From: Alphaproteobacteria bacterium GM7ARS4
GTDB lineage: Bacteria > Pseudomonadota > Alphaproteobacteria > GM7ARS4
Reading direction: 5' to 3'
Assembly: GCA_014332745.1 (NCBI GenBank)
Contig: JACONL010000001.1
Coordinates: forward strand, 28,687-92,686
DNA length: 64,000 nucleotides
Shown: piece after piece, positions 1-64,000 of the stretch
Position numbering within the stretch: the first letter of the stretch is position 1
Layout: each line of letters opens with the position of its first letter
The notes under the pieces: generated by a model
The model's database searches: none
What the model was told of the DNA's origin: nothing
The model's input: the letters and a program-made list of their open reading frames with translations, nothing else
Program-made: the position numbers and the translations under genes

Positions 1-504
1 GTCAATCCATCAGCGCCTGTCGGCGGACGCGACCGACGACCAACCGCCACAGGACGCATGATCTTGGAAGCCGCCTCAGGACGCATGCCCGCCTATGTGG
101 AAAGCGGACTCAATATCGTCCATGTCGAAGACGTCGCCATGGGACATATCCTCGCATGGGAAAAAGGCATTGTGGGAAGACGCTACATATTGGGCGGAGA
201 AAATATGAAACTCGGCGCCATCTTTCGCACAGCCGCTAAATTGGGCGGGCATAGAGGACCCTTCGTGCGTCTGCCGCGCCATGTCCTCATGCCCTTTGCC
301 TACATCAACGAGGCACTGGCCTCCTTTCGCCATAAGGGGTATGAACCCCTTCTCACCGTCACAGGGGTTAAATTAGCAAAAAAACATATGTTCTTCTCTA
401 GCCAACGCGCCGTTGACGAGCTGGGATACGCGCCGCGTCCCGCCATCGAAGCCATTCAGACGGCCGTCGCTTGGTTTCGCCGCAACAATTATCTTCCCAC
501 ATAG
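1..504 (+). CDS. hpnA: Hopanoid-associated NAD-dependent sugar epimerase/dehydratase HpnA, 3' portion (5' end lies outside window)
   Basis: C-terminal 148 aa match the epimerase/dehydratase C-domain pattern (…RYILGGEN…). The frame is open to position 1. It sits next to ispH/hpnH, as in hopanoid clusters. Confidence 0.6.
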   Translation, partial: VNPSAPVGGRDRRPTATGRMILEAASGRMPAYVESGLNIVHVEDVAMGHILAWEKGIVGRRYILGGENMKLGAIFRTAAKLGGHRGPFVRLPRHVLMPFAYINEALASFRHKGYEPLLTVTGVKLAKKHMFFSSQRAVDELGYAPRPAIEAIQTAVAWFRRNNYLPT

Positions 505-565
505 CCTTGACATGCCATAGACGCCTATCCTATATTGAGAGGGTGCATTCTTTGGCGGTGTTCTC

Positions 566-1552
566 TTGTCTTCTCTTGTTGTTCATATGAAAAAAAATAA
601 AATCAAAGTCATTCTTGCCCAACCTCGAGGCTTCTGTGCTGGCGTGGAACGCGCCATAGAAATTGTGGAACGCGCCATTGCTCTCTATGGGCCACCCGTC
701 TATGTCCGCCATGAGATCGTCCATAACAAACGAGTCGTGGAAAGCCTCAGAGCGAAAGGCGCCGTCTTCGTGGAGGAACTGGATGAAATCCCTGAGGGAG
801 GCGTCACCATCTTCAGCGCCCATGGCGTTGCCGAAAGGGTGGAGAAGGCTGCACATCAACGCGAATTACCCGTCCTCGATGCAACATGCCCTCTCGTGGC
901 GAAAGTCCATAAGGAAGGACAACGTTATGCCCTCGATGGCTATGATGTCGTCCTCATTGGCCATGAGGGACATCCCGAAGTGGAAGGGACAATGGGACGC
1001 GTCCATGGAACCGTCTATCTCGTCTCAACGCCTGAGGACGCCCTCGCCCTCAAAGTGAAAAATCCCAATAAACTCGCCTATATCAGCCAAACGACACTCT
1101 CTGTGGATGACACGCGCGACGTCATACGCGCCCTCAAAAAGCGATTCCCCAATATCATAGGACCTGATGTCAAAGATATATGCTACGCCACACAAAACAG
1201 GCAATCTGCCGTGCGCGCCATTGTGGACCATATCGACCTCCTCCTCGTTGTAGGTGCCCATAATAGTTCGAATTCCAATCGCCTCAAAGAAATAGGCTCA
1301 GAAAGCGGCGTCCAAACCCACCTCATTGAAGATATTCATAGTTTCCAACCCTCATGGCTCGATAACGTTCAAACCATCGGCATTACATCTGGCGCATCAA
1401 CCCCTGATGAACTCGTCCAAGAACTCATCGAATTGCTCAGCCATCACCATGATATTGAAATATCAACGCTGGAAGGACAAGAGGAAAATGTCGTCTTTAA
1501 ACTGCCCAGTGAGCTACGCACCGTCAATATGGCCGTTCCTCACTCCGCATAA
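566..1552 (+). CDS. ispH: 4-hydroxy-3-methylbut-2-enyl diphosphate reductase IspH/LytB (likely start at 587 MKKNKIKV)
   Basis: Full-length LytB-like protein with conserved Cys motifs (…FCAGVERA…, …ATCPLV…, …ICYATQNRQ…). It sits upstream of hpnH, a common arrangement. Confidence 0.9.
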   Translation: MSSLVVHMKKNKIKVILAQPRGFCAGVERAIEIVERAIALYGPPVYVRHEIVHNKRVVESLRAKGAVFVEELDEIPEGGVTIFSAHGVAERVEKAAHQRELPVLDATCPLVAKVHKEGQRYALDGYDVVLIGHEGHPEVEGTMGRVHGTVYLVSTPEDALALKVKNPNKLAYISQTTLSVDDTRDVIRALKKRFPNIIGPDVKDICYATQNRQSAVRAIVDHIDLLLVVGAHNSSNSNRLKEIGSESGVQTHLIEDIHSFQPSWLDNVQTIGITSGASTPDELVQELIELLSHHHDIEISTLEGQEENVVFKLPSELRTVNMAVPHSA

Positions 1553-1614
1553 AACACCCCTCCCCATCACTATTCTCCCGCAAAGAACAGAACATCTCTC
1601 ACAAAATATCTCTC

Positions 1615-2832
1615 ATGGCAATCCCTCTTCAGCAACAATTCTCTATCGCCCGCTATATCGTGACGCAAAAAATCAAGGGCGTGAAGCGTTATCCCCTTGT
1701 CCTCATGCTCGAACCTCTCTTTCGATGTAACCTCGCATGCGCTGGCTGTGGCAAAATTGACTATCCCGATGAAATCCTCCAACAACGTATGAGCGTGCAA
1801 GAATGTCTCGAGGCGGTCGATGAATGTGGCGCACCTGTTGTCTCCATCCCGGGCGGTGAGCCTCTCTTGCATAAAGACATCGGCGACATCGTGCGAGGAA
1901 TCGTTGAGAGGCGCAAATTCGTCTACCTATGCACCAATGCTCTCTTGCTCGAGAAAAAACTCCATCTCTTCGAACCAAGCCCTTACCTCGCCTTCTCTAT
2001 CCATCTGGATGGCGATAGGGAAATTCACGATGATGCCGTCTGCCAAGATGGTGTCTATGACAGGGTTATTAAAGCCATACAGGCCGCTCAGGAACGTTCA
2101 TTTCGCGTCAATGTCAATTGCACCCTCTTCGACGGCGTTGATGCCGAACGCACAGCGCGTTTCTTCGATACGATGACCGCCATGGGCATAGACGGCATCA
2201 CCGTCTCGCCGGGTTACGCCTATGAACGCGCACCAGACCAAGAGCATTTCCTACAGAGGCAAAAGACACGCACGCTCTTCCGTTCTCTCTTCCGCCATGG
2301 CGCCCATGGAAGCACTCATGGGAACATTCGCGGGAAAAAACCATGGCCCCTCAGTCATTCAAGCCTCTATCTCGATTTTCTCGCTGGCAATCAAACCTAC
2401 CATTGCACACCATGGGGAAATCCCACGCGCAACATCTTTGGCTGGCAACGCCCATGCTACCTCTTAGGAGAGGGATATTGCTCGAGCTTCAAAGAACTCA
2501 TGGAGGAAACCGATTGGACTCTCTACGGAACGGGACAATATGAAAAATGCGCTAACTGCATGGCCCATTGTGGCTATGAGGCCAGTGCCGTTGAAGATAG
2601 TTTCGCCCGTCCCTTAAACGCCCTAAAGGTCGCCATGAGGACATGGCCTAAAACGACAGGCCCCATGGCAAAAGACATCGATATCAGCAAACAACGCACA
2701 GCGCGCTATGTCTTCGACGGCCATGTGCAGAAAATGCTCGATGACATTCGCTCAGACATAGAACAAGACAGCCGCGCCCCGACGCCATCCCCATCAAAAC
2801 AAACCGCGTTGAATAACACGCACCAACGCTGA
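1615..2832 (+). CDS. hpnH: Adenosylhopane synthase HpnH (radical SAM)
   Basis: CxxxCxxC radical SAM motif (CNLACAGCGK). The conserved HpnH C-terminal block NQTYHCTPWGNPTRNIFGWQRPCYLLGEGY is present. Confidence 0.9.
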   Translation: MAIPLQQQFSIARYIVTQKIKGVKRYPLVLMLEPLFRCNLACAGCGKIDYPDEILQQRMSVQECLEAVDECGAPVVSIPGGEPLLHKDIGDIVRGIVERRKFVYLCTNALLLEKKLHLFEPSPYLAFSIHLDGDREIHDDAVCQDGVYDRVIKAIQAAQERSFRVNVNCTLFDGVDAERTARFFDTMTAMGIDGITVSPGYAYERAPDQEHFLQRQKTRTLFRSLFRHGAHGSTHGNIRGKKPWPLSHSSLYLDFLAGNQTYHCTPWGNPTRNIFGWQRPCYLLGEGYCSSFKELMEETDWTLYGTGQYEKCANCMAHCGYEASAVEDSFARPLNALKVAMRTWPKTTGPMAKDIDISKQRTARYVFDGHVQKMLDDIRSDIEQDSRAPTPSPSKQTALNNTHQR

Positions 2833-3489
2833 CTCCGCACGTTCCATGTGATAGGCAAGGCTTATGAGACTGCCCACTTGCCAAGGACGCCTCAGCAACG
2901 CCTTCATCACACCCCCCACATCATAAGAGCCATCAGGCGCAATGACATGGTAGAGAACGGGAGGAATCGCCTTATCCACCCTATCGACAACGGCGCGCAC
3001 CGCCATAAAGGGAATGCCATGGCGGTGGGCTAGACATGCGCCAATATGACTCTCCATATCCACAACAAGCGCCCCCGTCCTTTCCCCTAAGGCGCGTTTT
3101 TCCGCTATCTCTGGCACTAAAATATCGCTCCCAAACACAGAACCACGCCGCGCAAAAGGCACAGAGGCATACCGCGCCCATAAGGCATGCGACCATGCCT
3201 TATGGCACATCCACACGCCATCCTTATGGTAGATTTTATCGGCAAAGACGACATCACCCACAGCAACATCGTCTTGCAAACCACCCGCAACGCCAAAACT
3301 CATCAAGGCATCGATACCACCATCAATAAGCGTTTGCGCCGCCTTGAGCGCGCCGCTCTTTTCCGCCCCGCTCATCGCCACCGAGAGAGGGACATCACGC
3401 CCACAATGCTTATGACGCTTTAGGCATGACGCCTCACGCGCAAAACCAACGATGACACCGATATGGCGAAACGCGTCTTGCGACATCAT
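2794..3489 (-). CDS. hpnG: Hopanoid-associated phosphorylase/nucleosidase HpnG (MTA/SAH-nucleosidase family)
   Basis: PNP/MTAN-family signature (VGFAGGL-like SFGVAGGL, MESH). Likely start at MMSQ (3489), overlapping the shc stop by 4 nt. Hopanoid cluster context. Confidence 0.8.
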   Translation of the reverse strand: MMSQDAFRHIGVIVGFAREASCLKRHKHCGRDVPLSVAMSGAEKSGALKAAQTLIDGGIDALMSFGVAGGLQDDVAVGDVVFADKIYHKDGVWMCHKAWSHALWARYASVPFARRGSVFGSDILVPEIAEKRALGERTGALVVDMESHIGACLAHRHGIPFMAVRAVVDRVDKAIPPVLYHVIAPDGSYDVGGVMKALLRRPWQVGSLISLAYHMERAESALVRVIQRGLF

Positions 3490-5495
3490 AATCCTTGTCC
3501 AAGCGCCTTCGTGTTGCTCTGTATCATGCGCCGATAGCGCGACAACGCCCAAAGAGGAAAATAGACACTATAGCCACGATAGCGCAAATAAAAGACACGC
3601 GGAAATCCCACAGCGGTATAGTCATCTTCCCGCCAACGCCCATCCTCCTCTCGAGGCGCCGCTAAGAGCCATTCAATCCCCCTCTTGACAGCATCGCTAG
3701 AGACTTCATGGGCGGCAATCAACGCCATGATAGCCCACGCTGTCTGTGAAGGTGTGCTGGCCACCACCTCATCTCGTCTCGAAGGCCAATAACTCGCCCC
3801 ACTTTCACCCCACCCGCCATCATCATTCTGGCGGTCACACAACCACTGAACAGCGCGACGAATATAGGGAGACGACATATCCTCAGAAATGGCATGCAAA
3901 CCCGATAAAACAGACCATGTGCCGTAAATATAGTTCGTCCCCCAACGACCAAACCACGAGCCGTCTTCCTCTTGCTCACGCCGTAAAAAGGCGAGGCATC
4001 TAGCGATGACATCGTCTTCCTTCGTATAACCCCTCTGAGCAAGAAAACCTAAACAGCGGGCTGAAACATCAACAGTAGGAGGGTCGCGCAACGCCCCATG
4101 GTCAGCAAACGGAATATAGTCGAGATAGGCACTCGTATTATCGGCATCAAAAGCACCCCATCCGCCATTCTTGCTCTGCATGCCAATAATCCATCTCTCT
4201 GCGCGTTTCAGGGCTGGCTCATAGCGCGGGTCATGCGCCTTGTCTAACGCTATAGCAACAACAGCCGTATCATCAACATCGGGATAATAGTCATTGCCAT
4301 ATTGGAACGCCCACCCCCCCGGCGCAACGTGAGGACGCCTATCACGCCAATCACCTGCCGCCTCACGCACCTCTTTGGAAAGAAGCCACGCCATGCCACG
4401 TTCATGGGACGAAGAGGCAACACCCTCATCCTCGGCCAACGCTAAAAGCGCTAAACTACTATCCCACACAGGAGAGACACACGGCTGGCAAAAACTTTCA
4501 TCCACATCATCAAACACGAGAAGACGCAACGCCTCAAGAGCCTCCTGGTATCGTTCATCGTCCTTCCCATACCCTAACACATCGAGAAGAATAAGAAAAT
4601 TCATCATAGCGGGGAAAATACCGCCTAAACCATCGCGACCATTACGCCTCGCCATAGACCATGCGACCGCCTTGTTGATGGCATGACGGCGTAGGAAGGG
4701 CGGCGAAAAACGCTCGATGCGTCTCACGATGGCGTCAACATAGACAAATAACGCCCCCTGCCACGTCCCGCGATGATTTTTAATATAGGCAACCTTCTCT
4801 CCCTCCTTTTCTACCCTCAATTCTGTCAACGTCACCCCATGGTCGCCTTTGCTTTGTGGCTTCAACGCCATCAAAGCCAAGACCGGCACGAGAACAACCC
4901 GCGACCAATAAGACACCTTCCCTAGAGAAAAAGGACACCATGACGGAAGAAGGACTATCTCCACAGGCATCGACGGCACCGCCTCCCAAGGAAGCACCCC
5001 ATGAAAAGCAAGGGACATGCGCGTGAAAACATTGCATTGGGTGAGTCCTCCCATCGCCCGAATGGCACGGCGCGCATGCGCCATATGCGGCGCATGGATG
5101 TCATCACCCATCAACTTCAAAGCAAAATACGCCTTGACACTGGCGCTGAGGTCCATGTCGCCACCATAATAGAGCGCCCACCCCCCATGCCCCTTACGCT
5201 CCCCACGCTCTCCATGCTCCTCAGGGGACAGCGAACGCGTACGGCGAATATGGCGCGCAAGACGCCCCTCACGCTCTACATCCTTAATCCCTAAATAACG
5301 ATTCATCATAATATATTCAGCAGAAATCGTCACATCAGCCTCCAACGGAAAAACCCAATGGCCATCCCTCTGTTGCTTGGCACGTAAGGCGTTTTTCCCA
5401 CGCTCGATGGCATCGTCAATATGGCGAAAAAATGCTTTCTTATCGCTCACGCTGTCTGACTCCTTGACGAAGAACCAACAGAGGACACAACGCAT
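3486..5495 (-). CDS. shc: Squalene-hopene cyclase
   Basis: 669 aa. DVDDTA catalytic motif (YPDVDDTAVV). Multiple QW repeats (…GGWGE…, …GSWFGRWG…). Confidence 0.95.
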   Translation of the reverse strand: MRCVLCWFFVKESDSVSDKKAFFRHIDDAIERGKNALRAKQQRDGHWVFPLEADVTISAEYIMMNRYLGIKDVEREGRLARHIRRTRSLSPEEHGERGERKGHGGWALYYGGDMDLSASVKAYFALKLMGDDIHAPHMAHARRAIRAMGGLTQCNVFTRMSLAFHGVLPWEAVPSMPVEIVLLPSWCPFSLGKVSYWSRVVLVPVLALMALKPQSKGDHGVTLTELRVEKEGEKVAYIKNHRGTWQGALFVYVDAIVRRIERFSPPFLRRHAINKAVAWSMARRNGRDGLGGIFPAMMNFLILLDVLGYGKDDERYQEALEALRLLVFDDVDESFCQPCVSPVWDSSLALLALAEDEGVASSSHERGMAWLLSKEVREAAGDWRDRRPHVAPGGWAFQYGNDYYPDVDDTAVVAIALDKAHDPRYEPALKRAERWIIGMQSKNGGWGAFDADNTSAYLDYIPFADHGALRDPPTVDVSARCLGFLAQRGYTKEDDVIARCLAFLRREQEEDGSWFGRWGTNYIYGTWSVLSGLHAISEDMSSPYIRRAVQWLCDRQNDDGGWGESGASYWPSRRDEVVASTPSQTAWAIMALIAAHEVSSDAVKRGIEWLLAAPREEDGRWREDDYTAVGFPRVFYLRYRGYSVYFPLWALSRYRRMIQSNTKALGQGL

Positions 5496-6742
5496 GACGC
5501 GGCGCGAAATCCAGACATGATCGCCCCCTCAATGGTCGCTGGCAGTCCCGTATCCGTCCAATCACCTGCTAAAAACATATTGTGCCATGGGGTCTGGGTT
5601 TTGCCTCTCGCATGTTCGTTTTGCGGCGATTGCACAAAGGTTGCTCTCTTCTCACAGAGATAACGATAGGGAGGCATTGTACCGTTTTTCCACCCAAGAG
5701 TCAAAGAGACATCACGCCATAATTGGCGCACAAAAGAGTCCCTCTCCGTTCCCCACGAGTCCTGCACCGCACTGATCGTCACCGACAGATGGTCCTTATG
5801 GCAAAAAAGCCAATGGCCTCTGCTGCCATGCATCCCCACCATAGAGGGAAAAGGTGGAGGCGTGCGCCCCTTTGGTATCAGGAAATGGACATTGATGATA
5901 CCTCGATACCCCTCTGGCACAGACAAGGACGGCAAGACAGCGCGCGCCGCAAAGGGAGGAAGCGCCATGATGACACGCTCCTCTCTGCCAACGGGAACAG
6001 AAAAATTGAGCCCGCATAATGATGACACAAAGCGCCCTTGAAACCCTAACCCCCGCACACGCATCCCACAACGTATGGACGCCCCATGGCGTAGCAAATA
6101 CGCATGAGCTGGCGCGATAAAGCTCGCCCCTAAATTCTCACGCGGATAACATGGACGACAATGAGATGCGCCACGAAAAAACGTCTTCACCAAGACATTC
6201 CATAACAGGCGCATGCTCGCCTTGGACGACTCCGTATTCAGCACGCTCACAGCAAGAGGGTCTATGAACTTCCTAAAAAAGAGCGCATGGGGGGAAAAGA
6301 CATCACTGACGACATGATGTCGCCCATAACATCGATGGCGCGCACACGCCCACAAACAAGACAATAACGTGGATGGCGTCATACCCCATTCCCTCTTCAC
6401 AAACCAGAAGGCTCGACTCTTATCGCCAACGGTCAGACTCTCACAACGCCCCGTGGGGACATCGTAAAAATCAAAACGGCTTTGCTCTTGCACGATGAGC
6501 TCGTCTTGCGCACCCACCATGTTCACATAGCCCATGACATGGTCGTTGCCGCTGAGCACCAAATGACTGCCATTATCGATGGTGATGTTGAGGGTGCTAT
6601 CATGGTAGGAACGACAACGTCCGCCTAAAAAAGGGGACGCTTCATAGAGAAGCACGCGACATCCCTGTGACGCAAGACTCACAGCGGAAGCAAGCCCCGC
6701 CAACCCGCCACCAATAATATGCGCTGTGCCAAGGCATGCCAT
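5447..6742 (-). CDS. hpnE: Hydroxysqualene dehydroxylase HpnE (FAD-dependent amine oxidase family)
   Basis: N-terminal FAD dinucleotide-binding motif IIGGGLAGLASA following M at 6742, so the listed longer ORF is an upstream extension. Squalene-associated FAD-dependent desaturase family. Start abuts the upstream SQS-family gene stop. Confidence 0.85.
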   Translation of the reverse strand: MACLGTAHIIGGGLAGLASAVSLASQGCRVLLYEASPFLGGRCRSYHDSTLNITIDNGSHLVLSGNDHVMGYVNMVGAQDELIVQEQSRFDFYDVPTGRCESLTVGDKSRAFWFVKREWGMTPSTLLSCLWACARHRCYGRHHVVSDVFSPHALFFRKFIDPLAVSVLNTESSKASMRLLWNVLVKTFFRGASHCRPCYPRENLGASFIAPAHAYLLRHGASIRCGMRVRGLGFQGRFVSSLCGLNFSVPVGREERVIMALPPFAARAVLPSLSVPEGYRGIINVHFLIPKGRTPPPFPSMVGMHGSRGHWLFCHKDHLSVTISAVQDSWGTERDSFVRQLWRDVSLTLGWKNGTMPPYRYLCEKRATFVQSPQNEHARGKTQTPWHNMFLAGDWTDTGLPATIEGAIMSGFRAASCVVSSVGSSSRSQTA

Positions 6743-6744
6743 TG

Positions 6745-7626
6745 TCAACGCCCTAAAAGGTAGGCGCGCGCCATATGCATCGCAAGAGCCACATTCGTTG
6801 GCCGCGCCACAGGCTCGAGAGTCGCCCAACCACGCCGACATAACAGCGTCAAAATATCGCCATACACATGGCGCATAAAACGCGCCGGACGCCACATGCG
6901 CCTATGGGCGCTCTGCCAGAATAATTTATCACTCAAAGCAAACGCATCGCGCGCATGAGACACAAGCGCACAGGCAATGGACGGAAAATGCTGTGAGGAA
7001 AAGAGCTGGGACAGAGCCTCACCCGTCAGCCCATAAGGCGCAAGCATCGTCAAAGGGATATACAACCTGCCACGAGCGCCATCTTCCCTGAGGTCACGCA
7101 AGATGTTCGTCAGCTGCAACGCCCTGCCCAGAGCATAGGCATGGCGATAGGCATGCTCAGACGCATCGCCAAAAATATGACTCGAGAGCACACCCACCGC
7201 CCCCGCCACCCTATCACAATAGCGCTCTAACATCGCCATATCCTTCATGCGCACAGAAACACCAATATCCATCTCCATCCCGCGAATAATCTCCATAAAG
7301 GCGTGACGTGGCATGGCATAGCGGGGAATGCTCCATGCCAAGACATGAAAGAGAGGATGGTCACCCGTCTCCCCGCCATATGTCTTCCCGCCATAGAGAA
7401 CATCAAGACGCCGTGACCAGTCTCCTAACCGCCTCAGACGTTCCTGTGTCTCCAGCCCTTCATCATCGACACTATCATCCACATCTCGACAAAAGGCATA
7501 AAGAGCATACATCGCACGCCTCTTGTCTCGAGGAAGACACCGCATGCCCCAATAAAAAGAAGAGCCTGCCTGCCGAACGTAAGAGTCGACCCATTGCTGT
7601 GCCCACGCCTGCTTCTGTGTATCCAT
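6745..7626 (-). CDS. hpnD: Squalene/phytoene-synthase family protein (presqualene diphosphate synthase HpnD or hydroxysqualene synthase HpnC)
   Basis: Trans-isoprenyl diphosphate synthase head-to-head family motifs (YAFCRDVDD, NILRDLRED). ATG at 7626 (MDTQKQ) is more plausible than the GTG at 7650. The gene lies between hpnE and ispA. Confidence 0.75.
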   Translation of the reverse strand: MDTQKQAWAQQWVDSYVRQAGSSFYWGMRCLPRDKRRAMYALYAFCRDVDDSVDDEGLETQERLRRLGDWSRRLDVLYGGKTYGGETGDHPLFHVLAWSIPRYAMPRHAFMEIIRGMEMDIGVSVRMKDMAMLERYCDRVAGAVGVLSSHIFGDASEHAYRHAYALGRALQLTNILRDLREDGARGRLYIPLTMLAPYGLTGEALSQLFSSQHFPSIACALVSHARDAFALSDKLFWQSAHRRMWRPARFMRHVYGDILTLLCRRGWATLEPVARPTNVALAMHMARAYLLGR

Positions 7627-7650
7627 AAGACAGAGACATTCCAGCGCCAC

Positions 7651-8547
7651 TTAGGCATGGCGCTCAACGATAAAGAGCGCAACATCTCGCAAAGGCTGCG
7701 CCTCTTTGCCAAAACACGCCAAACCATCAATAGACTCGGCAACAAGCGCATGCGCTTTGCGTTGCGCCCCCGCCACGCCTAACGCCTTGACAAACGTCGC
7801 CTTTTGCGCATGGTCATCCTTGCCCGCACGCTTCCCCATCACCTCTTCATCGCCCACCGCATCCAAAATATCATCGGCAATTTGAAACGCCAAACCAATA
7901 CAGCGCCCATAAGACTCTAAAGCCTCCATATCCTTTGTCGATGCGCCACCAAGAAGACCACCACTCGTCGCTGAGAAAAAAAGCAATGCCCCCGTCTTCA
8001 TTGTCTGAAGCGACTCGATATGAGAACGCGTCACCTCGTCATGGGATTGCGCCACAAGGTCGGCCATCTGCCCGCCTACCATCCCCCTTATGCCCGCATG
8101 GCGCGCTAAGCCATGCACCAAACGACAACGCACAGAAGCATCATGGTGAGTCTCCTCAGAACTCAAAAGCTCAAAGGCAAGAGTCAACAAACCATCGCCC
8201 ACAAGAATCGCCGTCGCCTCGTCATAACGGATATGACAACAAGGACGCCCACGCCGCATATCATCATCATCCATCGCCGGCAAATCATCATGGACTAAAG
8301 AATAATGGTGAATCATCTCAACAGCCGACGCCACACGCAAGGCATACGACTCGCGCACAGAAAAAATATGTGAAGACGCCACAACCAAAAAAGGACGCAA
8401 GCCCTTGCCACCACCCTCCACAACATAGACCATCGCCTCGTAGAGACGACCCTCCAACCCTCCCACAGAAGGAAGAAGAGACAGGATACAGGAACGCACC
8501 TGATGACTCACGCGCAGCAACGACTCTTGCAATGCCCTATCACCCAT
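7651..8547 (-). CDS. ispA: (2E,6E)-farnesyl diphosphate synthase (polyprenyl synthetase)
   Basis: FARM DDLPAMDDDDMRRG and SARM FQIADDILD motifs. Classic xseB-ispA pairing. Confidence 0.85.
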   Translation of the reverse strand: MGDRALQESLLRVSHQVRSCILSLLPSVGGLEGRLYEAMVYVVEGGGKGLRPFLVVASSHIFSVRESYALRVASAVEMIHHYSLVHDDLPAMDDDDMRRGRPCCHIRYDEATAILVGDGLLTLAFELLSSEETHHDASVRCRLVHGLARHAGIRGMVGGQMADLVAQSHDEVTRSHIESLQTMKTGALLFFSATSGGLLGGASTKDMEALESYGRCIGLAFQIADDILDAVGDEEVMGKRAGKDDHAQKATFVKALGVAGAQRKAHALVAESIDGLACFGKEAQPLRDVALFIVERHA

Positions 8548-8885
8548 TATGATGATGGCTCGCTTGTAAAAGACTCTAAACCAACAGCCTTGCCAGACTC
8601 CAATCGCACCTTGTCAATGCGCCCCTTGGCATCCGCTAACTGCTTCTGGCAGTGCTTCGATAATTGCATGCCACGCTCATAATACGCCACAGCCTTATCT
8701 AACATCACCGTACCTCCCTCTAATGCCTTCACAAGCCTCTCTAACTCACCCAACGCATCCTCAAAACTCATAGACTCAACAGGGGGGGACTCAACAGGGG
8801 GGGACTCAACGGGGGGGGACTCAACGGAGGGGGAGTCAACAGGCGAGGAAGCAACGGGCTGATTATTCTGTTCCTGTGCGTCCAT
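8547..8885 (-). CDS. xseB: Exodeoxyribonuclease VII small subunit with N-terminal (SPPVE)x4 repeat
   Basis: Conserved XseB core (FEDALGELERLVKALEGG…YYERGMQL). Stop overlaps the ispA start (ATGA). The N-terminus is encoded by a 15-nt tandem repeat. Confidence 0.8.
   Translation of the reverse strand: MDAQEQNNQPVASSPVDSPSVESPPVESPPVESPPVESMSFEDALGELERLVKALEGGTVMLDKAVAYYERGMQLSKHCQKQLADAKGRIDKVRLESGKAVGLESFTSEPSS
8774..8842. repeat. 15-nt tandem repeat (gactcaacagggggg)x~4.5 inside xseB
   Basis: Direct inspection. Encodes the SPPVE repeats. Confidence 0.8.
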
Positions 8886-8886
8886 C

Positions 8887-9834
8887 CTATCCTCTCACAC
8901 GCTCATGACTCATTAACGCCCCCACATGCGCCGCCGCACTCTGTGCTAAAGCAGTCAGATTGTAACCTCCCTCAAGCATAGACACAAGACGCCCTTGACA
9001 TATTTTTTGCGCCTCCTCCACAAAGAGCATGGTGAGGCGCGCAAAATCTTGGGTGCTCACACGAAAACCACCAAGGGGGTCGTCCTCATGGGCATCAAAG
9101 CCAGCCGACAATAACATCAACTGAGGCTGATACGCCCGCACATGGGCCAGCCCCTCACGCCATACCGATAGGAACGTATCACCATCCGTGCCTTGAGGCA
9201 AAGGATAGTTATAGACAAAGCCCGCACCCTTCTCATCACGACGTCCCGTATAGGGATAAAAAGGCCATTGATGGGTCGACATAAAAAGAATTCTCTTGTC
9301 ATGAGCAACAGCCGCTTGCGTGCCATTGCCATGATGGACGTCAAAATCAAGGATCGCCACGCGAGACAGACCATAAGCCTCGATGGCATGATAGGCAGCA
9401 ATGGCAACATTGTTAAATAAGCAAAAACCCATCGCCCGCTCAGGCTCGGCATGGTGACCCGGGGGACGCACCGCACAAAAAGCATTTGTCGCCTCACCCG
9501 CCATGACAGCATCAACAGCCATCACCGATGCGCCCACCGCACATAAGGTAGCCTCACGACTCCCCGCTGAGACCAACGTATCACTATCAAGAAACGCTAG
9601 ACCATGCTGAGGCACTTGGCTTATGACATGCATCACATGGCGTATCATGGACGGCTGATGGACAAGCGCCAATGTTGCCTCCTCCACCGCCACAGACTCA
9701 ACCCATACAAGCTCTAAAAAACGCTCCCCCCTCAGATAATCCATGATATGCTCCAAGCGCGCCACACGCTCAGGATGCCCTTGTCCCGTCTCGTGACGCA
9801 AACATGAAGGATGGGTATAGAGACATGTGGACAT
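8887..9834 (-). CDS. Histone deacetylase-family protein (acetoin utilization AcuC / acetylpolyamine amidohydrolase-like)
   Basis: HDAC-superfamily motifs (RPPGHHA, DFDVHHGNGTQ, GGY). Start most likely MSTCLY at 9834. Confidence 0.7.
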   Translation of the reverse strand: MSTCLYTHPSCLRHETGQGHPERVARLEHIMDYLRGERFLELVWVESVAVEEATLALVHQPSMIRHVMHVISQVPQHGLAFLDSDTLVSAGSREATLCAVGASVMAVDAVMAGEATNAFCAVRPPGHHAEPERAMGFCLFNNVAIAAYHAIEAYGLSRVAILDFDVHHGNGTQAAVAHDKRILFMSTHQWPFYPYTGRRDEKGAGFVYNYPLPQGTDGDTFLSVWREGLAHVRAYQPQLMLLSAGFDAHEDDPLGGFRVSTQDFARLTMLFVEEAQKICQGRLVSMLEGGYNLTALAQSAAAHVGALMSHERVRG

Positions 9835-9924
9835 ATGCAGCACTCCATAGGGTGATGATGGCGAACAATCATGGGTGTCACCCACCCTAGCACAACGAGA
9901 GAACCTCCCTCAACAACGAGCATC

Positions 9925-10896
9925 ATGAAACAAGGTCTTCTTATATGTGGTCATGGCACACGCCACCCCCATGGCTTGGACGAATTCGCCCAGCTCACCC
10001 GTGATATAGAAGAACACCTCGATGATAACATCGTGCGTTATGGCTATTTAGAATTCGCTCGCCCCATCATACGCGACGGCTTAGACGCCTTGCGCCATGA
10101 AGGGTGCGCCATCGTGCATGCCCTCCCCGCCATGCTGTTCGCCGCAGGCCACGTCAAAAATGACATCCCCTCCGTCCTCAATAACTATGCCCTTCAACAT
10201 CCCTCTATGCGTATCATCTTGGGACGAGAATTGGGAATCACCAGTGGTATGCTGCGCGCCGCAGAAGCGCGTATCCGTTCGTCCCTTGCCTCCTCACCCG
10301 TGTCCTATCACGATACCCTCCTCATGGTCGTCGGAAGAGGCGCATCAGACCCTGACGCCAATAGCCATATCGCCAAAATCACACGCATGCTGTGGGAAGG
10401 CATGGGATTCGGGTGGGCAGAAAGCGCCTTCTCGGGTATGACGTTCCCCCTCGTCGCCCCCGCCCTAGAGAAAGCTGTGAAACTGGGGATGAAACAAATC
10501 GTTGTCTTTCCCTATATGCTCTTTGACGGCGTCCTCGTCCAACGCATCTATCACCATACAGATCTCGTCGCCAAACAATATCCCCAGACTCGATTCGTCA
10601 AAGCGCCTTATCTGAATAATCATCCAGATGTCGTCTCGACCTTCCTCCAACGATTGCAAGAAATTCACACGCCAGATAATGCCATGAATTGCCAATTATG
10701 CAAATATCGAGAACGTATTGTCGGCTTCGAACATGACGTGGGAACAGCACAGATGAGCCATCACGACCATGCAGAAGGCGAACAAACCCATACGCACCAA
10801 CAGCATACCCATCATCACCCACCCTACCCCCATGCCGACCATCCTCTAGGGCCCCTCTCCATGAGTCTCTATGACAAAGATATGACAAAGACATGA
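9925..10896 (+). CDS. cbiX: Sirohydrochlorin cobaltochelatase CbiX (long form with His-rich C-terminal tail)
   Basis: Starts MKQGLLICGHGTR, the typical CbiX N-terminus. Two CbiX-like halves. His-rich tail (HDHAEGEQTHTHQQHTHHHPPYPHADH). Confidence 0.8.
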   Translation: MKQGLLICGHGTRHPHGLDEFAQLTRDIEEHLDDNIVRYGYLEFARPIIRDGLDALRHEGCAIVHALPAMLFAAGHVKNDIPSVLNNYALQHPSMRIILGRELGITSGMLRAAEARIRSSLASSPVSYHDTLLMVVGRGASDPDANSHIAKITRMLWEGMGFGWAESAFSGMTFPLVAPALEKAVKLGMKQIVVFPYMLFDGVLVQRIYHHTDLVAKQYPQTRFVKAPYLNNHPDVVSTFLQRLQEIHTPDNAMNCQLCKYRERIVGFEHDVGTAQMSHHDHAEGEQTHTHQQHTHHHPPYPHADHPLGPLSMSLYDKDMTKT

Positions 10897-11660
10897 CACC
10901 CCCCCATGCGCCTCCCCATGCGCCCCCCCATGCGTATGAGGGCGGTCTCAAAGATGACGACACGCCACCCCCCTGTGGTCGAGGCTATAGGCCTCCCCCA
11001 TCAGCGCACTATATCCGTGATGGACAGGCCATCCATGCATGTTCCCTCGCACGTATACGCGCATGCGCACCCGCCCTTGCGACCCTCACGCCACCATGGG
11101 AACGCATGGCATCGAAACTGATTCAAGCATGCGCCATGGAAGACATTATCCATGAGCTCTCTTGGCACGACTCCTTTATCCCGCAAGCATGCGCGGCTCT
11201 CACACGGGGATGTCGCATATTCACCGATAGCGATATGGTGGCAAGCGGAATCGATCGTCACCTCCTGCATAAAAGCGCCAACATACATCCCGATGAACGT
11301 ATTATCAGCCTCATCAAAACAGAGGCGGTGCATCGACACGCCCATGCGACACAGACAACACGTTCCGCTGCTCTCGTGGAGCGGTGGTATCAAACCTACG
11401 GATGGACGCAAGAGATGGTCGTCATTGGCAACGCCCCCACATGCCTCTTTCGCCTTATGGATTACTTGCGCCATACTCAGCCATCCTCCTACCCCGCTGT
11501 CGTCATCGCCTTTCCTGTGGGTTTTGTCGGGGCGGCGCGCGCCAAACAGCTCTTTATCGATAATTATGGCGACAGCATTCCTTATCTCGCCTTGAAAGGA
11601 AAAAGAGGAGGAAGCGCCATGGCTGTGGCCGCCCTCCATGCCCTCCTCCATATGATATGA
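10893..11660 (+). CDS. cobH: Precorrin-8X/cobalt-precorrin-8 methylmutase CobH/CbiC (with repeat-derived N-terminal extension)
   Basis: Conserved YIRDGQAIHACSLARIRA block and CbiC fold-length core. Start overlaps the cbiX stop. (PPHA)x3 N-terminal repeat. Confidence 0.8.
   Translation: MTPPHAPPHAPPHAYEGGLKDDDTPPPCGRGYRPPPSAHYIRDGQAIHACSLARIRACAPALATLTPPWERMASKLIQACAMEDIIHELSWHDSFIPQACAALTRGCRIFTDSDMVASGIDRHLLHKSANIHPDERIISLIKTEAVHRHAHATQTTRSAALVERWYQTYGWTQEMVVIGNAPTCLFRLMDYLRHTQPSSYPAVVIAFPVGFVGAARAKQLFIDNYGDSIPYLALKGKRGGSAMAVAALHALLHMI
10901..10935. repeat. 10-12-nt tandem repeat (ccccatgcgc)x3 at cbiX/cobH junction
   Basis: Direct inspection. Encodes PPHAPPHAPPHA. Confidence 0.75.
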
Positions 11661-12907
11661 TGGCAAAATGGCTATGGATTATCGGTGTGGACGCCGACGG
11701 ACGCACCAGCCTCACCCATCACGCCTTGTCGGTGATTCGCAAGGCCCACGTTATCCTCACCAGCCCACGACTCGCCCAACTGCTCGCCTCAGACATCGAA
11801 AAAACCCCTCATGTCAGACATTGGAGTCGCCATATAGACGACGATATTCACCATATCAGACGTTATAAAGACACTATCGTCGTCATCCTCGCCAGTGGCG
11901 ACCCCCTCTACTATGGAGTCGCGACCCGTGTCTTGCGTATCATCCCCATAGAACAGGTTACCATCATGCCCGCCCGCTCTAGTATCAGCCTCGCATGCGC
12001 CAAACTAGGCTGGACACAACAGCATGTCACGCCCCTATCCCTCCATGGACGAAACCCACACCATATAAGACGCTATCTCAGCCCCAAACAACGTATCATC
12101 ATCCTCAGCGAAGGCATCACAACCCTCCATGCTGTCGCCCAAGCACTCTGTGATTATGGCATGCGCACAACGACCATCATCGTCTTGTCCCAATTAGGCT
12201 CGCCCCAAGAATCACACATCCACGTCACGGCACAAGAGGCGCACACACTGACATCCCTCGACCCCCTCACAATCCTTGCTATCGAGTGTGGGCCATGCGC
12301 ACACCAAACCGACAACGCCCATGCGCCCCTCGTCTCGACTCTCACGACCCTCCCCGATACGGCATGGCGCCATGACGGATTGCTCACAAAACAAGCCATA
12401 CGCGCCAGCGCCGTCTCTGCCCTGTCCCCTCACCCCGCCCAAACCCTATGGGACATAGGAAGCGGAAGCGGAAGTATCGCCATCGAATGGATGCGCCTCC
12501 ACCATCAAAATCATGCCGTCGCCATCGAACAGAATCCCCAACGCTGCGCGCATATTCGACATAATGCCAGAGCGCTCGGCACGCCAACCCTCACCCTCCT
12601 ACAAGGGCATGCTCCCCATATCTTGTCACAGATAAAGCCTCCCCACACAAAGCCAGACGCCATCTTCATTGGCGGCGGCTTGAACGAACCAACCCTCATC
12701 GACACATGCTATCGCATGCTCCAGCAAGGACAACATCTCGTCTCCCATAGCGTGACCATAGACCATGCCCATGTTCTTTTCGAAGCCTATCAACGCTATG
12801 GCGGTAACTTGCAAAAAATACAGACCCATAGCATACAAGGCATTGGCTCTTATCACCGATGGCATGCCATGCTCCCCGTCACCCAATGGAGCTTGTGTAA
12901 GGCATGA
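11657..12907 (+). CDS. cobL: Precorrin-6Y C5,15-methyltransferase (decarboxylating) CobL (CbiE+CbiT)
   Basis: N-terminal tetrapyrrole-methylase domain plus C-terminal SAM-MTase (DIGSGSGSIAIE). 416 aa. Translationally coupled to neighbours. Confidence 0.85.
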   Translation: MMAKWLWIIGVDADGRTSLTHHALSVIRKAHVILTSPRLAQLLASDIEKTPHVRHWSRHIDDDIHHIRRYKDTIVVILASGDPLYYGVATRVLRIIPIEQVTIMPARSSISLACAKLGWTQQHVTPLSLHGRNPHHIRRYLSPKQRIIILSEGITTLHAVAQALCDYGMRTTTIIVLSQLGSPQESHIHVTAQEAHTLTSLDPLTILAIECGPCAHQTDNAHAPLVSTLTTLPDTAWRHDGLLTKQAIRASAVSALSPHPAQTLWDIGSGSGSIAIEWMRLHHQNHAVAIEQNPQRCAHIRHNARALGTPTLTLLQGHAPHILSQIKPPHTKPDAIFIGGGLNEPTLIDTCYRMLQQGQHLVSHSVTIDHAHVLFEAYQRYGGNLQKIQTHSIQGIGSYHRWHAMLPVTQWSLCKA

Positions 12908-13629
12908 CACATAAGGCAACACACACAACAACAGGCACGCTCTATGGCGTCGGCGTGGGGCCCGGTGACCCGTCACTCTTGACGCTCAAAGCTGTCTCCT
13001 GTATCGAACGCGCCCATGTTCTCGCATGGATAGAAAGCCCACAGCATACAAGGAGCTTTGATGTCGTCAAACATCTACGCCAACAACATCATATGACCTA
13101 TGGCACGCCCATCGATATGGGGAACACAGAACAACAGCGCGTGCGCCATTATGATCATCTCGCCTCACGCCTGAAACGCCATCTTTGTCAAGGCCATGAC
13201 GTGGCCTATCTCACCCTTGGCGACCCGCTCCTCTATGGCAGCTTCACATATCTCATGGAACGTCTTCGCCATACGTGCGCCATCGATATCATCCCCGGTA
13301 TCCCCTCTTTCTGCGCTGTGACGGCTCACCTCCAACAATGCCTCGCCCAAAAACAAGAAACACTCACCATCTTGACGGCACAGCAAGCCCTCACACGACT
13401 CGCCCACCCTCTGAACAGCCATGAAGCCATCGTCATCCTCAAAGGAGGAAAGCATATCCAAACACTCAGACGTATGCTCGAACAGCATGGAGACAAGACC
13501 ATCGAACGCGCCTTCTATGCTGAACATGTGGGAACGCCACAACAGACATCCATGCCCCTTTGCGCCTATGATAAGCCATCCGCCCCCTATTTTTCCCTTA
13601 TTGTCATTACCCCCCATAGAAGCGCATGA
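12904..13629 (+). CDS. cobI: Precorrin-2/cobalt-factor-2 C20-methyltransferase CobI/CbiL
   Basis: Starts LYGVGVGPGDPSLLTLKA, the tetrapyrrole methylase signature. 241 aa. Confidence 0.85.
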   Translation: MTHKATHTTTGTLYGVGVGPGDPSLLTLKAVSCIERAHVLAWIESPQHTRSFDVVKHLRQQHHMTYGTPIDMGNTEQQRVRHYDHLASRLKRHLCQGHDVAYLTLGDPLLYGSFTYLMERLRHTCAIDIIPGIPSFCAVTAHLQQCLAQKQETLTILTAQQALTRLAHPLNSHEAIVILKGGKHIQTLRRMLEQHGDKTIERAFYAEHVGTPQQTSMPLCAYDKPSAPYFSLIVITPHRSA

Positions 13630-15533
13630 CACATCCCGTTGCCATCATCACCACCCAACGCCACGCCCTCGAACGGGGACGCGCCCTACGCGCCCATATC
13701 CCCCATAGCGTCCTCTACGCCCCCCATCCATGCTGTCCACAGGACGCCATCCCTTATACGTCCCTCGAAGAGAGTCTCCACACCCTCTTTCGCCAAAAGA
13801 CAGCCATCATTGCTCTTTGTTCCGTGTCTATCCTTGTCCGTCTACTCGCCCCCCTCATCGAGAAAAACGCCCGCCATCCACCCGTCATCGCCCTGACCCT
13901 CCACAATGCCACGCACGATACCCCCTCACACACCCCCTCACACGCCATGTATGGTGAGAGGGACACGCAACGTCCTTTTGTCATTCCTCTCTTATCAAGC
14001 CATCAAGCAAGCAACAGCCTCGCCCGTACCATCGCATCCATCGTCAATGGTGTCGCCTGTATCTCTACACTCAGCGACACACTCTATGATATTGCCTTCG
14101 ATGCGCCCCCTGAAGGATGGCGACTGGCAACAAAAAAACACTATAAGGCATGGATACGGCGCTTGGTCAATGGCACACCCCTCCATATCAGCCATGACGA
14201 CTCAGAAGGCACACGATTACCGCCAACATGGCACAACACACTCCGCCAGCTGTCCGCCATAAAAACAGACATAAAAACAGACAATGACCCATCGTCCCAT
14301 CTCCACATCACAACCCAATGGCGTCATGTGAAAACGGATAACCCTAACCTCTTGACCTATGTCCCACAATGCCTCGCCCTCGGCATCGGCTGTGAGTCTG
14401 GCACAGACCCCCAAGCCCTCCTCCATGCTGTCAAAGATGTCTGCCAACGCCATAATCTGAGCCTCAAAGCCATCGGTGGCATTTTCTCCATCGCCCTCAA
14501 ACGCCATGAGCCCGCTATCCATGCCCTACAAAAAACCCTCGCTTGCCCCTTCACATGCTACTCGGCAGAACAGCTCTTGACATGCACCGACCGCCTCAAA
14601 ACGCCATCCAACGATGTCTTTGCTATCACAGGATGTTATGGCGTTGCCGAAGGCGCCGCCCTGTTAGGCGCTGGACCAGCCGCCAAACTCCTCATCCCAA
14701 AACACATCACGGGACAAATCACCCTCGCCATCGCCGTCGCCCCACAGCCCCTCAAGCAAAAAAAACATGGCCATATCGCCATCATCGGCACAGGACCCGG
14801 CCATACCGCCATGCTCACCATAGACGCCCACCAACAGCTCCAAGCATGCGATGATGTCGTCGGCTATCAACGCTACCTTCATCTCCTCGAGCCCATGCTC
14901 CATACCCAACAACGCCACCCCTTCCCTCTTGGCGAAGAAGAAAAACGATGCAAACACGCCATCCAACTGGCACAGACAGGACGCCATGTAGGCCTTGTCT
15001 CATCGGGCGACCCCGCCCTCTACGCCCTTGCTTCCCTCGCCATGCAGTGCCTACAGGCTGATGACAGCACAGAGCCACTGCCTAGCCTGTCCATCCATCC
15101 AGGTGTCACAGCAGCGCACGCCGCCAGCGCACGCATGGGCGCACCCCTCTCTTATGATTTTTGCGCCATATCCCTCTCAGATCTCCTCACCCCATGGCCC
15201 ACCATAGAAAAACGCTTGCTCCATGCCGCTATGGGTGATTTCATGACAGCACTCTATAATCCACGCTCACAGGAACGCACCCAAGCTATTATCCACGCCC
15301 AACGCATCTTTCTAGACCATCGCCATGGCGAGACATGCGTCCTCATTGCTCGCAACCTCTACCGCCAAGACGAATCACTCACCATCAGCACGCTCAAAGA
15401 CTTCCTCACCCACCCCATCGATATGCTCACCCTTATCCTCATCGGCACAGAACAAACAAAAACCCTCGACTATCAAGGAAAACAATATCTCTATACCCCT
15501 CGAGGCTATGCCATCACACCACCCGCTCCATAA
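13626..15533 (+). CDS. cbiGH: Fusion protein: cobalt-precorrin-5A hydrolase CbiG + precorrin-3B C17-methyltransferase CobJ/CbiH
   Basis: N-terminal ~370 aa carry the CbiG C-domain (LALGIGCESGTDPQALL…ITGCYGVAEGAALL). The C-terminal half carries the tetrapyrrole methylase (IAIIGTGPGHTAMLT). Confidence 0.8.
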   Translation: MTHPVAIITTQRHALERGRALRAHIPHSVLYAPHPCCPQDAIPYTSLEESLHTLFRQKTAIIALCSVSILVRLLAPLIEKNARHPPVIALTLHNATHDTPSHTPSHAMYGERDTQRPFVIPLLSSHQASNSLARTIASIVNGVACISTLSDTLYDIAFDAPPEGWRLATKKHYKAWIRRLVNGTPLHISHDDSEGTRLPPTWHNTLRQLSAIKTDIKTDNDPSSHLHITTQWRHVKTDNPNLLTYVPQCLALGIGCESGTDPQALLHAVKDVCQRHNLSLKAIGGIFSIALKRHEPAIHALQKTLACPFTCYSAEQLLTCTDRLKTPSNDVFAITGCYGVAEGAALLGAGPAAKLLIPKHITGQITLAIAVAPQPLKQKKHGHIAIIGTGPGHTAMLTIDAHQQLQACDDVVGYQRYLHLLEPMLHTQQRHPFPLGEEEKRCKHAIQLAQTGRHVGLVSSGDPALYALASLAMQCLQADDSTEPLPSLSIHPGVTAAHAASARMGAPLSYDFCAISLSDLLTPWPTIEKRLLHAAMGDFMTALYNPRSQERTQAIIHAQRIFLDHRHGETCVLIARNLYRQDESLTISTLKDFLTHPIDMLTLILIGTEQTKTLDYQGKQYLYTPRGYAITPPAP

Positions 15534-15566
15534 TATGCCTCCTATCACCATCCCCCCTATCATCTC

Positions 15567-16352
15567 ATGACCGTCCATTTTATTGGCGCTGGACCGGGCG
15601 CGCCAGATCTTATCACCTTGCGGGGATGGCGTCTTCTCCAGCATTGTCAGACATGCCTCTATGCTGGGTCGCTCGTAGATCCTGCCGTCACAACGTCATG
15701 TCCGCCTCACGCCCACATCATCGATAGCTCTGCTATGACCCTCAAAGACATCATGGCAACAATACAAAACGCCCATCAACAAGGGCACGACATCGCACGC
15801 CTGCACTCAGGCGACCCCTCCCTCTATGGCGCTCTCAACGAACAGGCACGATTCTTGCAAAAACATCATATCCCCTATACCATTACCCCCGGTGTCCCCA
15901 GCTTCGCCGCCGCCGCCGCCAGTCTAGGACAATGTTTCACCATGCCACGCACAACCCAAACCATCGTCCTCACCCGTAGCGCCTTAGGAAAAGCAACGCC
16001 CATGCCACAAGAGGAATCGCTCGCCCATTACGCTAAAACACGCTGCTGCCTCGTTATCTATCTCTCCATACGCCACCTCAACGCCCTGTGCGCCATGCTT
16101 ATCCCCCACTATGGCAATACATGCCCTTCCGCTGTCGTCTATCGTGTCTCTTACAAGGACGAAAAAATTATCACAGCCCCCCTAGAACGACTCCCTCGCA
16201 TGGTGAAGCCCCATAAAATCACACGCCAAGCCCTTATCATCGTCAGCCCATCCCTCATCATCGACCATGACAAAGAACACACCATCCACGAAAGCGCCCT
16301 CTACGCCCCAACATACCGCCATCTTTTCCGCCCAACGACCAAGACAGGTTAA
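15567..16352 (+). CDS. cobM: Precorrin-4/cobalt-precorrin-4 C11-methyltransferase CobM/CbiF
   Basis: MTVHFIGAGPGAPDLITLRG N-terminus and YxGSLV motif. 261 aa. Confidence 0.85.
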   Translation: MTVHFIGAGPGAPDLITLRGWRLLQHCQTCLYAGSLVDPAVTTSCPPHAHIIDSSAMTLKDIMATIQNAHQQGHDIARLHSGDPSLYGALNEQARFLQKHHIPYTITPGVPSFAAAAASLGQCFTMPRTTQTIVLTRSALGKATPMPQEESLAHYAKTRCCLVIYLSIRHLNALCAMLIPHYGNTCPSAVVYRVSYKDEKIITAPLERLPRMVKPHKITRQALIIVSPSLIIDHDKEHTIHESALYAPTYRHLFRPTTKTG

Positions 16353-16388
16353 GCGCCCCATTCCCCATACGCCCACCCCACGCACACC

Positions 16389-17378
16389 ATGTCATCGCCT
16401 CAACAGCCTACCCTCTCCATTATCATCCCCTTTTATAACGAGTATGATAACCTCCCCCTCTTCCACCAACGCCTCACCCAAACGCTCAAACCCCTCCCCT
16501 ACCGTATGGAAATCCTCTATATCGATGACGGAAGCACCGATATGGCCGCTGAATGGGTCACAGAACAAGCCCATAAAGACCCACGTATCGCGCTCCTACG
16601 CCTCTCGCGCAATTTTGGGAAGGAACACGCCCTCTCCGCTGGCATCGATTACTGCCATGGCGACGCCGCCATTGTCATCGACGCCGACTTGCAAGACCCA
16701 CCAGAACTAATCCCTCAACTCATCGCCCCATGGCAAGAGAATAAAGCCGACGTCGTCTACGCCCAACGCCTCTCCCGTCAAGGCGACTCCCTCGTCAAAC
16801 GCCTCACCGCCCACCTCTTCTATCGCCTCATGGCAAGAACACGCCCTGTCATCCCCTATAATGCCGGCGATTTCCGTCTCATGAACCGACAAGCACTGGA
16901 TGATATTAAAACATTGCGAGAAAAACACCGATTCATGAAGGGACTCTTCACATGGATAGGACACCGACAATATGCCGTCCCCTACCATCGAGAGCCACGC
17001 CATAAAGGGCGGTCAAAATGGAGTTATTTCGCCCTCTGGCATCTCTCCATCGAAGCCATCACAAGCTTTACGACAGCGCCCCTACGTATCGCCTCCTACC
17101 TCGGTCTAGGCGCTGTGCTCTTTTCCCTCACCTATGGAAGTATCATCTTATTTCGAACCATCGCCTATGGAAGTGATGTCCCCGGTTACCCCTCCCTCAT
17201 GATGACAATCCTCTTCATTGGCGGCGTCCAGATGTTTACCATCGGTATCCTTGGCGAATATATCGGACGTATCTTTAATGAAGTCAAGCAACGCCCCCTC
17301 TACCTCGTCCGCGCATGGCATCCGTCCCAACAGACGCGCCCCCAAAAGACACGTCATGACCATCACAAGACACCATAA
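16389..17378 (+). CDS. Family-2 glycosyltransferase, polyprenyl-phosphate sugar transferase (ArnC/GtrB-like) with two C-terminal TM helices
   Basis: GT2 motifs (IIIPFYNE, DDGSTD, DADLQDPPE) with a C-terminal membrane anchor. Confidence 0.8.
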   Translation: MSSPQQPTLSIIIPFYNEYDNLPLFHQRLTQTLKPLPYRMEILYIDDGSTDMAAEWVTEQAHKDPRIALLRLSRNFGKEHALSAGIDYCHGDAAIVIDADLQDPPELIPQLIAPWQENKADVVYAQRLSRQGDSLVKRLTAHLFYRLMARTRPVIPYNAGDFRLMNRQALDDIKTLREKHRFMKGLFTWIGHRQYAVPYHREPRHKGRSKWSYFALWHLSIEAITSFTTAPLRIASYLGLGAVLFSLTYGSIILFRTIAYGSDVPGYPSLMMTILFIGGVQMFTIGILGEYIGRIFNEVKQRPLYLVRAWHPSQQTRPQKTRHDHHKTP

Positions 17379-17383
17379 GACAT

Positions 17384-18985
17384 GTGACAGCCCCCCACAC
17401 CCCCTCCCCCATGCCGTCATCCCTCACGCTCACGCACGTCCTGCCATCAAGAGCCGAAGATAGATTTTTTCTCTTCGCCCTCCTCAGCCACGCCGCCTTA
17501 TGGACAATCATTCCTATCATCGTCAGCCCCAATGTCCCCATCGATGTTATCTATCTACATCAAGACCGCTACGAACTCCAATGGGGATACGCCAATAATA
17601 GTAGCCACCCACCTCTCATGGCATGGATTGCCTACATCATCGGTGTCCTCTTCCCTCACCATCACGCCCCCTATATCATCCTCAGCCAAATCAGCACAAC
17701 ACTCATGCTGTTCATCATGTGGACATGGACAAGACGCCATGAGACGCCAACAATCGCCTGCATCAGCACACTCCTCACACAAACAATCCTTCACCATACC
17801 ATCCTCACCCCTGAATTTAATCATAATGTCATTCTCCTGCCATTATGGGCGCTTCTCATCATCGCCTTTCATCGCTGTATCACCAAGAACACATGGGTGG
17901 ACTGGCTGTTATGGGGTGTCGCTGTCGCTGTCGCCATGCTGGCAAAATATACCTCCGCATTGCTTGTTCTCTCTATGCTCTTGTTCCTCGCTCTCTCGCC
18001 ATCGAAACGCCATCTCCTGAAAGAAAAAGCCTTGTATCTCGCCATTGCCCTCGCCCTTCTCCTCTTCTTCCCCCATGTCCTGTGGCTCATAGAGCATGAT
18101 TTCCCCACCTTGCGCTATGCCCTCGCAAGAGCCTATGATGGCGTGACAGAGTCATTCGTCCAACGACATATCCTCTCTCCCCTGGCGTTTCTTGCCGCCC
18201 AGCTGATGCTTATCGCCCCCCTCTTGCTCTTGCTCCCTCTGGCGGGGTCATGGCGTATACCGTCAAAGGCAACCTTCCTCTCACTTTGGAAAGAAGAACA
18301 ACAGGAAAGAGCCTTTGCCTATGTCATAGGGTGCATGCCTCTCGCCATGGCTGTCTCGCTCTCTCTCGTCTTCGGCTTACAGCTACGCTCAGCATGGGCT
18401 GCACCCTTTTTCCTCTTCGCTGGCTTTATTGCCCTCACCCTGTTCATCCAACCCAACAGCATCGCCCTCACTCCACGATTCAAAATGGCATGGGGTGCCG
18501 TCCTCCTGCTCACCATCCTCGCCTATAGCATCATACAGCTGGGAAAGCCCGTCATCGCACACACCATCAAACGCACCCAATTCCCAGGGGACGACCTCGC
18601 CATGACGCTCCATAAGGAATGGTATGACAGATTTCAAACATCCATCCCCTATGTGCTAGGCGATCTCTGGGTAGCAAACAATATCGGGTTCTATGCACCA
18701 CATCACCCCCGCGCCGTTGTTCCATCCCATCCCATACACCCCTCCCTCAGCGCACAAGAAAAACAAGAGATACAACGCCATGGCGGCGTCATCATATGGA
18801 TGGAAGACGTCTCTGTGCCTCACCGATGGGTCACACCACCCTATCCTGCGGACATCATCCTCTCTCTCTTCCCATGCATTAGCCCACAAAAAACCCTCAC
18901 CATAGAAAGTCTGAGCCCCTTCCCGCTCCCTCCCCTCATCTTTCACAGAGTGCTCATCCTGCCTCAATCCCATTGCCCAACATAA
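17384..18985 (+). CDS. Polytopic membrane glycosyltransferase, ArnT/PMT-like (GT39/GT83 family)
   Basis: About 12 predicted TM helices, with a periplasmic loop after helix 1 similar to 4-amino-4-deoxy-L-arabinose transferase-like proteins. Immediately downstream of the GT2 gene. Confidence 0.65.
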   Translation: MTAPHTPSPMPSSLTLTHVLPSRAEDRFFLFALLSHAALWTIIPIIVSPNVPIDVIYLHQDRYELQWGYANNSSHPPLMAWIAYIIGVLFPHHHAPYIILSQISTTLMLFIMWTWTRRHETPTIACISTLLTQTILHHTILTPEFNHNVILLPLWALLIIAFHRCITKNTWVDWLLWGVAVAVAMLAKYTSALLVLSMLLFLALSPSKRHLLKEKALYLAIALALLLFFPHVLWLIEHDFPTLRYALARAYDGVTESFVQRHILSPLAFLAAQLMLIAPLLLLLPLAGSWRIPSKATFLSLWKEEQQERAFAYVIGCMPLAMAVSLSLVFGLQLRSAWAAPFFLFAGFIALTLFIQPNSIALTPRFKMAWGAVLLLTILAYSIIQLGKPVIAHTIKRTQFPGDDLAMTLHKEWYDRFQTSIPYVLGDLWVANNIGFYAPHHPRAVVPSHPIHPSLSAQEKQEIQRHGGVIIWMEDVSVPHRWVTPPYPADIILSLFPCISPQKTLTIESLSPFPLPPLIFHRVLILPQSHCPT

Positions 18986-19775
18986 AAGGCGCTGTCAAAC
19001 CCGCGACGCTAGACGCCACAGGAGGCGGAGGCGGCGGCGGCGGACGTATCATGACAACGGGAATGCCCCTCATGCGCGCCGCCTCTATCTTGCCATAGGT
19101 CGCATCCCCACCACTATTGCGACTCACAACAAAGGACACGCCATAACGCTCCATCATCTCATGGTCTTGTTCCTTCGTAAAGGGAGGACGCCCGCTCACC
19201 CATACGCTCGCCATCAAACCCCCCATAGGAAGACGAGACGGCTTGTCAATGGAACGCACGATAAAACGACAAGAAACGCCGTCAAAGGATGCCATGTCCC
19301 TGCGCCCTATCGTCAAAAACACATGGCGACGGTGGGACGGAACGCCCGCTAAGAGCCGCGACAGCATGACAGAAGCATTCCGACTATCAGCAACCTCCAC
19401 CCATCGGTCACCCGCAACCGCCCGCCATGGCCGCCGCCATAAGGCAATACGCTTCACAGAACAGACACGACACGCATGGACAATATGCGCCTTCATCGTC
19501 ACAGCATGGGGACTGGTGGCATCCACCACCCAATCAACACGCTCACGCACTAAAAAACGACACAAACCAGCGATACCGCCAAACCCCCCTATGTGATAAC
19601 GACAAAGAGGCAACAGGTGAGGACGCGCCACAACACCCGCCAAAGAACATGTCACCTTGTAACGCCCATCACGTAGCAAGCACATCGCCACATGGCGCGC
19701 TTCCTCACTCCCCGCACATATCAACACATGCCCGCATACAGACACCCCCTTAGACGCCATAGACGCCCTCGCCAA
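18954..19775 (-). CDS. cobK: Precorrin-6A/cobalt-precorrin-6A reductase CobK/CbiJ with poly-Pro C-terminal tail
   Basis: N-terminal HVLICAGSEEA matches the CobK signature. About 250 aa core. C-terminal PPPPPPPP comes from a (GGC/GGA)n repeat. Confidence 0.8.
   Translation of the reverse strand: MARASMASKGVSVCGHVLICAGSEEARHVAMCLLRDGRYKVTCSLAGVVARPHLLPLCRYHIGGFGGIAGLCRFLVRERVDWVVDATSPHAVTMKAHIVHACRVCSVKRIALWRRPWRAVAGDRWVEVADSRNASVMLSRLLAGVPSHRRHVFLTIGRRDMASFDGVSCRFIVRSIDKPSRLPMGGLMASVWVSGRPPFTKEQDHEMMERYGVSFVVSRNSGGDATYGKIEAARMRGIPVVMIRPPPPPPPPVASSVAGLTAPFMLGNGIEAG
19019..19045. repeat. (ggc/gga)n trinucleotide repeat in cobK 3' end (poly-Pro)
   Basis: Direct inspection. Confidence 0.7.
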
Positions 19776-20907
19776 TGACAGAGCCTAAACGGTCGATGGC
19801 CATGACATGCACTTCACGCATGGCGCTCTCCTTCAACCATAGAGAGAGCATGCGCGCCGCTTCCCACGCCACCCTATCGCCTAACGCCACGCCTTGCGCA
19901 TGCGCCTCCTCCCACAAGGCTAACGCCGACGACGCCTCCCGATGACGACTCCCGATGTCCCGCTCCCCCTTTATCTCCCGCATGCATTGACGCAAAAAAT
20001 CCATATCCACACGCGAACGCCGCACATGAAGGTCACGCGCCCCAACCGCCAATTTCGATAATTTGCCAAAACCACCACATAATGTGAGTTTTCGTATAGG
20101 CTTGCCACGCATATAATTCACCATGCCCCCCACAAAATCACCCATGTCGATAATGGCATCCATAGGAAAATGGTAACGCTCACGCAAAACGCTCTCTGAT
20201 GTTCTGCCAGTCGCCGCCGCAATATGGTGATAGTTCTGCGCAACGGCAACGTCAATGCCCCGATGAATGGCATGAATCCAAGCCGAACATGAATAAGGCA
20301 CAACAATCCCCCTCGTCCCTAAAATCGATAAACCACCCTCAATCCCTAACCGACCATTCCACGTCTTCTGCGCTAAACGCGCCCCATCCTCCACATGAAT
20401 CGTCACATGCCACGTCCATCGCCCCCCTTTCATCCTCTGTGCTTCCCCTCCCCGTTGCGCCCGCAAAAACGATGTCATCATCGCCCTTGGCACTGGATTA
20501 ATGGCGGCCTCACCCACAGCAAGGGGAAGTCCCGCCTTCGTCACCATGCCCACACCCTCGCCTCCATGAAACAAGACACGGCAATTGTCGCCATCCATCA
20601 TGGTATCGTCCCAATCATAAGTCAGGGATACTTTCACCAACGCCCCATGGGTCACATCAGGGTCATCGCCTGAGTCTTTCATAACACACGCCCATGCCTC
20701 CCGTTTGTTCCCTTTGACGTCTATCCCCGATGACTCTATGGCGAAGGTGGCTTCTTTATCGTCATGGACAGGCCGTGGCAACAGGATACGCGTTGTGCGA
20801 CACGCCTCGTCCTCCATCAACAAACGGTAAGACGCCTGTAACGCTGCGGTGGCACAACTTCCCGTTGTCCATCCATGGCGTAATGACGTATTCCCCAGCG
20901 TCCTCAT
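19750..20907 (-). CDS. cbiD: Cobalt-precorrin-5B (C1)-methyltransferase CbiD
   Basis: N-terminal GWTTGSCATAA motif characteristic of CbiD. 385 aa. Confidence 0.85.
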   Translation of the reverse strand: MRTLGNTSLRHGWTTGSCATAALQASYRLLMEDEACRTTRILLPRPVHDDKEATFAIESSGIDVKGNKREAWACVMKDSGDDPDVTHGALVKVSLTYDWDDTMMDGDNCRVLFHGGEGVGMVTKAGLPLAVGEAAINPVPRAMMTSFLRAQRGGEAQRMKGGRWTWHVTIHVEDGARLAQKTWNGRLGIEGGLSILGTRGIVVPYSCSAWIHAIHRGIDVAVAQNYHHIAAATGRTSESVLRERYHFPMDAIIDMGDFVGGMVNYMRGKPIRKLTLCGGFGKLSKLAVGARDLHVRRSRVDMDFLRQCMREIKGERDIGSRHREASSALALWEEAHAQGVALGDRVAWEAARMLSLWLKESAMREVHVMAIDRLGSVIGEGVYGV

Positions 20908-21161
20908 GCCTCGCCTCCCGTCCCTTTACGAAGACGTATGATAAATTCAATGGGGCGGTCGCCTTGCGCGCATGTTTCAACACCAAGCCATGCATGCCCC
21001 CCGTTCTGACAATAGTGACGCACATCTTTTGGCGCATCCTTATCCGTGGCAAGCACCTCTAGGGTCTCGCCCGCTTGTAGCGCCTTCATCATCCTATGCG
21101 TCTTCAACACAGGAAGAGGACAACGCAACCCCCTGACATCCAATCTCTTCATCAGCATCAC
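20904..21161 (-). CDS. TusA-like sulfurtransferase-fold protein (SirA/YedF/YeeD family)
   Basis: 85 aa with the RCPLPVLKT CPxP motif. Stop overlaps the cbiD start (ATGA). Confidence 0.65.
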   Translation of the reverse strand: MMLMKRLDVRGLRCPLPVLKTHRMMKALQAGETLEVLATDKDAPKDVRHYCQNGGHAWLGVETCAQGDRPIEFIIRLRKGTGGEA

Positions 21162-21278
21162 CTAAAAGGATAACAATTGCATAAAGATGTATGAACGATA
21201 GGGTTTGCGGTTTATGCTCTATGGCCCTATATCTGTAGCATCCATCACTCAGCCTCCACCCCTATTATAGCCGTCCCT

Positions 21279-22322
21279 ATGATTGTCGAACGCCTTTTTT
21301 CTTACGGACTTTTCCTCTGCCTGCTGACTCTGTCCCTTATGCCAACCCCTCAGAGCATGGCGGACGAGACAAAGGGACTCCCCACACTCAAAGTGGCAAG
21401 CCTCCAATTTGGCACGGTCAACTGGCATCTCGATGTCATCAAACACCATCAGCTAGACAAAGCCCATGGCTTTCATCTCGATATTCTCCCCGTTGCCAGT
21501 AAAAATGCGGCCAGTGTCGCCTTGCAAGGAGGCGCCGCCGATATTATCGTCGGCGATTGGTTTTGGGTCTCGCGACAACGCACAAGCGGACGACTCTTTC
21601 ATTTTGCGCCTTACTCCACAGCAAGCGGCGGCTTGGTCATGGCATCGTCTTCCCAACAGCATGGACAACTCCAAGAACTCTTTCATAAGAGAATCGGTGT
21701 GGCAGGGGGAAGAATCGATAAAAATTGGCTTCTCATGCGCGCCTATAGTCTACAACAAAAAGGAACAGACATCGAAGACCATGTGGATGTCGTCTATGGC
21801 GCGCCGCCTCTTCTCAGCGCCCTCCTCAAACGAGGCGAAATAGACGGAGTCCTCACCTTCTGGCATTTCCAAGCGCGCCTAGAAGCCGATGACGACTATC
21901 ACACAGCCTTCCCCATGCACACCATCCTCACCGAACTCGGCATTACGCCCACCATTCCTATCAACGGATGGATTTTCTCTCAACCATGGGCGCAACAAAA
22001 CCCTCGCCTTCTTGACGCCTTCTTGAGCGCATCTCAGCAAGCATTCCACATCATGGCAACCTCTGACGACGAATGGCAACGCCTGAAACCCCACATGCAT
22101 GCGCCAGATGACAAAACATTCATTCGATTACGAGATGGCTACAGGCAAGGAATCCCTAAAGAATTTGGCACGGAAGAACAACAAGCCACAGAAAAACTCT
22201 TCCAACTGGTCGCCACATTGGGAGGCACAGAATTGGTGGGAAAAAGCAAACATATCAGTGAAGGCACTTTCTGGACCCATGGGACGACACCAGAAGAAGC
22301 GCCATCCCGCCATACCCCCTAA
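21279..22322 (+). CDS. ABC transporter substrate-binding protein, NitT/TauT (NMT1/SsuA-like) family
   Basis: Signal peptide followed by a periplasmic-binding fold. Precedes the cognate permease and ATPase genes. Confidence 0.65.
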   Translation: MIVERLFSYGLFLCLLTLSLMPTPQSMADETKGLPTLKVASLQFGTVNWHLDVIKHHQLDKAHGFHLDILPVASKNAASVALQGGAADIIVGDWFWVSRQRTSGRLFHFAPYSTASGGLVMASSSQQHGQLQELFHKRIGVAGGRIDKNWLLMRAYSLQQKGTDIEDHVDVVYGAPPLLSALLKRGEIDGVLTFWHFQARLEADDDYHTAFPMHTILTELGITPTIPINGWIFSQPWAQQNPRLLDAFLSASQQAFHIMATSDDEWQRLKPHMHAPDDKTFIRLRDGYRQGIPKEFGTEEQQATEKLFQLVATLGGTELVGKSKHISEGTFWTHGTTPEEAPSRHTP

Positions 22323-22357
22323 AAACGCGCAACAGGCCATAGCCCTCCATAGACACC

Positions 22358-23128
22358 ATGAGAGCGTTCCAATTCCCCCTATTGCGCCATCGCTCGACCG
22401 TGCGACTCCTTGCCATCATCGTCTTCTTGTCTATGTGGACCATCACAGCCTCCCTTATCGATAATGAGACATCCCTGCCTAGCCCATTCTCCGTCCTCTA
22501 TGCCATCACGCACCATACCCAACAGGGCGATTTGTTTTACCATATCGGTATCACCCTCTATCGCGTCCTCACAGCCTTCATCATCGCCATGGCCCTTGGC
22601 ACCATCATCGGTATCCTCATGGGACATTTTCCCCGTATCAACACGGCACTAGACGACCTGCTTATCATCGCCCTCAATGTCCCCGCCCTTATTGTCATCA
22701 TCCTCTGTTTTCTCTGGTTTGGCCTCAACGAACTCAGCGCCCTCCTCGCCGTCATTATCAATAAAGTCCCCCTCGTCGTCAGTATCATGCGGGAAGGCGC
22801 ACGTAGTGTGGACAAAGCACTCCTCGATGTGGCATACCTCTACAGACTGCCCCTGCTCACGACACTAAGATATGTTTACCTCCCACAGATTTATCCCTCC
22901 TTCATGGCTGCCTCCCGCTCTGGCCTCTCGCTCATATGGAAAATTGTCCTCGTCGTCGAATTGCTCGGCCGCCCCAACGGAGTCGGATTCCAAGTACAAA
23001 CCTATTTTCACCTCTTCGATATCACCAGTATCCTCGCCTATACATGCGTCTTTGTCGCCATCGTCCTCGCCATTGATATTTTTATGATACGCCCCTTCGA
23101 ACATCGTGCCACACGATGGCGCCTATGA
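22358..23128 (+). CDS. ABC transporter permease, NitT/TauT family
   Basis: Six TM helices. EAA-like loop (…AASRSGLSLIWKIVLVVELLG…). Confidence 0.75.
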   Translation: MRAFQFPLLRHRSTVRLLAIIVFLSMWTITASLIDNETSLPSPFSVLYAITHHTQQGDLFYHIGITLYRVLTAFIIAMALGTIIGILMGHFPRINTALDDLLIIALNVPALIVIILCFLWFGLNELSALLAVIINKVPLVVSIMREGARSVDKALLDVAYLYRLPLLTTLRYVYLPQIYPSFMAASRSGLSLIWKIVLVVELLGRPNGVGFQVQTYFHLFDITSILAYTCVFVAIVLAIDIFMIRPFEHRATRWRL

Positions 23129-23850
23129 CACTCAACGTCCATATTCAAGAAAAATCCTATATCAAAGCCGAAGGGCAACAGCATCACGTCCTTGGCACGA
23201 TAACATTCTCCCTACGAGAAAAAGAGTTCATGTGCCTCTCTGGACCATCTGGTTGCGGAAAAACAACCTTGCTCAATATCATCGCTGGCCTCGAACCATG
23301 TCCCCACGCAACAATAGACTTCGCAACACACGATACCCACGCCTCACAAAAAATCGCTTATGTCTTCCAAGAACCCCGCCTTATGCCATGGCTCAACGTC
23401 ATGGATAATGTGACCCTCGTCACCGATAACAGCCATGCCACAAAAGAAGAAGCACGACAACTCCTCCACGCCATGGGCCTTGGCGATGTCCACAAGGAAT
23501 TCCCCAACCGATTGTCTGGCGGCATGCAAAGACGAGTCGCTCTGGCAAGAGCCTTCATCACCAAACCCCAATTGCTCTTGATGGATGAACCCTTCGTCTC
23601 CCTTGACCCCCCTCTCGCCCAATCCTTACGCACCATCCTCCTGTCTTTATGGACAAAGCACCCCACAACGATCCTCTTTATTACCCACGATATTAAGGAA
23701 GCGCTCTTCCTCTCTGACCGCATACTTTTTATGGACGGAAAACCAACAACGATTACGTTAGACTATAGAGTCGATAAGCCAAGACCAAGAACATCCATCA
23801 CGCAAAGAGATATCGATGCCATCCAACAAAAACGCCTATCGACAGCGTAA
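23116..23850 (+). CDS. ABC transporter ATP-binding protein
   Basis: Walker A GPSGCGKTT, signature LSGGMQRRVALARA, Walker B LLLMDEPF. Confidence 0.85.
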   Translation: MAPMTLNVHIQEKSYIKAEGQQHHVLGTITFSLREKEFMCLSGPSGCGKTTLLNIIAGLEPCPHATIDFATHDTHASQKIAYVFQEPRLMPWLNVMDNVTLVTDNSHATKEEARQLLHAMGLGDVHKEFPNRLSGGMQRRVALARAFITKPQLLLMDEPFVSLDPPLAQSLRTILLSLWTKHPTTILFITHDIKEALFLSDRILFMDGKPTTITLDYRVDKPRPRTSITQRDIDAIQQKRLSTA

Positions 23851-23883
23851 CAGGAAACCAATCCATCATCACACAACGAACAC

Positions 23884-25245
23884 ATGACGAAAAAAAGACA
23901 GACGACCACAGGCCAAGCACACGCAAAAAAAACCGCGCCAAAAGCCTCACCGAAAAAACGCAACGTCACCGACCATCTCCATGGCGCTCTCACCCATCTC
24001 CAAAGCCACGTCCAAGATGCCGTCGCCCAAGGAAAAAAATACGCCCCCATTGTGAAACAACACGGCCATGCCGTCCATAAAACATTGATGGAGAAACGCC
24101 ATATCTGGCAATCCCCACGCTTCATCGCACTCAGCCTGTTTGTCCTCGCCAGCACATGGATTATGAGCGGACGCCTCTTCTCTCAAGAAGACACGCCGTC
24201 CGTCCTCAACGGAACAGAGATACGCCCCTCTGTCGTCATCAAAGCCTCACAAGCACAGCCTCACGCCCAACATATTATCCTCAGAGGACAAACAGAACCC
24301 TCACGTATCGTCCCCTTACGCACACTGGGCGAAGGACACGTCATCGATGTCCTCTTCGACAAGGGACGTATCGTCAAAAAAGACGACATCATCATTCAAT
24401 TAGACCCAGAAGACTTGCCCGAACAAAAAAAAGAAGCCGAAGCATTCTTGGAAGAAGCACGTATCGAATACGACGCATCAGCAAACCTCACGGTGAAGGG
24501 ATACCGCTCCCAACTCAATACCGCAGGCGCACGTAAGAAATTTTATGCCGCCACAGCATCCTTGAGCCGTATCACCTACGCCATCCAGCATATGTCGCTA
24601 CGCGCACCCTTCGATGGTATCCTCATCGAACGCCACGCTGAACTAGGAAGCTACCTCAAAAAAGGAGACCAAGCAGGAACAATCGTCGACCTAGACCCCC
24701 TTCTCCTCACCGCTGAAGTCAGCGAAGATGATATTCTCAGACTGCAAGAACAGGGAGACGTAACAGCAACCCTCGCCAACGGCACAACATTGAAAGGCGC
24801 ACTACGCTACACGTCCCAAGCCGCCAACGAACAAACACGAACGTTTCGCATCGAAGCGGAAGTCGACAACCCCCAACACACAATCCCCGCTGGATTGTCA
24901 GCAGAGATGTACATCGCCCTCGATGCCGTCATGGCACACAACGTCAAACACTCTGCTCTCACCATCAACGATGAGGGTGTCATCGGCGTCAAAGCCATCG
25001 ATGACACAGAAACAATTGTCTTCTACCCCGTCACCCTCATTGCCGATACCCAAGAAGGACTATGGCTGAGCGGACTGCCAGACACATTGCATATTGTGAC
25101 AAGAGGACAAGACTTCGTCAATGACGGACAGCATGTCCAAGCCTTCTTCGAAGATGATAGACCCTTTGTCGCCTCCTCTCACCACGAACCCCATGCTGAC
25201 AATGTCGACAGCCAACCCCTGACACCCGAACATAGCGTCCAATAA
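23884..25245 (+). CDS. Efflux RND transporter periplasmic adaptor subunit (membrane fusion protein) with Lys-rich N-terminal cytoplasmic tail
   Basis: Single TM helix followed by HlyD/biotin-lipoyl-like and beta-barrel MFP domains. Immediately upstream of the RND pump. Confidence 0.7.
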   Translation: MTKKRQTTTGQAHAKKTAPKASPKKRNVTDHLHGALTHLQSHVQDAVAQGKKYAPIVKQHGHAVHKTLMEKRHIWQSPRFIALSLFVLASTWIMSGRLFSQEDTPSVLNGTEIRPSVVIKASQAQPHAQHIILRGQTEPSRIVPLRTLGEGHVIDVLFDKGRIVKKDDIIIQLDPEDLPEQKKEAEAFLEEARIEYDASANLTVKGYRSQLNTAGARKKFYAATASLSRITYAIQHMSLRAPFDGILIERHAELGSYLKKGDQAGTIVDLDPLLLTAEVSEDDILRLQEQGDVTATLANGTTLKGALRYTSQAANEQTRTFRIEAEVDNPQHTIPAGLSAEMYIALDAVMAHNVKHSALTINDEGVIGVKAIDDTETIVFYPVTLIADTQEGLWLSGLPDTLHIVTRGQDFVNDGQHVQAFFEDDRPFVASSHHEPHADNVDSQPLTPEHSVQ

Positions 25246-25249
25246 GACC

Positions 25250-28200
25250 ATGGCAAGCATCGTCGACACATGCATAAGTTCAGCACGGGCCATGGTGTCG
25301 ACCCTCATCTTCCTTGTCATTGCTGGTCTCGTCACGTTCCAAACCATCCCGCGAGAAGCAGAACCCGACATCACCATCCCGACAATCTACGTCTCCGTCA
25401 ACCATTTTGGCATATCCCCCGAAGATGCCGAACGCTTGCTGGTCAGACCTATGGAGCAAGAACTCAATAGCATCGAGGGTATCAAAGAAATGCGCTCCTC
25501 CTCTTTCGAGGGCGGAGGAAATATCATCCTCGAATTCAATCCCGACGTGGATATTGATGAAGCTCTGTCGGACGTGCGCGCCAATGTCGATACAGCAAAG
25601 AGCAAATTGCCACAGGACGCCGAAGAACCCGTCGTACGCGAAATCAATCTCAGCCTGTTCCCTATCCTCGTTGTCACCTTGTCCGGCGACATCCCCGAAC
25701 GTAGCCTGCTCGCCACCGCCACCTCCCTACAGCAAAAACTACGCGCCTTGCCTCGCGTCCTGAAAGCCGACATTGTAGGAAAGCGCAAACAACAAGTCGA
25801 CGTCATCATTGACCCGCTGAAAATACAAAGCTATGGCTTGACGGCACAAGATGTCCTCACCACCCTGAGCCGTAGCAATATCCTCGTCGCCAGCGGCGTC
25901 CTCGACGCCGGACAAGGGAATTTCGCTATCAAAGTGCCCGGACTCATCGAAACAGCACAGGAATTCCAAAATCTCCCCATAAAAGTCGACCGCAATGCCG
26001 CCGTCACCTTAGGCGATATTGCCGAAATTCGACAAGGATTCGAAGACCCCAAAGGCTTCGCACGCATCAACGGACAGAGAGCACTCGCCATCGAAATATC
26101 AAAACGCACGGGAGAAAATATCGTCGCCACCATAGACGATGTCAAACGGCTGGTACAGCAAGAACAAACGCGCATGCCAAGCAATATCAACGTCATCTAC
26201 ACGCAAAATAAGGCAACACGTATCAAAGATATGCTCAGTGAGTTGCAAAATAGCGTCATTCTCTCTGTTCTTCTCGTCATTGGCATTACTATTATCGCCC
26301 TTGGCGTGAGGGCGTCTCTGCTCGTCTGCGTCTCGATCCCAGGCGCCTTCTTCGCCGGGATTTTTATCCTTGGCCTGCTCGGTGTCACCCTCAATGTCGT
26401 TGTCCTCTTCTCACTCATCTTGACGGTGGGCATGCTCGTGGATGGCGTCATCGTCGTGACGGAATATGCTGACAGAATGATGCATTTAGGCCATGACCGT
26501 AAGCAAGCCTATGCTCTCGCCAGCAAACGTATGGGAACACCCGTTATCGTCTCGACCATGACGACTCTGACGGCGTTCATGCCTTTGCTGTTTTGGCCCG
26601 GCATTGTCGGTGAATTTATGGTGTATCTCCCTCTCACCCTCATCGTTGTCTTGACGGCATCCCTCGCTATGGCGCTCTTATTTGTGCCAACGATAGGCGC
26701 GTATGTTGGCGCGCCCGGCGCCCTCGACGCCCAGTCGCTCAGCACATTGCAAGCAGGAGAAAGCGGTAAATTCGTCAATATGTCGCCATGGGCAACGAAA
26801 TACCTGCAGATTATGACCATGTGTTTACGCCATCCCGCCCGTGTCGTCATGCTCGCCGTGGGCGCATTGTTCTTGACGCAATTTCTGTATGCGTCCTTTG
26901 GTAAAGGCGTCGAGTTTTTCCCAAAAGTCGAACCCGACACGGCCGTTCTTCAAGTCCACGCCAGAGGCAACCTCTCTGTCTATGAAAAAGACGCCATCAT
27001 GCAGAGCATCGAACAAAGTATCCTCGATATGCACGGAGTCGAAAGCTTCTACACACGCACCGGGAAGAGCGGGGGCGGGCAAGATAAGCCAGAAGACATT
27101 ATTGGCTCAGTCTTCATCAGCTTCGCCCATTGGCAGAGCAGACCAAAAGCAAGTGTCATCCTCGAAGAGGTGGAAAGACGCCTCGAAAAGCACCGCGGTC
27201 TCTTCGTCGAAATCACAAAGCCAAAGGCCGGCCCCCCCGTGGGAAAAGATATACAGATACGCATATCAGCCCTCAATCCCGAAGAACTCCAAAGGAGCGC
27301 CGACAAGATTATCGAACGCCTACGCAAAAACCCCCATGTCGTCAATATCGATGAAGGACTCTCCATCCCCGGCATAGAATGGCGTATGGATGTGAATCGC
27401 ATCGAAGCGACACGCGCCAACGCCGACATCACAACCATCGGACAAGCTGTTCAACTCATCACCCGCGGTATCAAAATCACCGAATACCGCCCTGACGATA
27501 GTTTTGACGAAATCGATATCCGCATCCGTTTTCCAGAAAAAAATCGCAACCTTGACGAACTCAATCGCCTCTTCCTTAAAACACAACAAGGGGATGTCCC
27601 TGTGAGCAACTTCACAGAACGCGTCCCCCATCAAAAAGTGGGTATCATACGTAGGACAGACTCGGTGCGTTCCGTCACCATTAAAGCCGATGTGGCCTCT
27701 GGTGTCCTTGCCGATGATATTGTCCAACCCCTTAAAAAGACGCTCGCCTCTATGACGTTCCCGCCAAGTGTCACCGTCCAATTCAAAGGTGAGGACGAAG
27801 AGCAAAAAAAAGCCGCTGCCTTCCTACAAAAAGCCTTTGGCGTCGCGCTCTTTTCCATCATGATCATTCTTATCGCCCAATTTAACTCGTTCTTTAGCAC
27901 ATTCCTTATCCTCACAACGATCATTATGTCCACGATCGGTGTCTTCCTTGGACTGCTCGTTGCCAATCTTGCCTTCAGTATCGTCATGAGCGGTATTGGT
28001 ATCATTGCCCTCGCTGGCATCGTCGTCAATAATAACATCATCCTTATCGATACATGGATGAAGGTCCGTCAGCACTGCAAGGATGAAAGAGACGCCATCC
28101 TCCGCACAGGCATACAAAGACTACGTCCCGTGTTGCTGACAACCATCACGACTATTTTTGGCTTACTTCCCGTGATGCTCGGTATCAATATCGACTTTAT

Positions 28201-28600
28201 CGAACGCGACATATCCCAAGGCGCCCCATCCTCCCAATTCTGGCAACAATTGGCAACAAGCCTCGTCTTTGGACTCGCCTTCGCCACCATCCTCACGCTG
28301 GTCGTCACCCCGAGCGCCCTCATGCTGTTCGCCCAATGGCAAGGATATTCACGTCAAGAGCGCTATGACGCCATACGGAACACAGCACAGAACATCGCCC
28401 AACAGGCCCAAAAGACGTACGATAAAGCACAAACGGCAGAGAAAAAAGCGCGCCCCCATATCCTCTCCTTCATAGGAAAGGTAAGAGCATGGCTCAAAAA
28501 GAGAAAGACAACAACAAAAGCGCACCAGAAAAACCGCCGTATCACATACAAACAAGCAGATAACCCACGCACCCCATCACCTAAAAAGGAGTCCGCCTAG
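25250..28600 (+). CDS. RND efflux transporter permease (AcrB/AcrD/AcrF, HAE1 family)
   Basis: 1116 aa with the 12-TM ACR_tran architecture. N-terminus FQTIPREAEPDITIPTIYVSVNHFGISPEDAERLLVRPME. Confidence 0.9.
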   Translation: MASIVDTCISSARAMVSTLIFLVIAGLVTFQTIPREAEPDITIPTIYVSVNHFGISPEDAERLLVRPMEQELNSIEGIKEMRSSSFEGGGNIILEFNPDVDIDEALSDVRANVDTAKSKLPQDAEEPVVREINLSLFPILVVTLSGDIPERSLLATATSLQQKLRALPRVLKADIVGKRKQQVDVIIDPLKIQSYGLTAQDVLTTLSRSNILVASGVLDAGQGNFAIKVPGLIETAQEFQNLPIKVDRNAAVTLGDIAEIRQGFEDPKGFARINGQRALAIEISKRTGENIVATIDDVKRLVQQEQTRMPSNINVIYTQNKATRIKDMLSELQNSVILSVLLVIGITIIALGVRASLLVCVSIPGAFFAGIFILGLLGVTLNVVVLFSLILTVGMLVDGVIVVTEYADRMMHLGHDRKQAYALASKRMGTPVIVSTMTTLTAFMPLLFWPGIVGEFMVYLPLTLIVVLTASLAMALLFVPTIGAYVGAPGALDAQSLSTLQAGESGKFVNMSPWATKYLQIMTMCLRHPARVVMLAVGALFLTQFLYASFGKGVEFFPKVEPDTAVLQVHARGNLSVYEKDAIMQSIEQSILDMHGVESFYTRTGKSGGGQDKPEDIIGSVFISFAHWQSRPKASVILEEVERRLEKHRGLFVEITKPKAGPPVGKDIQIRISALNPEELQRSADKIIERLRKNPHVVNIDEGLSIPGIEWRMDVNRIEATRANADITTIGQAVQLITRGIKITEYRPDDSFDEIDIRIRFPEKNRNLDELNRLFLKTQQGDVPVSNFTERVPHQKVGIIRRTDSVRSVTIKADVASGVLADDIVQPLKKTLASMTFPPSVTVQFKGEDEEQKKAAAFLQKAFGVALFSIMIILIAQFNSFFSTFLILTTIIMSTIGVFLGLLVANLAFSIVMSGIGIIALAGIVVNNNIILIDTWMKVRQHCKDERDAILRTGIQRLRPVLLTTITTIFGLLPVMLGINIDFIERDISQGAPSSQFWQQLATSLVFGLAFATILTLVVTPSALMLFAQWQGYSRQERYDAIRNTAQNIAQQAQKTYDKAQTAEKKARPHILSFIGKVRAWLKKRKTTTKAHQKNRRITYKQADNPRTPSPKKESA

Positions 28601-29340
28601 GACGACTCCCCCTTAGGACGACTCCACGCCACACATATCATGCTCACAGGAATAGACAAGGCATAAAGCCCTATCACCATGAGCATAAAGAGCCAAAAAT
28701 TCATCCATGCGAGCAACAGCGCCACAGCAAGAACATAGACAGACCTTCCTACCAGCGGGCGAAGATTCTTAAGGGAAAAAGAAGGAAAACGCGCCAACAT
28801 CAATATCCCACTCACCGTCAGCACCAACGCACAGACCCATGGCGATACATAGGACACACCATCGCTATAAAAGACGAGAATCATCGGGAAAATACAAAAC
28901 CCTGTGGCGCCAGGAGAAGATAAACCGCTAAAATAAAGGTGGGAGGAATTCTTGCTCCCCCCTTGATTAAAACGCGCCAAACGAAGAGCAGCACAGATCA
29001 CATAAAATAACGCCGCCACACCGATAAAGGCATGGGGCGCATGGCGAAGAGACCACTCGTAGAGAAGAAAGGCTGGCACACACCCAAAACTAATGACATC
29101 GGCAAGAGAATCTAAATCCTTGCCAAAGCCCGTCCCCGCCCCTAAAGAACGCGCTAAACGCCCATCGATATTATCTAGCACAGACGCAATGATGACGGCA
29201 AGCACCGCATGCTCCCACGCCCCATGCAAGGCAAAATAAAAAGAAAGAATGCCACATGATAAATTCATGAGCGTCACCCCGTTCGTCAAAAAACGAGCCC
29301 AAGCACTATCATAGAGATATTCGCGCAATTTGATATACAT
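28597..29340 (-). CDS. pssA: CDP-diacylglycerol--serine O-phosphatidyltransferase (CDP-alcohol phosphatidyltransferase family)
   Basis: DG(x2)AR(x8)G(x3)D(x3)D motif (DNIDGRLARSLGAGTGFGKDLDSLAD). Polytopic. Paired with psd. Confidence 0.8.
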   Translation of the reverse strand: MYIKLREYLYDSAWARFLTNGVTLMNLSCGILSFYFALHGAWEHAVLAVIIASVLDNIDGRLARSLGAGTGFGKDLDSLADVISFGCVPAFLLYEWSLRHAPHAFIGVAALFYVICAALRLARFNQGGSKNSSHLYFSGLSSPGATGFCIFPMILVFYSDGVSYVSPWVCALVLTVSGILMLARFPSFSLKNLRPLVGRSVYVLAVALLLAWMNFWLFMLMVIGLYALSIPVSMICVAWSRPKGESS

Positions 29341-29361
29341 AGCAAATGTCCTACTCTTTCC

Positions 29362-30177
29362 TCACCCTGACGGCGACCCCTGACTCCTTGATGGTGACCC
29401 CTTATGCTCTGACGTCTCTGTTTTCGTTTTCGGTTGAGAAGACGCCCACGTCTTCTCTCCTTCTACCACTTTTTTACCATGTGTCATAGGAATCGACGCA
29501 AGAATCGTCTCGCCACCAATCGCCGTCTGACCCTCACTGACATGAATTGTCGCCTCCAGAGGCATGTAGATATCGACCCTCGAGCCAAAGCGAATAATGC
29601 CAAAACGTTGCCCCATATCCACATCCTCACCCTCCTCCACATCGGCGCGAATCCGACGCGCCACATACCCCGCCACCTGCACCACAACAAAGGACACCCC
29701 ATCCTCACGCACAACATGCATGATGACACGTTCATTTTTTAGACTCGCACGCTCCAAAACAGCGTTCATAAAAACACCCTTCACATGCACCTTTTTCTTA
29801 ACAACACCACGCACAGGCATCCTATTCACATGAACATTAAAGAGATTCATAAAAACACTGACGCGATACATCTCGCCCACCGCACAACCCGCCTGCTCAG
29901 GAGGCGATGCGCGCACAACAGGAAGCACCATGCCATCAGCGCTACTGACAACGGCATCAACCTCTTGGGGAGGCACACGTTCAGGATCGCGAAAAAAATA
30001 GATACACCATAACGTCAGAACAAAACCAAAAGCGCCCAAGGTCAACGATATGAGCGCCAATAAATAAGACACAGCGCCAAAGACTAAAATAAAGACCCAA
30101 CCATCAGAGTGCATCGGCACCATGACGTTCTTAAAAAGCATAAGGATGGACTCGAAAAGCCCCTTATGGTCACCCAT
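29362..30177 (-). CDS. psd: Phosphatidylserine decarboxylase proenzyme (short alphaproteobacterial type)
   Basis: N-terminal TM segment and FGSR self-cleavage site (RFGSRVDIYMP). Start likely M at 30177 rather than 30264. Confidence 0.75.
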   Translation of the reverse strand: MGDHKGLFESILMLFKNVMVPMHSDGWVFILVFGAVSYLLALISLTLGAFGFVLTLWCIYFFRDPERVPPQEVDAVVSSADGMVLPVVRASPPEQAGCAVGEMYRVSVFMNLFNVHVNRMPVRGVVKKKVHVKGVFMNAVLERASLKNERVIMHVVREDGVSFVVVQVAGYVARRIRADVEEGEDVDMGQRFGIIRFGSRVDIYMPLEATIHVSEGQTAIGGETILASIPMTHGKKVVEGEKTWASSQPKTKTETSEHKGSPSRSQGSPSG

Positions 30178-30383
30178 AGACTCCGTCTTCGACCCCTTCT
30201 TCTGCCCGCCCTCTTGTGTCCCTTTTGTAGAAGACTCTTTCGACATGCTCACTCTTATATACAATCATTCATATGACGCCATGACAAGGCATGACATAAT
30301 CCCATGACATAACGCCATGACACAGACGCCACGCCCGCATACAATGCCTATGCGCACGCACCATCCACATTGCCGATACTATC

Positions 30384-31604
30384 ATGCCTTTTAAGAAAAT
30401 TCGTGTGAAAAATCCTGTTGTCGTCCTCGAAGGAGATGAAATGGCGGCGATTCTCTGGCAGAAAATAAAAGAATGTCTTATCTTGCCATTCCTCGACCTC
30501 CCCATCCTCTCCTTCGATTTAAGTATTCTCCATCGAGACGCCACCGATGACGCCGTCACCATCGAGGCGGCGCGCGCCATCGCCCGCCATGGCGTCGGCA
30601 TTAAATGCGCCACCATTACCGCCAATGCACAACGCCAAGAAGAATTTCACCTCAAACAACTCCTCCCATCGCCCAATGGCACCATACGCCAACGACTCAA
30701 TGGCATCGTCTTTCGAGAACCCATCGTCTTTCCCGTTCTCACAAGCCCCATACCCCAATGGCGTCAACCCATTATCATCGCCAGACACGCCTATGGCGAC
30801 CAATATGCCGCCACAGAAATGTCAACAACAGCAGGAACACAACTCCAGATGGCAGACACAAGGAGTCAAAACGCCAAGCGCCACGCTATACACACGTTCA
30901 CAAGCGACGGCGTCGCCATGGCACTCTACAATGAAGACACATCCATCATATCCTTTGCGCGCACATGCTTTCGCTACGGCTTGGAACGCTCCCTCCCCGT
31001 CTACTTTGCCAGCAAAGATACCATCCTCAGAGTCTATGACGGACGCTTTCGCGCCCTCTTCGCCGACATCTATGAAACAGAATTCAGACAGGCGTTTCAG
31101 GAGAAAAAAATCTTTTATCAGTATCGTCTCATTGACGACATGGTCGCCATGGCGTTACGGAGTCATGGCGGTTTCATATGGGCATGTAAAAATTATGATG
31201 GTGACGTCATGTCGGATATGGTGGCACAAGGATTTGGCTCGCTCGGCATGATGACGTCGATTCTTATGACAGAAGACGGCAATATCGTTGAGAGTGAAGC
31301 CGCCCATGGCACCGTCACAAACCATTTTCGACAACATCAACAAGGATTAGAGACATCGACAAACCCTATTGCCTCTATCTTCGCATGGAGTCGTGGCTTG
31401 TTGTGGCGAGGACGCTTCGACCATCATCAGCCCCTCCAAACATTTTGCGCCCTCCTAGAACAAGCCTGCATGGAGACCCTTCATCAAGGCATCATGACGA
31501 AAGATTTAGCATTGCTCACAAGCCCCGCCCAGACATGGCATACAACCGACCAATTCATACGCCATGTCGCCCGCACACTCTCCTCTAAAATCGATAGCCA
31601 GTGA
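30384..31604 (+). CDS. icd: NADP-dependent isocitrate dehydrogenase (eukaryotic-type homodimeric, ~405 aa)
   Basis: N-terminus KNPVVVLEGDEMAAILW. 406 aa, a length typical of IDH1/IDH2-like enzymes. Confidence 0.9.
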   Translation: MPFKKIRVKNPVVVLEGDEMAAILWQKIKECLILPFLDLPILSFDLSILHRDATDDAVTIEAARAIARHGVGIKCATITANAQRQEEFHLKQLLPSPNGTIRQRLNGIVFREPIVFPVLTSPIPQWRQPIIIARHAYGDQYAATEMSTTAGTQLQMADTRSQNAKRHAIHTFTSDGVAMALYNEDTSIISFARTCFRYGLERSLPVYFASKDTILRVYDGRFRALFADIYETEFRQAFQEKKIFYQYRLIDDMVAMALRSHGGFIWACKNYDGDVMSDMVAQGFGSLGMMTSILMTEDGNIVESEAAHGTVTNHFRQHQQGLETSTNPIASIFAWSRGLLWRGRFDHHQPLQTFCALLEQACMETLHQGIMTKDLALLTSPAQTWHTTDQFIRHVARTLSSKIDSQ

Positions 31605-32265
31605 TAAGACCAAATTGGTTATCCGACGTGATGCCATCGAAACGCTGTCCCCCTTGACGCAAGGTATAGTGAAGGCGGAAAAAAGTGCGCACATAGCGCC
31701 CACCCACCCATTCACTGCCAAAGGAAAAACGACGCTCCGTTTGTGTGAACGTGAGAGACGCCCCACCACCAAAACGCTGGCGATAGCGCGTACGTTGCAC
31801 ACCAAACCCCAGATAAGGCATCATACGCCCAAACAGAAAGAGGCGCGGCATGATATAGCCCACCCGTCCAGACACGCCATAACGAAACCCCTCACTGAGA
31901 CGAAAACCTCGCGCCCTATCAGCCGCAATAAAAGTGCTGTCGCCAATGCCTATCTCTACACCATAGTAAAGGCGACTGAGCTCCTGAAGAGACGCGCCAT
32001 GTAGACGATGTCCCCAACCAACCAACGCCCCATAATATAGCTCGGCATGGGACGAAGAGGCATCACTCCCAAAATTATAATCCACATCGACACCGCCATA
32101 AAGACCATCAAAAATCTCTACATCCTGAAGAAGGGTACGCTGTGACGGCTCTGACGGCACAGCGCCCGCCACAACAACGCCTTCCTGCCATAGAAAGAAA
32201 ACGCCACAGGCAAGGCAATAGACAACATATCTCATGGCATGCGCACCCCTAAAAACGATAGCCAA
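31585..32265 (-). CDS. Outer-membrane beta-barrel protein (porin/OmpA-like barrel family), signal peptide
   Basis: Signal peptide, alternating amphipathic beta strands, and a C-terminal aromatic residue (…TGYRF). Confidence 0.45.
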   Translation of the reverse strand: MAIVFRGAHAMRYVVYCLACGVFFLWQEGVVVAGAVPSEPSQRTLLQDVEIFDGLYGGVDVDYNFGSDASSSHAELYYGALVGWGHRLHGASLQELSRLYYGVEIGIGDSTFIAADRARGFRLSEGFRYGVSGRVGYIMPRLFLFGRMMPYLGFGVQRTRYRQRFGGGASLTFTQTERRFSFGSEWVGGRYVRTFFRLHYTLRQGGQRFDGITSDNQFGLITGYRF

Positions 32266-33118
32266 GAGAAACGCGCAAGCGGTTGTCCGAACGCTCTAAG
32301 AGGTAGGGAGAGGAGTCCATAACAAAGGAGCTGTCCTCTTGCACCTCAAAGACTAATGCGCCCTTCCTGTCGGCATAAAAGGCATGGACATAATCAAGGC
32401 GCACAAACCACTGACCGCGCATGGCATATTCAAGACCGCCACCAAAACGCACGCCATTAATCCAACGCTCGTTGATAGAGTCCTTGCGGACAAATAAGGT
32501 GTCAGCACCAACCCGATAATCGGCGCGCAAAGACCCCGTCCATTCAAGGCGCGTACGCTGCCATCCCCCCAACACATAGACAAGCCATGCGCCATCCTTA
32601 TAACCAAAACGCACATCGGCGCCATAAAAATACGCGACCTCCTCTCGCGCCGTGGCATGCAAATCGGTGACATTGCGCATTCTAGGATTTGTGCCATCAT
32701 CATCACGGACAATCACATTCATTGGTGGATTGCCGCGCACCCTGATGCTCGTCTCATCGATATGGGCATCATCAATGCCTATGACACCCTCCAGCGCGAC
32801 ATATAAACTATAAAAACTATAGGGAATGAACATCTCATAGCCTAAAAAACCACCACCACTGATAGCAATGTCACGCTCACCACTATCAAAGGCTTGACGA
32901 GAGAAAGAAAACGTCCCCGCAGGAAAAGACGACCCGCCATACGCCCCCACATACAGCCCATGGGGATAGAGCTGAGGCTGACGCGGCGGCAGAGTCCTCA
33001 ACGGATTATCATCACGCCCCGTCCCGCCAGCGATACCATCGCCAGCAGCACACACCATCCACAGGGACAGCATCAACGCCACAGATTTTGTCATACAACC
33101 ATATGTCATCACGAACAT
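32249..33118 (-). CDS. Outer-membrane beta-barrel protein, paralog of the downstream gene
   Basis: Signal peptide. C-terminal …SLGYRF, the same terminal motif as its neighbour. Confidence 0.45.
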   Translation of the reverse strand: MFVMTYGCMTKSVALMLSLWMVCAAGDGIAGGTGRDDNPLRTLPPRQPQLYPHGLYVGAYGGSSFPAGTFSFSRQAFDSGERDIAISGGGFLGYEMFIPYSFYSLYVALEGVIGIDDAHIDETSIRVRGNPPMNVIVRDDDGTNPRMRNVTDLHATAREEVAYFYGADVRFGYKDGAWLVYVLGGWQRTRLEWTGSLRADYRVGADTLFVRKDSINERWINGVRFGGGLEYAMRGQWFVRLDYVHAFYADRKGALVFEVQEDSSFVMDSSPYLLERSDNRLRVSLGYRF

Positions 33119-33127
33119 ACCTCCATA

Positions 33128-33541
33128 TCAATAAGATCCTTGTTCAAGTTCGAGCAACACACCACAGAAATCCCTAGGGTGCAAAAACGCCACCTGATAG
33201 TCATGAGCGCCCTTCTTAATGCCGTCTTTCCCCCCTAACACACGCAAACCCTCCCCCTCCACAGTCGCAACAGCATGGGAGACATCATCCACCGCCAAAC
33301 AGAGATGGTGCAATCCTCCTTGCGGATGTTTCTCTAAAAAAGCACGTATGGGCGACTCCTCACCTAACGGATGAAGCAACTCTATCTTTGTATTCTCTAA
33401 TTCCACAAATACGACTTGGACGCCATGGTCGGGATACTCTTGAATGTCCGACACACGCGCCCCTAAGACATGGCGATAACGCCGACGCGCCTCTTGTAGG
33501 TCTGGAACAACGACCGCCACATGGTTGAGATTCTTTATCAT
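33128..33541 (-). CDS. mce: Methylmalonyl-CoA epimerase / VOC (glyoxalase) family protein
   Basis: 137 aa. LNHVAVVVPDL and HHLCLAVDD metal-binding blocks typical of methylmalonyl-CoA epimerase. Confidence 0.65.
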   Translation of the reverse strand: MIKNLNHVAVVVPDLQEARRRYRHVLGARVSDIQEYPDHGVQVVFVELENTKIELLHPLGEESPIRAFLEKHPQGGLHHLCLAVDDVSHAVATVEGEGLRVLGGKDGIKKGAHDYQVAFLHPRDFCGVLLELEQGSY

Positions 33542-33550
33542 GACACACCC

Positions 33551-35239
33551 TTATACTCTCATAATGCTCACATCGATCACAGGATTCAAGCGATTCTGCT
33601 TCTTGATAATCTTGCTCAGCGCCTCTCGTAAAAGATTCCTCAAGAGAACATCATGGCTGCGCGCCGACCCATCGATAGCATCATACGCGCGTTCCACCTT
33701 GTGACGCCATTGCGCCATATGTTTCTCGTTATCACCCTCATGATACCACATGGTAGGCGCATGAAACACAATATCGTCACGCAAACGCCCCTCGTCATCC
33801 ACCGCCACAACCATATGCACAAAGGCTCTCTCGAAGAGAGATTGCTTGTGCGCCACCGTCTTGCTGTCCAACATGACAAGAGAACCACCATAAACACCCC
33901 GCCGCCCATAGGGAACAGAGCCTATCACCTCCGCCTTCTCCTTCGAGAGACAGACAACAGAGCCATTCCTCACATGCGACGATGGCGTCTTATAGCCTTT
34001 CTCCTCAGCAAATTCTTTATGGGCTAATAAATGGCGGTCCTCGCCATGCACAGGCACGATAAAGCGAGGCGACACAACGTCATACATCGCCGCTAAATCA
34101 CAGCGCGGAGGATGGCCTGACACATGGACGAATCGACTCTCACTATCCACCATGTGGATGCCTTGAGCACGAAAACGATTGTAAATATCACCAACAGCCT
34201 TCTCGTTACCCGGAATGACTCGAGAAGAAAAGACAACGACATCGCCTTCCTCTAGCCTCACCTTGTCATGGCCGCCATAGGCAAGACGACTCATGACAGC
34301 CCGCGGCTCCCCTTGAGAGCCCGTGCAGATATAGACGACCATGCCACGCTCCATCCTCGCCCCTTCCTCTTCGCCCAAGAACATGATGTCCTCGATGCTC
34401 TTATGCCTCAGCGCCGCTTGGTGATAACGATACATGGAACGTCCCACAAGCACAGGATGGCGCTTATTAGACAAAGCCGCCTTGGCAATACTCTCGATAC
34501 GGGTGATGTTGGACGCAAAGCACGTGAAAATGATACGCCTGCCTTCATACTCCTTTATCAAAGAGACAAACGCCTCACGCAAACCCGCTTCCGTGCCATG
34601 ATGCTTCTCTTCAAAAACATTGGTCGAATCACACATGAGGGCAAGAATGCCCCCATCCTTGTCCGCCACGCGACGAAGCGCCTGCTGACTCTCCTTTGGC
34701 GCTTTGAGCGGCTCACTATCAAAATACCAGTCACCGCTATGAATCATCCGACCATAGTCTGTCTCTATCATCAAGGCGCAACTCTGAGGAATGGAATGAT
34801 TAACCCCTATCATCTGCACACGGAAATCCTCAACGGAAAAACGCTGTCCCGCCTCTACAACATTGAGTCCACCCTTCCTATACAAGCCCGCATCCTTCAA
34901 CTTACGCTCAATCAATGTGGCGGTCAGAGGATTCGCCCACAGGCGAGGACGCCCTAACATATCCCATACATAAGGAATAGCGCCAATATGGTCTTCATGC
35001 CCATGTGTCAACACAAAACCAAGCAAAGAGTCCTTATGAGGCAATAACACATCCAACTGAGGCACGATGACATCAATGCCCAGTGTCCGCCCATCACCAA
35101 ATGTGACCCCTAAATCAACGCCTAACCATTTCCCCTTATAGCCATATAACGCGCAATTCATGCCTATTTCCCCCAACCCCCCTAAGGGAACAAAGAGCAT
35201 ACCCTTGTCATCAGGCGTTGGCAGTCTCGCATCAACCAT
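33551..35239 (-). CDS. rnj: Ribonuclease J (beta-CASP metallo-beta-lactamase RNase)
   Basis: HGHEDHIGA motif plus beta-CASP and C-terminal domains. 562 aa. Confidence 0.9.
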   Translation of the reverse strand: MVDARLPTPDDKGMLFVPLGGLGEIGMNCALYGYKGKWLGVDLGVTFGDGRTLGIDVIVPQLDVLLPHKDSLLGFVLTHGHEDHIGAIPYVWDMLGRPRLWANPLTATLIERKLKDAGLYRKGGLNVVEAGQRFSVEDFRVQMIGVNHSIPQSCALMIETDYGRMIHSGDWYFDSEPLKAPKESQQALRRVADKDGGILALMCDSTNVFEEKHHGTEAGLREAFVSLIKEYEGRRIIFTCFASNITRIESIAKAALSNKRHPVLVGRSMYRYHQAALRHKSIEDIMFLGEEEGARMERGMVVYICTGSQGEPRAVMSRLAYGGHDKVRLEEGDVVVFSSRVIPGNEKAVGDIYNRFRAQGIHMVDSESRFVHVSGHPPRCDLAAMYDVVSPRFIVPVHGEDRHLLAHKEFAEEKGYKTPSSHVRNGSVVCLSKEKAEVIGSVPYGRRGVYGGSLVMLDSKTVAHKQSLFERAFVHMVVAVDDEGRLRDDIVFHAPTMWYHEGDNEKHMAQWRHKVERAYDAIDGSARSHDVLLRNLLREALSKIIKKQNRLNPVIDVSIMRV

Positions 35240-35281
35240 CAGTATATCCTTTTACCACGCTATCCATCTGTCTTCTCTCTC

Positions 35282-36067
35282 TCATGTCTTTGTGTCTGTT
35301 TGCGCCTTATATAAATGACACAAACCTCTCAAGGTCAAATGGGCATCATAACGTTCTATGAGTCCAGAACACGCATGCGTCAAAAAATCGCCATAGCCCC
35401 CGCACCCCACAACAAGCAGGTCGGAATAATGCTGTCGCACGCGACGAAGAATGCCCTCTATCAACCCTATATACCCCCAATAGAGACCAGAACGCAAGGC
35501 ATCCTCTGTATTCCTCCCAACCACAGGCGGCATGCCACACCCCTCGAAGGATACTGGCGACAAAAGCGCTGTGCTTCCCACCAAGGCATGCATAGACACA
35601 CCAAAGCCAGGGGCGATCGCGCCCCCTCGATAATGCCCCTCTCCATCGACAACATCAAACGTCGTCGCCGTGCCACAATCGATGGCAAGGGCGGGCAAAC
35701 GCCCCGCCTCCACCAACGCCTTGGCATTGGCAAGGCGGTCAGCACCCACCATAGACGGATGGTCTACAGCCAAGACTGGAACACCCGCCATCTTATAGGA
35801 CACATAACAAGGAAGACAACCCACATCATCACGACAAAAATCCGAGAGGGGACGCTCCACAGAGGGAACAACGCTGGCAATAATGACACCCTCTATATCA
35901 CCCAACCCACAACCCACCGTCGATAAAAATCCTGTCATCATGACGCTATATTCGTCTTTCTGACACGCCTTACGCACAGACCAACGCCACGTCTTGACAA
36001 GAGCGCCATCCTCTCTGAAAAGACCACAATGGCCATCGCTGTTGCCGACATCAATGGCTAGAAACAT
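35282..36067 (-). CDS. coaX: Type III pantothenate kinase
   Basis: MFLAIDVGNS N-terminus in an ASKHA fold. 261 aa. birA-coaX pairing. Confidence 0.85.
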   Translation of the reverse strand: MFLAIDVGNSDGHCGLFREDGALVKTWRWSVRKACQKDEYSVMMTGFLSTVGCGLGDIEGVIIASVVPSVERPLSDFCRDDVGCLPCYVSYKMAGVPVLAVDHPSMVGADRLANAKALVEAGRLPALAIDCGTATTFDVVDGEGHYRGGAIAPGFGVSMHALVGSTALLSPVSFEGCGMPPVVGRNTEDALRSGLYWGYIGLIEGILRRVRQHYSDLLVVGCGGYGDFLTHACSGLIERYDAHLTLRGLCHLYKAQTDTKT

Positions 36068-36082
36068 CGTCCATCACACACG

Positions 36083-36808
36083 TTACGTCTCCACAAGCGC
36101 TGACGATACATGACGCACCTCGCTATTGCGCATACGCACACATAAACGACCATCAGAGGTTAGGCCTTCGAACATTCCTTCCACCTTTTCTCCATCCATA
36201 TGCAACCGCACGAAGCCACCAAGGCGATAGGCATGACACAACCATTCCTGATAGACCATGTCGTGTGCTTCCTTCTCCTGCCAAAGACGATAACGTCGCC
36301 AGAAAAAAAGGGCAAACCGCTTAAAAACCTCTGCCTCCGTCGACATGATGCCACAAGCATACAACGATGTCACACGCCTGAGAGGCGGCGCAAAACGGAC
36401 ATTCACCCCCACCCCCATGATGACCATAGAACGCCCTCGATACAAACCATGCTCTAAAAGAATACCCGCCAGCTTCTTGCCATCACATAACACATCATTC
36501 GGCCATTTGCACGACACGCGACGCCACCATGCGGGATGACGACACAATGACCGCAATGTCTCCATGAGAGCAAGGCTTGCCATAAAACTCAGTTGAGGAT
36601 AATGCCGTTGCGACACAGAAGGCACAAGGACAAAAGAACAATGAAGATTCCCACGCCTCGATACCCATCGCTTGCCACGCCGACCACGCCCCGCCAGCTG
36701 CCTGTCCACTTTGATGACAAGCCCTTCGCCTTGCCCTCCTTCTCCTATAGGCCAGTGTAGACGCTGTCGCGCCACATCGTTACTGCTCCCCACACAACGT
36801 TTATGCAT
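36083..36808 (-). CDS. birA: Biotin--[acetyl-CoA-carboxylase] ligase
   Basis: GRGRRGKRW signature motif. Start likely MHKRC at 36808, avoiding overlap with nuoN. Confidence 0.75.
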   Translation of the reverse strand: MHKRCVGSSNDVARQRLHWPIGEGGQGEGLVIKVDRQLAGRGRRGKRWVSRRGNLHCSFVLVPSVSQRHYPQLSFMASLALMETLRSLCRHPAWWRRVSCKWPNDVLCDGKKLAGILLEHGLYRGRSMVIMGVGVNVRFAPPLRRVTSLYACGIMSTEAEVFKRFALFFWRRYRLWQEKEAHDMVYQEWLCHAYRLGGFVRLHMDGEKVEGMFEGLTSDGRLCVRMRNSEVRHVSSALVET

Positions 36809-36834
36809 CACGCATAAATGCTTACCGCCATAGC

Positions 36835-38295
36835 CTAACCACCGCCAAAAGATGCCCATAACACAAGCGCCATATCCCAAAAAATACGCGGCACAAAAAT
36901 AAATAAGAGCGTGAATAATACCGACAAAAAGATAACGACATTCCCCTCGACACTCTTCTCCCGATACACGCCATCACCCACCACAGGGTCCATATACATC
37001 ACTTTGATGAACCGCAAATAATAGGCGGCGCTGATAACACTCATCAGCACAGCCCATACGACAAACCATCGATACCCCTCCATAATCGCTGGCACAAAAA
37101 CGTATAATTTCCCAAAGAAACCCGCAAAAGGCGGAATGCCCGCCAAAGAAAACATGAAGAGCGCTAAAGCACACGCCACCCCCTTATGGGACACGCCTAA
37201 CCCCGCTAAATCGTCTATCGTCTCAACCTCGCCCCTCTTCCTTAAAAGACTGAGCAATACCGCAAACACACCCAACATCGTGATGAAGTAAATCATCATA
37301 TACACAAACACAGCCTCAAACCCATGCCCCGCCCACGCCACCGCCCCCACAAGAGCAAACCCCATCTGAGCAATCCCACTATAGGCAATGAAACGTTTGA
37401 GATTGCGCTGTCTTAAAGCCGCCAAACTCCCTATCGTCATGGATAAAACCGACAGCACAAGCACCATCGTCTCGCCCACCACCAAGAATTGACTCATAGC
37501 CACCGCCAGCAAGCGTAAAAACACAAACACCGCCACAAGCTTCGACACCGTCGACATCAACGCCACCACCCCCATGCTCGCCCCCTGATAGACATCCGGC
37601 GCCCACATATGAAAAGGAACAGCTGTCATCTTAAAGGCCATAGCCGACAAGACCATCACGCATGCCACATAAAACGCCACCAACGCATAAGGCTGTGATG
37701 AAAGCGACTCAGACCATTGGGATATATCCCCATAAAATAAAGAGCCGCTCAGCCCATACATGACACTCGCGCCATATAAAAAGATAAGAGACGCAAGCCC
37801 CCCTAAAATGAAAAACTTCATGGCTGCCTCCACCGCTATCACCGACCGATGCCTGATAGCGACCAACACATACAGACAAAGAGCCTGCAACTCCATAGCA
37901 AGGTAAAGAAGCAAGATGTTCGATGACGACACCATGAGCATCATGGCGGTGCTCATCAATAAAATAATGACATGGTGTTCTATCTCATAAGACCACGTCC
38001 TGCGGTCAGCATGATGGGATAAAATCAATAAGAGAGTCGTCCCCATCAACACAATGGAGCGCGCCGACTGAGCGAAGACATCATGGATGAATAAACCGCC
38101 AAAAGGCTCTGGCGAGGATTTCTCATAGAGAAACACCAGCAATAATTGCGCGGTAATCATCGCCAACAGGACATATCCATGGGCACTCGCCTTGGAAAAA
38201 GATGAAAACAACGCCCCTTGCAACAACAACAGAAGCGCCGTCGCCACAAGAACCAATTCGGGAAGAAGAGCAAGATAGTCGGCAACAGGAAACAC
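36835..38295 (-). CDS. nuoN: NADH-quinone oxidoreductase subunit N
   Basis: 14-TM antiporter-like subunit, last gene of the nuo operon. Confidence 0.9.
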   Translation of the reverse strand: MFPVADYLALLPELVLVATALLLLLQGALFSSFSKASAHGYVLLAMITAQLLLVFLYEKSSPEPFGGLFIHDVFAQSARSIVLMGTTLLLILSHHADRRTWSYEIEHHVIILLMSTAMMLMVSSSNILLLYLAMELQALCLYVLVAIRHRSVIAVEAAMKFFILGGLASLIFLYGASVMYGLSGSLFYGDISQWSESLSSQPYALVAFYVACVMVLSAMAFKMTAVPFHMWAPDVYQGASMGVVALMSTVSKLVAVFVFLRLLAVAMSQFLVVGETMVLVLSVLSMTIGSLAALRQRNLKRFIAYSGIAQMGFALVGAVAWAGHGFEAVFVYMMIYFITMLGVFAVLLSLLRKRGEVETIDDLAGLGVSHKGVACALALFMFSLAGIPPFAGFFGKLYVFVPAIMEGYRWFVVWAVLMSVISAAYYLRFIKVMYMDPVVGDGVYREKSVEGNVVIFLSVLFTLLFIFVPRIFWDMALVLWASFGGG

Positions 38296-38296
38296 G

Positions 38297-39796
38297 TCAC
38301 CCCCCCTGCCTTATGACAGACGCCCTATCAAATAAGGGCGTGAACGCTGAGACAGCCTCTTGCACCAGCTCTAAATAGAGCAAGGGATAGACGCCTAACC
38401 CCACAATAAGCAACGTCCACATCCACAAGACACACGCATCGATAAGAGCAACCTTCGACAACCCCATACATTGAGGCGTCACCTCACCGAAAAACACACG
38501 GCGATAAAACGCCAGCATATACATAGCTGATAACACGACACCGCTTGCCGCCAGCGCCGCCCATAACCAATGCGCCTCCCACACGCCATGCAACGTCATG
38601 AACTCGCCAATGAAACCGCTCGTCCCCGGTAAACCAACAGACCCCAACGTATAGACCATCATCATCACGCCAAATAACGGCATCACCTTTGCCACGCCGC
38701 CATACACAGAAAACGCTCGGCTGTGCGTCTGCTCGTAGAGAAGACCTATCCCCATAAACAAGGCGGCCGAAATGACACCATGACTGACCATCTGCATGAG
38801 CGCCCCTTGCATGCCCTGCTCAGTGAAAGAAAAAATACCCAGTGTCACATAGCCCATGTGGGCGATAGACGCATAAGCAATCAAACGTTTCATATCTGTC
38901 TGTTGCCACGCCACAAGAGACGTGTAGATGATCGCGATAATACTCAAAACATACATCATCGGCGCGAAATAGAGACTCGCATCGGGAAAGAGAGGAAGAG
39001 ACAGGCGCATAAAACCATAAGCGCCCAGCTTCAGCAAAATCCCGGCCAAAAGCATAGAGCCAGCTGCTGGTGCTTCCACATGGGCTAAAGGCAACCAACT
39101 ATGGACAGGCCACATAGGCAATTTCACCGCAAATGACGCAAAAAAAGCGAGCCATAAACCATATTGCAACGACTCAGGAACGCCAGCCCGACCAATAAGG
39201 ATCATATCTGTCGTCCCTATCTCCTGATAGAGCACAAGAATGGCCACAAAAAATAAGAGCGAACCCGTCAACGTATACAGAAAAAACTTAAACGTGGCAT
39301 AAATCCTCCTCTCGCCACCCCATATGCCAATGATAAAAAACATAGGCACTAACACAGCCTCGAAAAAAATGTAGAAAGGGATTAAATCCAAAGAAAGCAA
39401 CGCCCCCGTTGTGAAACTCTCTAACACCATAAAGGCCACTAAATACTCCTTCACGCGATATGTCATCGCCCGACTGGCAAGCAATGACGCCCACGTCAAA
39501 AAAGATGTGAGGACAACAAGCCCCAGAGAAATCCCATCCACACCCACATGATAGCCAATGGAAAAAGGCGCAAACCACTCGAGAGTCTCGACAAATTGAT
39601 AGCCTGCTTGCGAAGAGTCAAAAGCATAGGCAAGGACACAACTGAGCCCAAGATGCGCTGTCGCCCCCCACAAGGCTAAAAAGCGCGTGTTCGAAGCGAC
39701 ACGCGCCTCCCGCCCGCGAACAAGGATGATGAAGAGCGCCGTCACCAAAGGCAGAAAAATCAATACCGACAGAATGGGAAAATCAACGAATGTCAT
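38297..39796 (-). CDS. nuoM: NADH-quinone oxidoreductase subunit M
   Basis: 499 aa antiporter-like subunit, by operon position and family motifs. Confidence 0.9.
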   Translation of the reverse strand: MTFVDFPILSVLIFLPLVTALFIILVRGREARVASNTRFLALWGATAHLGLSCVLAYAFDSSQAGYQFVETLEWFAPFSIGYHVGVDGISLGLVVLTSFLTWASLLASRAMTYRVKEYLVAFMVLESFTTGALLSLDLIPFYIFFEAVLVPMFFIIGIWGGERRIYATFKFFLYTLTGSLLFFVAILVLYQEIGTTDMILIGRAGVPESLQYGLWLAFFASFAVKLPMWPVHSWLPLAHVEAPAAGSMLLAGILLKLGAYGFMRLSLPLFPDASLYFAPMMYVLSIIAIIYTSLVAWQQTDMKRLIAYASIAHMGYVTLGIFSFTEQGMQGALMQMVSHGVISAALFMGIGLLYEQTHSRAFSVYGGVAKVMPLFGVMMMVYTLGSVGLPGTSGFIGEFMTLHGVWEAHWLWAALAASGVVLSAMYMLAFYRRVFFGEVTPQCMGLSKVALIDACVLWMWTLLIVGLGVYPLLYLELVQEAVSAFTPLFDRASVIRQGG

Positions 39797-39808
39797 CGTC
39801 TCAACATA

Positions 39809-41824
39809 TTACGGCGCAAAAGAAAAAAGAGACCATTCCGCCCCAAGCCATAACAGGAAGGACAACACGCCCCCCACCATCACAAAGGCATAAATATACA
39901 AACGCCCGCTATGGCTCAACGCCACCCACCGCGCCATATGACGCACACGCACAGCGACACCATCAGGACCAAAGGCATCGATAATATCCCGCTCGACGGT
40001 CGTCATGCACTCGTAAGCCCATGCGCGCACGACACGCACAACAGCGACATCGTAGAGCTTATCCATCCCCCACCCCTGAGTCAACAGGCTATGACACCAA
40101 GACGCCACAGGCATGCGCTGTAAAAACGCCATGAAACGGGGAAGAAAGCCATAAAACAGAACGGCAAGAGACATCATGGCGATGCTCAACACCACAGGCA
40201 TCATAAGCCATGCGTGAGGCGCTTGCTCTGCACGCTGTCCTATCTGCTCGTGATTGTCAAAGAGCGCCCCTCGCCAAAAAACAGACGCCTGCTCACCAAC
40301 GAACCACGCCTTACCAACTGCCCCAAGAATGAGCGCAAACAGCGCTAACACCGCCATCGGGACAAGCATGACAGGATGGGCGTCATGAGGCGGGGACATC
40401 CCCGAGTCGCCCACCTTTGTCGACGCATGAGGGCTATGAAACGTCATCATCATCATGCGTGTCGCATAAAATGCCGTCAGCATGGCAGCACAAAGGCAAC
40501 AGAGAAACGCCATCTCGGCAATGTCGCCATGCCCTCCCCACCCTATCTCGATAATATATTCCTTCGAATAAAAACCCGACAAGAAAGGAATTCCCGTGAG
40601 CGCGCAACAGCCTATCCACATCATAACGCATGTCAGGGGCATCTCTCCCCCCAAATGTCCCATCTTCCGCATGTCTTGCTCGTGGCGCATATGGTGAATG
40701 ACAGAGCCCGCCCCCAAGAACAGCAGTGCCTTGAAGAACGCATGGGTGATCAGGTGAAACATGGCCGCCCCCCATGCCGTCAATCCCAATGCCACGACCA
40801 TATATCCCAACTGAGAGCATGTGGACCATGCGATGACGCGTTTCATATCATATTGCGTCACCGCCGCGGCAGACGCAAGGAGCGCCGTGACACTCCCAAC
40901 AACGACCATCACATCCAACACAAGAGGCGACTGGACAAAAACAGGGGAAAGACGCGCCACCATGAAAATCCCCGCTGTCACCATCGTCGCCGCATGGATA
41001 AGAGCAGAAACAGGCGTAGGCCCCTCCATCGCATCAGCGAGCCACACATGGAGACCCCATTGCGCCGATTTCGCCATCGCGCCAATAAACAACAATAAAG
41101 CGCCTATGGTGAGGGGGTCAATCCCATAGCCTTGCCACACAAACAACGTGTCACTGTCGCCCGTCGATAGAGAGGACAACGCATCGATATCCACGCTCCC
41201 ATAAGACACAGCAAACAACACAATCCCTAATAAAAAACTCCAATCACCAAGACGATTCACAACAAAGGCCTTAATAGCCGCCTGATTCGCCTTCTGACGA
41301 TGATAGTCATAGCCTATGAGAAGGTAAGAACATAAGCCGACACCCTCCCAACCAAAAAACAACTGAAGCATATTGTCTGCTGAGACCAACATCTGCATGG
41401 CGAAGGTGAATAACGCCATATAGGCAAAAAAGCGCAGTCTTGTCTTGTCCTCGTCCATATAACGAAGAGCATAAATATGTATCAACGTGGCGATGAATGA
41501 CACCATCGCCAACATCGCCACGGACAACCCATCGATACGCAGACGCCACAACACATCGAGGTCAGCCGAACGAAACCAACGCCATAAAGGCACATGGTGA
41601 ACGGCTGTACTGTCTTGGTGGAAAAGAATAAAGAGAAGAACACCAGCCACAGCCGAGAAGGCAAGCATCACACAGATGAACAGAGGCACAATGTCATGAC
41701 AGAATGACGCGCCCCGCCCGTTCTCTCTAAAGCGACACATCCCATAGGCGCACAAGGCGAGAAGAGACGCCACCATAGGCGCAAAAACCGTCACAAGAGC
41801 AAGGAACGCCCCATAATGTGCCAT
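39809..41824 (-). CDS. nuoL: NADH-quinone oxidoreductase subunit L
   Basis: 671 aa with a long C-terminal amphipathic helix region. Operon position. Confidence 0.9.
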   Translation of the reverse strand: MAHYGAFLALVTVFAPMVASLLALCAYGMCRFRENGRGASFCHDIVPLFICVMLAFSAVAGVLLFILFHQDSTAVHHVPLWRWFRSADLDVLWRLRIDGLSVAMLAMVSFIATLIHIYALRYMDEDKTRLRFFAYMALFTFAMQMLVSADNMLQLFFGWEGVGLCSYLLIGYDYHRQKANQAAIKAFVVNRLGDWSFLLGIVLFAVSYGSVDIDALSSLSTGDSDTLFVWQGYGIDPLTIGALLLFIGAMAKSAQWGLHVWLADAMEGPTPVSALIHAATMVTAGIFMVARLSPVFVQSPLVLDVMVVVGSVTALLASAAAVTQYDMKRVIAWSTCSQLGYMVVALGLTAWGAAMFHLITHAFFKALLFLGAGSVIHHMRHEQDMRKMGHLGGEMPLTCVMMWIGCCALTGIPFLSGFYSKEYIIEIGWGGHGDIAEMAFLCCLCAAMLTAFYATRMMMMTFHSPHASTKVGDSGMSPPHDAHPVMLVPMAVLALFALILGAVGKAWFVGEQASVFWRGALFDNHEQIGQRAEQAPHAWLMMPVVLSIAMMSLAVLFYGFLPRFMAFLQRMPVASWCHSLLTQGWGMDKLYDVAVVRVVRAWAYECMTTVERDIIDAFGPDGVAVRVRHMARWVALSHSGRLYIYAFVMVGGVLSFLLWLGAEWSLFSFAP

Positions 41825-41851
41825 GATTATCCTCCTCTCATGAGTCGTCTC

Positions 41852-42277
41852 TCATGCGCCTTCTCTGGCGCCTTCTCTGGCGCCTTCTCTGGCGCCTTCT
41901 CTGGCGCCTTCTCTGGCGCCTTCTCTGGTGTCAGCGCCAATGGTCGTCTCGTCATCCTTGACATGGTCCATAGCATCCACATCGACATAACGTGGATTTA
42001 AACGAAAAAGAGCGACAACGAGCGCTAAACCAATGGCCGCTTCCGCCGCCGCAACCGTCAAAATGAAAATCCCCGCCACATGCCCAAAAATGTCGGCCCT
42101 GTTGTAAGAAAAGACAGCAAAATTCATGATGACCGCCAACATAGAGAGCTCCAGACACAACAGCATGAAAATGACTTGACGGCGATTCACAACAATCCCC
42201 CACACGCCAATAATAAACAGCATGGTGGACACAATAAGGTAATGCTCTGTCCCAATAACATAAGGATACATTGTCAC
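41852..42277 (-). CDS. nuoK: NADH-quinone oxidoreductase subunit K with ~40 aa C-terminal extension containing (REGA)x6
   Basis: Conserved NuoK 3-TM core (…GHVAGIFILTVAAAEAAIGLALVV…). The tail is encoded by a 12-nt tandem repeat. Confidence 0.85.
   Translation of the reverse strand: MTMYPYVIGTEHYLIVSTMLFIIGVWGIVVNRRQVIFMLLCLELSMLAVIMNFAVFSYNRADIFGHVAGIFILTVAAAEAAIGLALVVALFRLNPRYVDVDAMDHVKDDETTIGADTREGAREGAREGAREGAREGAREGA
41856..41929. repeat. 12-nt tandem repeat (gcgccttctctg)x6 in nuoK 3' end
   Basis: Direct inspection. Encodes (REGA)x6 on the minus strand. Confidence 0.85.
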
Positions 42278-42948
42278 GTCGCCCCTGAACCCGTCTTCAC
42301 ATGGACAAGGCGCACTTTACGCGCCTCTGACGCTTGTGCCACAAGGTCTTGCCTCTTGATATGCTGGGCTTGGCGCTCACGCCCCGTCTGACTCTCCCCA
42401 TGACTCCCCCCCCGAGTCCCCCCATGAGTCCCCCCTTGAGTCCCCCCCTGAGTCCATGTGAGGAGAATAGCGCCCACCATAGCAATAAGCAAAATAAGCC
42501 CCGCCAGCTGAAACAGAGGCATATAGGTCGTGTAGAGAATCAACCCTAGGGATTCGGTATTGGTCGTCTCAACGAGAGGCGCGGTGAAGGCATGGCGTTC
42601 GCCTTGGGACGCGCTCACAGCAGCAAACAACACCAACGTCACAAGCAACACCACCGCTAACACCACCGCTAACGGCATAAAGGCATAACGTCGCCGATGC
42701 TGTGTCTCAGCACCCGCCCCGACAACCATCACCATAAAGAGAAAGAGAACAGCGATCGCCCCCACATAGACAATGACGAGAAGAACGGCAAGAAACTCGG
42801 CGCGCAACAAAATAAAAAGGCCCGCCACGTTGAAAAAAACCATGATGAGCGATAACACGCTGATAACAGGCTGGCGCGCAAGGACAACCACCACCGACGA
42901 CACAATGGCAACACACGCCATGACATGAAAAAAGAGGCTCTCCACCAT
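42274..42948 (-). CDS. nuoJ: NADH-quinone oxidoreductase subunit J with Gly/Thr-rich repeat tail
   Basis: NuoJ TM core with a C-terminal GGTQGGTHGGTRGG repeat region. Confidence 0.85.
   Translation of the reverse strand: MVESLFFHVMACVAIVSSVVVVLARQPVISVLSLIMVFFNVAGLFILLRAEFLAVLLVIVYVGAIAVLFLFMVMVVGAGAETQHRRRYAFMPLAVVLAVVLLVTLVLFAAVSASQGERHAFTAPLVETTNTESLGLILYTTYMPLFQLAGLILLIAMVGAILLTWTQGGTQGGTHGGTRGGSHGESQTGRERQAQHIKRQDLVAQASEARKVRLVHVKTGSGAT
42389..42455. repeat. ~12-nt tandem repeat (tgagtccccccc-like)x5-6 in nuoJ 3' end
   Basis: Direct inspection. Confidence 0.8.
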
Positions 42949-42959
42949 GCTCCTTGCCC

Positions 42960-43538
42960 CTAGCGATAACGCGCCTCATGGGCAAGACGCCTAGCAATCT
43001 GGCTCTCCCACCTATCGCCATTGGCTAAAAGACGCGCCTTGTCGTAAATAAGCTCCTCCCGTGTCTCCACCGCATACTCAAAATTAGGCCCCTCCACAAT
43101 CGCATCCACAGGACATGACTCCTCACATAACCCACAATAAATACACTTCGTCATATCAATATCGTAGCGTGTCGTCCGCCTCGAGCCATCCTCATGCTCA
43201 CATGCCTCTATGGTGATGGCTTGTGCTGGACACACCGCCTCACAGAGCTTACAGGCAATGCAACGTTCCTCCCCCGACGGATAGCGACGCAAGGCATGCT
43301 CCCCGCGAAAACGAGGCGATAGCGCCCCCTTCTCATAGGGATAGTTCAACGTCACCTTAGGACGCACCATATAACGCAACGTCAACGCCATCCCCTTGAG
43401 CATATCCAATAAGAAAAAGGCATAGAGCCTATACCACAGAGAACGCCACATGACAAAAACCTCTATAACACGCCAAACGTCACCAAAGACGCCACAACGA
43501 CAAGCCACAATAACGACAAGGGAAGAAACACCTGCCAC
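42960..43538 (-). CDS. nuoI: NADH-quinone oxidoreductase subunit I (2x[4Fe-4S])
   Basis: [12 protein letters not shown] and [12 protein letters not shown] ferredoxin motifs. Confidence 0.9.
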
Positions 43539-44446
43539 CCTAAACGCATCAGCTGGTCATAACGATAACGGGGAAAACTCGCACGCACCCACAAAAAAAT
43601 AAACAACAGAAAGACAAGCTTGAGGATAAACCACACAGGACCGGGAATAAACGACAACATATCATGGGCGAAAGGAGGATACCAACCACCTAAAAAAAGG
43701 AGTGTCGTCATGGCAGACATCAGCATCATATTGGCATATTCACCCATGAAAAAGAGCCCAAACCCCATGCCACTATATTCCACATGGTAGCCCGACACCA
43801 ACTCGGCTTCCGCCTCTGGTAAATCAAAAGGCGCTCGATTCGTCTCAGCCAAGACAGAAATGAAAAAAACAATCATCATCGGAAAAAGAGGCACAGCAAA
43901 CCACATCTCCCTCTGCGCCTCGACAATGTCCGACAAATTGAGACTCCTGCCAAGCAATAACACGCTCACGAGCACAAAACCGATGGCGACTTCATAGGAA
44001 ATCATCTGCGCCGCTGAACGCAACGCCCCTAAGAGAGCATAACGCGACCCACTGGCCCAACCCGCCACCATGACACCATAAACACCCAATGAAGACACCG
44101 CTAAAACATACAAAACCCCCACATTGATGTCAGCAAGAACAACGCCATTCCCCACAGGAATGACAGCCCACGCCAACAAAGCAAGACCAAAGGTGAGAAT
44201 GGGCGCAAGAAGAAATAACCCCTTGTGAGCCCCCGTAGGAATGATCGTCTCCTTCGTAAACATCTTAATGCCATCGGCAAGGGGTTGCAACAACCCAAAA
44301 GGACCGACAACATTGGGCCCTTTACGCAATTGCATCGCCCCTAGGACTTTCCGTTCATACCATGTGAGCAACGCCACAGACAATAACAGGACAACCACAG
44401 CCCCAAGAGCAAAGGCAACGACCAGCGCCAATTCAAGAAACAACGC
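43463..44446 (-). CDS. nuoH: NADH-quinone oxidoreductase subunit H
   Basis: Conserved start MALFLELAL… at 44446 and a [16 protein letters not shown] motif. The longer listed ORF is an upstream artefact overlapping nuoG. Confidence 0.9.
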
Positions 44447-46568
44447 CATTGTCTCCCTCTCCTTGACGCCCGTCTTTATATCCCCCCAATTGGTCGATAC
44501 ACTGCCCCATCGTCGATGAGGCGCGGGCGATGATATTCGTATGGTAGTAATTCTCGATAGGCGTATCGAATGGCACATCCTCGTCCATAGGCTTGAGAAC
44601 TGGCGCGCTCGTTCCCGTTCCCGTTCCCGCGCCATCGCCATGCCCATGCTGAGGCGTCTGCCCTCTCTCCCTATAGATACGCCCGACTCTCTCGGCAAAG
44701 GCGGGATGGTGCGCGGCGATGGCGTTGCGTAAAGACGCCTTATCGTCATAGCGGTGAGGCAGTGACAGCTGACTCGCAAGGGCTGTGATGGTCTCCCACT
44801 CTTCACAGGCATCGCCCAGAGGCATCACCGCTGGCGAGGTGCGTTGCAGGCGTCCCTCCATATTCATATACCATGCGTCCTTCTCACTATAGGCTGGCGC
44901 TGGCAAAATGACATCGGCATGCTGCGCGCCACGCTCGCCATGATGTCCCTGATAGACAACGAAAGGCTTCTCTAATGCTTGGGGACGTATATCATCGACA
45001 CCCAAGAGCCACAGCATATCCACAGCGCCACGGGTTGCCTTGTCTTCGATGACGGCCCGCGACCATCCGCCTTGTGACGGCATAAAGCCCAAATCCATCC
45101 CTCCCACAGACGACGCCCATAAGGGAAGAACATTGACGCCATCCCACCCGTCCCTCACCGCAGATACCGCATGGGCAAGCGCCATGACATGCGCCCATAT
45201 CGCCTCGCTGTCTGGACGCATCAACGCCCCCATACCCACAATGAGCATGGGACGAGAACATGCCTTGAGCGCTTGGCGAACAGGGTGGCGTTCATCTTCC
45301 ACCATCGAACGTAACGCTGTCGGACCATCGCCCACATGGGTGCGCGGCCAACGCCCCTCCCGCACCATGCCAAGAGACCATCCCTCAAACCCGCCACGCA
45401 ACCAACGCTGACGCAAACGCGCCTCGATGAGAGTCGCCTCAAAACGCGGATATGCGCCAATCAATAAACACCCATCAGCATCGTCAATGCCCGCAATAGT
45501 CGTATTAAACACGTAATCGCGACGCCCCTGAGGTGAAGGCACAAAAGGCGGACGACAATCCCTATGGGGACATCCCACATCATCCAAGAAACGCTTCAAG
45601 GCAAATAAAGACTCGCAACATGCTAAATCGCCCGCCAAAGTCGCCATGCGCGACGGCTTTGTCTTCTTCACCTTGTCCGCCACCGCCTGCAAGGCCGTCT
45701 CCCTCTGGACAACGCGTAAGACACCCTTGCCATCACGCACCCAATGCCTATCCAATCTCTGATTCCTGAGCCCATCATAAGAAAAACGCACCTTGTCGGA
45801 AATCCATTCCTCGTTGATCGCCGAACATGGGCGCGGAAGAACGCGCATGACTTCTTGTCCCCTCGAATCCAAACGAATATGACTGCCCACAGCATCCATC
45901 ACATCGATACTCTCTGTCTTCTTTAACTCCCACGAACGCGCCCGAAAGGCATAGGGTTTTGATGTCAATGCCCCCACGGGACATAAATCGATCATGTTGC
46001 CCGACAATTCAGACGTCAGCGCCAGACGCACATATGTGCCAATTTCCGCATTCTCACCCCGCCCCAACGTGCCTAAATCCTCGACGCCCGCGATATCTGT
46101 GGCAAAACGCACACAACGGGTGCAATGAATACAGCGCGTCATAGAACTCTTGATGAGAGGACCAAAAGACTTCTCAGGCACAGCACGTTTATGCTCAGGG
46201 AAACGGCTATGAAAACGCCCATACATCATCGCTTGGTCTTGAAGGTCACACTCGCCACCCTGGTCACAAATGGGACAATCTAAAGGGTGATTAATCAACA
46301 AGAACTCCATGACGCCATGGCGGGCTTTCTTCACGACATCACTCTCCGTGAGAATGTCCATGCCGTCCGACACTGGCATGGCACATGACGCCACAGGTTT
46401 TGGCACATCACCCAACTGGACAAGGCACATACGACAATTGCCAGCAATGGCAAGGCGCTCATGATAGCAAAAATGGGGAATCTCTATGCCCTGTTGCTGG
46501 CATGCTTGAAAAATGGTGATGCCATCCTCCACCTGATATTGCCGTCTATTGATTAAGATACGCGCCAT
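44433..46568 (-). CDS. nuoG: NADH-quinone oxidoreductase subunit G
   Basis: N-terminal 2Fe-2S and 4Fe-4S Cys clusters ([15 protein letters not shown]…, [10 protein letters not shown]). 711 aa. Confidence 0.9.
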
Positions 46569-46604
46569 GTGTCCTATCCTCTTATCCTGCTCGTACGATG
46601 GAGA

Positions 46605-47903
46605 TCATGCTGAGTGTTTTGCAAGAGAGGCTTTTTCCCTATGCGCCTTCTTCAGACGTTGCTCAATCATAGGACGAAAATGGCGTAGCAACCCCTGAAT
46701 AGGCCACGCCGCCGCCTCACCAAAAGCGCATATGGTGTGGCCTTCCACTTGATGAGTCACAGACTCCAATAAGTCCACATCGGCAAGGGACGCTTCGCCC
46801 GTCACCAAACGCCCCATCGTGCGCATCATCCATCCCGTCCCCTCACGACATGGCGTGCATTGCCCGCATGACTCATTCTTGTAAAAGATAGAGAGCTGGG
46901 CGATGGCGTCGACAATGTCGGTGCTCTTGTCCATGACGATGACGGCAGCAGTCCCTAAACCAGAATGATGCTCCTTGAGCGAATCGAAATCCATACGCAC
47001 ATCGGCACATATGTCGGCTGGCAACAACGGCACGGACGCACCGCCCGGTATCACCGCAAGCAAATTATCCCATCCTCCACGAACACCGCCGGCATAATGC
47101 TCTATCAATGTGCGTAAGGGAATACCCATCTCCTCCTCGAAAACACAAGGCTTCTCCACATGGCCACTGAGACAAAAGATTTTTGTCCCCGTATTGTTCT
47201 TACGGCCAAGGGAAGCAAACCAAGACGCCCCACGCCTGATAATCGCTGGCACAACAGCAATGGTCTCTACGTTATTGATTGTCGTGGGACAACCATATAA
47301 CCCTACCGCTGCTGGAAAAGGTGGCTTGAGACGCGGCATGCCACGCCTTCCTTCTAAACTCTCAAGAAGAGCTGTCTCCTCACCGCATATATAAGCCCCC
47401 GCCCCGCGATGAAGAACAATATCCAACGACTCACCTGTGCCACATGCATCCTTCCCTAAAAAACCTTGCCCGTAGCACTCGTCGATGGCCTCTTGGACGC
47501 GGCGGGCTTCCTCCACAAACTCCCCTCGAATGTAAATATAGACGACACGCGCCAAGAGCGCCCTTGCCGATAAGACACAGCCCTCGAGCAACGTGTGAGG
47601 CTCGTAGCGCATAATATCCCTATCCTTGCACGTCCCCGGCTCCCCTTCATCGGCATTGATAACAAGATAATGGGGACGAACGCCACGCTCCTTTGGCATA
47701 AACGACCATTTCATCCCTGTGGGAAAGCCCGCCCCGCCGCGCCCACGCAATCCCGATTCCTTGATACGCTCGATAAGCGCGTGAGGCGGTATCGCCATCA
47801 ACGAGGCAATATCCTTCCAAGCGCCACGCTGACGCGCCGCCGCTAAACGCCAATCACTTGCGCCATCGAGATTGGTGAAAATCCTATTGTCCTTTTTGAG
47901 CAT
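46605..47903 (-). CDS. nuoF: NADH-quinone oxidoreductase subunit F
   Basis: FMN/NADH-binding motifs ([10 protein letters not shown]) and a C-terminal 4Fe-4S cluster ([10 protein letters not shown]). Confidence 0.9.
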
Positions 47904-48453
47904 CGTCCTCACCCTTGTTCAGCGACGCCACAAGACGCGCCATCGCCTCTTCATCCATCTTCGCCTTATACGCCCCATCAATCGTCACAACAGGCGCATC
48001 AACGCATGCCCCTAAACACTCCTGCTCTAACAGATAGATCGTGCCATCTTGACTGAGCCCTTGATGTCCCTTGACACAGAGCATAGCGCGGCACGCTTCC
48101 ATCAGCTGTCGACTGCCACCCAACCAACAGGGAAGAGACATGCACACGCCAAGACAATGCTTCGGCATGGGAGAGAGATGAAACATGGTATGGAAACTCG
48201 CCACTTCATAAACCCGTATGGGCGCAAGCCCAAGAACATGCGCAACCCTCTCCATCGCCAATGGCGGAAGCCACCCGCCACTATGGTCTTGGGCATAATG
48301 TAAGAGGGGAAGAAGCATGCTCTGGGCGCCATGGGGCGGATAGTGCGGCATAAGAGCGTTCTTCTGCTCTTCTAACTGGGCGACATCCACAAGCACAGGG
48401 GTGTCAGACGCCACGGACTCTCGGCGCACATCTTGGCTGGCCTTTTTCTTCAT
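47884..48453 (-). CDS. nuoE: NADH-quinone oxidoreductase subunit E
   Basis: Thioredoxin-like 2Fe-2S subunit with Cys motifs (CLGVC…C…CLGAC). Confidence 0.85.
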
Positions 48454-49628
48454 CGGTCGATCTCTCCAAACACGACATCAAGACTCCCTAGGATGGCGGA
48501 CACATCGGCAAGAAAATGCCCACGCGACATCTCGTCCAACGCCTGTAAAAAGGCAAAACTGGGCGCGCGGATTTTGCAACGATAAGGACGATTGCTCCCA
48601 TCGGCAATGAGATAGACGCCAAACTCTCCCTTCGGCGCTTCCACAGCGGCATAAATCTCACCCGCTGGCACATGGTAACCCTCGCTGTATAATTTAAAGT
48701 GATGGATGAGCGCTTCCATAGATTTTTTCATATCTTCCCGTCGCGGCGGCGCAATCTTGCCATCCTGTGTCATGACAGGACCAGACGGCATCTGTTGCAG
48801 GCATTGCTCGATAATGCGCACACTCTGATACATCTCCGCCACCCTCACCAAATAGCGGTCATAGCAATCACCTTTCTCACCCACAGGGATGTCGAAATCA
48901 ACCTTATCATAAACGTCATAAGGCTGTGACTTCCGCAAATCCCACACGACACCCGATGCGCGCAAACATGGCCCCGTAAACCCCCACTTGATGGCATCAT
49001 CAGCGCTCATGAGCCCAATATCAACACTCCGCTGACGAAAAATGCGATTGTCGTTCAGCAACCCCTCGAGGTCACGCAAGGCTTTAGGAAAACGCTTGAT
49101 GAAAAGCTCAATATCCCCTTGTAACCCCTCTGGCATATCACGGGCAACGCCACCGGGACGAAAATAAGCCGCATGCATCCTCGAACCTGAAACGCGCTCG
49201 TAAAACTCCATGAGGACTTCACGCTCCTCGAACATCCACAAAAAAGGCGTGATCGCGCCGATATCTAACGCATAGGTCGTGATATTCAACCCATGGTTCA
49301 ACAGACGCGTGATCTCACTGAATAAGACACGTATATACTGGGCGCGTAAAGGCACGTGAATGTCTAACAAGCGCTCTACAGCCAACGCCCATACATGCTC
49401 CTGACACATGGGCGACACATAGTCGAGACGGTCAAAATAAGGCAACGCCTGAAGATACGTCTTATGTTCAATGAGCTTCTCTGTCCCCCGATGCAACAAC
49501 CCAATATGGGGGTCGGCGCGCTCCACAACTTCCCCATCAAGCTGCAAGACCAAACGCAACACGCCATGAGCCGCCGGATGCTGGGGGCCAAAATTCAAAC
49601 AATAAGACGACTCACCCATCAAAATCAT
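48450..49628 (-). CDS. nuoD: NADH-quinone oxidoreductase subunit D
   Basis: 392 aa. N-terminus [16 protein letters not shown]. Confidence 0.9.
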
Positions 49629-50208
49629 CCTTATGTCGCCCTGCCTCGCCTTCCCACGGACTCAAAAAATCAAAGTCGCGATAGGCTTGAGGAAGACGCG
49701 TCGGTTCATACACCACCTTCTTTTGCTCCTCGTCATAACGCACCTCCACATATCCGCTCAAAGGAAAGTCTTTACGCAAAGGATGACCCTCAAAATCATA
49801 GTCGGTCAAGAGACGTCTCAAGTCAGCATGGGAAGAAAATAAAATGCCAAACATATCCCACGTCTCTCGTTCATACCAAGACGCACAAGGAAACACACCA
49901 CCAATGCTGGGGATCGTGCCATCTTCATCCACAGATACTTTAACCCGCACACGCACATTCTGTATCACGCTCAATAAGTGATAGACAACATCAAAACGCG
50001 GATTGCGCCCTGGATAATCCACACCACATATGTCAATGAGCTGCTCGAAACAACAGCTGGAATCATCACGCAAAAACGTCATGAAGACGGGAAGCTCCTC
50101 GTCAGCAACATGCAAGGTGAGCTCGCCACGATGGTGCTGCGCCTTCAACAAAATATGGGGAAAATTATCTTCCGCCCTCTGAATAATATCGTCAAAAACA
50201 GCTTTCAT
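49612..50208 (-). CDS. nuoC: NADH-quinone oxidoreductase subunit C
   Basis: 198 aa 30-kDa-subunit family. Separate from nuoD, as in alphaproteobacteria. Confidence 0.9.
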
Positions 50209-50220
50209 CGGTCGTATCGC

Positions 50221-50880
50221 CTACCCCGCCTTCGCCTGACGGCGTATCTTACGCTGAAGCACCATCAGCCCATACAGCAACGCTTCAGCCGTAGGCGGAC
50301 AGCCCGGCACATAGACATCCACCGGCACAATCCTATCACATCCCCTCACAACAGAATAAGCGTAATGGTAATACCCACCACCATTGGCACAACTGCCCAT
50401 AGAGAGAACCCAACGTGGCTCTGGCATCTGGTCGTAGACGCGCCGCAAGGCCGGCGCCATCTTGTTCGTCAACGTCCCCGCAACAATCATCACATCAGAT
50501 TGACGCGGCGAAGGACGAAACACAATGCCAAACCTATCATAATCATAGCGACTGGCCGCTGATTGCATCATCTCAACCGCACAGCATGCAAGACCAAACG
50601 TCATCGGCCAGAGAGAGCCCGTCCGCGCCCACGCAATAATCTCGTCCAATTGCGCCACAACAAAACCCTTGTCGGTGAGCTCCCGTGATGGAATCCGCCC
50701 GTCCTTCGCATGCGACGGCGCATGCGCCACAAGAGGAGGACGCCTCGACCACGTCCCCCGCCTCTCTCCCTGAGAGTCCTTATGAGACTCCCCATGAGAC
50801 AAAGAAGATAGTCGCCTCGTTTTAGCAAAAAACCCGTCCTTTGCTCCCCCGTCCTTTATTCCCCTGTCCTTTATTCCCAT
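50221..50880 (-). CDS. nuoB: NADH-quinone oxidoreductase subunit B
   Basis: [18 protein letters not shown] motif and C…CPP 4Fe-4S ligands. N-terminal region contains (GIKD/GAKD) repeats. Confidence 0.85.
50833..50877. repeat. 15-nt tandem repeat (cccgtcctttattcc-like)x3 in nuoB 5' region
   Basis: Direct inspection. Encodes GIKDRG/GAKDGG repeats. Confidence 0.75.
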
Positions 50881-51236
50881 GTGAGCGCTCCCTTCTTCCA
50901 TTCATAAATGAATCCCACCGTCAACACAGCAAGAAACACCATCATCGAGACAAAACCAAACAACCCAATCTCCTCCAGGACAATCGCCCATGGAAAGAGA
51001 AAGGCTATCTCTAAATCAAAAATGATAAAGAGGATCGCCACAAGATAGAAACGCACGTTGAAAACACCCCGCGCATCATCAAAAGGCTCGAATCCGCATT
51101 CATAAGGCGCATTCTTGTCCTTGTCGGGCTTCTGCGCACCCACGACATACGTCCCCACCATGACAAAAACGGCAAGGGCAAACACAATGACCATGAGAAT
51201 AAAAACAGGGAGATAGTCGACAGCAATGGCGGGCAT
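50871..51236 (-). CDS. nuoA: NADH-quinone oxidoreductase subunit A
   Basis: 121 aa 3-TM subunit with a YECGFEPF motif. First gene of the operon. Confidence 0.85.
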
Positions 51237-51469
51237 ATCACATCACCTTATCAAGACGAGAGAGTCGTCCTCTCTCCCCGCATAGAGAGAACAGATTTTG
51301 TATAACACATCTTGGCGTTCTTCACCCATAGATATTGAGACATACCACCCCACCATCAATATATGTGTCGAAAAACAGGCAAGAGAGCACATCTCCCCAT
51401 GCGCCATATGCTCCATGCGCTATTGTTCTTTTTCATGTCTTCCCTCCATCAGCTGTCCTCCCTTTTCTG

Positions 51470-51546
51470 TGGCGGGAGTGACGGGGCTCGAACCCGCGAC
51501 CTCTGGCGTGACAGGCCAGCGCTCTAACCAACTGAGCTACACCCCC
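51470..51546 (-). tRNA. tRNA-Asp (anticodon GTC)
   Basis: The reverse complement folds as a cloverleaf. The 7-bp acceptor stem GGGGGTG/CACTCCC contains one G-U pair. D arm TAGCTCAGTTGGTTAGAGC, anticodon stem-loop CTGGC-CTGTCAC-GCCAG (GUC), T arm GCGGGTTCGAGCCCCGT, 3' CCA encoded. Confidence 0.9.
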
Positions 51547-51643
51547 AACCATGCCCTCTCTCCTAGATAACAAACCCACAGCGATAATAGCAATAACTCT
51601 TTTCCGTCTCCCCTCGTCACGATGTTCATACGTCTGCCATGAC

Positions 51644-52249
51644 TCATGGTGTGCTGTGGGGCTCTTCACGGGCGATACGATAATGGATGGGAATGGTAAT
51701 GTCTATGGATGTTTTCGTCCATGAAGAAGGAAACGGCATGAAAGGGGCGGCATCAAGCACGGCTTGACGGGCGGCATCGGCAAAGAGGGAAGACACCTCG
51801 TCGACAAGCTCCATATGAAGGATATGTCCGTTCTGCCCAATGGTGAGACGTATCGTTATCGAGCCTTCCATATGGCGACGCAACGCCGCCCTTGGGTAAA
51901 TTTTATGGCGGTCGATGGCGCGATAAATCCCTGTGAGATAGTTTTCCTCTCGTTTTTTCTGTTGTCTGGATTGCGCTAGGCTCGAACGAGGACTCTGTTC
52001 CTGTGGCGTTATGTCTTGGCGTTCCAGTCCTTGCGTTGGACGCTGACGTGGGGGAGGCGGTGAGAGCACCCTCATGGATACTGCCATGGCGTAGGGACGT
52101 TGCGCCTCCAATGGGATAGGCGCTTGATGCGCCTTGATGAAAAAGGGAACAAGCACCATGCCATGAACAATGACGGACAGCATACATCCATAGACGACAT
52201 GCCTGAGGCTCAACAAAGCGCCCATATGATAAAGGGAGGACTGAGACAT
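51644..52249 (-). CDS. tonB: Energy transducer TonB
   Basis: N-terminal TM anchor, a Pro-rich spacer (PPPPRQRPTQ) and a C-terminal TonB_C domain (IYPRAALRRHMEGSITIRLTI…). Start at 52249 lies 4 nt after the exbD stop. Confidence 0.7.
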   Translation of the reverse strand: MSQSSLYHMGALLSLRHVVYGCMLSVIVHGMVLVPFFIKAHQAPIPLEAQRPYAMAVSMRVLSPPPPRQRPTQGLERQDITPQEQSPRSSLAQSRQQKKREENYLTGIYRAIDRHKIYPRAALRRHMEGSITIRLTIGQNGHILHMELVDEVSSLFADAARQAVLDAAPFMPFPSSWTKTSIDITIPIHYRIAREEPHSTP

Positions 52250-52253
52250 GATC

Positions 52254-52715
52254 CTACGGCGAGGAGACGGGAAGAGGCGGCGTTTGCGCCGTGCGAGACA
52301 ACACAAGAAAGAGGCGGCTGGGGACGTCGTCTTCTGTCGTCTGCATAAAAGAAAGAATCTTATGCAAGACGCCGCTGGGCGCATGCCCATCCACAGCAAG
52401 AACAATCCTTCCCTGCTTCACGCTGGCAATGTCTTGCCTCAGCGACTCCTTCACATCCTGCCATGGCATAAAGGGGCGGTCAGCCACACGGATATGTCCC
52501 GCCTTATTCACGTAGAGCGTCATATCCTCCTCCGTGCCGATGAAGGTGGGACGCTCGAAGGGCGATACGGGAATATCAACATCATCGATACGCCCACGTA
52601 TATGCCCGCTCACAATAAAAAACATGAGAAGCAAAAAAACAATGTTCACAAGAGGAATAAGGTCAAGACGCACCGACATCATGGCTCGCTGTGGAGAGGT
52701 TCTCTGTTCCCTCAT
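52254..52715 (-). CDS. exbD: Biopolymer transport protein ExbD/TolR
   Basis: Single N-terminal TM (LIPLVNIVFLLLMFFIV) plus a periplasmic domain. 153 aa. Confidence 0.8.
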   Translation of the reverse strand: MREQRTSPQRAMMSVRLDLIPLVNIVFLLLMFFIVSGHIRGRIDDVDIPVSPFERPTFIGTEEDMTLYVNKAGHIRVADRPFMPWQDVKESLRQDIASVKQGRIVLAVDGHAPSGVLHKILSFMQTTEDDVPSRLFLVLSRTAQTPPLPVSSP

Positions 52716-52716
52716 G

Positions 52717-53169
52717 TCACGGCGCTGATGGCGGTTGTGATAAGGTCATGCGCACATGGCGCGCACCCGCCTTCTCAAGAATATCCATGAGACTCACGGT
52801 GTCCTGCACATGCGTCTCGTTCGCTGTCTCGACATGAAAGCGTGTGTCGGGATTCTGTGCCACATGGCGACGGACAACGTCATCGGCTTGCTGTGACGTG
52901 TGCAACACGCCATCATAAAACAGACGCCCTTGTTCATCCAAAACAAAGGTGATAGCGTCCTGCGCGCCACTCTGCCCTGTCTTTTCTGCTGACTCCACAT
53001 AGAGCATGCTCTCCTCGCTAAAAACACTTGCCACCATAAAGAAAATAAGAAGAAGAAAGACAATATCCACAAGCGCTGCCAAGCCTATAGGACGCGCCTT
53101 CCTCAACATGGCATACAGAGCGCCATCACCCCCAGCGCCTTTGCCATTGCCTCCATAGACCATGGACAT
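52717..53169 (-). CDS. exbD: Biopolymer transport protein ExbD/TolR (second copy)
   Basis: ExbD-like TM segment LVDIVFLLLIFFMV. 150 aa. Tandem with the previous exbD. Confidence 0.8.
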   Translation of the reverse strand: MSMVYGGNGKGAGGDGALYAMLRKARPIGLAALVDIVFLLLIFFMVASVFSEESMLYVESAEKTGQSGAQDAITFVLDEQGRLFYDGVLHTSQQADDVVRRHVAQNPDTRFHVETANETHVQDTVSLMDILEKAGARHVRMTLSQPPSAP

Positions 53170-53178
53170 GTCCCTCTC

Positions 53179-53802
53179 TTAGGACACTGACGACAAGAGG
53201 ACGCGCATGGACGCCACACAATCACCCATGCGTACCATGGTGCGCTCCACGATGGCTTGCAAGAGGTGAAAAAATCCTAAGGCAGGTAAAGCCACCATCA
53301 ATCCCGCCGCCGTCGTCAAGAGAGCCGTCCAAATACCACCAGCAAAAATGGACGGGTCCGCCTGAACACCAACACGCTCAAGGGCGCTAAATGCCTCGAT
53401 CATCCCTATCACCGTGCCAAGCAAACCCACAAGAGGCGACAACTGGGCGATGACATCCAAGAGGGGAATATAGGCATTGAGACGATGTAACTGACTATGC
53501 ATGCTCTGCTGGACTGTCGCATCCCGCATGTCCGCCTCCATCCCCTTCATATGCCCCTCTACCATCACCCCTAAAACGCTCGCAACAGGGTGAGGAGAAC
53601 GACGAAGACGCGCAAGAGCAGAAGGCACGTCACCCCGCTCCAATGCCGCCATCGCATCGTCAAAAAAAACCATATGCCGTAACCCCATAGACCAAAAATG
53701 CAACAATTTCATAAACACAATGGCCATGGCCATGAACGATAAAAAACCAAGCACATACAAAATGACACCCCCTCTCTGCCATAATTCAACAATGTCACCC
53801 AT
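53179..53802 (-). CDS. exbB: MotA/TolQ/ExbB proton channel protein
   Basis: Three TM helices with the conserved C-terminal helix (…LLTTAAGLMVALPAL…). Confidence 0.8.
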   Translation of the reverse strand: MGDIVELWQRGGVILYVLGFLSFMAMAIVFMKLLHFWSMGLRHMVFFDDAMAALERGDVPSALARLRRSPHPVASVLGVMVEGHMKGMEADMRDATVQQSMHSQLHRLNAYIPLLDVIAQLSPLVGLLGTVIGMIEAFSALERVGVQADPSIFAGGIWTALLTTAAGLMVALPALGFFHLLQAIVERTMVRMGDCVASMRVLLSSVS

Positions 53803-54018
53803 AGTCGTCTGTCTTTATTAGATGTCTCTCTATGTCCTGATGGCACAAGCACCCCATCCTAACAGGGACACACCGCCTATGTCTATGGAGCAAACGCCTT
53901 AGGCTCTCTAGGCTCTCGTTAAAAATAAATAAACATTTTATTAAAAGACGACACAAACCATAGCGACCACACTCTCTTCACGCAACCGATTATATGACCA
54001 GGATATACGGAAATTATC

Positions 54019-54633
54019 ATGTCTTATCAATCCCCCATGACCCAAACGGCAGATTTTTTCGACATGCCTCTCCCTGCTGAGGACCCGTCGGCGTTCCTCT
54101 CATCATTTCGAGAGACGTGGCATGATATTTGCAAGACGATGGCACACCATGATATTCTTGCGTCCTCTGAGGAGGAGAGCCAGAGAGCGGGACACGCGAC
54201 AACACAGCATATGATCCATGCCTCTGAGGAAGCATTGCTCTATCCTTTATCCCTACGCCACATCATCGAGGACGAAGCGATGATAGTGAGCGATGCCCGA
54301 GAACGTATTTATCGCGCTTTTCGCCAAAGTTTTTCCTTTGGCGCGGCGCGCTACCGCCACCATCTGAGGACTCTGCTGAAGGATAAGGGACGCTCGATAA
54401 CGTTCAACAATGCGCGCCAGATCACCCGTGACTTCGACACGAAAATGCACGCCATCCAAAAAACCTTCGAAAGCCACGTGAAAGATATTGTGTGCTATTC
54501 AGAAGACCATCCCATCCACCCACGGGCAACCCAAACCCTCAGCGGCCAAGAGATTATCCATGCCTATGAACATTATAAAATCTCCATGAGCGTCATACAG
54601 AGACTCCTCTCACAGATAGAAGACGCCTCCTAA
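54019..54633 (+). CDS. Hypothetical protein, no recognisable family; stop codon 3 nt upstream of the CRISPR-like array
   Basis: 204-aa ORF with protein-like composition, preceded by an AT-rich stretch. No conserved motifs recognised. Confidence 0.4.
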   Translation: MSYQSPMTQTADFFDMPLPAEDPSAFLSSFRETWHDICKTMAHHDILASSEEESQRAGHATTQHMIHASEEALLYPLSLRHIIEDEAMIVSDARERIYRAFRQSFSFGAARYRHHLRTLLKDKGRSITFNNARQITRDFDTKMHAIQKTFESHVKDIVCYSEDHPIHPRATQTLSGQEIIHAYEHYKISMSVIQRLLSQIEDAS

Positions 54634-54636
54634 GAA

Positions 54637-54871
54637 ACAACAGCCTCCCTGTGTTTGAACGGGCTCTATAGAAGACGGGTAAATGAATAAACCCTAAACC
54701 ACGTGCGACGCTCCCTGTGTTTGAACGGGCTCTATAGAGACGATACATCACATGGATAACTTTCAGGGGTGCGACGCTCCCTGTGTTTGAACGGGCTCTA
54801 TAGAGGTATGGCAGTAGATAAGACAGGACTAGAAGTGCGACGCTCCCTGTGTTTGAACGGGCTCTATAGAG
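54637..54871. CRISPR. Mini CRISPR-like array: four 37-nt direct repeats (GTGCGACGCTCCCTGTGTTTGAACGGGCTCTATAGAG; three identical at 54703-54739, 54769-54805, 54835-54871 plus a degenerate terminal copy at 54637-54673) separated by three unique 29-nt spacers
   Basis: Repeats and spacers were aligned by eye. Spacers are unique, equal in length, and about 41% GC. The last repeat overlaps the stop codon of the adjacent tnpB-like gene. Confidence 0.75.
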
Positions 54872-56105
54872 TTGCTCCCGCCAAACGTCCTGTTTGCAGG
54901 ACGTCAAGGGCTTCCTTCTCTTGCGAGAAGTGGCTCACGCCGAGCCGTAGGATATTTCTGGCGGCGTTTTCATCTCGGTCGATGGTCAGTCCACACACAT
55001 GACAATGGTGTGTCCTCTCATCTAACGATTTTTCTACAACCGCCCCACATCCCGAGCATTTTTGGGATGTGCCTCTTGGGTCAACCTGCACAAAATGCTT
55101 ACCAGCTTCTTCCGCTTTGTAAGCAACTTTTCCTATGAAGGCAGCCCATCCCTTATCATGGATTGATTTCGCCAAGCGGTGATTTCTTGCCATATTGGCT
55201 ATCCTCAGGTCCTCAAAAACAAGAAGGTCAAATCTCTTCACGAATTCCCTTGCGAGTTTATGATGAAAATCCTTGCGCTGATGGCTCACTTTGCTATGCC
55301 ATTTCTGCACGGCGCGCAAGGCGCGTCGCCACCGACATGTGCCCCTTTTGGCGGCGGAGAGCGCTTGCTGTTTTCTTGCCAGCGTCTTCTCTGCCTCGCG
55401 ATACCAGTTCGGACTATCAAACGACTCGCCTTTATCTGTCATCACGAAGCTCTTAATCCCCACATCACACCCCACGGCATGTTTTACCTCACCCTTAGGC
55501 ATAGGGGTAGGCGCGTCACCGATACATGCTCTCACAAACAGGCGATAGCCTTTAGGCGTATGCTTGATGGTGCAGTCACAAAGTGTTGCGTCCTCTGGCA
55601 TGATATTATGGCGCGCCATGTTCGTTCTCATACCCCCTCGCACGCCTTTCACAAAAAGACGTCCTTCCTTTAGCCTATAGCTTTCGGTTATCTCGATGGA
55701 TTTCCAGCGCCGCCATCCCTTAAAACGAGGGAAACCCGGCGTCTGCCCCGCCTTCACCCGACGAAAAAACCCCTTGAGAGCCTTGTTCACCCGCGCCAAT
55801 GCCCCTCGTTGCATTGTCACAGACATCCACGCACAAGCACAATCCTTGTCTTGCCTTATCTCTGTGAGGCTCTTATTTTGGTCATAGAGGGTGATGGTCT
55901 TGCCTGTCTTGCGATAGCACTCTATCCGCTCCTGCAAGGCGGCGTTATATAAATCGCGCGTGAAATTGAAAAAGGCGCGCAACACTTTCGCCTGCTTTTT
56001 CGTAGGATAGAGCCTGTATTCATACGTGCGATGCATCGCCGTTGTTTCCGCGTCTGTTTCCATGTCGCGCTCCTGCCGTGTCCCCCACCCATAATGACTC
56101 GACAC
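54864..56105 (-). CDS. tnpB: TnpB-like RNA-guided endonuclease (IS200/IS605 OrfB family / Cas12-like), intact RuvC-I/II/III and zinc finger; probable start at 56036 (MHRTYEYRLYPT)
   Basis: N-terminal YEYRLYPTKKQAKVL OrfB motif. RuvC-I (VGCDVGIKSF) and RuvC-II (LVFEDLRIANM). Zn finger CSGCG…CHVCG. RuvC-III (DRDENAARNI). Confidence 0.85.
   Translation of the reverse strand: MSSHYGWGTRQERDMETDAETTAMHRTYEYRLYPTKKQAKVLRAFFNFTRDLYNAALQERIECYRKTGKTITLYDQNKSLTEIRQDKDCACAWMSVTMQRGALARVNKALKGFFRRVKAGQTPGFPRFKGWRRWKSIEITESYRLKEGRLFVKGVRGGMRTNMARHNIMPEDATLCDCTIKHTPKGYRLFVRACIGDAPTPMPKGEVKHAVGCDVGIKSFVMTDKGESFDSPNWYREAEKTLARKQQALSAAKRGTCRWRRALRAVQKWHSKVSHQRKDFHHKLAREFVKRFDLLVFEDLRIANMARNHRLAKSIHDKGWAAFIGKVAYKAEEAGKHFVQVDPRGTSQKCSGCGAVVEKSLDERTHHCHVCGLTIDRDENAARNILRLGVSHFSQEKEALDVLQTGRLAGATL
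54885..54904 (-). other. Perfect 8-bp inverted repeat (ACGTCCTG-TTTG-CAGGACGT) inside the tnpB 3' end, candidate guide-RNA scaffold hairpin
   Basis: Direct inspection. Located 14 nt from the first array repeat. Confidence 0.3.
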
Positions 56106-56231
56106 AAAGCCTAAGGACGCATAAAGGATATGTCAAACATCTTGCGTAAAAAATTATTATCCCTTTCTGGAAAAAAGGACACGTAGAGGACATCAACCTT
56201 CCTCTGCACGTTACGACTTCCTTCCTATCCT

Positions 56232-57152
56232 ATGCCCGTTCCTCCTTCCTATGGCAAGATTACAGGCTATGAACGAGACATCCGTGTCCAATCGGACAAC
56301 GGCAACCTTGCCTTTCAACCATCAAAACGAACAACAAAAGGGACGTTTGTCGCCTTGCGACGCTTCTTCGGACGCAAAATCTCCTTCGTCACCCATGGAT
56401 TGACAAAAAAGGGACGCAAGCCAACCCTCCCCCCACGCTCCCAAAGTGCCATATCACCAAAAAAACTCCTCTCCCCCCACGATAGCCGAGTCGCTATCTC
56501 TCACCAACTGACACACCATTTTCGACGCGCCATCGACCAACACAGACGCGCCATCGAACAGTGGAGCGACGATACAAAGAACTTGAAGAAACATGCCGCA
56601 AAAGCACTCCCAAAAGGCATATCAAAAGACCAACTCGACCAGTGGCACGACACCACCGAAACCCTGCGAAGAGAGGTGTTGAAAGAAAACTCGACAAAGA
56701 CATTCGACCAGCATGCGCAAAAATTAAACGACGCCCTAGACGACACCATCAAGAGTCACCTCCTGCAAATTAACCCTGACACAGGCGATGTCTCGCGCAA
56801 ATCCCTCAAAGGCAGACAGATGTACGACGTCTATCAGCAATTTACACACTCCCTCGCTATCCTCGACTCCGTCGCCCAGAATATCCAAAAATCGCTCAAC
56901 ATACCATCACGCCAATTACCTAAACCGCCCCAAGATTATGTCAGCCCACGTTCCCTGAAAGACGGCGGATATGAAGACAGAAGCAGCTGGGTTGACGATA
57001 ACAAGGACTATGTCCCTCTCAATCCCGCCACACGCAACCGAAAGGCACAGACAACAGATTACGAACCCCTCACACCCCGTATCCTCGACCAGCAAGCAAC
57101 GTCCCAAGGGAACGCCTCCGCCACGACTGAACGTAAGAGTGACAAGAGCTAG
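56232..57152 (+). CDS. Hypothetical protein (Lys/Ser/Thr-rich, no recognisable domain)
   Basis: 306-aa ORF divergent from tnpB. No motifs recognised. Confidence 0.35.
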   Translation: MPVPPSYGKITGYERDIRVQSDNGNLAFQPSKRTTKGTFVALRRFFGRKISFVTHGLTKKGRKPTLPPRSQSAISPKKLLSPHDSRVAISHQLTHHFRRAIDQHRRAIEQWSDDTKNLKKHAAKALPKGISKDQLDQWHDTTETLRREVLKENSTKTFDQHAQKLNDALDDTIKSHLLQINPDTGDVSRKSLKGRQMYDVYQQFTHSLAILDSVAQNIQKSLNIPSRQLPKPPQDYVSPRSLKDGGYEDRSSWVDDNKDYVPLNPATRNRKAQTTDYEPLTPRILDQQATSQGNASATTERKSDKS

Positions 57153-57209
57153 CACTCAGATAGAGAGCAAGCGCAACAACAAGGATACGCCATCAAGAGA
57201 GAGGACGCC

Positions 57210-58379
57210 TCACGCAACGGACTGAGGATAGACACCAATGCGACGGTAAAGAAAGGGAGGCGGCGTCTCTTGCGCTGACTCTAGCGACGCCATATCAAAA
57301 ATCTCTTGATGGCGAGGCGATAACGCGCATGCTGGGTCGGTTTGCGCCGCATCGCCCGTGAGCGCCATCGCCTGACAACGACAGCCACCCCAATCAATCT
57401 CTCGCCTATCGCATGTGCGACATGGCTCTGGCATCCAATCCGTGCCACGATATATGTTAAAGGCATGAGAGTGACGCCATATCCACGCCAATGAATGCTC
57501 CCGCACCGAATCAAACGTGAGATGGGGAATACATTGCGCCGCATGGCATGGCAACACCTCCCCTGAGGGATTAACATACATGAATTGTCGTCCCCATCCC
57601 CCCATGCAATTTTTAGGCCTTTGCGCATAGTAATCAGGCACGACATAATCAATCTCTAACCTCCCCTTAAGGCGTTTTCGCGCTGCCTCTACCTGCGCTG
57701 TCGCCTTCTCTAATTGGGCGTAGGTCGGCATAAACGCTGCCCTGTTCTTGAGCGCCCAGCCATAATACTGCACTTGCGCTATCTCTATCCGTTGCGCGCC
57801 TAACACGAGCGCCAACTCGATGAAATCCTCCACATGCTCCAAATTCTGTCGATGCATGACGGCATTCACCGTCAACGGAAGGCCTAAGGCGCGCACCATG
57901 CGCGATACCTCTATTTTCTTGCGGTGTCCGCCCTTATAGCCTCCTATCCTGTCGGCATTGTCCTCGTCTGTATCTTGAAAACTCACCTGCACATGGTTGA
58001 GCCCCTTCTCCTTCAAAAGACGCAAACGCCCCTCGTCCAGCAAGACACCAGAAGTGATGAGATTGGTATAAAGCCCTACCCTATCACATTCCTCGATGAG
58101 CTCCTCTAAATCCTTACGCACCGTTGGCTCACCCCCCGACACATGGACTTGATGCATGCCCAATTGCGCAGCCTCCTGAAATACCCGTTGCCACTCTTCT
58201 GTCCCCATCTCTCGACGACGCTCCTCCAACACCAAAGGATTAGAGCAATAGGGACATTGCAGGGGACAGCGATGAGATAACTCCGCCAAGAGCGCCAACG
58301 GCATGCCAATGCCTAATGCCTCCAAAGACTTATAGCGACGGTCTTCCGTACGAACATCACGGACATGGGTTTCCATCAT
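57210..58379 (-). CDS. pqqE: PqqA peptide cyclase PqqE (radical SAM/SPASM)
   Basis: CPLQCPYCSNP radical SAM motif plus a C-terminal SPASM Cys-rich region. 389 aa. Confidence 0.9.
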   Translation of the reverse strand: MMETHVRDVRTEDRRYKSLEALGIGMPLALLAELSHRCPLQCPYCSNPLVLEERRREMGTEEWQRVFQEAAQLGMHQVHVSGGEPTVRKDLEELIEECDRVGLYTNLITSGVLLDEGRLRLLKEKGLNHVQVSFQDTDEDNADRIGGYKGGHRKKIEVSRMVRALGLPLTVNAVMHRQNLEHVEDFIELALVLGAQRIEIAQVQYYGWALKNRAAFMPTYAQLEKATAQVEAARKRLKGRLEIDYVVPDYYAQRPKNCMGGWGRQFMYVNPSGEVLPCHAAQCIPHLTFDSVREHSLAWIWRHSHAFNIYRGTDWMPEPCRTCDRREIDWGGCRCQAMALTGDAAQTDPACALSPRHQEIFDMASLESAQETPPPFLYRRIGVYPQSVA

Positions 58380-58669
58380 CCTTTCACCTCCAAAAAGCCC
58401 TTGTCGGCAAGCCCCTGAAGCATCGCACAGACATCACGACTGATCGTCTCACGGGGCGCTTTATAAGCCTTCGCCAATATGTCGATAATCTCGCCCACCG
58501 ACTTCTTACCATCCAATTTCTGTAAAATAGCAACAGACGTCTCGTCTGGCTCCAAGAGGCGCTCGGGCCCCTGAATAACCCACTTTTGACGCGGCTCGTT
58601 ATACTGAAGACGCACAAAAGAGCATAAACTGGCGATGACATGCTCACTTACGGAAACGGGGACGGACAT
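58376..58669 (-). CDS. pqqD: PQQ biosynthesis peptide chaperone PqqD
   Basis: About 97-aa core starting MSVPVSVSEH… The longer listed ORF overlaps pqqC. Position between pqqC and pqqE. Confidence 0.8.
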   Translation of the reverse strand: MSVPVSVSEHVIASLCSFVRLQYNEPRQKWVIQGPERLLEPDETSVAILQKLDGKKSVGEIIDILAKAYKAPRETISRDVCAMLQGLADKGFLEVKG

Positions 58670-59426
58670 CGAAATCCTCCGGCATAAACGCGCCCTCAGG
58701 GATAAAACCATTGATATAGGCATGATATAAGGCATCCAACATAACCCACAAGACATCCGTCTTGAATTTGAGAGCAGCACAGACACTCTCCTGGTCACTC
58801 CTCGTTCGAGCATTCTTAATGGCATAGTCCAACACAAAGGCCGCATCATCAGGCGCTTGGGTGAGACGCTTACGGAAATAGGAAAGCACCTCGTCATCGG
58901 CAAAATCATAATGCCCTAACATACCAGCAATGCGCTCCTCGTGAATGGATGGCGCAAATAACTCCGTCAACGAGGACGTCACCCCCTCCAACAAGGGACG
59001 CTCACGAACAAAACGAACATAGGCATCCACCGCAAAACGGGTGGACGGCAAAATACCCGCCGTCGACATCACATAGTCACGCATAAGACCTAAACCATCC
59101 GTCAATTTATACCAACGCTCTATACCACCCTCTAACCCATCACGCCCCTCATGGTCTAAAACGCGCTTCATCCAAATACGCCTGAGACACGGGTCCGCCA
59201 TCTTCGACATCAAGGCGACATCCTTCACGGGAATCATCACCTGATAATAATAGCGATTCAATGCCCAAGCCTGCACTTGCCCCTTATTGAGCTTGCCCTT
59301 ATGCAACAAATGGTGAAAGGGATGATTATCATGGTAGTAGCGCGCACCGATGGCGCGCAAACATGCTTCGAATTGGCTAGGCGTGTAAGGCTGTTCGTCA
59401 TCGACACCCTGCACGGAAGGCATCAT
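58644..59426 (-). CDS. pqqC: Pyrroloquinoline-quinone synthase PqqC
   Basis: Conserved block FEACLRAIGARYYHDNHPFHHLLH. Start probably MMPSVQ (59426); the ORF is open up to 59525. Confidence 0.85.
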   Translation of the reverse strand: MMPSVQGVDDEQPYTPSQFEACLRAIGARYYHDNHPFHHLLHKGKLNKGQVQAWALNRYYYQVMIPVKDVALMSKMADPCLRRIWMKRVLDHEGRDGLEGGIERWYKLTDGLGLMRDYVMSTAGILPSTRFAVDAYVRFVRERPLLEGVTSSLTELFAPSIHEERIAGMLGHYDFADDEVLSYFRKRLTQAPDDAAFVLDYAIKNARTRSDQESVCAALKFKTDVLWVMLDALYHAYINGFIPEGAFMPEDFDVRPRFRK

Positions 59427-59521
59427 AGAAGGCACGTAGGCATTACTCTCAGAACGGCGCGCCAACCGACTGCGCATCTCTATCACGTTACTCGCTTCGA
59501 CACCATTCTTTGTATCCGTCA

Positions 59522-60454
59522 TCATCCTATCTCCATCCCATCATAGGCTATCTCCCAGCCCGCATCCCGCACCTTGCGGTTTTCCTCTGACCCTTCTATT
59601 ATTATAGGGTTCGTTGTGTTGATGTGAATAAGAATTTTACGCTTCACGCCTAAATCAGCAAAGGCGCGCAATGTCCCATGCTCACCCGTTTGACTCATAT
59701 GCCCCATCCGCCTTCCCGTCTTCGTGCCAACACCCGCTATGATCATCTCGTCATCACGCCATAACGTGCCATCAAAAAAAACAAGAGACGCCCCCGTCAG
59801 ACGCCGCGCCAAGTCTGGCGTCATCGCCGCGCATGCGGGAATGTAATACCATGCGTCTTGTTCCGCACCCTCGCGCCATAATTTGAGAGCGATCGTATCA
59901 CCTTCCTCACTGCCAAAATTGTCACCCTTGCTCTCGTCTTCTTGCCATAAGGCGACTTTGCCAGACACCGCAAACGCCTCGACCATCACCCCCGACATAT
60001 CCCCTCGAGCATCACGCAAGGGAAAAGACTGCCCCAAAGACAAAGCTTGACGCTGTACATAGTGAGGTGACAACACATTGAAGATGCTGTTCTCACCTAA
60101 AAACCCTAAAACGCGCTCCGTCCCATAGAGAACAAGAGGATGACTCTCTCGCAACACAAGCAAGCCCGCCACATGGTCCACATCACCATTCGTCAACACA
60201 ACACCCTGTATAGGACTATGACGCAACGCCTCTCCTCGTGGATGGAGCACGCTGTTCTTGCGAATCTGTTCCCCTAAATCAGGCGACGCATTCAATAAAA
60301 ACCAATGCTCGCCATCGGCTGACACCGCCAGAGAAGATTGCGTGCGCGGACTCGTCCCCAGTGCGCCAGAACGCACCGCACGCGATACCTCACCATGACA
60401 ATTCCATTGCGGAATACCACCGCCAGCCCCTGACCCTAAAACACGAATCTTCAT
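59522..60454 (-). CDS. pqqB: PQQ biosynthesis protein PqqB (metallo-beta-lactamase fold)
   Basis: N-terminus MKIRVLGSGAGGGIPQWNC typical of PqqB. 310 aa. Confidence 0.85.
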   Translation of the reverse strand: MKIRVLGSGAGGGIPQWNCHGEVSRAVRSGALGTSPRTQSSLAVSADGEHWFLLNASPDLGEQIRKNSVLHPRGEALRHSPIQGVVLTNGDVDHVAGLLVLRESHPLVLYGTERVLGFLGENSIFNVLSPHYVQRQALSLGQSFPLRDARGDMSGVMVEAFAVSGKVALWQEDESKGDNFGSEEGDTIALKLWREGAEQDAWYYIPACAAMTPDLARRLTGASLVFFDGTLWRDDEMIIAGVGTKTGRRMGHMSQTGEHGTLRAFADLGVKRKILIHINTTNPIIIEGSEENRKVRDAGWEIAYDGMEIG

Positions 60455-60569
60455 CAGCCAATAACACGCTTACAACAACAAACAACCTCCCCCCTATGTT
60501 AACACATAAAGAGCCGACGTGAACAACATATGAGACTCACGTTCACACTCCTATCACAATCCCGCACGC

Positions 60570-61193
60570 TCAAAACTGCCAAAACATGCAACGGCACACC
60601 CGACCATGGCGTGTCCCGTGTCGCTCTATCCTCTTACGAGCATACAAAACACCACACCCGTCATGCTGGCGGTAACGGGTGCGGGCATCCCCATACGGAT
60701 CATTCACGTAATAGGCGTTCTTATGGCGCGCTTTCGAAATGAGTAAAATGACATGGCCGCCCTTTAATCCCCCCAATGCTGTCGTCCCCATGATCACAGG
60801 CCCATCCTCCAACACAGAGTCCACATCATCCAACGTCATGGTCTCACAAAAGACACAACGCCCTCTCACACCCTCTCGATGCAGAAAACCCTCGATGGCA
60901 TGGCGATGGATAGCCCAAAAAAACATGCTCTTCGTCCCCCTGGCCACAAGGTCACGCATGCGCCTATCCTCCCTCATCATAGCTTCCGCTGAGCCCGCCT
61001 CCCCTACACTTGTCTCCACATCATCCACATAGCGACATAATCCCTTATCATCCCGCGCATCGATGGCAGGAGCATAATACGCCATGAACATCCATGCGCA
61101 TGTGGAAAAACATTGCACATTGCCGACAATCTGACCGCCAAAATCATAATTGTCCCTTTGGGAATTAAAATCTATCGCACGCATCACTATCAC
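60570..61193 (-). CDS. Hypothetical protein, possible papain-like (C39-like) cysteine peptidase fold
   Basis: Gln-Cys pair near the N-terminus (NVQCFSTCAW), with later His (GGHVILLI) and Asp (VNDPYGD) candidates. Assignment is tentative. Confidence 0.3.
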   Translation of the reverse strand: MIVMRAIDFNSQRDNYDFGGQIVGNVQCFSTCAWMFMAYYAPAIDARDDKGLCRYVDDVETSVGEAGSAEAMMREDRRMRDLVARGTKSMFFWAIHRHAIEGFLHREGVRGRCVFCETMTLDDVDSVLEDGPVIMGTTALGGLKGGHVILLISKARHKNAYYVNDPYGDARTRYRQHDGCGVLYARKRIERHGTRHGRVCRCMFWQF

Positions 61194-61419
61194 AATACAA
61201 CCTCACAATACACCCTCGCATAGACCACACATCACGCCTCCATGATGTCCTATCATTAGGTATATAATCCTATTTATGAAGGACAACCACATCTTTCTGC
61301 CTTTTTTGCAACGCCCATGTCCCATAGGACACTATAGAAACGGAAGGATGACACCATCTCTCTTACGATGATATGGCACACCCCTCCCATACACACACTC
61401 TCTCACCACCATATGACCC

Positions 61420-62265
61420 ATGCCTCTTACTCCTACATCTAGCGCAACTCCTCCACCCTATCTTCCTAAAGATTTTTATGCTGTCACAAGCGACCATGAT
61501 CATATTCGCTTCACAAAGGATAAAAAATCCCTCGTCCATGGGGAAAAGAAAGACCTTTCCTTTAGCAATATCAAAAGCATGGTCTCTTCGTCAGCCGTCG
61601 CTGCCGCCACTGGCGGTACTCTCGCCTCGCGGAAAGTCTACCACGTCGTGAGCGATGGACGTTCCATCGATAAAAAACAGCTGCTCAGCAAACAAGAAAG
61701 CCGACTCCATATCTGTCAGAGCTTCAGTGATGCCATGAGGCAAACACTCCAAGACTCCATCAACAAGTTCGATGCGGCACGCGCTGAGTCGCCCTTAAAG
61801 CAAGAGGACATCGACGACCTCGAGAGCGATTTCGGGGCATTGATGAAGAATACCAAAAACCTCGTCAGCCAGAAATTAGAAGGATTGCTCAATGCGTCCT
61901 TAACCGCTTCATATGCCTCCGATGTCTCCCTCAGCGGACAAGATTTTCGCGACGTCTTCGATGCCTATAGCGAACTCCTTGGGACGTTGCTCGATGAAGC
62001 AAACGAGATGACGGCAAAAATGAACCCCCCCTCCTCCACATCACCCTATCCAGACTTCGTCCCCGCCGGCCCTCGTACGACATCAGAGACAGAGGCAACA
62101 CCACCACCCGTCCCTAAAAAAACGCATAGCCCTTTGACACGCGTTGCCACCCACGCTCGTCCATCACCACCCCGCAGGCCGCCCCCACCACCGCCAACAC
62201 AGCACAAAGCCAACGTCGACTATCCCAAACCGCGTCCCCCATTGAGTACCATCCAGGAAGAGTGA
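61420..62265 (+). CDS. Hypothetical protein with Pro-rich C-terminal region
   Basis: 281-aa ORF. C-terminal PPPVPKK…RRPPPPPPTQ. No domain recognised. Confidence 0.3.
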   Translation: MPLTPTSSATPPPYLPKDFYAVTSDHDHIRFTKDKKSLVHGEKKDLSFSNIKSMVSSSAVAAATGGTLASRKVYHVVSDGRSIDKKQLLSKQESRLHICQSFSDAMRQTLQDSINKFDAARAESPLKQEDIDDLESDFGALMKNTKNLVSQKLEGLLNASLTASYASDVSLSGQDFRDVFDAYSELLGTLLDEANEMTAKMNPPSSTSPYPDFVPAGPRTTSETEATPPPVPKKTHSPLTRVATHARPSPPRRPPPPPPTQHKANVDYPKPRPPLSTIQEE

Positions 62266-62287
62266 CGTAACAAGGCGATCGGCGTCT

Positions 62288-63244
62288 TTAAACATGGATG
62301 TCCTGCTCGCTTCGCCTCTTTTCAATCCCATCACGGGCGCGCTCTGATACGAACATGTGGCCATGCCGTGGTTGCTGTTGGTGACAAAGGGCACAGAGGA
62401 CAACGAGGTTAGAGGAGCTGTTATCGTTTCTCATGCCATTTTTATGGTGAACATGGAGCGCTTCCCTCAAGTCTTGCGAGATAACAACACCACACTGCTG
62501 ACATGTCCAGTGGGCTTTATTACGTACTCTCTCTGAGATACGAGGCCAATCGGATGTATACTTGTTTTCAGGCATCGTCTCTGTTGTATAAATAGGGGGG
62601 TCTTCCGTGAAAGAATAGATATCTATGAAGGCCTTGAAGGCTTGCGGGTCTGTCCCTATGGCGAGAGCCAGTGCCCTCCGCCGCGGCTTCAGCCACTTTT
62701 CTTTCATCCCCTTTGTTGCAAAACGCCACCATACGGGGTACACAAAGGGTGGATAGCCCTGATAGCCCAACTTTTTGAGACAATTCCGGCATGGCCTCAG
62801 GCGTAGTTTCTCATCGCTTATCCACGTCCCGCCCCTCTCGGTTGGTGAAACAACAAAAAGACCATCAGGGTTATAATGCACCCCATATCGTTTGTCGAAT
62901 CTCCCTGCCCTCCGCATCTCAGCAATAGTCTCACATTCTGTGACGTGGAATTTGGGTCGCGCCTCTATATCATTCATGAAGGCATCCAACGCATCACTCC
63001 TGTTCTTGACATAATAATCACGTATATGGACGACAATTCTTCTGCCATGCTCGTCCACAAGGACGCCGCCAACTTCCTTGATTTTGTCCCAATCTTGACG
63101 TGTCTTGATGGTGAAGGTCACAGGCGTAGGGCGAGGCCTATCTTTTTTCGGCGCAAAATTGATAGGCGGCCCTGGATCTGCGCCCTCCGCCCCCATACGT
63201 TTGACGGCCTCTTTTATTTTCTCGAAGGAAACGTCCATGGCCAT
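62288..63244 (-). CDS. HNH endonuclease domain protein (C-terminal HNH; N-terminal domain of unknown function)
   Basis: C-terminal CQQCG…HVHHKNG…N…LCALCH, an HNH/His-Me finger pattern. 318 aa. Confidence 0.6.
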   Translation of the reverse strand: MAMDVSFEKIKEAVKRMGAEGADPGPPINFAPKKDRPRPTPVTFTIKTRQDWDKIKEVGGVLVDEHGRRIVVHIRDYYVKNRSDALDAFMNDIEARPKFHVTECETIAEMRRAGRFDKRYGVHYNPDGLFVVSPTERGGTWISDEKLRLRPCRNCLKKLGYQGYPPFVYPVWWRFATKGMKEKWLKPRRRALALAIGTDPQAFKAFIDIYSFTEDPPIYTTETMPENKYTSDWPRISERVRNKAHWTCQQCGVVISQDLREALHVHHKNGMRNDNSSSNLVVLCALCHQQQPRHGHMFVSERARDGIEKRRSEQDIHV

Positions 63245-63262
63245 GTGTCCTTTAATTTTTAA

Positions 63263-63862
63263 TTATTGCAGACGAGCACGGGTAGTCGTTCTGACAGCAA
63301 AGTCGACGCGACGAGAGGCCTCTCGGTCCTCTCTTCCAAGCTTATCCTTAATAAGACGACTGAACGATAAGCCATTGGCGGTGACCGTTTTGACAATCCA
63401 CTTCCCGTAGCAGTCGACGCCATCCAAGCGACGGCAGTAGTCAAGCACATTTAGAGCGCGCTTTTGGGATAACTCCATATTCCCCATATACGCATCTAAA
63501 AGGGTTGAACCAACCTTCCATTCGGATGAGGTATGCCCCTCGATACGAATCTCGTCAATAGCACCCCTGAAGGGATACAACACCTCGATATAGCGAGGGC
63601 AAAAATCACGCAATATGTCTTTGAATTTCTTATTGGGCTCTGCCCCGCCCTGTTCGAATAAAATGGTGGGGGATTGAAAACGGATAGTCAATGTCGCATC
63701 CTCGGGAATGATGGCATCCCACGCTTTGAGATCGTCCGCAAACTCCGCCTGCAAGTCTCGAAAAATCTCCTCCTCTTTCTTCTTGGCAATAATGTCGGCG
63801 CGATCGACGGAAATTCTGTAGCTGATAGCAATGAGAAGAAACACCACCATCAACCCCGCCAT
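63263..63862 (-). CDS. MotB/OmpA-like membrane protein (N-terminal TM helix + OmpA_C-like peptidoglycan-binding domain)
   Basis: TM segment GLMVVFLLIAISY. C-terminal GHTSSEW…NMELSQKRALNVLDY matches the OmpA/MotB C-domain consensus. 199 aa. Confidence 0.6.
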   Translation of the reverse strand: MAGLMVVFLLIAISYRISVDRADIIAKKKEEEIFRDLQAEFADDLKAWDAIIPEDATLTIRFQSPTILFEQGGAEPNKKFKDILRDFCPRYIEVLYPFRGAIDEIRIEGHTSSEWKVGSTLLDAYMGNMELSQKRALNVLDYCRRLDGVDCYGKWIVKTVTANGLSFSRLIKDKLGREDREASRRVDFAVRTTTRARLQ

Positions 63863-64000
63863 GAGGTCGGCAACAGAAAGCCACCCTCCTTCATCTTTCT
63901 CCTACTTTCTCAGCCAATCGGGTGTCCTCGTCATAGGGTTCTGTCATCCCTCGATGCGCGCTCCAACCTCCCTAGTTCTGCATGTATCTTATCGATGAGA

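Follow-up and report, generated by a model that had tools for sequence, protein, structure and literature searches.

Two questions arise from the short array that abuts a transposon-type nuclease gene in this stretch of DNA (hereafter the window, meaning the whole 64,000 nt that were analyzed): (i) is the encoded protein a TnpB or an early Cas12 and (ii) is the array a part of the same system, and if so, what would it do there. The answer that we consider probable, its proposed workings included, is that, beside a chromosomal and apparently immobilized IS605-type TnpB, the guide RNA has been reiterated at its 3′ end into a small CRISPR-like array. With a reiterated guide-RNA end beside a resident TnpB, the locus would therefore constitute a minimal type V system of the V-U* or TranC kind.

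For the first question, the reading frame can be opened at three starts: the GTG given in Table 1, an ATG at 56063 that yields 399 aa (the JGI call, P0001) and an ATG at 56036 that yields 390 aa, where the homologues begin (MHRTY...). The motifs YRLYPT, GCDVG, FEDL, CSGCG...CHVCG and DRDENAARN are all found in the ORF, in keeping with the original prediction of a 390–413 aa TnpB that carries every catalytic motif, and the three catalytic residues align with those of ISDra2 TnpB. D200 and E284 are invariant both across the 12-member clade described below and across a 55-sequence alignment, and D364 and the zinc finger (CSGC...CHVC) are invariant across the clade. As judged from these alignments, computation shows the RuvC triad and the zinc finger of the nuclease to be intact.

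The Pfam domains HTH_OrfB_IS605, OrfB_IS605 and Cas12f1-like_TNB all match the protein above their gathering scores. The TnpB family models used were NCBIfam NF040570 (guided_TnpB) and Pfam PF01385, PF07282 and PF12323. The protein scores 263.6 bits with NF040570 (cutoff 100) and stays far under the cutoffs of all NCBIfam Cas12 models (57.5 of 450 bits for Cas12f2 and 105 of 350 bits for C2c8). The PADLOC Cas12f models do match, at E 1e-45 to 1e-49, but the TnpB model is stronger (3e-78). The best solved relative by sequence is ISDra2 TnpB, aligned over residues 11–374 against 6–373 (E 1e-50). An AlphaFold2 model (pLDDT 92.3) has 8h1j as its top Foldseek match in the PDB (E 1.8e-25, TM 0.71/0.77), together with 8exa; its matches to Cas12f and LaTranC are weaker, and the predicted fold has neither REC nor WED insertions. 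Both its sequence and its predicted fold mark the protein as an ordinary ISDra2-like TnpB without extra domains. A position inside ordinary TnpB clades had been named at the outset as a finding that would speak against a transitional system. The protein does sit among ordinary TnpBs, but this is the placement to be expected of a transitional state and does not speak against it.

The architecture of the array is confirmed and far exceeds chance. Its direct repeats start exactly 66 nt apart, and the four copies of a 28-nt repeat core have no counterpart elsewhere in the 64 kb, whereas 100 shuffles yielded 0 copies. Four 37-nt repeats, three unique 29-nt spacers and a tnpB stop codon inside the first repeat had been predicted; the coordinates are verified (Table 1), with the amendment that one of the repeats is degenerate. 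The stop codon is the TAG at 54866–54864, within the repeat that comes first in gene orientation. Repeats 1–3 are 100% identical, including the tail implicated in a pseudoknot below, and the three spacers are mutually unrelated (17–38% pairwise identity). In the terminal repeat, seven of the eight mismatches fall in the gene-distal 3′ half and the pseudoknot-complementary bases of the tail are lost; the distance from its end to the stop codon of a convergent ORF (54019–54633) is 4 nt. Rfam gives no match at E ≤10 over positions 54500–55150, CRISPR-DR families included, and no gathering-threshold match besides one tRNA over the whole window. Promoter and terminator signals in our scan are not in excess of shuffled expectation.

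Table 1. Positions of the gene, its catalytic codons, the guide-RNA elements and the array units in the window
Feature	Positions	Strand	Basis or remark
tnpB-like gene	54864..56105	minus	ORF, 413 aa from GTG at 56105
RuvC-I catalytic Asp codon, D200 (399-aa numbering; GCDVG)	55464..55466	minus	Aligned to ISDra2 D191
RuvC-II catalytic Glu codon, E284 (FEDL)	55212..55214	minus	Aligned to ISDra2 E278
RuvC-III catalytic Asp codon, D364 (DRDENAARN)	54972..54974	minus	Aligned to ISDra2 D361
Inferred 5′ ωRNA-like scaffold (tracr-like region), last ~85 nt of ORF	54872..54955	minus	Position relative to ISDra2; folds of window and L002
Stem-1 hairpin GGCUC-GGCGU-GAGCC, putative pseudoknot strand	54932..54946	minus	RNAalifold; loop–tail complementarity
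Repeat 1, gene-proximal, CTCTATAGAGCCCGTTCAAACACAGGGAGCGTCGCAC	54835..54871	minus	Holds tnpB stop; 3′ end of ωRNA-type scaffold
Spacer 1, TTCTAGTCCTGTCTTATCTACTGCCATAC, 29 nt, 41% GC	54806..54834	minus	Guide position of complete ωRNA
Repeat 2, same sequence as repeat 1	54769..54805	minus	Repeat alignment
Spacer 2, CCCTGAAAGTTATCCATGTGATGTATCGT, 29 nt, 41% GC	54740..54768	minus	
Repeat 3, same sequence as repeat 1	54703..54739	minus	Repeat alignment
Spacer 3, GTGGTTTAGGGTTTATTCATTTACCCGTC, 29 nt, 41% GC	54674..54702	minus	
Repeat 4, terminal, degenerate	54637..54673	minus	78% identity, 8 mismatches

The second question can be approached through the relatives of the protein. A profile search delimits, by a score gap, a rare clade of 12 TnpBs. 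Downstream DNA is readable for nine of these (P0015, P0121 and P0122 are left out), and four of the nine have a gene-adjacent array: the window (four 37-nt repeats, 29-nt spacers), L002 (three 39-nt repeats, 28-nt spacers), L170 (four 37-nt repeats, 29–30-nt spacers) and L254 (five 37-nt repeats, 29-nt spacers). The repeat sequences differ between loci, but a period of 66–67 nt is common to all four arrays, and in each of them repeats 1 and 2 are identical, the distal end is decayed and the spacers are unrelated. L002 lies on Ga0494230_0608 and L170 on the 885-kb contig ERZ25070530. As in the window, the tnpB stop codon of L170 lies within repeat 1. The array-bearing members are mutually 44–57% identical, and each retains an intact catalytic triad and zinc finger. 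The arrays are nevertheless patchy within the clade. Wherever downstream DNA of the nearest relative of an array-bearer can be read, that relative has no array, and selection for arrays is therefore not uniform. The clade also contains a pseudogene, the frameshifted P0123. A wider control set of 80 genome, 80 metagenome and 80 viral TnpB relatives (~240 loci) added no members to the clade, and no self-derived array was found among these more distant loci, one separate phage case aside. The only other arrays nearby belong to two of the loci, L043 and L011, where TnpBs lie 150–870 nt from ordinary type I-like arrays (two arrays among ~240 loci).

These comparisons bear on whether the array does anything at all. 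It could be a non-functional by-product of slippage or recombination at the decaying right end of a transposon, in a locus that is heading for loss. A single-copy element for which neither TnpA nor targets were found, the patchy occurrence of arrays and the P0123 pseudogene would all be in line with such decay. We regard it as very unlikely, however, given that the triad and zinc finger of the array-bearers are intact despite 44–57% mutual identity, that the predicted fold is a confident one (pLDDT 92.3), that a 66–67-nt period is kept at four diverged loci and that slippage could not create unrelated spacers with a constant length of 28–30 nt. Tandem duplication generated by slippage is rejected for these reasons.

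The origin of the repeat is indicated by two orthologous loci of the clade, L252 and L254, which share 75% protein identity and have matching genes on both flanks. L252 has a single repeat-like unit, and the homology between the loci breaks off exactly at the 3′ end of this unit; L254 has five copies. The presence of one copy in one locus and five in the other, with homology ending at the 3′ end of the unit, implies that the repeat is the end of the ωRNA scaffold and that the spacers occupy the guide position. For the window, computation shows the 37-nt repeat to correspond to the last ~37 nt of the ωRNA scaffold, comprising a hairpin and a short tail, with the 29-nt spacers in guide position. 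The synteny of L252 and L254 on both flanks in two genomes also implies that this locus was vertically inherited.

The same pair bears on whether a TnpB could have inserted by chance beside a pre-existing orphan array of another CRISPR–Cas type. Such proximity does occur, as illustrated by L043 and L011 with their type I-like arrays at 150–870 nt. In the clade, however, the scaffold of the array-less orthologue ends in exactly one repeat copy, the stop codon is within repeat 1 in both the window and L170, the sequence of the repeat changes together with both the protein lineage and a loop inside the ORF, and the repeat has no Rfam CRISPR-DR match at E ≤10. The chance of this origin is negligible in our estimation. 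Insertion beside a foreign orphan array is effectively refuted by the single-copy scaffold end in L252.

How the repeats might engage the rest of the guide RNA was examined by folding. The ISDra2 scaffold measures 116 nt (PMC10097598) and served as the position reference for the scaffold proposed in the window. Stem 1 is recovered by RNAalifold in seven of eight clade loci, with compensatory changes in three of its five pairs; it is the only part of the scaffold recovered from the eight loci, the remainder being misaligned because lengths vary. Each intact repeat has a 3′ tail complementary to the stem-1 loop (GGCGU:GCGUC, or a core of GCG:CGC), and this loop–tail complementarity is higher in cognate than in non-cognate loci (permutation p = 0.008, 7 loci). 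By analogy with ISDra2, loop and tail may form a pseudoknot, whose putative pairing in the window amounts to just 3–5 bp. In L002 the fold places the pseudoknot as well as stems 2 and 4 where ISDra2 has them.

A longer contact between scaffold and repeat is not evident. An exhaustive search within 2 kb for an anti-repeat with at least 7 nt of complementarity returned the 10-nt palindrome of the repeat itself, CTCTATAGAG, and otherwise nothing beyond chance level, and an RNAduplex search for an anti-repeat was uninformative, with long loops. In nested co-folding against shuffled repeats, the repeat:anti-repeat duplex falls short of significance in the window (z = −0.9), in L170 and in L254; L002 is the sole locus of the four to reach z = −2.0. 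Because the repeat contains both strands of its own hairpin, the upstream scaffold can pair with little of it beyond the 3–5 bp of the pseudoknot.

The workings that we propose for a resident TnpB with a reiterated guide-RNA end are as follows. Transcription of the minus strand would proceed from tnpB on through the array. A complete ωRNA-like single guide would be made up of repeat 1, spacer 1 and, as its 5′ scaffold, the final ~85 nt of the ORF. Repeat 2–spacer 2 and repeat 3–spacer 3 would serve as crRNAs that require the upstream scaffold in trans, in the manner of a tracrRNA, and the tether between the two would be mainly the short pseudoknot of stem-1 loop and repeat tail, assisted by protein contacts. 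The resulting ribonucleoprotein would cut DNA that matches a spacer and lies beside a TAM/PAM. The most likely role would be defense against mobile elements; the spacers have a GC content of 41%, compared with 52.5% for the genome. New units would enter at the gene-proximal end, by means of cas1–cas2 encoded at another place in the genome and acting in trans, or by some other mechanism.

It is also conceivable that the gene-proximal unit alone works, as a normal ωRNA, and that the distal units represent stored or fossil guides, to be loaded only after repeat–repeat recombination has brought them to the scaffold. The folding results lend themselves to this explanation, since there is no convincing repeat:anti-repeat duplex for the window and the scaffold has little to pair with beyond a 3–5 bp pseudoknot; close relatives presumably function with a single unit. 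The pattern of decay along the arrays argues the other way. Repeats 1–3 are identical in the window and repeats 1–2 in all four arrays, and the terminal repeat alone decays. Identical internal repeats next to a decayed terminal one point to selection on the internal units or to their frequent turnover. In addition, reviews report that TranC systems and an engineered split TnpB guide both work with a separate crRNA and tracrRNA. We therefore hold exclusive use of the first unit to be unlikely, though a serious alternative, and prefer the reading in which all intact units of the reiterated guide-RNA end could be used.

Protospacers were found for none of the 12 spacers of the four arrays across all searches. 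The spacers have no match with ≤6 mismatches in the window or in ~250 fetched loci. When the whole arrays of the window, L170 and L002 were compared by blastn with isolate phages (50,697 records) and plasmids (72,556 records), the outcome was nothing or chance-level matches (E 6–10), and exact 20-mers of seven spacers gave 0 matches in IMG/VR. The lookup in phage, plasmid and metagenome databases that was proposed along with the original prediction has thus, for phages, plasmids and IMG/VR, returned no protospacer. Neither do the spacers match adjacent DNA of the window; such a match had been singled out as the mark of a tandemly duplicated IS right end.

The surroundings of the gene were examined for adaptation and transposition functions. 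No cas1, cas2, cas4 or tnpA was detected by Pfam among the genes called on public contigs and the remaining long ORFs of the window, which bears out their predicted absence from the 64 kb at the level of annotation (called genes and long ORFs). The GC content of tnpB equals that of the neighboring genes. The gene content of the window includes hopanoid, pqq, cob, nuo and exbBD–tonB genes, a set that points no further than to a Gram-negative bacterium, possibly a proteobacterium. Multiple identical copies had been put forward as a sign of an ordinary insertion sequence, and there is no trace of them in the protein cluster or the window: the cluster has one member sequence, read on two contigs, and the repeat and spacers are unique in the 64 kb.

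A still mobile IS605-type element, with its TnpA located elsewhere, would employ the guides not for defense but to home to, or be retained at, several of its former donor sites. The established role of TnpB is to cut the empty donor site, and family models cannot tell the window protein from transposon TnpBs, both of which would suit such an element. Against mobility, neither the spacers nor the repeat have a second copy in 64 kb, the protein cluster consists of a single member, the L252/L254 locus of the clade keeps its neighbors on either side in two genomes and is hence vertically inherited, and the GC content of the spacers (41%) is below that of the host (52.5%). Moreover, we know of no transposition mechanism that leaves 29-nt flank copies between duplicated ends. 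Continued mobility appears highly improbable to us, and we retain the reading of an immobilized TnpB whose guide-RNA end has been reiterated.

The locus raises the concrete question of who inserts 29-nt spacers with no cas1–cas2 nearby. One distinctly unlikely answer is that the arrays are born and extended from the ωRNA 3′ end without Cas1–Cas2, with TnpB or a host factor inserting ~29-nt spacers and duplicating the 37-nt end to a ruler of ~66 nt. Compatible with growth of this kind are the patchy one- and five-repeat states of 75%-identical orthologues and the 66–67-nt period of four diverged arrays. A nuclease of ~390 aa with a natural multi-guide array would be an attractive compact and multiplexable genome editor, provided that the internal spacers are used.

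The closest characterized counterpart is ISDra2 TnpB with its ωRNA (reRNA) from Deinococcus radiodurans (8h1j, 8exa; PMC10097598, PMC8612924), which is colinear with the window protein over its full length and has an equal D-E-D triad, zinc finger and size. In ISDra2 the guide RNA lies over the 3′ end of the gene and the scaffold stops a few nucleotides past the pseudoknot strand, and a like arrangement is predicted for the window. ISDra2, however, is a mobile, multi-copy IS with a TnpA partner, a single scaffold and a single guide drawn from the transposon flank. In the window, three spacers are stored between scaffold ends that have been reiterated, TnpA was not found, and the gene, apparently single-copy, lies in a housekeeping neighborhood. 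The claim that the layout is unlike the canonical IS605 ωRNA therefore holds: where mobile IS200/IS605 elements have one scaffold with a flank guide, the window locus shows four scaffold ends with three unrelated 29-nt spacers, and it has no TnpA among its called genes.

Cas12f (type V-F, Cas14) resembles the window system in its small RuvC and TNB effector, its downstream array and the frequent lack of adaptation genes, and its guides are tracrRNA-dependent with a conserved pseudoknot. Cas12f is an asymmetric dimer with enlarged REC and WED domains (PMC10097598). The window protein, in contrast, falls under the Cas12f2 cutoff (57.5 against 450 bits) and is closer in fold to TnpB.

TranC provides a second point of comparison. 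TranC systems (Jin et al., Cell 2025, doi 10.1016/j.cell.2025.09.004) comprise TnpB-derived effectors beside short arrays (3–20 repeats of 32–38 bp) without adaptation genes, and the TranC guide is proposed to have arisen by splitting of the transposon RNA into tracrRNA and crRNA. According to reviews, TranC systems and an engineered split TnpB guide RNA are functional with separate crRNA and tracrRNA. TranC clades 3, 9, 11 and 20 are treated in a preprint (bioRxiv 10.64898/2026.03.27.714800), and some TranC clades are TnpB-sized without REC/WED expansion. On the basis of these published descriptions, the window locus is TranC-like in its TnpB-size effector, short adjacent array and lack of adaptation genes. 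It differs in that no clear anti-repeat was found in the window, and between LaTranC (9jfo/9jfq) and the window protein only the C-terminal ~130 aa align, at E 2e-20 compared with 1e-50 for ISDra2 and with a weaker fold match. By this comparison of sequence and fold the window protein is outside the LaTranC clade.

By description the locus also fits the V-U* class. Altae-Tran et al. (PNAS 2023, PMC10691335) define V-U6 to V-U45 as 40 TnpB branches with downstream arrays, usually without cas1/2/4, where a branch of the TnpB tree qualifies if at least two clusters are array-associated and the array is almost always 3′ of the gene. The V-U* arrays are short, and serial duplication of ωRNA segments was proposed as their origin (PMC10691335). 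The present clade agrees with the operational definition, with an array downstream on the tnpB strand, uniform spacers and four of nine members carrying one, a comparison made by description. The original interpretation, a V-U-like TnpB with an acquired array in transition toward Cas12, is borne out in that the protein is a true TnpB, three diverged relatives have arrays and the repeat represents the 3′ terminus of the ancestral ωRNA scaffold; its novelty was overstated, as V-U6 to V-U45 (PMC10691335) and TranC (Jin et al. 2025) were already published. The locus is a real example of the transposon-to-type V CRISPR step that has already been described, and not a new kind of system. Since the V-U* and TranC class is in print, it is an informative further example and not the discovery of a principle. 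What it adds to the V-U* descriptions is that the duplication can be seen directly, in an orthologous pair with one and five repeats. This pair gives direct sequence-level support to the published proposal that type V arrays originate by serial duplication of ωRNA segments, and a single small clade thereby presents both sides of the transposon-to-CRISPR step at one orthologous chromosomal site. Judging from the unmodified TnpBs of the clade, the formation of an array can precede any enlargement of the protein.

The array that adjoins the tnpB gene of the window has the layout of the original prediction, with four 37-nt repeats separated by three 29-nt spacers and the tnpB stop codon lying within the first repeat. 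The window contains the repeat core four times, against none in 100 shuffles, and no further copy was found in the 64 kb. Numbered in gene orientation, repeats 1-3 are identical and repeat 4 carries eight mismatches, seven of them within its last 9 nt. The spacers are 41% GC compared with 52.5% for the window (p roughly 0.02 for 87 nt, a binomial estimate made by hand). A perfect 10-nt palindrome, CTCTATAGAG, starts every repeat (54862-54871 in repeat 1, equivalent positions in the others); the other three arrays of the clade described below lack an equivalent. It is too short for self-folding, but could pair between repeats.

Features of the window locus, and arrays and loop:tail pairings at loci carrying TnpB relatives (L numbers, loci; P numbers, TnpB proteins)
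Feature	Locus	Position	Strand	Details	Loop:tail
tnpB ORF	window	54864-56105	minus	413 aa from GTG start	
tnpB stop codon, TAG	window	54866-54864	minus	inside repeat 1 (54835-54871)	
Four direct repeats, 37 nt	window	starts 54637, 54703, 54769, 54835		period exactly 66 nt	
Flanking ORF, 204 aa	window	54019-54633	plus	no Pfam above threshold, no PADLOC match	
Flanking ORF, 306 aa	window	56232-57152	plus	no Pfam above threshold, no PADLOC match	
Array, P0001	window			4 x 37-nt repeats, 29-nt spacers; stop codon inside repeat 1	GGCGU:GCGUC (core GCG:CGC)
Array, P0003	L002			3 x 39-nt repeats, 28-nt spacers	GGAAGC:GCUUUC
Array, P0021	L170			4 x 37-nt repeats, 29-30-nt spacers; stop codon inside repeat 1	GGUG:CACC
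Array, P0124	L254			5 x 37-nt repeats, 29-nt spacers	GGUA:UACC (by inspection)
Hairpin loop	L085				GGAAC:GUUCC
Hairpin loop	L084				GGAAUUG:UAAUUCC
Hairpin loop	L171				GGUGAG:CUCACC

The public gene call for the window TnpB (P0001) starts at an ATG at 56063 and gives 399 aa; homologues start at an internal MHRTY, which would give 390 aa. HTH_OrfB_IS605, OrfB_IS605 and Cas12f1-like_TNB are each over threshold (Pfam), and NCBIfam names the protein 'RNA-guided endonuclease TnpB family protein' at 263.6 bits versus a cutoff of 100, with no NCBIfam Cas12 model near its own cutoff. PADLOC Cas12f/Cas12u models cross-match at weaker E-values. Among PDB sequences (phmmer), the best natural relative is ISDra2 TnpB (8h1j/8bf8; E ~1e-50, residues 11-374 versus 6-373); LaTranC, a solved TranC effector, aligns over the C-terminal ~130 residues only (E 2e-20) and Cas12f at ~1e-6. 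Residues D200, E284 and D364 align on ISDra2 D191, E278 and D361, and the zinc finger is conserved. An AlphaFold2 model built with 55 homologues (pLDDT 92.3, pTM 0.84) has ISDra2 TnpB and ISFba1 TnpB as its top PDB folds, with Fanzor2, Cas12f and LaTranC behind. Sequence matches, family models and fold ranking together show that P0001 is an unembellished TnpB rather than an enlarged Cas12.

The nearest homologue of P0001, among the best 120 from 5.8 billion clustered proteins, is just 50% identical. A profile of the nearest relatives showed a score gap (at least 539 bits versus at most 455) that delimits a rare 12-member clade. Downstream DNA is readable for nine members, four of which have a gene-adjacent mini-array; the array is absent at P0004, P0005, P0007, P0125 and P0123. 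All four arrays have a period of 66-67 nt, though repeat sequences vary by locus, and in each of them repeats 1 and 2 are identical, decay is gene-distal and the spacers are unrelated. The tnpB-array feature is real and conserved. Across a comparison set of ~240 less closely related TnpB loci, drawn from genomes, metagenomes and viral contigs, nearby arrays were limited to L043 and L011 (type I-like) and L251 (phage). A neighbour-joining tree places P0001 on a long branch just outside a core clade with 93% bootstrap. In this tree the closest relative of every array-bearing member, where its downstream DNA is readable, has no array, which points to frequent array gains or else frequent losses; P0124 (array) and P0125 (no array) are 75% identical with 100% bootstrap.

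How such an array could arise is visible in one matched pair. L254, with five repeats, and L252, with no array, are orthologous loci homologous on both sides (BLAST), sharing an upstream neighbour gene and tnpB and, downstream, an aldehyde dehydrogenase (87.6% identity). The L254 repeat, AGGTGAGCcCACCTCCAAAAACGGAGTtGTGCTTACCC, has exactly one copy in L252, and the alignment breaks exactly at the 3' end of that copy. It follows that the 'repeat' is the terminal ~37 nt of the ancestral single guide-RNA scaffold and that the array spacers occupy the guide position of the omegaRNA (the TnpB guide RNA, scaffold then guide). Array origin by 'serial duplication of omegaRNA segments' has already been proposed (PMC10691335), and L252 and L254 make it visible in a matched locus pair. 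L254 is ~1.2 kb longer than L252 in the interval from the end of the guide RNA to the aldehyde dehydrogenase gene (L252 1-2919 versus L254 1030-5150, both flanks syntenic), the extra DNA consisting of the array and two small unannotated ORFs (3355-3648 and 3648-3890).

In the ISDra2 omegaRNA, the scaffold spans 116 nt and has a pseudoknot (-105..-103 with -5..-3), a stem 2 (-84..-81 with -35..-32) and a terminal hairpin (-30..-7) (PMC10097598). The minimum-free-energy fold of L002 reproduces these positions: GAAAGC (-107..-102) is paired with GCUUUC (-8..-3) and GCAGGGGGA (-82..-74) with UCCCCCUGC (-40..-32), and there is one internal hairpin and one within the repeat. Seven of eight clade loci have a hairpin just past the NAAxNI codons, with compensatory changes in three of five pairs (RNAalifold), and its loop is complementary to the scaffold or repeat tail (see table). 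Cognate loop-downstream pairs outscore non-cognate ones (permutation p = 0.008), and the loop-complementary tail bases are lost from the terminal degenerate repeat in three of four arrays. This pairing spans few bases in the window. Scaffold-repeat interaction was significant only at L002 in a nested co-fold test, and a longer anti-repeat was not found within 2 kb; for these reasons, loading of window spacers 2 and 3 is a step that we infer. By inspection, the minus-strand hexamer GGGAGC lies just upstream of repeat 1 (54875-54880) and again in every repeat (54842-54847), and both copies are able to pair with GAGCCC in the repeat, forming mutually exclusive hairpins. A similar doubled partner is seen in L254 (GGAGG upstream, GGAG inside). 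The doubled hexamer may represent a half-repeat left as a vestige, or else an RNA switch.

Housekeeping genes occur throughout the window (ispH, hopanoid genes, cobalamin synthesis, an RND pump and the nuo operon), and the tnpB region has the GC content of its neighbours (0.50-0.53). The locus is flanked by exbB-exbD-tonB on one side and pqqBCDE on the other, and the 204-aa and 306-aa ORFs stand between these two operons. With the stop codon of the 204-aa ORF only 4 nt away from repeat 4, transcripts reading through the array would run antisense to that ORF. No promoter or terminator signals above chance were found at the locus; a weak TTGACA-N17-TAGGCT was noted by inspection upstream of the ATG at 56063. 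Elsewhere, tandem repeats at 41856-41928, 8773-8858 and 42396-42455 include a perfect 12-nt GCGCCTTCTCTG x 6.1 and others of 12-15 nt, several of them between genes or at gene ends, and a 318-aa minus-strand ORF (62288-63244; JGI annotation DUF8245) has a weak HNH endonuclease match below the Pfam cutoff (E 7.6e-4).

Several other TnpB relatives deserve mention. L251, a 172-kb viral contig (IMGVR_UViG_3300033233_000004), encodes a 426-aa TnpB-like protein (ORF 2510-3790) 37% identical to P0001; an array at 3817-4054, beginning 27 nt past the tnpB stop, contains a ~32-nt repeat, GTTGCAACTCGCACGTGTGTATGAGATGACAG, in at least four copies spaced at a period of 66-68 nt. It is a separate case, in a large phage contig. 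At L043 (4307-4523) and L011 (4934-5431), unrelated TnpB genes are followed, after 150-870 nt, by ordinary-looking CRISPR arrays (29-30-nt repeats, 32-36-nt spacers); these are cases of TnpB beside a foreign array. In L170, the stretch that directly follows the last repeat (4621-4715) resembles an IS3-type transposase C-terminus (...YNEEVRPHSSLGYQPP...). Genes nearby include SocA_Panacea, SRAP and a toxin-antitoxin-like pair (HTH_3/Gp49), a setting suggestive of a defence island or a mobile one. P0123 lies in two 99.6%-identical 3.7-kb blocks of one sample (L255 and L256, 2964-6678), one beside KfrA/resolvase genes (plasmid-like) and the other on a contig of 1.38 Mb. A 7-nt duplication (ggcttga ggcttga) just ahead of RuvC-III shortens the P0123 tnpB, which is therefore probably a pseudogene that travels, together with an N6/N4 methyltransferase, as part of a larger duplicated segment. 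P0002 (710 aa, on a JGI contig of 6998 nt) is near twice normal length, and its 446 bits at just 38% identity suggest two fused or tandem TnpB units.

With respect to function, the nuclease is intact, the internal repeats are kept identical and the spacers are each unique and do not vary in length. Protospacers were not found in any sequence set searched, and such a lack is common for environmental V-U arrays (PMC10691335). On this sequence-level evidence, a defence role would be the likeliest reading.

Three assignments were rejected: (i) a mobile IS605 element, as the window annotation has no tnpA and the locus has four scaffold ends and three unrelated spacers; (ii) Cas12f, as no NCBIfam Cas12 model comes near cutoff and the fold match ranks behind TnpBs and (iii) membership of P0001 in the LaTranC clade, given the C-terminal alignment and a fold match likewise behind TnpBs. 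Pfam annotation of the public contig-copy gene calls and remaining ORFs found no cas1, cas2, cas4 or tnpA in the window, an annotation-level result that agrees with the original prediction. The V-U-like reading, a TnpB with its own array, is upheld by the recurrence of the layout among the readable relatives and by the scaffold-end repeat of L252/L254. V-U* candidates are branches of TnpB that have arrays downstream and, for the most part, lack adaptation genes (Altae-Tran et al. 2023, PMC10691335); the window locus falls within that operational definition and, by its layout as known here from sequence, would work alike. The TranC 'transposon-CRISPR intermediates' (Jin et al. 2025) include some TnpB-sized clades that have 3-20 repeats of 32-38 bp, and the locus fits that description. 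It joins a known class (V-U*/TranC), within which its clade is possibly new. Two points give it particular value: its effector is an ISDra2-like TnpB without embellishment, and its clade holds the same chromosomal locus, matched, in both a one-repeat and a multi-repeat state.

Follow-up and report, generated by a model that had tools for sequence, protein, structure and literature searches.

What is the short run of direct repeats and unique inserts that begins inside the end of a tnpB gene in this chromosome, from which strand is it read, and what would use it? The first-pass annotation described a small CRISPR-like array at 54637-54871 of the window, that is, of the whole 64,000-nt stretch of DNA analyzed here, and proposed two opposite polarities for it. 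One was minus-strand transcription coming from tnpB, suggested by a degenerate terminal repeat. The other was transcription on the plus strand, suggested by a palindrome next to each spacer. Comparison of the locus with related tnpB loci and with known RNA-guided systems makes it quite probable that the locus is a mini CRISPR array linked to TnpB and derived from omega-RNA, of the type V-U*/TranC kind, and that tnpB and the array are read together, on the minus strand.

The array is built from a 37-nt repeat present four times, at 54637-54673, 54703-54739, 54769-54805 and 54835-54871, with exactly 66 nt from one start to the next. The copies starting at 54703, 54769 and 54835 are 100% identical, whereas the copy at 54637 has 78% identity, with seven of its first eight plus-strand bases changed and its final G replaced by A. 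Read in the sense of tnpB on the minus strand, repeat 1 (54835-54871), the tnpB-proximal copy, is CTCTATAGAGCCCGTTCAAACACAGGGAGCGTCGCAC; the final 8 nt of tnpB, stop codon included, lie within it. Repeats 2 (54769-54805) and 3 (54703-54739) are identical to it. In the terminal degenerate repeat (54637-54673), it is the last eight sense nucleotides, those adjacent to the guide, that are diverged, and the first base is T. A convergent ORF (54019-54633) has its stop codon 3 nt from the end of this copy. The repeats are separated by three spacers of 29 nt each: spacer 1 at 54806-54834, spacer 2 at 54740-54768 and spacer 3 at 54674-54702, which read TTCTAGTCCTGTCTTATCTACTGCCATAC, CCCTGAAAGTTATCCATGTGATGTATCGT and GTGGTTTAGGGTTTATTCATTTACCCGTC, respectively, in the minus-strand sense. 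The spacers are mutually dissimilar, with 5-11 matches in 29 positions. With four repeats and three spacers, the locus falls within the generic description of a CRISPR array, namely at least three direct repeats of 23-50 nt separated by unique spacers of similar length.

The alignment and the 66-nt period thus bear out the first description of a four-copy array with three identical repeats and one degenerate repeat, as do shuffled sequences: the window contains four copies of a 28-nt core of the repeat, where 100 shuffles give an expectation of 0.00. No second repeat-spacer array was found across the 64-kb window, leaving 54637-54871 as the sole one. The first-pass annotation had named dispersed copies without unique inserts, as in a REP-like or other intergenic repeat, as the observation that would speak against an array. 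The repeat contains a small hairpin, as such an element might, and nothing further recommends that explanation. The repeat is confined to the array: its sole copies across the 64 kb are the four in 66-nt phase, separated by unique inserts, and it has no match in phage or plasmid collections. A REP-like origin can for practical purposes be set aside.

The adjoining tnpB gene lies at 54864-56063 on the minus strand and encodes 399 amino acids as called in the source metagenome (protein P0001), with a TAG stop codon at 54864-54866. Alternative starts are a GTG at 56105 and an ATG at 56036 (MHRTYEY..., the start used by the homologs). P0001 contains the Pfam domains HTH_OrfB_IS605 (PF12323), OrfB_IS605 (PF01385) and Cas12f1-like_TNB (PF07282), and has the architecture of TnpB: an HTH/WED-REC region, a split RuvC domain and a zinc-ribbon TNB domain. 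It scores 263.6 bits against the NCBIfam guided_TnpB model, which has a cut-off of 100, and aligns over its full length with ISDra2 TnpB (8H1J; E 9e-51). Residues D200, E284 and D364 are invariant in an alignment with the 15 closest homologs (alignment A1) and align to the catalytic D/E/D of the ISDra2 motifs GVDVG, TEHL and DRDENAA. The AlphaFold model has a mean pLDDT of 83.7, and its best PDB fold is likewise 8H1J (TM 0.73/0.79), with lower scores for LaTranC (0.67/0.57) and Cas12f (approximately 0.63/0.60). P0001 stays below the NCBIfam cut-offs for C2c8 (V-U2; 105 versus 350) and Cas12f2 (57.5 versus 450), and the PADLOC Cas12f and Cas12u models match it at E 1e-43 to 1e-49. The effector in the window is an ISDra2-like TnpB with intact RuvC D/E/D residues, nearest in both sequence and fold to classical TnpB and to no named Cas12. 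It is a singleton, seen in apparently one assembly, and its nearest relatives in the searched database are at most 50% identical. Its last 15 residues (385-399), encoded just upstream of the array, have a pLDDT below 50.

The neighborhood of tnpB and the array is ordinary chromosome, with genes for hopanoid and cobalamin biosynthesis, an RND pump, a nuo operon and tRNA-Asp. At the 3' end of a nuoK-like ORF (41852-42277, minus strand) there is a 12-nt unit, TCTCTGGCGCCT, in about eight tandem copies (41838-41945). The tnpB-array block occurs once within the window and is bordered by exbB-exbD-tonB on one side and by pqqBCDE on the other. Immediately flanking the unit are two plus-strand ORFs, 54019-54633 (204 aa) and 56232-57152 (306 aa), both on the strand opposite to the exbB and pqqE neighbors. 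Both ORFs gave sub-threshold matches only in Pfam and none in NCBIfam or PADLOC. The 3.1-kb block around tnpB and the array may be an inserted island. A search of the window ORFs with Pfam, chiefly those of at least approximately 140 aa, a size below which a short cas2 could escape, revealed no cas1, cas2, cas4 or other cas genes. Cas genes are also absent from the annotation of the source contig (L001), which overlaps the window, and no tnpA of the Y1 or serine type was found in the 64 kb.

Thirteen of the closest relatives of P0001 were traced to their contigs. An array is located directly after the stop codon of tnpB, on the gene strand, in five lineages, including the window and the probable case of L085 (P0004), whose contig stops within the first repeat-like sequence. 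L002 and L003 (P0002) contain three clear units and a fourth that is more degenerate. L168, L169 and L170 (P0123) have an array downstream of tnpB on the gene strand, and L174 (P0014) has five units, the distal three at 90-92% identity. The repeats are 37-39 nt long with a period of 66-67 nt in the array-bearing lineages. Six lineages lack an array (L084, L086, L087, L171, L173 and L175/L176), and L172 was counted neither as array-bearing nor as array-less. The genomic neighbors of the related tnpB loci are different in each case, and gene and array therefore travel as a unit. The link between array and TnpB is conserved in the P0001, P0002, P0123 and P0014 lineages, and probably in P0004; the type V-U* description asks for at least two clusters. 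Among the matches listed for more distant TnpB loci, which provided a background set (30-45% identity; 80 loci from genomes and 80 from metagenomes), a linked array was found in 0 of 160.

In a rough neighbor-joining tree, array-bearing and array-less lineages are interleaved and P0001 forms a lone deep branch. The tree is equally compatible with repeated gain and with repeated loss of arrays. The unit length of 66-67 nt is common to the arrays of the window, L002, L169 and L174 despite their diverged repeats, which hints at a common ruler or common ancestry. The L002 locus has some peculiarities of its own. Its fourth repeat (6340-6378) is strongly degenerate, with the central hairpin rebuilt from a different sequence (GCCCC..GGGC), and 21-nt and 15-nt tandem repeats (6563-6730 and 6762-6878) occupy part of a DUF2730-like gene located downstream of the array and the DNA immediately following that gene.

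The nature of the repeat emerges from two of these relatives. L174 (2606-3055) and L175 (1592-1780) share approximately 88% identity over a stretch that starts at the RuvC-III codons and runs through a 37-nt module, AGGTGAGC.CACCTCCAAAAACGGAGT.GTGCTTACCC, and the similarity stops exactly at the 3' end of that module. The module is present once in L175 and L176 and five times in L174, where unique inserts of 28-29 nt lie between the copies. The repeat thus corresponds to the terminal module of the omega-RNA scaffold, and the spacer occupies the guide position. Judged from their sequences, L175 and L174 would be a before-and-after snapshot of array formation. The single-guide state is found in the array-less relatives L175, L171 and L084. 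The window departs from a single-guide omega-RNA, in which the guide is set by the transposon right end, by having the module four times and three guides. The repeats of the different lineages are homologous. Those of the window and L169 have 23 ungapped matches in common, a number reached by 0 of 20,000 shuffles, and both contain a CCC..TTCAAA.ACAGGG hairpin region and a GC....CAC tail (alignment A3).

Covariation places the repeat within the scaffold. The 5' part of the P0002-clade repeat (CCCCCTGC) forms a stem with GCAGGGGG, which lies in the 3' end of the tnpB coding sequence. Where this clade has GCAGGGGG/CCCCCTGC, the array-less L171 has GCAGTAG/CTACTGC, such that the stem covaries, and so does the neighboring hairpin (CCGTG/CACGG in the P0002 clade versus CCTTG/CAAGG in L171). 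The 5' part of the repeat is therefore one strand of a scaffold stem, the partner of which is present in a single copy upstream, in the 3' end of tnpB. In the window, the corresponding 3' end of tnpB, between the RuvC-III DRD codons and the array (54872-54980, minus strand), is presumed, by analogy, to be the upstream omega-RNA scaffold, acting in cis for unit 1 and in a tracrRNA-like manner for units 2 and 3. It folds with a z of -3.4, with hairpins at 54915-54930 and 54885-54904, and the DRD motif and the end of repeat 1 are approximately 146 nt apart, compared to approximately 143 nt in L002.

Duplex search, folding and covariation assigned no anti-repeat to the window's own repeat, for which no relative is close enough. 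A duplex-energy search across the tnpB locus of the window yielded two candidates, neither conserved in L002, and both were set aside. The best complementarity to the repeat is at 56005-56039 (minus strand, in the 5' end of tnpB), at about -32 kcal/mol versus about -26 for the next best. It consists of GGCUCUAU:AUAGAGCC (8 bp) and GCGAUGC:GCGUCGC (7 bp), and may be due to chance. The other, a complement of 12 in 13 positions at approximately 55317-55329, is of a kind expected about twice by chance according to a rough estimate. Transfer of a covariance model of the P0002-clade scaffold to the window was rejected because the two share no sequence outside the repeat, and Rfam, at gathering and permissive thresholds, returned nothing at the locus. 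Elsewhere, L165 contains an exact 45-nt tandem duplication (3586-3675; 98% identity) that has no spacer and starts approximately 6 nt past a distant TnpB match. It may represent a first-step duplication of an omega-RNA end plus guide.

The relatives also bear on whether the array could be an orphan of an unrelated CRISPR-Cas system, beside which tnpB was inserted by chance. Such adjacency does occur. At L044 4307-4523 and L011 4934-5431, distant TnpB genes lie 150-860 nt from apparently ordinary host CRISPR arrays, one with an approximately 29-nt type I-E-like repeat and the other with a 30-nt GTTTCAAT... repeat. The situation in the window is of another kind: the first repeat overlaps the tnpB stop codon rather than lying at a distance from it, homologous repeats accompany homologous tnpB genes in unrelated contexts, and the repeat is homologous to the terminal module of an omega-RNA. 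No other cas genes were found in the 64 kb that could have belonged to a separate system. An orphan array is thus very unlikely.

The same module indicates the direction of reading. To judge from sequence comparison, the most likely reading of the array is on the minus strand, starting from tnpB. The initial suggestion that the degenerate copy marks the leader-distal end, and with it a minus-strand reading, holds in the relatives, whose arrays are downstream of tnpB and co-oriented with it. Degenerate copies are gene-distal in the window, L002, L168, L169 and L174. Moreover, in single-guide relatives (L175) the sense-strand omega-RNA has the homologous module at its 3' end. Scans for promoter and terminator consensus sequences gave counts no higher than those in shuffled sequences and were uninformative on polarity.

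The opposite polarity, in which the array would be transcribed on the plus strand and the palindrome would form a Cas12a-like hairpin handle beside the guide, starts from a real feature. On the plus strand, the three identical repeats end in a perfect 10-nt palindrome, CTCTATAGAG, which abuts each spacer as first described; in the degenerate copy the palindrome is broken (CTCTATAGAA). Transcription from the convergent ORF at 54019-54633 could also read through into the array. However, the palindrome folds at most into a 3-bp stem, which is dropped from the centroid structure, and it is absent from the homologous repeats (alignment A3). In the repeat at 54835-54871 it contains the TAG stop codon of tnpB and is simply the end of the ORF. 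Fold predictions of the repeat alone in both orientations were no better than shuffles (z -0.9 to +0.55) and did not discriminate between the strands; the repeat itself has a z of +0.55 on the plus strand and -0.23 on the minus strand. A plus-strand reading would also place the degenerate copy at the leader end and run against the sense-strand position of the homologous module in L175. Finally, the effector is TnpB-like and 399 aa long, whereas Cas12a has approximately 1,200-1,300 aa. Plus-strand transcription with a Cas12a-type handle is highly improbable.

TnpB is an RNA-guided nuclease that uses RNA derived from the transposon right end (PMC8612924) and processes its own mRNA into omega-RNA (PMC10278001). 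For a minus-strand array derived from omega-RNA, a plausible mechanism is that the tnpB transcript runs on into the array, such that gene and array would be co-transcribed. The 3' end of the ORF (54872-54980) together with repeat 1 would constitute a complete omega-RNA scaffold in cis, with spacer 1 as the 3' guide. Units 2 and 3, containing the terminal module only, would pair with an upstream scaffold supplied in trans, similar to a tracrRNA. TnpB would trim the RNA, and the resulting complex would cut DNA that matches the guide beside a short TAM/PAM motif. The fourth, degenerate repeat would be the old, non-functional far end of the array.

The spacers provide limited information on what such a complex might target. 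No match to the three window spacers was found in viral contigs as exact 29-mers or 20-mers, in phage and plasmid collections by blastn, or, with up to 6 mismatches allowed, within the window; target searches with two spacers from relatives were equally empty. Inspection of the spacer ends revealed no TAM-like motif common to them. The first-pass annotation put the spacers at about 41% GC, against much higher GC in the flanking genes, and took this as a sign of foreign origin. The first figure stands, as each spacer has 12 G or C in 29 positions (41.4%), but the contrast is modest: the flanks and neighboring genes are at 51-52% and the whole window at 52.5%, and an AT content as high as that of the pooled spacers occurs in only approximately 3% of 87-nt segments. 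This slight enrichment in AT over the genome is a weak hint at foreign origin; the target searches yielded no protospacer, and the GC content of spacers in the relatives varies from 29 to 71%.

Spacer content can be compared directly in the P0123 lineage. L168, L169 and L170, from three samples, encode an identical protein fragment, and the flanking DNA of L168 and L169 is a single SNP apart. The arrays are R-Sa-Rdeg in L168, R-Sb-R-Sa-Rdeg in L169 and R-Sb-R-Sc-(contig end) in L170. Collapse of repeats during assembly could explain the difference between L168 and L169, but not the L170 arrangement, so spacer content truly varies in this family. In the same lineage, tnpB has the same +1 frameshift in L168 and L169 (a 1-nt insertion versus L002, by alignment), and the tnpB gene call is split in all three contigs (L168 115-1240, L169 235-1360 and L170 73-753). 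Such arrays can therefore outlive the gene.

This raises the question of whether the array in the window is itself a decaying relic that arose from duplications of an IS right end and fell out of use, with only unit 1 working as an omega-RNA, or nothing at all. The array is very short, with three spacers; neither targets (in viral contigs, phages, plasmids or the window) nor adaptation genes (in the window ORFs scanned) were found, and an anti-repeat was not identified. The P0123 lineage, with its arrays retained beside a frameshifted tnpB, provides a precedent. Against decay stand the 100% identity of three repeats and the exact 29-nt length of the spacers. The tnpB ORF in the window is intact and retains the catalytic D/E/D, spacer content differs among related contigs, and the association recurs in several lineages while 0 of 160 distant loci, among the matches listed, have it. 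A relic is an improbable explanation of the locus.

The closest known relative of the effector is the TnpB/OMEGA system of ISDra2 (IS200/IS605; PDB 8H1J and 8EXA; PMC8612924, PMC10097598), which has the same size, domain order and catalytic D/E/D. Overlap of the guide-RNA scaffold with the 3' end of the gene and a guide at the 3' end are likewise ISDra2-like traits. In ISDra2, however, a single omega-RNA carries a single guide, determined by the right end of the transposon, and the element is a mobile IS with TnpA, whereas the window has the terminal module four times, three 29-nt guides and no tnpA in 64 kb. TnpB-like genes with downstream arrays, mostly without cas1/2, have been described from approximately 50 independent origins and designated V-U6 to V-U45 (Altae-Tran et al. 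2023, PMC10691335), with duplication of omega-RNA segments proposed as the source of these arrays (PMC10691335). The window shares with type V-U* a TnpB-like protein, a short downstream array, an association present in at least two clusters and the absence of adaptation genes. The comparison with V-U6 to V-U45 is by class description.

TranC systems have a split omega-RNA and 3-20 repeats of 32-38 bp, and some have TnpB-sized effectors, in clades 3 and 9, including CauTranC9 (bioRxiv 10.64898/2026.03.27.714800). The split of the omega-RNA into tracrRNA and crRNA has been described (PMC13565253; bioRxiv 10.64898/2026.03.27.714800), and TranC is presented as an intermediate between transposon and CRISPR systems by Jin et al. 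(2025 Cell, as cited in PMC13565253). The window resembles TranC in its TnpB-sized effector without cas1/cas2 nearby, its short downstream array and, by way of its relatives, a repeat derived from the omega-RNA 3' end. LaTranC (9JFO/9JFQ), the only solved TranC, matches P0001 only in the C-terminal RuvC part (E 2e-20), with a TM below that of TnpB. The likeness to TranC clades is one of features. Cas12f and Cas12n (V-F and V-U4) are likewise small RuvC effectors beside arrays. The tracrRNA of Cas12n is encoded in the region of an unstructured C-terminal tail (bioRxiv 10.64898/2026.03.27.714800), and this region resembles the low-pLDDT tail of P0001. [quoted passage not shown]

It is tempting to go further and propose that an ISDra2-like TnpB subfamily repeatedly builds multi-guide arrays, with a fixed unit of approximately 66 nt, from the omega-RNA module at its right end and exchanges spacers without Cas1-Cas2, and that the locus in the window is an active 399-aa multi-guide nuclease at the transition from OMEGA to CRISPR. 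This proposal is speculative and rather doubtful in its full extent. If true, it would imply non-canonical insertion of spacers, for example by TnpA acting with the right end, or by recombination, and the nuclease in the window, with its unexpanded domains, would have been caught in the middle of the OMEGA-to-CRISPR transition.

The locus has the features of the V-U*/TranC class, a concept that is known (V-U* in 2023, TranC in 2025), and it overturns no existing view. To this class, in which compact genome editors are now being sought, it adds an apparently intact TnpB of very small size (399 aa) with a native multi-guide array. Finally, the comparison of L175, with its single guide, and L174, with five units, together with the variable spacers of the family, bears on how CRISPR arrays are born from the guide RNAs of transposons and on how spacers may be added without Cas1-Cas2.

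Follow-up and report, generated by a model that had tools for sequence, protein, structure and literature searches.

Zorya type II and its families in the window

Five copies of ZorA and two of ZorB make up, in a working Zorya type II system, a peptidoglycan-anchored, ion-driven motor of the inner membrane (PMC11890865). The ZorA5B2 motor senses perturbation of the cell envelope by phage, whereupon the channel opens and ions pass the aspartate of ZorB; the long ZorA tail is required, and transmits the signal (PMC11890865). The effector, ZorE, is a Mg/Mn-dependent HNH nickase that ZorAB brings to the membrane upon infection and that nicks DNA; natively expressed on its own, ZorE displays no detectable DNA targeting without ZorAB (PMC11890865). 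The ZorE of E. coli can also be employed with Druantia III, in which case ZorAB is not needed (preprint, PMC13192584).

The locus considered here lies at one end of a 64,000-nucleotide stretch of DNA (the window) from the alphaproteobacterium GM7ARS4, a 1.59-Mb, 52% GC metagenome-assembled genome of the 'Ca. Methylospongiales' recovered from the sponge Lamellodysidea herbacea (Podell et al., PMC7313196); it encodes a type III secretion system, and its size is one commonly seen in obligate symbionts or pathogens (PMC7313196). In this reduced, 1.6-Mb symbiont genome the locus is very probably a non-functional relic of Zorya type II with an orphan zorE. An earlier note made from the letters of the window had proposed a Zorya type II-like layout: the families and their order stand, while the complete system does not, zorA being truncated and zorB carrying a premature stop. 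The features, all on the minus strand, are these:

62288..63244, minus: zorE, 318 aa (NCBI places the start at the second Met, giving 316 aa); DUF8245 plus C-terminal HNH
62357..62503, minus: HNH/zinc-finger core of ZorE, residues 248-296
62780..62947, minus: predicted N-terminal Zn site in the DUF8245 domain of ZorE (H100, C104, C152, C155; invariant in 7/7 ZorE)
63263..63862, minus: 199-aa ORF, that is, zorB from the first ATG past the TAG; clipped TM helix plus OmpA-like domain
63263..63934, minus: zorB type II, disrupted; 223 codons, ancestral ATG at 63934-63932, TAA stop at 63265-63263
63866..63868, minus: GAC codon of the channel Asp, zorB codon 23, between the TAG and the next ATG
63902..63904, minus: in-frame TAG at zorB codon 11, a premature stop where orthologues have Gln
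63931..64000, minus: final 22 codons of the zorA remnant and its TGA stop (63933-63931)
63931-64719 (window-equivalent), minus: whole zorA remnant, 262 codons, tail only; read at 4001-4789 of the JGI contig L011

The 199-aa and 318-aa ORFs lie on one strand, 18 nt apart, exactly at the coordinates first reported for them. A PADLOC HMM scan of the kind proposed in the earlier note finds all three type II families: the 199-aa ORF is ZorB2 (PDLC00641, E 2.9e-67, profile positions 24-230 of 238), which bears out its ZorB/MotB-like architecture, the 318-aa ORF is ZorE2 (E 1.2e-57), and the gene upstream of zorB is ZorA2 (PDLC00637, E 2.6e-34). Weaker matches to the ZorB1, ZorA1 and ZorA3 models are also present, the type II models scoring far better. 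The top NCBIfam matches of the three genes are likewise ZorE (E 1.6e-41), ZorB2 (E 1.3e-47) and ZorA2, all under the narrow equivalog cut-offs. Pfam matches are weak: OmpA at residues 69-156 of the 199-aa ORF (E 6e-6; 26.9 bits, 0.3 bits short of the 27.2 cut-off) and HNH at residues 248-290 of the 318-aa ORF (E 7.6e-4; 20 bits against a cut-off of 21.4), the latter where a C-terminal HNH motif had been predicted. Both are backed by the very strong PADLOC ZorB2 and ZorE2 matches, which lie far beyond chance. The labels in the public record are 'hypothetical', 'OmpA family protein' and 'HNH endonuclease'. Within the aligned stretches, the ZorB and ZorE proteins show 100% identity to GM7ARS4 entries from a 549-kb contig.

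The locus is an unannotated, degenerate member of the well-characterised Zorya type II family. With the type II systems of E. coli ATCC 8739 and EDL933 and of Sulfuricurvum kujiense (PDB 8VVI) it has in common the three families, their canonical order on one strand and tight spacing, including the overlap of the zorA stop with the zorB start; its ZorB retains an OmpA-like domain for peptidoglycan binding along with the Asp codon, and its ZorE has DUF8245 and HNH with all conserved residues. Unlike them, it has a ZorA that lacks the entire MotA-like membrane domain and a zorB with a stop at codon 11. The MotB-like TM helix, conserved Asp and peptidoglycan-binding domain of ZorB are shared more widely, with Zorya types I and III and with the MotAB, ExbBD and TolQR 5:2 motors; the effector differs from those of types I and III, being ZorE (HNH) and not ZorC/ZorD or ZorF/ZorG.

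That an unrelated OmpA-family lipoprotein or anchor should merely have come to stand, by chance, beside an HNH endonuclease of the homing or restriction-modification (R-M) type is extremely improbable. NCBI's labels for the pair go no further than 'OmpA family protein' and 'HNH endonuclease', and the zorE product has a weak PADLOC homing-endonuclease (HEase) match (E 4.5e-5) that is confined to the HNH core (residues 246-296); however, the ZorB2 and ZorE2 models beat any alternative by 40-60 orders of magnitude, the ZorE match takes in the N-terminal domain, and the trio recurs in relatives.

The zorE gene

The PADLOC ZorE2 model (PDLC00642) spans residues 47-316 of the 318-aa protein, which places its N-terminal region, too, in the ZorE family. 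These roughly 240 residues had at first been assigned to no recognised family; they are now placed with ZorE and Pfam DUF8245 (PF26739, precomputed for the N-terminal domain), and with no homing-endonuclease or R-M family. Measured against orthologues of 312 and 315 aa, the gene is full-length. In a 7-sequence alignment its product keeps every invariant column, Y229 and D232 included, and the HNH core retains C248, C251, H264, H266, H267, N275, N279, C284, C287, H288, H294 and H296. The ZorE of E. coli has an N-terminal Zn-binding site with an essential His (PMC13192584), to which H100, C104, C152 and C155 of the window protein would be equivalent. The zorE product is apparently intact, its catalytic and metal-binding residues being conserved; nickase activity is predicted only.

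Two features of length set this ZorE apart. [quoted passage not shown] An AlphaFold2 model built from a 4-sequence alignment reaches consistently good confidence only from residue 231 onward (10-residue block means of 72-90), with pLDDT below 50 for residues 1-168; the alignment is shallow and confidence at the N-terminus low, and nothing is therefore claimed about the fold of DUF8245. Querying a genome-contig collection with ZorE returned two weak, unrelated loci only.

Lesions in zorB and zorA

The 199-aa ORF is only that part of zorB which lies downstream of an in-frame TAG. When zorB is extended upstream, the PADLOC ZorB2 match improves to E 3.9e-73 and begins at profile position 12, and the alignment with 8VVI chain A takes in residues 8-229 (E 3.7e-36); the ancestral ATG shares bases with the stop of zorA (ATGA), an arrangement also present in the relative L009. 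The 5' codons are ATG(63934-63932) ACG AGG ACA CCC GAT TGG CTG AGA AAG TAG(63904-63902), followed by GAG AAA GAT GAA GGA GGG TGG CTT TCT GTT GCC GAC(63868-63866) CTC ATG(63862), so that the frame reads MTRTPDWLRK-TAG-EKDEGGWLSVADL-M(63862) and the window protein MTRTPDWLRK*EKDEGGW. Aligned orthologue N-termini (P0002 and P0027) are MKKTPEFLRKQEKDEGGW and MKKTPAFLQRQEKDEGGW, also quoted as MKKTPEFLRKQEKDEGGWISIADLM and MKKTPAFLQRQEKDEGGWISIADLM. In the two closest orthologues codon 11 is CAG (L010) and CAA (L009), both Gln, so that the window has a single CAG-to-TAG nonsense change. NCBI calls ZorB as 195 aa.

The channel aspartate is encoded after the nonsense codon and ahead of the next start. 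D23 is invariant in 15/15 ZorB sequences; its counterpart in the S. kujiense protein (8VVI chain A) is D21, the critical Asp for ion transduction in type II ZorB (PMC11890865). The D23 codon lies two codons before the internal ATG at 63862, and inspection of the sequence from the TAG to that codon finds no ATG, GTG or TTG. No translatable ZorB with both TM helix and channel Asp is found, the Asp codon coming after the TAG and before the next start. Of the architecture first ascribed to the 199-aa protein, one TM helix plus an OmpA_C-like domain, the second part is borne out: the 8VVI chain A alignment continues through residue 229, and the EGHTSS and SRRV motifs are conserved. The TM helix is clipped at its N-terminus and the channel Asp is absent. 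A ZorB product restarted at 63862 would therefore have neither the essential Asp nor a complete TM helix. Recoding of TAG was considered and rejected: TAG terminates 9/48 long ORFs in the window and is thus an ordinary stop there. An amber-suppressor tRNA, were the genome to encode one elsewhere, would restore Gln at codon 11, but not the membrane domain of ZorA.

The minus-strand frame that had been reported as open at position 64000, with its C-terminus ending at 63931, is confirmed; it ends ...LIDKIHAELGRLERASRDDRTL*. A MotA-like multi-TM protein with a long tail was expected beyond the window. With the sequence extended past 64000, the gene turns out to be related to ZorA, as predicted, and to consist of a 262-aa tail alone. 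It matches PADLOC ZorA2 only at profile positions 157-382 of 420, S. kujiense ZorA (8VVI chain F) only at residues 165-368 (E 7.5e-15), and the ZorA of L009 from residue 166 onward. The long helical cytoplasmic tail is present (ZorA2 models, E range 1e-24 to 1e-34), and what is missing is the MotA-like membrane domain, ~165 codons. In tblastn searches, ZorA N-terminal domains had no match either in L006, which gives 20.6 kb of sequence surrounding the locus, or within the window. The room upstream of the zorA ORF in L011 amounts to 236 nt, after which a divergent proline-rich gene starts, whereas the missing domain requires ~500 nt. A promoter scan showed no sigma-70 site upstream of the zorA stump, a result that is uninformative either way.

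These statements about zorA depend on sequence beyond the window, for which several assemblies are at hand. L011, a gap-free JGI contig, matches the window at 100% identity across 4070 nt (window position = 68720 minus the L011 coordinate). The ENA scaffold (L003/L006), also 100% identical to the window and reaching past 64000, has a 100-N gap inside zorA; the part after the gap matches ZorA2 at profile positions 157-380 of 420 (E 1.9e-32). In NCBI the ZorA protein is MBC6496785.1, 262 aa, on the same 549-kb contig, and the JGI protein is identical to it except for the start residue (M or V, both from a GTG start codon), with the N-terminus M/VDACSPSIEDEG (also quoted as M/VDACSPSIEDEGVG). The direct join in the NCBI and JGI proteins and in L011 makes zorA a tail without its MotA-like membrane domain. 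It also disposes of two candidates that were considered on the ENA scaffold, a membrane domain hidden inside the 100-N gap and a frameshifted ZorA, suggested by faint similarities ahead of the gap (E about 12).

With both lesions in view, two readings that would keep the operon whole can be weighed. A complete, working Zorya II with a full MotA-like zorA just past the window's end is very improbable. Three families in the right order, a zorA stop overlapping the zorB start and an intact ZorE speak for it; against these stand an upstream gene that two gap-free assemblies show as a 262-aa tail lacking any TM domain (the full gene is contradicted directly by L011) and the in-frame TAG of zorB, which precedes the essential Asp. 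It is decidedly unlikely, if not quite to the same degree, that the lesions are artefacts of assembly or sequencing in a metagenome-assembled genome and that the real operon is intact. The ENA gap falls exactly at the zorA junction, and the assemblies differ there by one 21-bp repeat unit in zorA, which indicates that this region is not trivially assembled. However, NCBI and JGI are contiguous and identical across the junction; the ENA gap ends overlap by 7 nt, and joining through the shared 7 nt yields the NCBI/JGI 262-aa sequence exactly; the 236 nt upstream fall short of the missing domain; and the identical TAG is found in all 4 assemblies (NCBI, ENA, JGI and Logan contigs). The four may come from one sponge sample or from closely related ones, and intact alleles could for that reason persist in the population.

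Returning to the relic: as ZorA has no membrane domain and ZorB is interrupted ahead of its Asp, the Zorya pathway cannot run here. Loss of the membrane-domain codons from zorA and the nonsense change at codon 11 of zorB would leave the sensor motor unable to form and the ZorAB module presumably dead, and ZorE would either be an orphan awaiting decay or retain an activity independent of ZorAB. Phage resistance conferred by the locus as it stands is predicted to be negative.

In a library of 1.84 billion proteins, at least 100 residues precede the match in 137 of 149 homologues of the ZorA tail, and the other 12/149 look tail-only, the match lying near the N-terminus. The one such case inspected, L012, is a ZorA-ZorB-ZorE locus whose zorA is split by an in-frame stop. 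A recurrent tail-only architecture was rejected on this basis, L012 (1 of 12 candidates) being another broken copy.

Relatives at the groESL-pqq site

The order zorA-zorB-zorE recurs in L008, L009, L010 and L012, and two of these loci occupy the same chromosomal site as the window locus. L009 (which carries ZorB P0027, NCBI-named from the MAG GM202ARS2) and L010 (an ENA metagenome contig) read groES-groEL-zorA-zorB-zorE-(Mrr)-pqqBCDE, with full-length ZorA proteins of 490 and 387 aa that have the TM domain. In GM7ARS4 the interval reads groES-groEL-Mod-Res-proline-rich gene-zorA stump-zorB(amber)-zorE-proline-rich paralogue-small genes-pqqBCDE, Mod and Res constituting a type III R-M system (PADLOC 5e-159 and 1e-218). 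Identity to the GM7ARS4 proteins is 55-57% for ZorB, 47% for ZorE and 36-41% for the ZorA tail (39-41% to L009, about 36% to L010). The relatives differ in having the full ZorA, TM domain included, and Gln as residue 11 of ZorB, neither of which GM7ARS4 has; their ZorB also contains, following the TM helix, an insertion of 60-115 aa that is absent from the window ZorB. Their site is without the type III R-M and proline-rich genes, whereas GM7ARS4 has both.

The neighbouring R-M system bears on a further alternative to the relic, that of a motor-less derivative kept under selection, in which the ZorE nickase and a soluble ZorA tail, perhaps joined by a ZorB that is clipped but wall-bound, would act in the absence of a membrane sensor, possibly on DNA intermediates that another system produces, for instance as a step following the neighbouring type III R-M enzymes or DNA-processing enzymes of the host. 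The three remaining ORFs are still open, the type III R-M system that adjoins the locus is active-looking, and the E. coli ZorE acts independently of ZorAB with Druantia III (PMC13192584), which leaves a motor-less role a small chance. It is unlikely all the same: two independent lesions, in both motor genes, resemble decay; natively expressed ZorE alone shows no detectable DNA targeting without ZorAB (PMC11890865); the sole other tail-only ZorA inspected is a broken gene (L012); and the sequence examined shows no Druantia gene.

If the locus is a relic, the simplest reading of the comparison is that Zorya II is ancestral at the groESL-pqq site. The 5' part of zorA would then have been deleted as the type III R-M system, together with a proline-rich gene, entered the interval that separates groEL from zorA, with the zorB nonsense mutation arising before or after that loss. 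The frames of the rest of zorA, of zorB and of zorE are still open, and inactivation was therefore probably recent; open frames apart from the two lesions would also fit continued selection on some of the pieces. The inserted R-M segment is not clearly marked in the GC profile.

The locus opens no long-standing question. It has value for annotation, in that a family-based defence scan could score it as Zorya II despite what would be a dead sensor half, and it offers a small, dated case of defence-system turnover at one site in an obligate-symbiont-like lineage: two relatives have an intact Zorya II, and in GM7ARS4 it is broken and adjoins a newly arrived type III R-M system. A metagenome scan with the ZorA tail yielded one distant relative (L005), which was left out of the comparisons.

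Defence genes between groESL and pqq

On the ENA scaffold of this genome (L003), which runs past the end of the window, PADLOC recognises a type III restriction-modification pair placed between groEL and the zorA stump of the Zorya relic:

L003 2370-4067 and 4089-6731 (window-equivalent ~66.5-70.9 kb, outside the window): type III restriction-modification pair (MTase_III, 5e-159; REase_III, 1e-218)

The pair is apparently intact. The two closest relatives, L009 and L010, are without it between groEL and zorA; in L010 zorE is followed instead by a restriction gene that is Mrr-like. Within the lineage, the stretch from groESL to pqq thus behaves like a hot spot for defence genes.

Variation in ZorA and ZorB

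Assemblies of this genome differ within the tail of zorA, and ZorA and ZorB vary in other loci:

L003 ~8880-8925, compared with ~4365-4390 on the gap-free JGI contig L011 (outside the window): 21-bp in-frame tandem near-repeat of the zorA tail
L012 2-1300 (unrelated ENA metagenome contig): Zorya II locus with split zorA
L009 2495-3547 and L010 6001-6885: ZorB of the relatives, 350 aa and 294 aa

The near-repeat unit, GACATCAA[A/C]GGTTCTCTATCA (21 bp, 7 aa), is present in two copies in the ENA assembly and in one in the JGI and NCBI assemblies, the sole difference between them across ~8.8 kb. In L012 an in-frame stop separates the membrane domain of zorA from its tail, and because of this split a "tail-only" 293-aa protein appears in the gene calls; genes divided in this way may inflate the apparent count of short ZorA-like proteins in databases. 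The lengths of ZorB in L009 and L010 are due to a charged, probably helical insertion of 60-115 aa, placed between the TM helix and the peptidoglycan-binding domain, which both typical type II ZorB (~232 aa) and the ZorB of the window lack.

Genes neighbouring the relic

61420-62265, plus strand: proline-rich protein, 281 aa
L011 2388-3764, minus strand (= L003 6779-8155, minus strand; past the window end): proline-rich paralogue, 458 aa
60570-61193, minus strand: 207-aa protein
54864-56105, minus strand: IS605 OrfB/TnpB-like gene

The Zorya relic is bracketed by two proline-rich paralogues, both opposite in strand to the zor genes and 31% identical across their N-terminal ~200 aa (E 5e-34). 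Pfam and PADLOC gave no family for either; since a type III secretion system is reported for the genome, they may be secreted effectors. The 207-aa protein weakly resembles two Pfam families, each time under the cut-off: Peptidase_C70, E 0.007 (AvrRpt2-like type III effector cysteine protease), and Peptidase_C39_2, E 0.076. The TnpB-like gene lies downstream of the pqq operon, with one divergent 306-aa gene between it and pqqE; the identical gene at L003 17176-18375 carries the Pfam domains HTH_OrfB_IS605, OrfB_IS605 and Cas12f1-like_TNB.
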